DNA of 12,154 bases from an uncultured Thermococci archaeon (GTDB lineage Archaea > Methanobacteriota_B > Thermococci > Thermococcales > Thermococcaceae). This document shows, one piece after another, positions 1-12,154 of the stretch (position 1 is the first letter of the stretch; each line of letters opens with the position of its first letter). A program made the translations under genes and the position numbers. The notes beneath the pieces are model-generated. The model searched no databases. It saw only the letters and a list, made by a program, of their open reading frames with translations, and was not told the DNA's origin. The DNA lies in assembly GCA_964487115.1 (NCBI GenBank), contig CAZAPD010000058.1, positions 1-12,154 of the forward strand, written 5' to 3'.

Positions 1-1108
1 TGTGCATCTCCATTCCCTCTATCTCAGCCAACCTAATTCCGAGATAGCGCTCGCTTAGGAATTCTCCTCTGCTGACGTACGCTAAGCTTATCCTTTTCAT
101 GAAGTCCATAACTGTTAGAACCCCGCTGAACTTCGCAGCTCCCCCGGTTGGCAAAACGTGGTTAACTCCAAGGAAGTAGTCGGCAGCTGGCACCGGTGTG
201 TATTCGCCGAGATAAATCGCTCCAGCGTTTTCAATTAAATCCACGAGTTTCAGTGGTTCCTTCGTGATTATCTCCAAGTGTTCTGGAGCTATCTCGTTAG
301 CTTTTTCGGCACATTCCTCCAAGCTTTCACACAGGACAACTTCAATTCCGTCCCTTCTGCAGTACTCCGCTAATTCCTTTGAAGTCGTTAAAAGCCAGGC
401 CTTGCTGTCCTTTCCGTGCTCCAGCTGGGAAAGCAAATCGTATAAAACATACTCCTTATCTGCTGTCTCATCGGTTATAACAGCGATCTCTGATGGTCCA
501 GCTAAGCTGTCAATTCCTACAACACCAAAGACCTGCCTCTTTGCTTCGTTCACGAACTTGTTCCCAGGTCCAAAGATTTTGTTTACTTTCTTCATTCCAA
601 TGCCGTAGGCCATCGCTCCGATAGCTTGAATCCCTCCAAGTTTGTAAACTTCCTTAATGCCGAGAAGCTTTGCAACGTAGAGGATGTAGGGATTAACTTT
701 GCCGTTCTTTGGTGGTGTTGTGACCACTATTTCTTTTACGCCAGCAATCTTTGCTGGCACGCCAACCATTATGAGTGTTGAAGGCAGAGGCTTCCCTCCG
801 GGGACGTAGATACCGATCCTCCTTATCGGTTTGTAGATTATACCATAAAGCGAAGCATTCTTTATGTAGAGCTTATCGCTCTCAAGCTGTTTCTCGTGAT
901 ACTCCCAGATTCTTTCTATTGTGCGCTTGATTATTTTCTTATCCTTCTCTGGAATCTGCCTCTCCGCTTCTTCAAACTCTTCTTCACTAACAAGGAATTC
1001 CCCGTCATAGCCGTCAAACTTCCTTGAGTATTCCTTTACAGCTTCAATACCTCTTTCCCTTATGTCTTTCAAAATTTGAGCCACATAGCTTTCTAACTCA
1101 AAATTCAT
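1..1108 (-). CDS. hisD: Histidinol dehydrogenase (3' end runs off the left edge of the window)
   Basis: Not in the ORF track because it has no stop in the window. Manual translation from ATG 1108 gives [33 protein letters not shown], then [61 protein letters not shown] and [10 protein letters not shown], all HisD motifs. Overlaps the hisG stop by 11 nt. Confidence 0.96.
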
Positions 1109-1715
1109 CTTTGACAACCTCCTTAATTTTTAAAACAAGCTCGTTAATCTCCTTAAACTTCGTCTTTTGGGAGATTCTGTTCACCAAAAGCAAAGCCGAA
1201 ACATCCATAATCTTCTCCACCTCAACTAACCCATTGGCTCTCAATGTGTTTCCCGTCTCGACGATGTCAACGATGGCATCTGCAATCCCAATTTTTGGGG
1301 CAAGCTCGATGCTTCCGTGAAGCTTTATCACTTCAACCTCAACTCTTCTCATCTCAAAGAACTTCCTTGCAAGGTTTGGGTATTTGGTGGCTATCCTAAA
1401 ACCGTCCATCTCTTCAACGCTGACTGCATTTTCTTTGGGCATCGCCAAGCTTAAGCGGCACTTTCCAAAAGGCAGCTCAAGAGGAACGAGGACGTCACTT
1501 TCCCTTTCCTCAACAACATCGCTTCCAGCTATGCCAACGTCAACGCCATACTCGACGTAAACCGGGACATCAAAAGCCCTTGCAAGGAGGAGCTCATATC
1601 TGCCGTTTTTTACCATCAATTCTCTGTTCTCTGGTGGCTTAAGCTCAATTCCAGCTTTTCTTAGGATTTCAAGCGAACCCTTGAATAGTCGTCCTTTTGG
1701 GAGAACAAATCTCAT
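1098..1715 (-). CDS. hisG: ATP phosphoribosyltransferase, short form (HisGs)
   Basis: 205 aa with [31 protein letters not shown] and [13 protein letters not shown]. It lacks the C-terminal regulatory domain, which fits the adjacent hisZ. ATGA overlap with hisZ. Confidence 0.96.
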
Positions 1716-2602
1716 TCTTCCACCTCCACTGGAATGCCGAGCTTTATGAGCTCTTTTGCAAGCTTGTATGCCTCTTTCAGCTCCCCTCTGATTCTTTTTC
1801 TGTTCTTCTCTGTTTTGCCGTTGAAGAGTCTTGAGAGTGCATTTAAGTCAAAGGCGAATCCAAAAGCGCTGACTCCTTTAAATGTATACTCTCCGCCGCC
1901 TCCGAGCGGTTTTCCAATCTTTGGAGAATAGACCTCAAAGATTATGTCGTTGTAGTAGGGAAGAGGTCTTATTGTGCCGAAATCTATGAAGACTCTCTCA
2001 TCGTCAACCGTCTCGATAATTCTGTTGAGCTTTTCGTATTCACAGCTCTTTCCCCTGAAGTTGAACAGCTGCCAGAGCTCTTCTTTCTTCTCCTCGGTTA
2101 TAGGCAGTCTTTCGATGATTTCGAAGTTTCTCCTCGTCAGGGCTCTGAAGATCTCCGCTCTAAATTCTTCAAGTCCCTCAATTGCTCTCTCCCAGGCTTT
2201 CAAGCTACCGACGTCGATGTAGAAGTCCTCGATGCCGAGCGCCTCGAGGGAAGTTATAACAGTTAAGAGAACCTCGACCTGCATTTTGACGTCTTCTCCG
2301 CTGAGGAACTCAACTCCAGCCTGCCACTTTCCTTTAATTCCTCCATCCAGCACTTCGCTAATATAGTAAAGCTTAAGTTTCTTGGGTTCCTTGAGGTTTG
2401 CAAGTATCTGAGATGTCAGGTCTGGTTTTATTACATAAAATCCATTGTTGTAGGCAAATTTTGTTCCTTTTCTCAGCTCCTCGCTGAACTCTTCTATCGT
2501 TGGTAAAAATATCTCTCTATACCCCCAAAGCTCAAATGTGCGCCTTAAATACTTTGTAATATCCGCTAACCTCTCTGATTCGGAAAATAAATCCTTCTTC
2601 AA
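1712..2602 (-). CDS. hisZ: ATP phosphoribosyltransferase regulatory subunit
   Basis: 296 aa with HisRS-like motifs ([48 protein letters not shown]) directly upstream of short hisG. TTG start with RBS GGAGGGA (2608..2614) 5 nt upstream. Confidence 0.92.
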
Positions 2603-2614
2603 AATAATCCCTCC

Positions 2615-2639
2615 AAGATATTTTCGATGAAAATATCCT
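2615..2639 (-). promoter_or_regulatory. Inverted repeat / RNA hairpin immediately 5' of the hisZ RBS
   Basis: Perfect 9-bp inverted repeat GATATTTTC-GAT-GAAAATATC (2617..2637). In the mRNA it extends to 11 bp through G-U and A-U pairs and ends right at the Shine-Dalgarno. Confidence 0.6.
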
Positions 2640-2677
2640 CTGAATAGCAGGAATCCAGATTGAATACATTAGAATAG

Positions 2678-2782
2678 TCAATGATGATGGTAGTAGCTCA
2701 CCAGAACAGGGAATACACCTACACAGTTCAACTGGGTGTTCGTATCTATTCTTGTTTTTTCCATACCATTTTTCAATTTCAT
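2678..2782 (-). CDS. Putative his-operon leader peptide, 34 aa: MKLKNGMEKTRIDTNTQLNCVGVFPVLVSYYHHH
   Basis: ATG at 2782 with RBS AGGAGGGG (2788..2795) 5 nt upstream. Ends TAC TAC CAT CAT CAT TGA. Sits between the TATA box and hisZ on the same strand. Confidence 0.75.
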   Translation of the reverse strand: MKLKNGMEKTRIDTNTQLNCVGVFPVLVSYYHHH

Positions 2783-2823
2783 GTTAACCCCTCCTACTTG
2801 AGAAGAAAAAATATACGCAGGGG

Positions 2824-2837
2824 TATTTAAACTTATC
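2824..2837 (-). promoter_or_regulatory. BRE/TATA promoter of the leader + his operon
   Basis: The minus strand reads GATAAG-TTTAAATA. Typical archaeal spacing puts the start site near 2800, just ahead of the leader RBS. Confidence 0.7.
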
Positions 2838-2980
2838 CAGAAGTTTTTTGTCTAAATATCATCTAATGCAATTATCATTGTCTCTGGTTCTGACTTATGA
2901 CTTTAAACTTAGCATGCATGATACATAATGACTATCCGGAAGCTAATAAGTTTGAAAATCATCTTCATATGGTGGTTCAT

Positions 2981-3394
2981 ATGGAGGTAGCTGACAGGGA
3001 GATTTTTGAAATTAATACCAATGCGGAGATTCAGGCTAAGGAAGCTGACAGAGAAATTCAGATGACAGGGTAATCAAAAAATAGGTGAACAGGACAAAGC
3101 CCGGAAAGATGGATATCAACATAACAGGCGAGTTCGCGGTTATAGGTGAGAAAATGAGTAGGTAATAATCGAAAAACCCGATGTTCGCGTAGATGAATAG
3201 TGAGAAGCTCTACAGGGAACTGGCAGGTTATACTGCAACCGAGAAAACCACTTCATTCTCAAAATGCTTGCAGACATGGAAAGAAGCTACTATAGCATAC
3301 TGAGGAGGCAGTATGAATACATAACCCTGTATCCTGACATATACAAAGCGGAGTTCTACGATCAGCTTATGAAGGATATAACTTCAACTTCTGA
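2981..3394 (+). pseudogene. Degraded ferritin-like/rubrerythrin-family gene
   Basis: RBS GGTGGT plus ATG 2981 gives MEVADREIFEINTNAEIQAKEA with a stop at 3073. A fragment from 3193 (MNSEKLYRELAGY) and a third-frame fragment (LKMLADMERSYYSILRRQYEY) follow. Together they resemble the helices of a ferritin-like bundle in three frames, with ExxH changed to ERSY. Confidence 0.7.
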
Positions 3395-3406
3395 GCTTCG
3401 TTGTGT

Positions 3407-3946
3407 TTATACCCTTCTACCTTTATATTTGAGTACAACAAATTCCTTGTAGTCCATTATCTTCTCAAAGCCCTTTCTTATATAATAGGAATAAGCCTCA
3501 AGCTCGGGGAAGGTTATTACGTAGGTATCTTTACCAAGCTCGGCAAGTCTCTCAATAGCAAAATAGAGGAGTTTTGAGCCGTGACCCATACCCTTGGAGG
3601 ATGGATCTACCATAAAGAACTCTAAAAGACCTGTTTTTCCATTTTTGATTTCATCTGGCACCCACCAGACCTCTTTCCCTTCAAGGTTATATACAAGAGC
3701 AACTGTACCTAAAATATTATCTTTGTCATCGCGGAGGATGTAGAGCTCGTCAAATTCCTTTTCGAGGCGAAACTGTAAAAAAGGTTCATAGACCCTCTTA
3801 AACCCTTCAAAGTCCTCGGGAGAGGGCTTATTTTTCACCCATTCAAGAGCAGGATAAGCGCCATTTGTCCCCTGATAGACACGGAAGACAAATTTGATAA
3901 GCTTTTTTTCGAGCTTTGGGGGAGTTACAACCTTAATTACTTTCAT
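3407..3946 (-). CDS. GNAT-family N-acetyltransferase
   Basis: Contains FMVDPSSKGMGHGSKLL (acetyl-CoA motif A) and AYSYYIRKGF (motif B). The likely start is ATG 3946 or 3952; the track's extension to 4141 is antisense to the next gene. Confidence 0.85.
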   Translation of the reverse strand: MKVIKVVTPPKLEKKLIKFVFRVYQGTNGAYPALEWVKNKPSPEDFEGFKRVYEPFLQFRLEKEFDELYILRDDKDNILGTVALVYNLEGKEVWWVPDEIKNGKTGLLEFFMVDPSSKGMGHGSKLLYFAIERLAELGKDTYVITFPELEAYSYYIRKGFEKIMDYKEFVVLKYKGRRV

Positions 3947-3991
3947 TCCCATTCCCAAAAAGTTAATAGTTCTCCATCTAAATAAATTTTG

Positions 3992-4477
3992 GTGGTAAAT
4001 ACGGATGAACTCGAAGCACTTACACTGGCACTGGAAGTTGAAAAGGCTGAGATGAAGTTTTACCTTGAGATGGCGAGAAAAGCTAAGGAAGAAAGGGCAA
4101 GCAGGATGTTCCTTTTCCTTGCAAGCGAAGAAGCAGAACACTGGGACATATTTGAGGACAACCTCATAAAAAAACTTGTAGAAAAGTGCAAGCTTCCCTC
4201 ATTCGATAAGGAATACCTCAAAAAGCTAACTCCTGTGTATGGAGGGCAACTCAGCGAGGTTAAAGCAGTGGAGTTGGGCATGGAGCAGGAAAAGCGCACA
4301 TGGGAGTTTTATGAGAAAGCCGCCCGGGAAGCTAGGGATGAAGATGTAGGGAAGGTTTTCCACGAGCTTGCGGAGGTAGAAAAAGCACATTATGAACTTC
4401 TTAGAGCTCAGTATGACTCCATAATGAAAACAGGTATATGGATGGACTATCAAGACTTTAGTTTGGAGATAGATTGA
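3992..4477 (+). CDS. Ferritin-like / rubrerythrin-family diiron protein (no rubredoxin domain); start uncertain (TTG 3989, GTG 3992 or ACG 4001)
   Basis: Two repeats of E-x6-Y...ExxH: LEVEKAEMKFY...EEAEH and MEQEKRTWEFY...VEKAH. Confidence 0.88.
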   Translation: MVNTDELEALTLALEVEKAEMKFYLEMARKAKEERASRMFLFLASEEAEHWDIFEDNLIKKLVEKCKLPSFDKEYLKKLTPVYGGQLSEVKAVELGMEQEKRTWEFYEKAAREARDEDVGKVFHELAEVEKAHYELLRAQYDSIMKTGIWMDYQDFSLEID

Positions 4478-4505
4478 GCCCCCTCCCAAAACTTTTATTC
4501 ATAGA

Positions 4506-4518
4506 GAAAACTTTATTA
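4506..4518 (+). promoter_or_regulatory. BRE/TATA promoter of the small ferritin-like gene
   Basis: GAAAAC-TTTATTA about 33 nt upstream of GTG 4551; RBS GGTGA at 4541..4545. Confidence 0.55.
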
Positions 4519-4550
4519 CCCCAGATGTGGAACATTGAGTGGTGATTTAG

Positions 4551-4850
4551 GTGCTTGGATTGAACCCGATTTCTATAAACAAAGAAAAACTGTCACAGAG
4601 AGAAATTGCCCAGGCACTCCGCTGGGCAGTTATGGCTGAACTCGATGCCATAAACTTCTATGAACAGTTTGCTGAACTGATAGAGGATGAAGCTGTTAGG
4701 CACACGTTTCTTGATGTTGCCAACGAGGAAAAGGAGCACGTGGGTGAGTTTCTGGCTCTGCTTCTTAAACTCGATCCCGAACTGAAGGGATGGATGAAAA
4801 GGGGCTTCAAGGAAGTTGAAGAGGAAACCGGGATAAAAGTGGAGCTTTAG
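4551..4850 (+). CDS. Small ferritin-like protein (half-bundle, encapsulated-ferritin/Flp-like)
   Basis: 99 aa with AELDAINFYEQ...NEEKEHVGEF, a single helix pair carrying ExxH. GTG start with RBS GGTGA. Confidence 0.88.
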   Translation: MLGLNPISINKEKLSQREIAQALRWAVMAELDAINFYEQFAELIEDEAVRHTFLDVANEEKEHVGEFLALLLKLDPELKGWMKRGFKEVEEETGIKVEL

Positions 4851-4856
4851 CTCCAC

Positions 4857-5216
4857 TTATCCTCTTTCCAGAAGCAGTCCAAGTTCATTATAAACCTCTA
4901 CCTTGTTAAATCCCTCTCTCTTTAATAGATTTACAATTTCCTTTAGTATCTTTCTCTGGACATTTATCGCAAGCATCCTGCAGAAGTGACATTCGGGTGT
5001 GGAGCGGGCAAGCAGAAGAAACACCTGAACCTTTCTCTCTTCGATAGTGATCCCATAGAGGAGTCCTTCATCTACTATGTTGAGGTTGGTTTCTGGATCT
5101 ATGACACTCCTGAGGATTTTAACAACTCTCATGACTTCAGGGGGCAGATCTTCTCTTGGCCCTTTTTTGATGCTATTCCTTTTCTTTAAAAAATCCAGAA
5201 ACGCCACATCTCTCAC
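4857..5216 (-). CDS. DUF59/SufT-like Fe-S cluster assembly domain protein
   Basis: LRSVIDPETNLNIVDEGLLYGI is the DUF59 signature; also TPECHFC. GTGA overlap with the upstream gene. Confidence 0.8.
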   Translation of the reverse strand: MRDVAFLDFLKKRNSIKKGPREDLPPEVMRVVKILRSVIDPETNLNIVDEGLLYGITIEERKVQVFLLLARSTPECHFCRMLAINVQRKILKEIVNLLKREGFNKVEVYNELGLLLERG

Positions 5217-5533
5217 TTCTTTTCAAATTTTCCAACTATATTGTTTCTCAGGTCATAGACATAGACATTTGAAAACTTTATTAGAGCAAATCTCTCCATT
5301 ATGTTGCCAATTATCCTTGAGTATGCTATAGCACTGGCCCCGGTTATGTTATACTCAGCATGGCTCTCGAAATTGAGCCATACCTTCAGAGTGTCCTCGG
5401 TGACTTCAAGACCTGCTATAACACCTGAATCGAGGATATCTCCACCCGTAACTGGGTCTACTATCTTAGAGAGCTCATTAAGGACAGCCTGATACTCCGG
5501 CGGCCATTTTCTATCTTTCATGTAGATTTTCAT
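5213..5533 (-). CDS. DUF59-like domain protein (no cysteine)
   Basis: LSKIVDPVTGGDILDSGVIAGL is DUF59-like. RBS GGTGAGG upstream of ATG 5533. Confidence 0.72.
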   Translation of the reverse strand: MKIYMKDRKWPPEYQAVLNELSKIVDPVTGGDILDSGVIAGLEVTEDTLKVWLNFESHAEYNITGASAIAYSRIIGNIMERFALIKFSNVYVYDLRNNIVGKFEKK

Positions 5534-5565
5534 TTACCTCACCGGAGGGGGATTGGCATGCATGC

Positions 5566-6228
5566 TTAAAAGATTTCTTGCTCATTTTTGTTTAGCGGTG
5601 GATATTCATTAGGTATTGAAAGGTATATAGAAATTGCCACTATCACCCAGAGAATTACAGGGATAACAAAAAATGCCACTATTATTCCTTTTTGTATGCC
5701 TGTGGTATCATCAAGCCAATACCTTGTCCATGAAAACATGACTACAAACCATGAAGAGACTATCAAAAGTTTCTCTTTTAGTTCATCTACAAAGTTTAGG
5801 GAAATAAGAGAGTTTATCAAAAGGAGAAGTGCTAAGAATGGTCCTACATATATCACATCAACCATTACTGTTGAGTAGTTGCCTGCAAATATTAGACTCG
5901 AAAGGGTTGCAATAGCTTGCAGCATCAGTCTGCCACTAACCTTGACAACATTGCCCATTGCAAGGGAATAGGCGATTAATGCAGGACCAGTTAAAATTAG
6001 AACTGCAAGAATGCCATTTACCGAATGTTTTAATAAAACTGCCCCACTAAATCCACCAGAAGTCATTAATCCCCCTAATAATAAAAGACCTGAAGGATGG
6101 CCTTCTTCTCCGACTATGGTCTCTATATGTCTAAATATCAACCATGTGATTATAATTCCCAAGAGAGTTAACACTCCACTAAGACTCATTATGATTTCAT
6201 ACCATAACTCTAACATTATCCTCGACAT
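5566..6228 (-). CDS. Hypothetical integral membrane protein (about 7 hydrophobic segments)
   Basis: 220-aa ORF with repeated hydrophobic stretches; AT-rich; no family recognised. Confidence 0.7.
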   Translation of the reverse strand: MSRIMLELWYEIIMSLSGVLTLLGIIITWLIFRHIETIVGEEGHPSGLLLLGGLMTSGGFSGAVLLKHSVNGILAVLILTGPALIAYSLAMGNVVKVSGRLMLQAIATLSSLIFAGNYSTVMVDVIYVGPFLALLLLINSLISLNFVDELKEKLLIVSSWFVVMFSWTRYWLDDTTGIQKGIIVAFFVIPVILWVIVAISIYLSIPNEYPPLNKNEQEIF

Positions 6229-6329
6229 CCATTAATTGTTTATATTGGATTTTGGAGGTAGAATAAATAAACTTTATGCTTGCGAAATTTGATACTTTAA
6301 ACTTCGGTTCTCATCTAATGCGAGGAATA

Positions 6330-6359
6330 TAAAAATTAGAAAAAATAAAAACATAAAAG
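6330..6359 (-). terminator. Oligo-T terminator region after the rubredoxin-SOR-HTH unit
   Basis: Several T runs on the minus strand directly after the HTH gene stop. Confidence 0.5.
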
Positions 6360-6545
6360 TCATTCAGCGGGCGCATAATAGCAACGTTTTGGGGAGATTA
6401 TCTTCCCTTCCTTTTTTAGAAGCTTTATTGCTTTGTCAACTTCTTTTTTGTCGAGACCTGTTAATTCTGCGATTTCTTTGCTTTTCAAGGGCTTTTCAGC
6501 CTTTTTAAGAACTTCAAAAACCGCCATCGTGCGTTCCATCTTCAT
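6360..6545 (-). CDS. Small winged helix-turn-helix protein
   Basis: LKSKEIAELTGLDKKEVDKAIKLLKKEGKIISPKRCYY. ATG 6545 overlaps the SOR stop (TGATG); ATG 6539 is an alternative start. Confidence 0.85.
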   Translation of the reverse strand: MKMERTMAVFEVLKKAEKPLKSKEIAELTGLDKKEVDKAIKLLKKEGKIISPKRCYYAPAE

Positions 6546-6892
6546 CACTCCACATCAACCCCGTTCTCCCAGAGGCCATGGATGTTGCAGTAGCTGAGGG
6601 CGTAGAGCTTGCCCTTCTTCTGGGTTCTGAAGAAGAAGACTGCCTTCGGCTCGGTCAGCGGGTCGCCATGGCTGGTAAAGGCAACCCTGCCGACGAGAAC
6701 CGGGAAGTTCTCCCCCTCTGGGTGGAAGTAGAGCTCTATCCAGGCTATATGGTGCTCCGGGGTGTTGGGATGGGCTATCTCCTTTCCGACGCTGACCTCG
6801 ACCTTGACGAGGTCGCCGTCCTTCTCGTACTCTATAACGGGAACGTGCTTCTCTCCCTTCCAGTCTCCACTCTTTATGGTTCCGCTAAGCAT
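6545..6892 (-). CDS. sor: Superoxide reductase (1Fe-SOR, neelaredoxin type), 115 aa
   Basis: EKHVP, HPNTPEHHIAWI and YCNIHGLW give the 4His-1Cys iron site. The true start is ATG 6892 with RBS GAGGTGG. Confidence 0.96.
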   Translation of the reverse strand: MLSGTIKSGDWKGEKHVPVIEYEKDGDLVKVEVSVGKEIAHPNTPEHHIAWIELYFHPEGENFPVLVGRVAFTSHGDPLTEPKAVFFFRTQKKGKLYALSYCNIHGLWENGVDVE

Positions 6893-6902
6893 CTCAACCA
6901 CC

Positions 6903-7064
6903 TCACTCCATCTTTTCAAACATGTCCTTGGGGGCGCCGCAAAGCGGGCAGACCCAGTCCTCGGGAAGGTTCTCAAAGCTGGTTCCGGGGGCAATGCCTG
7001 CCTCCTCATCACCTTCATCTTCGTCATATATGTAGCCGCATACCATGCATTTCCATTTGGTCAT
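6903..7064 (-). CDS. rub: Rubredoxin, 53 aa (not in the ORF track)
   Basis: Manual translation: [53 protein letters not shown], with two CxxCG motifs. RBS GAGGT upstream. Confidence 0.97.
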
Positions 7065-7098
7065 ATTTATTACCTCATTTTAATGTCCGTATTTTAAC

Positions 7099-7123
7099 CT
7101 TATAAAGTTTGTGTTTCAAACTT
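7099..7123 (-). promoter_or_regulatory. Internal promoter for rubredoxin-SOR-HTH with an adjacent GTT-n3-AAC (SurR-type) palindrome
   Basis: TTTATAA on the minus strand at 7100..7106. GTTTCAAAC at 7113..7121 lies within the inverted repeat AAGTTTG-n5-CAAACTT (7105..7123). Confidence 0.55.
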
Positions 7124-7145
7124 ATCAAGTTTAAAAATAAAAGAT

Positions 7146-7661
7146 TCACTCAAAAACAACGAACTTTTCTTTAGGAATACCACAAATAGGGCACCTATCT
7201 GGAGCATCATTAACTGCGGTATATCCGCAGACCGGACAGATGTAGATTTTCTTTATCTCGATGTCCTTTCCGCTCTCGGCAAGTTCTTTTGCCTTCTTAT
7301 AGAGTTCTGCGTGTATCTTCTCGGCTTCGAGGGCATAATGTGTAGTCCTGACGGCGTCCCTCTCGCCTTGAAACTCAGCTGCATTCTTGAAGACTGGGTA
7401 CATCTCCTCGACCTCGTAGGTCTCGCCGTCTATTCCTGCCTGAAGATTCTCTGGGGTTTTGCCCAAATGCTCAAGGGCAATAAAATGGTTTTTGGCATGA
7501 ACAAACTCGGCGTGGGCTATAGCCCTAAAGAGCTTTGCTATGTTGGAGAATCCTTCTTTCTCGGCCTGCTCAGCAAAAATCAGATATTTCATATGGGCCA
7601 TGCTCTCTCCAGCAAATGCATCCTCCAAAAACTTCCGAGTCATTTCCCTCTTTACTCTCAT
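7146..7661 (-). CDS. rbr: Rubrerythrin, 171 aa
   Basis: AFAGESMA, AEFVHA, GETYE and AEKIHA diiron motifs plus a C-terminal CPVCGY...CPICG rubredoxin domain. ATG 7661 with RBS GGTGA. Confidence 0.96.
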   Translation of the reverse strand: MRVKREMTRKFLEDAFAGESMAHMKYLIFAEQAEKEGFSNIAKLFRAIAHAEFVHAKNHFIALEHLGKTPENLQAGIDGETYEVEEMYPVFKNAAEFQGERDAVRTTHYALEAEKIHAELYKKAKELAESGKDIEIKKIYICPVCGYTAVNDAPDRCPICGIPKEKFVVFE

Positions 7662-7800
7662 ATTTATCACCTACAAACGTTGTTGCGTTAATATCTTCGT
7701 GTATTGAGTATATAACAATTTTCCGGATCAAAAGTCGATGAAATTTACACTTCAGCCAATAGATATTCCTTGGGCTTCTGTTCTGTATCCAAAAACGGAG

Positions 7801-9030
7801 TCAAGAGAGCCATGACACAAGCTTTTTAACACCTTCCCTCAGCCTTTCTTCATCATGTACTCGCGGCATGCCTTGGCTTTCAACTGTATCAACGTGGTCG
7901 AACTTGCTTCTTGTAATAAGGGTTTCTATCTTCTTGCCGGCAACACCGGCCCATCCAAAGGCACCGATGATGAGAACAGGCTTCTCATAGTTGGCTTTGT
8001 CCACTATTTCGTAGAGGGTGTAGCGTATCCTTGGATGTATTTCCGCTTCATATGTTGATGCTCCTATTATTATTGCCTCGCTGTCAGGAACATCTCCGAG
8101 AATATCGCTTATCGCAGGGGCTTCCTTATCTGTGAATTTATAAACGACAGGTTTCAATCCATATTTTTCCAGCTCGTCTATAATGAGGTTTATCCTCTTC
8201 TCGACGAAACCATACATAGAGTCGTAGATTACGAGAACTTTGCCCTTTGTGGTTTTTCCTGCACCGACAGCCTCATAGTGTTCGAATATCCGCATCGGAT
8301 TCTTTCTCCATATGAGGCCATGGCCGGGGAGTATCATTTTTGCATCTTCAATTATGCCGAGGTTTTTGAGCTTTTTGATGTTCTGGACGATATACCTGTG
8401 ATAGTGACCGATAACTGTGACGATATACTTCGTTACATGTGGCAGATAGCTTTGAACAACCTCTTCATCACTGTCATCTATCGTTTCCGGAATCCCGTAG
8501 CCGCCTCCAGCGTCACAGGAGAAAATGAGCTTGTCCTCGACGATGTAGGTTATCATGGTGTCCGGCCAGTGGAGCCATGGGACAGTTATAAAGCGGAAAG
8601 TTTTGTTGCTGATTTGTATTTCCTCACCGTCCTTGATGGGATGAAAGTCCTTAACGACATTCCCACCATAGAATCCCTCAAGGAAACGCTTGGCAAAACT
8701 CGTTCCTATGAGCTGGGCTCTGTAGTCGTTGGCCTCAAGAAACGCCGGCAGAACTCCAGTATGATCAGGTTCAGTGTGGTGGATTATCACATGGGTTACC
8801 TCTTTTGGGTCGACAAGTTTTTTTAATGCATCCATAAAGAGGTCAGTATATTCTTTTTTGCTCAAGTCAAAAAGAACTGTTGCCCCCTTAAGCTTCATGA
8901 GGTAAGCGTTGTACGTTATTCCCTCTGGAATATCCCACGTCGCTTCAAAATACCTTATCTTATCATCCTCAACTCGGATTATATAGAGTTCCGGATCATC
9001 GAGGATCTGTTTAACCTTTACATTCGGCAT
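7801..9030 (-). CDS. fprA: FprA-family flavodiiron protein (A-type flavoprotein)
   Basis: Metallo-beta-lactamase domain (HTEPDH, LHWPD, FSCDA, PGHG) plus flavodoxin domain (YDSMYG, GAFGW). Likely start ATG 9030 with RBS GGTGA at 9036..9040. Confidence 0.94.
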   Translation of the reverse strand: MPNVKVKQILDDPELYIIRVEDDKIRYFEATWDIPEGITYNAYLMKLKGATVLFDLSKKEYTDLFMDALKKLVDPKEVTHVIIHHTEPDHTGVLPAFLEANDYRAQLIGTSFAKRFLEGFYGGNVVKDFHPIKDGEEIQISNKTFRFITVPWLHWPDTMITYIVEDKLIFSCDAGGGYGIPETIDDSDEEVVQSYLPHVTKYIVTVIGHYHRYIVQNIKKLKNLGIIEDAKMILPGHGLIWRKNPMRIFEHYEAVGAGKTTKGKVLVIYDSMYGFVEKRINLIIDELEKYGLKPVVYKFTDKEAPAISDILGDVPDSEAIIIGASTYEAEIHPRIRYTLYEIVDKANYEKPVLIIGAFGWAGVAGKKIETLITRSKFDHVDTVESQGMPRVHDEERLREGVKKLVSWLS

Positions 9031-9108
9031 ATCAATCACCGACACCTATTTGGTGTGGAAGCATAAAAACTCTTTCCTATAAACCTGGGCAGGTTAAATC
9101 TCTGGTCA

Positions 9109-10386
9109 TCAGAGTTTTGAAAGCGATTCAAAGAGCGAGCTCCAGAGCTTAAGCGGTGTGAGTTCGGTGAGCATAAGAAAGCCAAGGGTTATCAGCATGA
9201 TTCCAAGGGCAATTTCCCATCTGGCTTTACTCCCTCCCAGCGAGACCTTTCCGGAGAAAAATCTCCTGTTTACCCACTCGCCCAAATCCTTTGAGGCCGT
9301 CAGCAGGTAAATGGTAAGACCCATTCCAAGGCCGTATGTACCCATCACTATTATTCCACTCAGAGTGTTCCCGCTCAGTGCAGCTGTTATCACAGCGAAG
9401 CCGACGTAGGGGGCTATACAACCAAGCCATGTACCACCTAAGGCTGAGCCAAGGGCGAAGTCATAGATTATTCCTCTCTTTGATGTCACCCTGTTCGTAA
9501 CCGAGAAGCTCAGTATTCTTTCTATCTTCGTGCTTACCCTCTGGCTGATAAAGCTCGTGCCGATAATTATGAAGCCGATTCCGCCGATTAGATAGAGTGC
9601 TCCCTGTATCCGGGAGGCATAGCTGCCGAAACTTCCAACAAGTGCCCCGAGGAGGGCGAATGATGTTACCATTCCAGCTATTATCGCCTCGACTTTTCTC
9701 CTCGCAAAGGTGAGAGATAGGGTCCCGATTATAATGGGTAAGACGCAGGGGGAGAAGACGCTCACTATTCCAGCAGAGAATATCGGGAGCAGGACAGCGA
9801 GACTTAAACTGCTCCTCTTCTCCTTCTTTAGCTTTTCTTCCCTGCTCGTTGAAACTGTTGTTTGGCCGTTTTTTCCAGTTGCTTTCTTCACGAAATATGC
9901 TAAACCATTGGGGTTCAATGCACCCACATCCACTCCTCTCAGAATCATCGTCCCATTATCCGCCTTGAAGATCACCATCGTCGGTGTTCCGGGAACGCCA
10001 ACGTTTATCTCCTCTCCGGGATTCTTGGGTCTATAATAGCCAACGTTTTCGGGCTGAATGACTATTACTGGATCATGAACCCTGTACTGGAGTGTTGTAA
10101 TAGAACGCCCTCTGTAGACATCCACTGAAACAAGGACAAGCCCATTGAGGACTTTCCTTGCCTCTTCACTTGGAAAGACATTCGTCTTCATATACTGACA
10201 GGCAGGACATCTTTCAGAGTGGTAAAATATGAAGAAGTATTCTCCATTATGTGAAGAAATCAGCTCCTGAAGCTCCTTATAACTTGTTACGTCATAAAAC
10301 GATAGATCACCGTATTTAACGGTTCCAGCACTTATAAATCCGGCAAACAGCGATAGAAACATGAACATCAACAATATTCTGCGCAC
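9109..10386 (-). CDS. Thioredoxin-like domain fused to a CcdA/DsbD-beta transmembrane domain
   Basis: N-terminal signal-like hydrophobic stretch, then HSERCPACQYMK (CxxC) and PGTPT (cis-Pro loop), then FSPCVLP and WLGCIAP redox cysteines in a multi-TM domain. Confidence 0.85.
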   Translation of the reverse strand: MRRILLMFMFLSLFAGFISAGTVKYGDLSFYDVTSYKELQELISSHNGEYFFIFYHSERCPACQYMKTNVFPSEEARKVLNGLVLVSVDVYRGRSITTLQYRVHDPVIVIQPENVGYYRPKNPGEEINVGVPGTPTMVIFKADNGTMILRGVDVGALNPNGLAYFVKKATGKNGQTTVSTSREEKLKKEKRSSLSLAVLLPIFSAGIVSVFSPCVLPIIIGTLSLTFARRKVEAIIAGMVTSFALLGALVGSFGSYASRIQGALYLIGGIGFIIIGTSFISQRVSTKIERILSFSVTNRVTSKRGIIYDFALGSALGGTWLGCIAPYVGFAVITAALSGNTLSGIIVMGTYGLGMGLTIYLLTASKDLGEWVNRRFFSGKVSLGGSKARWEIALGIMLITLGFLMLTELTPLKLWSSLFESLSKL

Positions 10387-10453
10387 CTATTTCACCTGAA
10401 AAATATTGAAATGATAGTTAAAAAGTCTTTTTTTGAAGCTTCCCTCAGATGTA

Positions 10454-10996
10454 TCATCCTGTTTTCCATGGCTTTCCAAAACGGTTATAACTGACCTTAT
10501 TCCATTCAAAAACTTCAGTGCTACGGGGATTTTTCTTCTCCGCGGGATATCCGATTCCAATGATACATAGAACTCTATAGCTTTCAGGGATTTCGAGAAG
10601 CTCACGGACGTACTCCTCGGCACTTTTTTCATCGTTGTGCATTCGGTTTCTTATCTGCACCCAGAAGGCTCCAAGTCCGAGGTCAAAGGCAGCTAACTGA
10701 ATGTGTTCGGCCGCTATGCTTGAATCTTCCACCCAGACGTCGCTTCTGCTCTCATCAGCTGTGATTACTATCGCCAGTGAAGATGTTGCAAGACCTGAAG
10801 CCCCCAGCTTAGCTTCGGAAAGTTTTTGGAGAATTTCATGATCATCTATAACGAGGAAGTGCCATGGCCTTTTGTTAAAGGAGCTTGGTGATAGAAAAGC
10901 TGCATAGAGAAGCTTCTCAACAAGCTCTTTCGAGAGGGCCCTATTCTGAAAACGCCTGATACTTCTCCTTCTTTTCAACACTTCAAAGAACTCCAT
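10454..10996 (-). CDS. Nitroreductase-family flavoprotein
   Basis: KRRRSIRRF, SPSSFNKRPWHF, LAAFDLGLGAFW and IGIGYP. RBS GGTGGT. Confidence 0.93.
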   Translation of the reverse strand: MEFFEVLKRRRSIRRFQNRALSKELVEKLLYAAFLSPSSFNKRPWHFLVIDDHEILQKLSEAKLGASGLATSSLAIVITADESRSDVWVEDSSIAAEHIQLAAFDLGLGAFWVQIRNRMHNDEKSAEEYVRELLEIPESYRVLCIIGIGYPAEKKNPRSTEVFEWNKVSYNRFGKPWKTG

Positions 10997-11120
10997 GATA
11001 CCACCAGTTGACGTTGTTTAAGGTGATTTAATACCCTTCCGTCGTTTCTCAAAAATGTCCAGAACCTTTGGTTTTCAAAAGTCTTTTTTGAATTCCTGAG
11101 AAAGCTCCAATGGTGAGATC

Positions 11121-12089
11121 ATGCAGGTGAGAATGGAATTTTCGAGGCACTTCCCGATCATAGGAATCGAAGGACAGAGGAAGCTGAGCGAGAGCACAGT
11201 AGCAGTCATCGGGGCTGGAGCCTTGGGTAGCTGGGAGGTTTACTTCCTCCACAAGCTCGGCGTGGGAAGGATAGTTGGCATTGACAGAGACTTCGTCGAT
11301 GAGAGTGACCTCCCGAGGACGATATACACCAGAGAGGACGTCGGAAAGCCGAAGGTTGAGGTTCTGAAGGAGAGGTTTGGTGTCATAGGGCACTTCGAAG
11401 ATCTCAACCCGGGGACGGTGGGTTTACTCGATGAAGCTGACCTCATAATCGACGGGACCGACAACATCTATACCCGCCAGGTGATAAACGACTACGCAGT
11501 CAAAAACAACAAGCCGTGGATTTACGTGGGTGTTCTATCAACATACGGCAACATAATGCCGGTAATCCCCGGAAAAACCGCCTGTTTCCGCTGCCTGATG
11601 CCCAAGCTCCCGGAGAGGCCTCTGCCGACCTGCGCGATAGCCGGTATAATGAGCTACGTACCGAGCTTTGCGGCATCTCTGGCCGTTGCACTGGCGGCAA
11701 GGATTCTGCTCGGACAGGAGATGGAGAGCGAGCTCATATTCTTTGACCTCAGGAGCATGGACTTCGAGAGGATCAAGATACCGAGGAGGGAAGACTGCCC
11801 CGCCTGCGTGAGGAAGGAACTCACGTTTCTCGAAAAGCGGATAAAGGTCGAGCGCATGTGCGACGGTTCAATACAGGTGACTCCTCCCGGGAGGATGAGC
11901 ATCAACCTTGACGAGTTTGCGGAGCGGCTTGAGAAGCTCGGCATCGAATACCTGAAGACGAGCCGGTTCATTCAGTTCGAGGATGATTATGCCGAGATAC
12001 TGGTGTTCAAGACCGGTAGAATGATAATTAGGGGAGCAGATGACGAAAAAGAGGCAAAGAACTTCTTCGTCCGTTACTTAGGGCTCTAA
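11121..12089 (+). CDS. ThiF/MoeB-family adenylyltransferase (E1-like) with a C-terminal extension
   Basis: VIGAGALG, IDRDFV, IIDGTDN, zinc motifs CFRC and CPAC, and LPTCAIAG. RBS GGTGA. Confidence 0.92.
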   Translation: MQVRMEFSRHFPIIGIEGQRKLSESTVAVIGAGALGSWEVYFLHKLGVGRIVGIDRDFVDESDLPRTIYTREDVGKPKVEVLKERFGVIGHFEDLNPGTVGLLDEADLIIDGTDNIYTRQVINDYAVKNNKPWIYVGVLSTYGNIMPVIPGKTACFRCLMPKLPERPLPTCAIAGIMSYVPSFAASLAVALAARILLGQEMESELIFFDLRSMDFERIKIPRREDCPACVRKELTFLEKRIKVERMCDGSIQVTPPGRMSINLDEFAERLEKLGIEYLKTSRFIQFEDDYAEILVFKTGRMIIRGADDEKEAKNFFVRYLGL

Positions 12090-12103
12090 AAGTTATTCCA
12101 CCT

Positions 12104-12125
12104 CTTGACTTTTTTACTCAAATTT
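12104..12125 (+). terminator. Possible oligo-T terminator
   Basis: A T-run (GACTTTTTTAC) about 20 nt after the ThiF/MoeB stop. Confidence 0.35.
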
Positions 12126-12154
12126 GTGGAGAAAGGTTTTAAAAGTGTGCTTTC

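Follow-up and report, generated by a model that had tools for sequence, protein, structure and literature searches.

A conserved leader with terminal histidine codons upstream of hisZ in Thermococcales and a proposed +1 frameshift into the his operon

A short open reading frame with tandem His codons at its end precedes the his operon in the window, the whole 12,154 nt stretch of archaeal DNA analysed here, and is kept in every Thermococcales his locus examined. Judged from sequence and conservation, the leader is, with high probability, a real, conserved element that senses histidine. The sequence-only reading had proposed that a ribosome stalled on the terminal His codons when histidine is scarce permits hisZGD expression. 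Of this, a conserved leader, very probably translated, which senses the supply of His-tRNA for hisZGD, stands, but stalling alone appears insufficient. It is probable that His starvation instead leads to a +1 frameshift in the leader, and that a ribosome so shifted ends translation at the hisZ start codon and reinitiates there.

No published description of amino acid sensing of this kind was found; older comparative operon and microarray work on Pyrococcus and Thermococcus could bear on it. The available text of a 2014 T. kodakarensis transcriptome study says that attenuators in archaea had no direct experimental support (PMC4247193), that of PMC8116511 does not contain the word attenuation, the main text of PMC6737238, on the activator of the T. 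kodakarensis aromatic operon, contains neither "leader" nor "attenuation", and PMC12809536 holds nothing on His repeats. Upstream open reading frames are reported in H. volcanii, with no function given in the available text (PMC7261190). A 2021 review names, for archaea, one programmed frameshift on the chromosome, which is a -1 shift, in its available text (PMC8211752), and the corresponding text of a 2016 review knows of no examples of hungry-codon frameshifting with starvation-specific trans-frame products (PMC5009743). If the proposed frameshift is true, the leader would be the first case shown in archaea of both a ribosome-based amino acid sensor and a chromosomal +1 programmed frameshift; in this domain the matching of amino acid biosynthesis to supply after transcription initiation is a largely open field. 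The leader would also serve as a natural probe of internal Shine-Dalgarno (SD) scanning by elongating archaeal ribosomes. Given the conservation of the element and the long hisZ UTRs mapped in T. kodakarensis and in T. onnurineus, frameshifting, SD unmasking and FttA polarity can be told apart in a laboratory archaeon by a handful of point mutations.

The leader and the his operon in the window

The features of the window that bear on the leader are the following, with the pre-His codon being the codon directly before the His run.

2824..2838, minus strand: BRE (GGATAAG) and TATA box (TTTAAATA), from the window sequence
2788..2795, minus strand: leader SD AGGAGGGG, 5 nt before the ATG, from the window sequence
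2678..2782, minus strand: leader open reading frame, frame 0, 34 codons, ending YYHHH-TGA, from translation and conservation
2697..2702, minus strand: SD-like GGTGAG inside the leader, 5 nt ahead of the pre-His codon, from the window sequence and its conserved register
2681..2692, minus strand: sensor and proposed shift site TAC CAT CAT CAT, from codon conservation
2599..2688, minus strand: +1 bridging frame of 29 codons (IIIDYS...LEGLF), from frame analysis, open in 50 of 50 loci
2671..2674, minus strand: invariant TTCT motif of unproven role, 3–9 nt past the final His codon, with complementarity to the hisZ SD
2615..2639, minus strand: 11-bp hairpin directly 5′ of the hisZ SD, from folding of the window
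1712..2614, minus strand: hisZ, with a weak TTG start at 2602, preceded by SD GGAGGG (2614..2609), from sequence and profile search
1..1715, minus strand: hisG (1715..1098) and hisD (from 1108, truncated by the contig edge), overlapping operon genes

The leader had been placed at 2678..2795. The open reading frame is real and lies on the minus strand, but the frame proper runs from the ATG at 2782 to the TGA at 2678 and the longer span includes the SD. Its 34-codon product is MKLKNGMEKTRIDTNTQLNCVGVFPVLVSYYHHH, for which profile searches gave no NCBIfam or Pfam family. Other claims of the sequence-only reading hold as described, i.e. the leader SD AGGAGGGG at 2795..2788 with its 5-nt spacer, the BRE/TATA element GGATAAG-TTTAAATA at 2838..2824 ahead of the leader, and three His codons which are all CAT and come right before the stop (CAT CAT CAT TGA, 2689..2678). 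After the pre-His codon the +1 frame reads ATC ATC ATT GAC and onward. This bridging frame displays no start codon with an SD in the window, and its stop TGA overlaps the hisZ start (TTGA). The TGA within the internal GGTGAG (2700..2698) is a stop of the +1 frame. The gap from the leader stop to hisZ is 75 nt.

The his genes said to lie downstream of the leader are matched by profile. The hisZ-like gene matches TIGR00443 with an E-value = 8e-35, which is under the curated cut-off; hisG matches TIGR00070 above the cut-off, and hisD matches PF00815. The reported lack of a hairpin-plus-U terminator is borne out for the minus strand over 2400..3400, and no Rfam family scores above its gathering score in 2300..3400. 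With a TATA-to-TSS distance of about 23 bp (PMC4247193), the position of the TATA box would put the window TSS near 2801 and predict a hisZ 5′ UTR of about 199 nt.

The window's genome carries one tRNA-His (GUG), thus CAU is presumably read by wobble. The His run exceeds what chance would give: an HHH end is found in one of 279 candidate SD-led upstream open reading frames of this genome, and CATCATCATTGA has 2 occurrences (both strands) in its 2.06 Mb. Two further genomic GGTGA-N8-CATCAT matches were set aside as they are without the leader layout, and hisS of the same genome shows no leader. TGAC is the rarest TGA context in the genome (76 of 883). Among the 50 loci compared below, the leader stop is TGA in 49 and TGA-C follows straight after the His run in 34; the TGA-C leader stop is possibly a slow stop that aids shifting.

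On the far side of the his promoter, approximately 560 nt (2840..3400) are without a long open reading frame and give only sub-threshold Rfam matches. This stretch separates the promoter from a GNAT acetyltransferase gene (3946..3407, PF00583). The region 3989..10996, adjoining the his operon, holds a gene cluster that includes a rubrerythrin/ferritin-like gene, assigned by a weak profile match, and genes that look, by their sequences, superoxide-reductase-like, flavodiiron-like and nitroreductase-like.

Conservation of the leader and the open +1 frame

A sample of 99 Thermococcales genomes gives a clear hisZ orthologue in 50, and all 50 loci were kept. It had been suggested that relatives be searched for short open reading frames that end in His runs despite divergent sequence, and this search is positive: an ATG-led open reading frame with terminal or near-terminal His codons is present at 50 of 50 hisZ loci, with divergent bodies. 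The leaders are 11–40 codons long and carry 2–4 His codons, and the frame-0 stop follows the His run immediately in 37 loci and within 1–6 codons in 13. Mean identity to the window is 72% in the core motif region, 38% in the leader body and 34% in the spacer. His codons beyond the run amount to only 3 of 1329 leader codons. CAT makes up 124 of the 128 leader His codons, compared with 57% genome-wide, in a count where kin are not independent. The pre-His codon is TGC at 24 loci, CGC at 8, TAC at 7, CTT at 7, TGT at 3 and TTC at 1.

The signals around the leader are conserved as well. The start is ATG in 50 of 50 loci, the leader SD score is ≥10 in 48, and a TATA-like box is situated 32–49 nt upstream of the leader ATG in 47. 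In 38 of 50 loci the best register of the internal SD places it 5 nt ahead of the pre-His codon; in the window's genome GGTGA lies 4–6 nt from the ATG in 425 of 516 starts. The leader ATG is 68–185 nt from hisZ. hisZ starts with TTG at 22 loci, GTG at 21 and ATG at 7, and it has a strong SD of its own at all of them; ATG is the start in 721 of the 839 SD-led genes of the window's genome. At locus L015 a second copy of the CATCATTGAC motif lies 18 nt 3′ of the leader stop.

Searches outside the sample add little. hisG searched phylum-wide at E ≤ 1e-40 gave matches in the window's own family only. Scanning metagenome contigs for the motif gave 4 matches, all directly 5′ of hisZ and with the +1 frame open; three of these repeat loci of the set of 50 and L138 alone is new.

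Being some 35 nt long, the conserved core is short; it is kept at the nucleotide level and has Ser encoded by AGY codons only. These properties are also what would be expected if the stretch were a DNA or RNA binding site for a protein and the open reading frame features were by-products, with no translational sensor at all. We regard this as very improbable. The in-frame, ATG-led open reading frame is found in 50 of 50 loci despite the low identity of the leader body and the wide range of leader lengths, the His run varies in whole codons, and the Thermoplasmata leaders described below keep the coding logic in a different nucleotide context. Rfam gives no family above threshold.

In all 50 loci the +1 frame contains no stop between the beginning of the His run and the hisZ start; the -1 frame is likewise clear in 9. 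Dinucleotide shuffling of the variable spacer, with the conserved ends fixed and one representative taken per identity group, gives a probability that all are open of 10^-4.6 with 16 identity groups, 10^-6.0 with 19 and 10^-8.5 with 26; four short loci add nothing to the statistic (p = 1). Frame 0 ends 24–80 nt upstream of hisZ at every locus. Among the distinct gap lengths, 12 of 20 are divisible by three (p = 0.013). The stop of the +1 frame overlaps the hisZ start (NTGA) in 34 loci, comes directly before an ATG start in 2, lies 4–29 nt inside hisZ in 12 and lies 68 nt inside in 1 (L010). The overlap is uninformative by itself because 41 of the 50 hisZ starts are NTGA; the signal is the openness. 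An open +1 frame is common by chance in a single genome, being present in 46 of 225 candidate upstream open reading frames, so the case for the +1 frame rests on its conservation among kin. At L026 a spacer 2 nt shorter than that of kin joins the +1 frame to hisZ without an intervening stop; this is either a natural variant or an assembly error.

The +1 frame has no ordinary entrance, since a +1 stop is situated 3–5 codons upstream of the His run (at -8, -11 or -14) in 45 of 50 loci and an SD-led start codon in the +1 frame is found in only 3. Variants of the upstream stop are TAA at L020 and L024 and TAA-TGA at L047. A frame that is open in all 50 loci and closed just upstream in 45 argues for frameshifting at the stall rather than classical attenuation.

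Three other ways past the leader stop were tried and rejected. UGA readthrough into hisZ would need frame 0 to continue, yet only 16 of 50 loci leave it open past the motif, and in the window a TAA follows two codons on. Restart at the TTG that overlaps the leader stop would use the -1 frame, which reaches hisZ in the 9 loci given above, and polymerase slippage is set aside as the site has no homopolymer run.

The ribosome might also reach the +1 frame without a shift of the kind proposed, either by near-cognate initiation at AUC/AUU by way of GGUGA, or by peptidyl-tRNA that hops past the hungry His codons, with UAC landing on UAU or UGC on UGU in GAC-UNU-UCU. That the shift site is not slippery speaks for such an entry, as does the finding that the pre-His codon encodes the same residue as the +1 codon that follows GAC (Tyr/Tyr, Cys/Cys) in the window and many close relatives. 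Entry by either route is nevertheless unlikely. GGTGA and the first AUC are 9 nt apart, a distance that 3 of 516 starts show, and de novo initiation would not respond to His. A matching landing codon for the hop is lacking in the CGC, CTT and TCT groups and at L002, L003, L008 and L010.

Proposed mechanism, RNA folding and transcripts

In the proposed frameshift mechanism, the mRNA would start about 19 nt 5′ of the leader ATG, which fits the UTR lengths of two Thermococcus species, and the leader would be translated, as its conserved SD, ATG and frame suggest. With plentiful His-tRNA, CAU CAU CAU would be decoded and the ribosome would stop at the UGA 75 nt before hisZ. hisZ would then be little translated because the gap is too long, the TTG start is weak and the SD is partly paired; gaps of about 20 nt nearly abolish coupling in H. 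volcanii and E. coli (Huber 2023, PMC10666635). The untranslated mRNA would perhaps be shortened by FttA-type polarity. With scarce His-tRNA, the A site would be empty at CAU and the internal GGUGA would pair with the 16S tail, docking at an initiation-like spacing while the A site waits. Some ribosomes would enter the +1 frame (AUC/AUU, Ile), read 29 codons across the spacer and melt its structure, and these would stop at the UGA of UUGA and restart on hisZ. Translation of the leader, the shift, its efficiency and its dependence on His are predictions drawn from the observed layout, conservation and frame pattern.

Several observations count against a frameshift at this site. The pre-His codons TGC, CGC, TAC and TGT cannot re-pair in the +1 frame, which covers 42 of 50 loci including the window, and the TTC of one further locus re-pairs poorly. 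A P-site slip from CAU to AUC would keep only one Watson-Crick pair. The SD spacing is 5 nt after GGUGA, which is initiation-like, versus the 3-nt compression of prfB, and L010, with its +1 stop deep inside hisZ, is a poor fit. The strong SD that hisZ itself has at all loci is a further point against. In favour, a P-site codon of the prfB/Ty1 type is present in the 7 loci with CTT CAT. Shifting of the Ty3 type takes place in +1 with no re-pairing and is weak when stimulators are absent (PMC5009743). The TTCT motif could be a shift stimulator or an anti-SD.

An anti-SD role of the motif would allow translational attenuation of the mycobacterial poly-Cys type, where the stalled ribosome covers the YYNUUCU sequence and frees the hisZ SD with no frameshift. 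The UUCU can pair with the hisZ SD core (4 bp) in 50 of 50 loci, though it is invariant, and long motif-SD helices of up to 13–14 bp are found in the L018–L031 group. Over the 50 loci, a modelled ribosome footprint lowers the mean pairing of the SD from 0.80 to 0.63 at 37 °C and from 0.65 to 0.52 at 70 °C. The SD is paired at >0.5 in 48 of 50 loci at 37 °C and in 37 of 50 at 70 °C, in folding that has no shuffle control. However, motif-SD pairing itself exceeds 0.5 in only 14 of 50 loci at 37 °C, the motif-SD duplex in the window reaches only −3.4 kcal/mol, and motif and SD show no covariation, own pairing compared with cross pairing giving a median permutation p of 0.88 across the 50 loci. 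No common fold was found among these loci. For the window, SD pairing is 0.86 with a footprint over the His codons, versus 0.54 for free RNA, at 37 °C, and 0.68 versus 0.38 at 60 °C; at 80 °C the pairing is 0.38–0.40. Plain stalling is disfavoured because the modelled footprint does not free the window SD. A ribosome terminating at the adjacent UGA would mask the same motif, and the open +1 frame would be left unexplained. SD unmasking by a stalled ribosome is therefore rather unlikely as the whole account; the anti-SD pairing may act in the frameshift mechanism as a lock that shifted ribosomes open.

Published primary TSS show that the leader could lie within the hisZ transcript. The hisZ 5′ UTR measures 148 nt for TK0242 of T. 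kodakarensis (PMC4247193 supplement) and 199 nt for TON_0878 of T. onnurineus (PMC5316973 supplement); median 5′ UTRs are 16 nt in the former (PMC4247193) and 12 nt in the latter (PMC5316973). Both hisZ UTRs can hold a leader because the leader ATGs lie within the range of distances to hisZ given above. In the P. furiosus supplement rows the genes are present with no TSS row. Eight public RNA runs share only 4–7% of the words. Four of them, at 80% likeness, gave contigs of a relative, of which two are 80 kb long and for that reason probably derived from DNA; these contigs carry no information on transcript starts, ends or levels.

The T. onnurineus data (PMC5316973) give hisZ mRNA at 0.11x and 0.85x, and hisG–hisF mRNA at 0.22–0.31x and 1.05–1.56x, of the first condition, where the order of conditions is inferred as rich, CO, formate and those media contain 0.1% yeast extract. 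These published levels, in which his mRNA does not rise in minimal media, neither test translation nor support His control at the mRNA level. In T. kodakarensis the his genes drop as growth slows under iron (PMC12827226). The hisZ signal exceeds that of hisG approximately 6–13-fold in T. onnurineus and 10-fold in T. kodakarensis.

This step in signal is compatible with polarity and hence with transcription attenuation by coupling, which is the account closest to the sequence-only reading. Pyrimidine-rich RNA would become accessible to FttA/aCPSF1, or to intrinsic termination at a U tract, once the ribosome leaves at the leader UGA, and would be shielded by a stalled ribosome. In T. kodakarensis FttA ends transcription through cleavage of the nascent RNA, and archaeal terminators need no hairpin (PMC13675443). 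The window, however, has no U4 tract right after the stop, the spacer is unconserved, and the signal drops after hisZ and not before it, a drop which may be 5′ bias of the libraries. The frame pattern is not accounted for, mRNA does not rise in minimal media, and control of this kind appears quite unlikely.

Parallels at other loci and comparison with known systems

A scan of named genomes found a related hisZ in two Thermoplasmata MAGs and one Caldiserica MAG. The Caldiserica gene (L091) has no leader and is coupled to an upstream gene. Within the Thermoplasmata order that holds L089 and L090 Ca. Saliniplasma, a Thermococcales-like hisZ is present in 22 of 44 genomes (L094–L115, 45–58% identity within the order). 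A leader with GTT CAT precedes 17 of these 22 and 5 are without such a leader. The His site is often doubled (VHLCYVH), GTT CAT is in the hisZ frame, and the frame-0 stop falls 72–144 nt before hisZ. As support from an independent lineage, the +1 frame is open for 26–49 codons to an NTGA in 17 of 17 leaders and the -1 frame in none; the shuffle probability is 10^-5.7 to 10^-7.5 with 8–10 groups. The +1 frame mostly has no close upstream stop, the stops being at -5 to -86, so a start of its own is a possible way in. GTT re-pairs at two of three positions in +1 in the 17 of 22 loci. The distribution suggests that the operon moved between phyla together with its leader.

A search for cognate-codon leaders before other operons, trp among them, had also been suggested, and trp is positive. 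At 15 of 17 Thermococcales trpC genes (L052–L066) there is an SD-led leader of the M(T)GDGFW type, one frame off trpC; L051 and L067 have no such leader. The site is UUU_UGG, 4 nt after GGUG(A/G), and a +1 step there leads straight into the TrpC frame, in which start codons lack a well-spaced SD. Here a hungry cognate codon follows a textbook slippery one, and TrpC may be made by way of a +1 shift at the Trp codon. The frameshift reading thus predicts misannotated starts, of which trpC would be one. The window's own genome (96% complete) has no trpC or ilvD match above cut-off. ilvD in 8 of 99 genomes is an internal gene of its operon and not the first gene.

Taken together, the his and trp leaders slightly favour a wider reading, in which +1 frameshifting at hungry cognate codons would be a general gauge of amino acid supply in Thermococcales and some Thermoplasmata. 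At his, tandem CAU without re-pairing would lead to a start-less bridging frame coupled to hisZ, and at trp, UUU_UGG would lead to TrpC, the annotated trpC start being wrong and TrpC a trans-frame protein.

Several known systems share parts of this design. The enterobacterial hisL leader is likewise a short open reading frame with tandem His codons before the his operon, on which the ribosome senses charged tRNA-His, and hisL has 7 His codons in mid-frame. The leaders described here differ in that they have 2–4 His codons at the C-terminal end, no terminator and antiterminator hairpins with a U tract, and a conserved open +1 frame. A T-box is not indicated, as Rfam gives no match and UGGU-like bases vary among loci.

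Ketolide-induced regulatory frameshifting in ermCL, reportedly the work of Gupta et al. in 2013, is a close likeness: the shift takes place within the leader, the spacer is read in the new frame, structure is unfolded and the downstream gene is turned on. There the leader shift activates the downstream gene (described in PMC5009743). In the his leaders, too, the shifted frame spans the spacer to the downstream initiation region. ermCL differs in having an antibiotic trigger and in being bacterial, while here the conserved His codons point to lack of the operon's own amino acid as the trigger, in archaea, and the new frame runs out at the start codon of the next gene, which would give coupling. 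To the extent that the frameshift reading holds, for which the balance of evidence is favourable, control by a frameshift in a leader would have a new trigger here and a new domain.

Mycobacterial poly-Cys leaders resemble the his leader in that terminal cognate codons control the next gene and a candidate anti-SD adjoins (bioRxiv 10.1101/834739). Those open reading frames are leaderless and the stalled ribosome blocks a duplex that sequesters the SD, whereas the his leader is SD-led and shows no duplex covariation, and pairing of the window SD is not lowered by the footprint.

With prfB, Ty1/Ty3 and antizyme the his leader would share a +1 shift at a slow A-site codon, an upstream internal SD and the use of frameshifting as a sensor (PMC5009743). 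As in prfB, frame 0 closes shortly after the site while the +1 frame continues without a stop to the regulated gene (50 of 50 and 17 of 17 loci). The slow codon of prfB is a stop and its SD is 3 nt before the shift codon (PMC5009743), while here the slow codon would be a cognate sense codon and the SD is at 5 nt in 38 of 50. Re-pairing of the prfB kind is absent at TAC_CAT in the window and present at UUU_UGG of trpC (15 of 17). prfB yields a fusion protein; the his product here would be a throw-away bridge, and the trpC case and L026 would be fusions.

The last step has a counterpart in archaea, where NTGA overlaps (-4) are used to restart on the next gene (PMC10666635). Such overlaps are normally constitutive between two genes, while in the his leaders the upstream frame is start-less and entry into it would be conditional.
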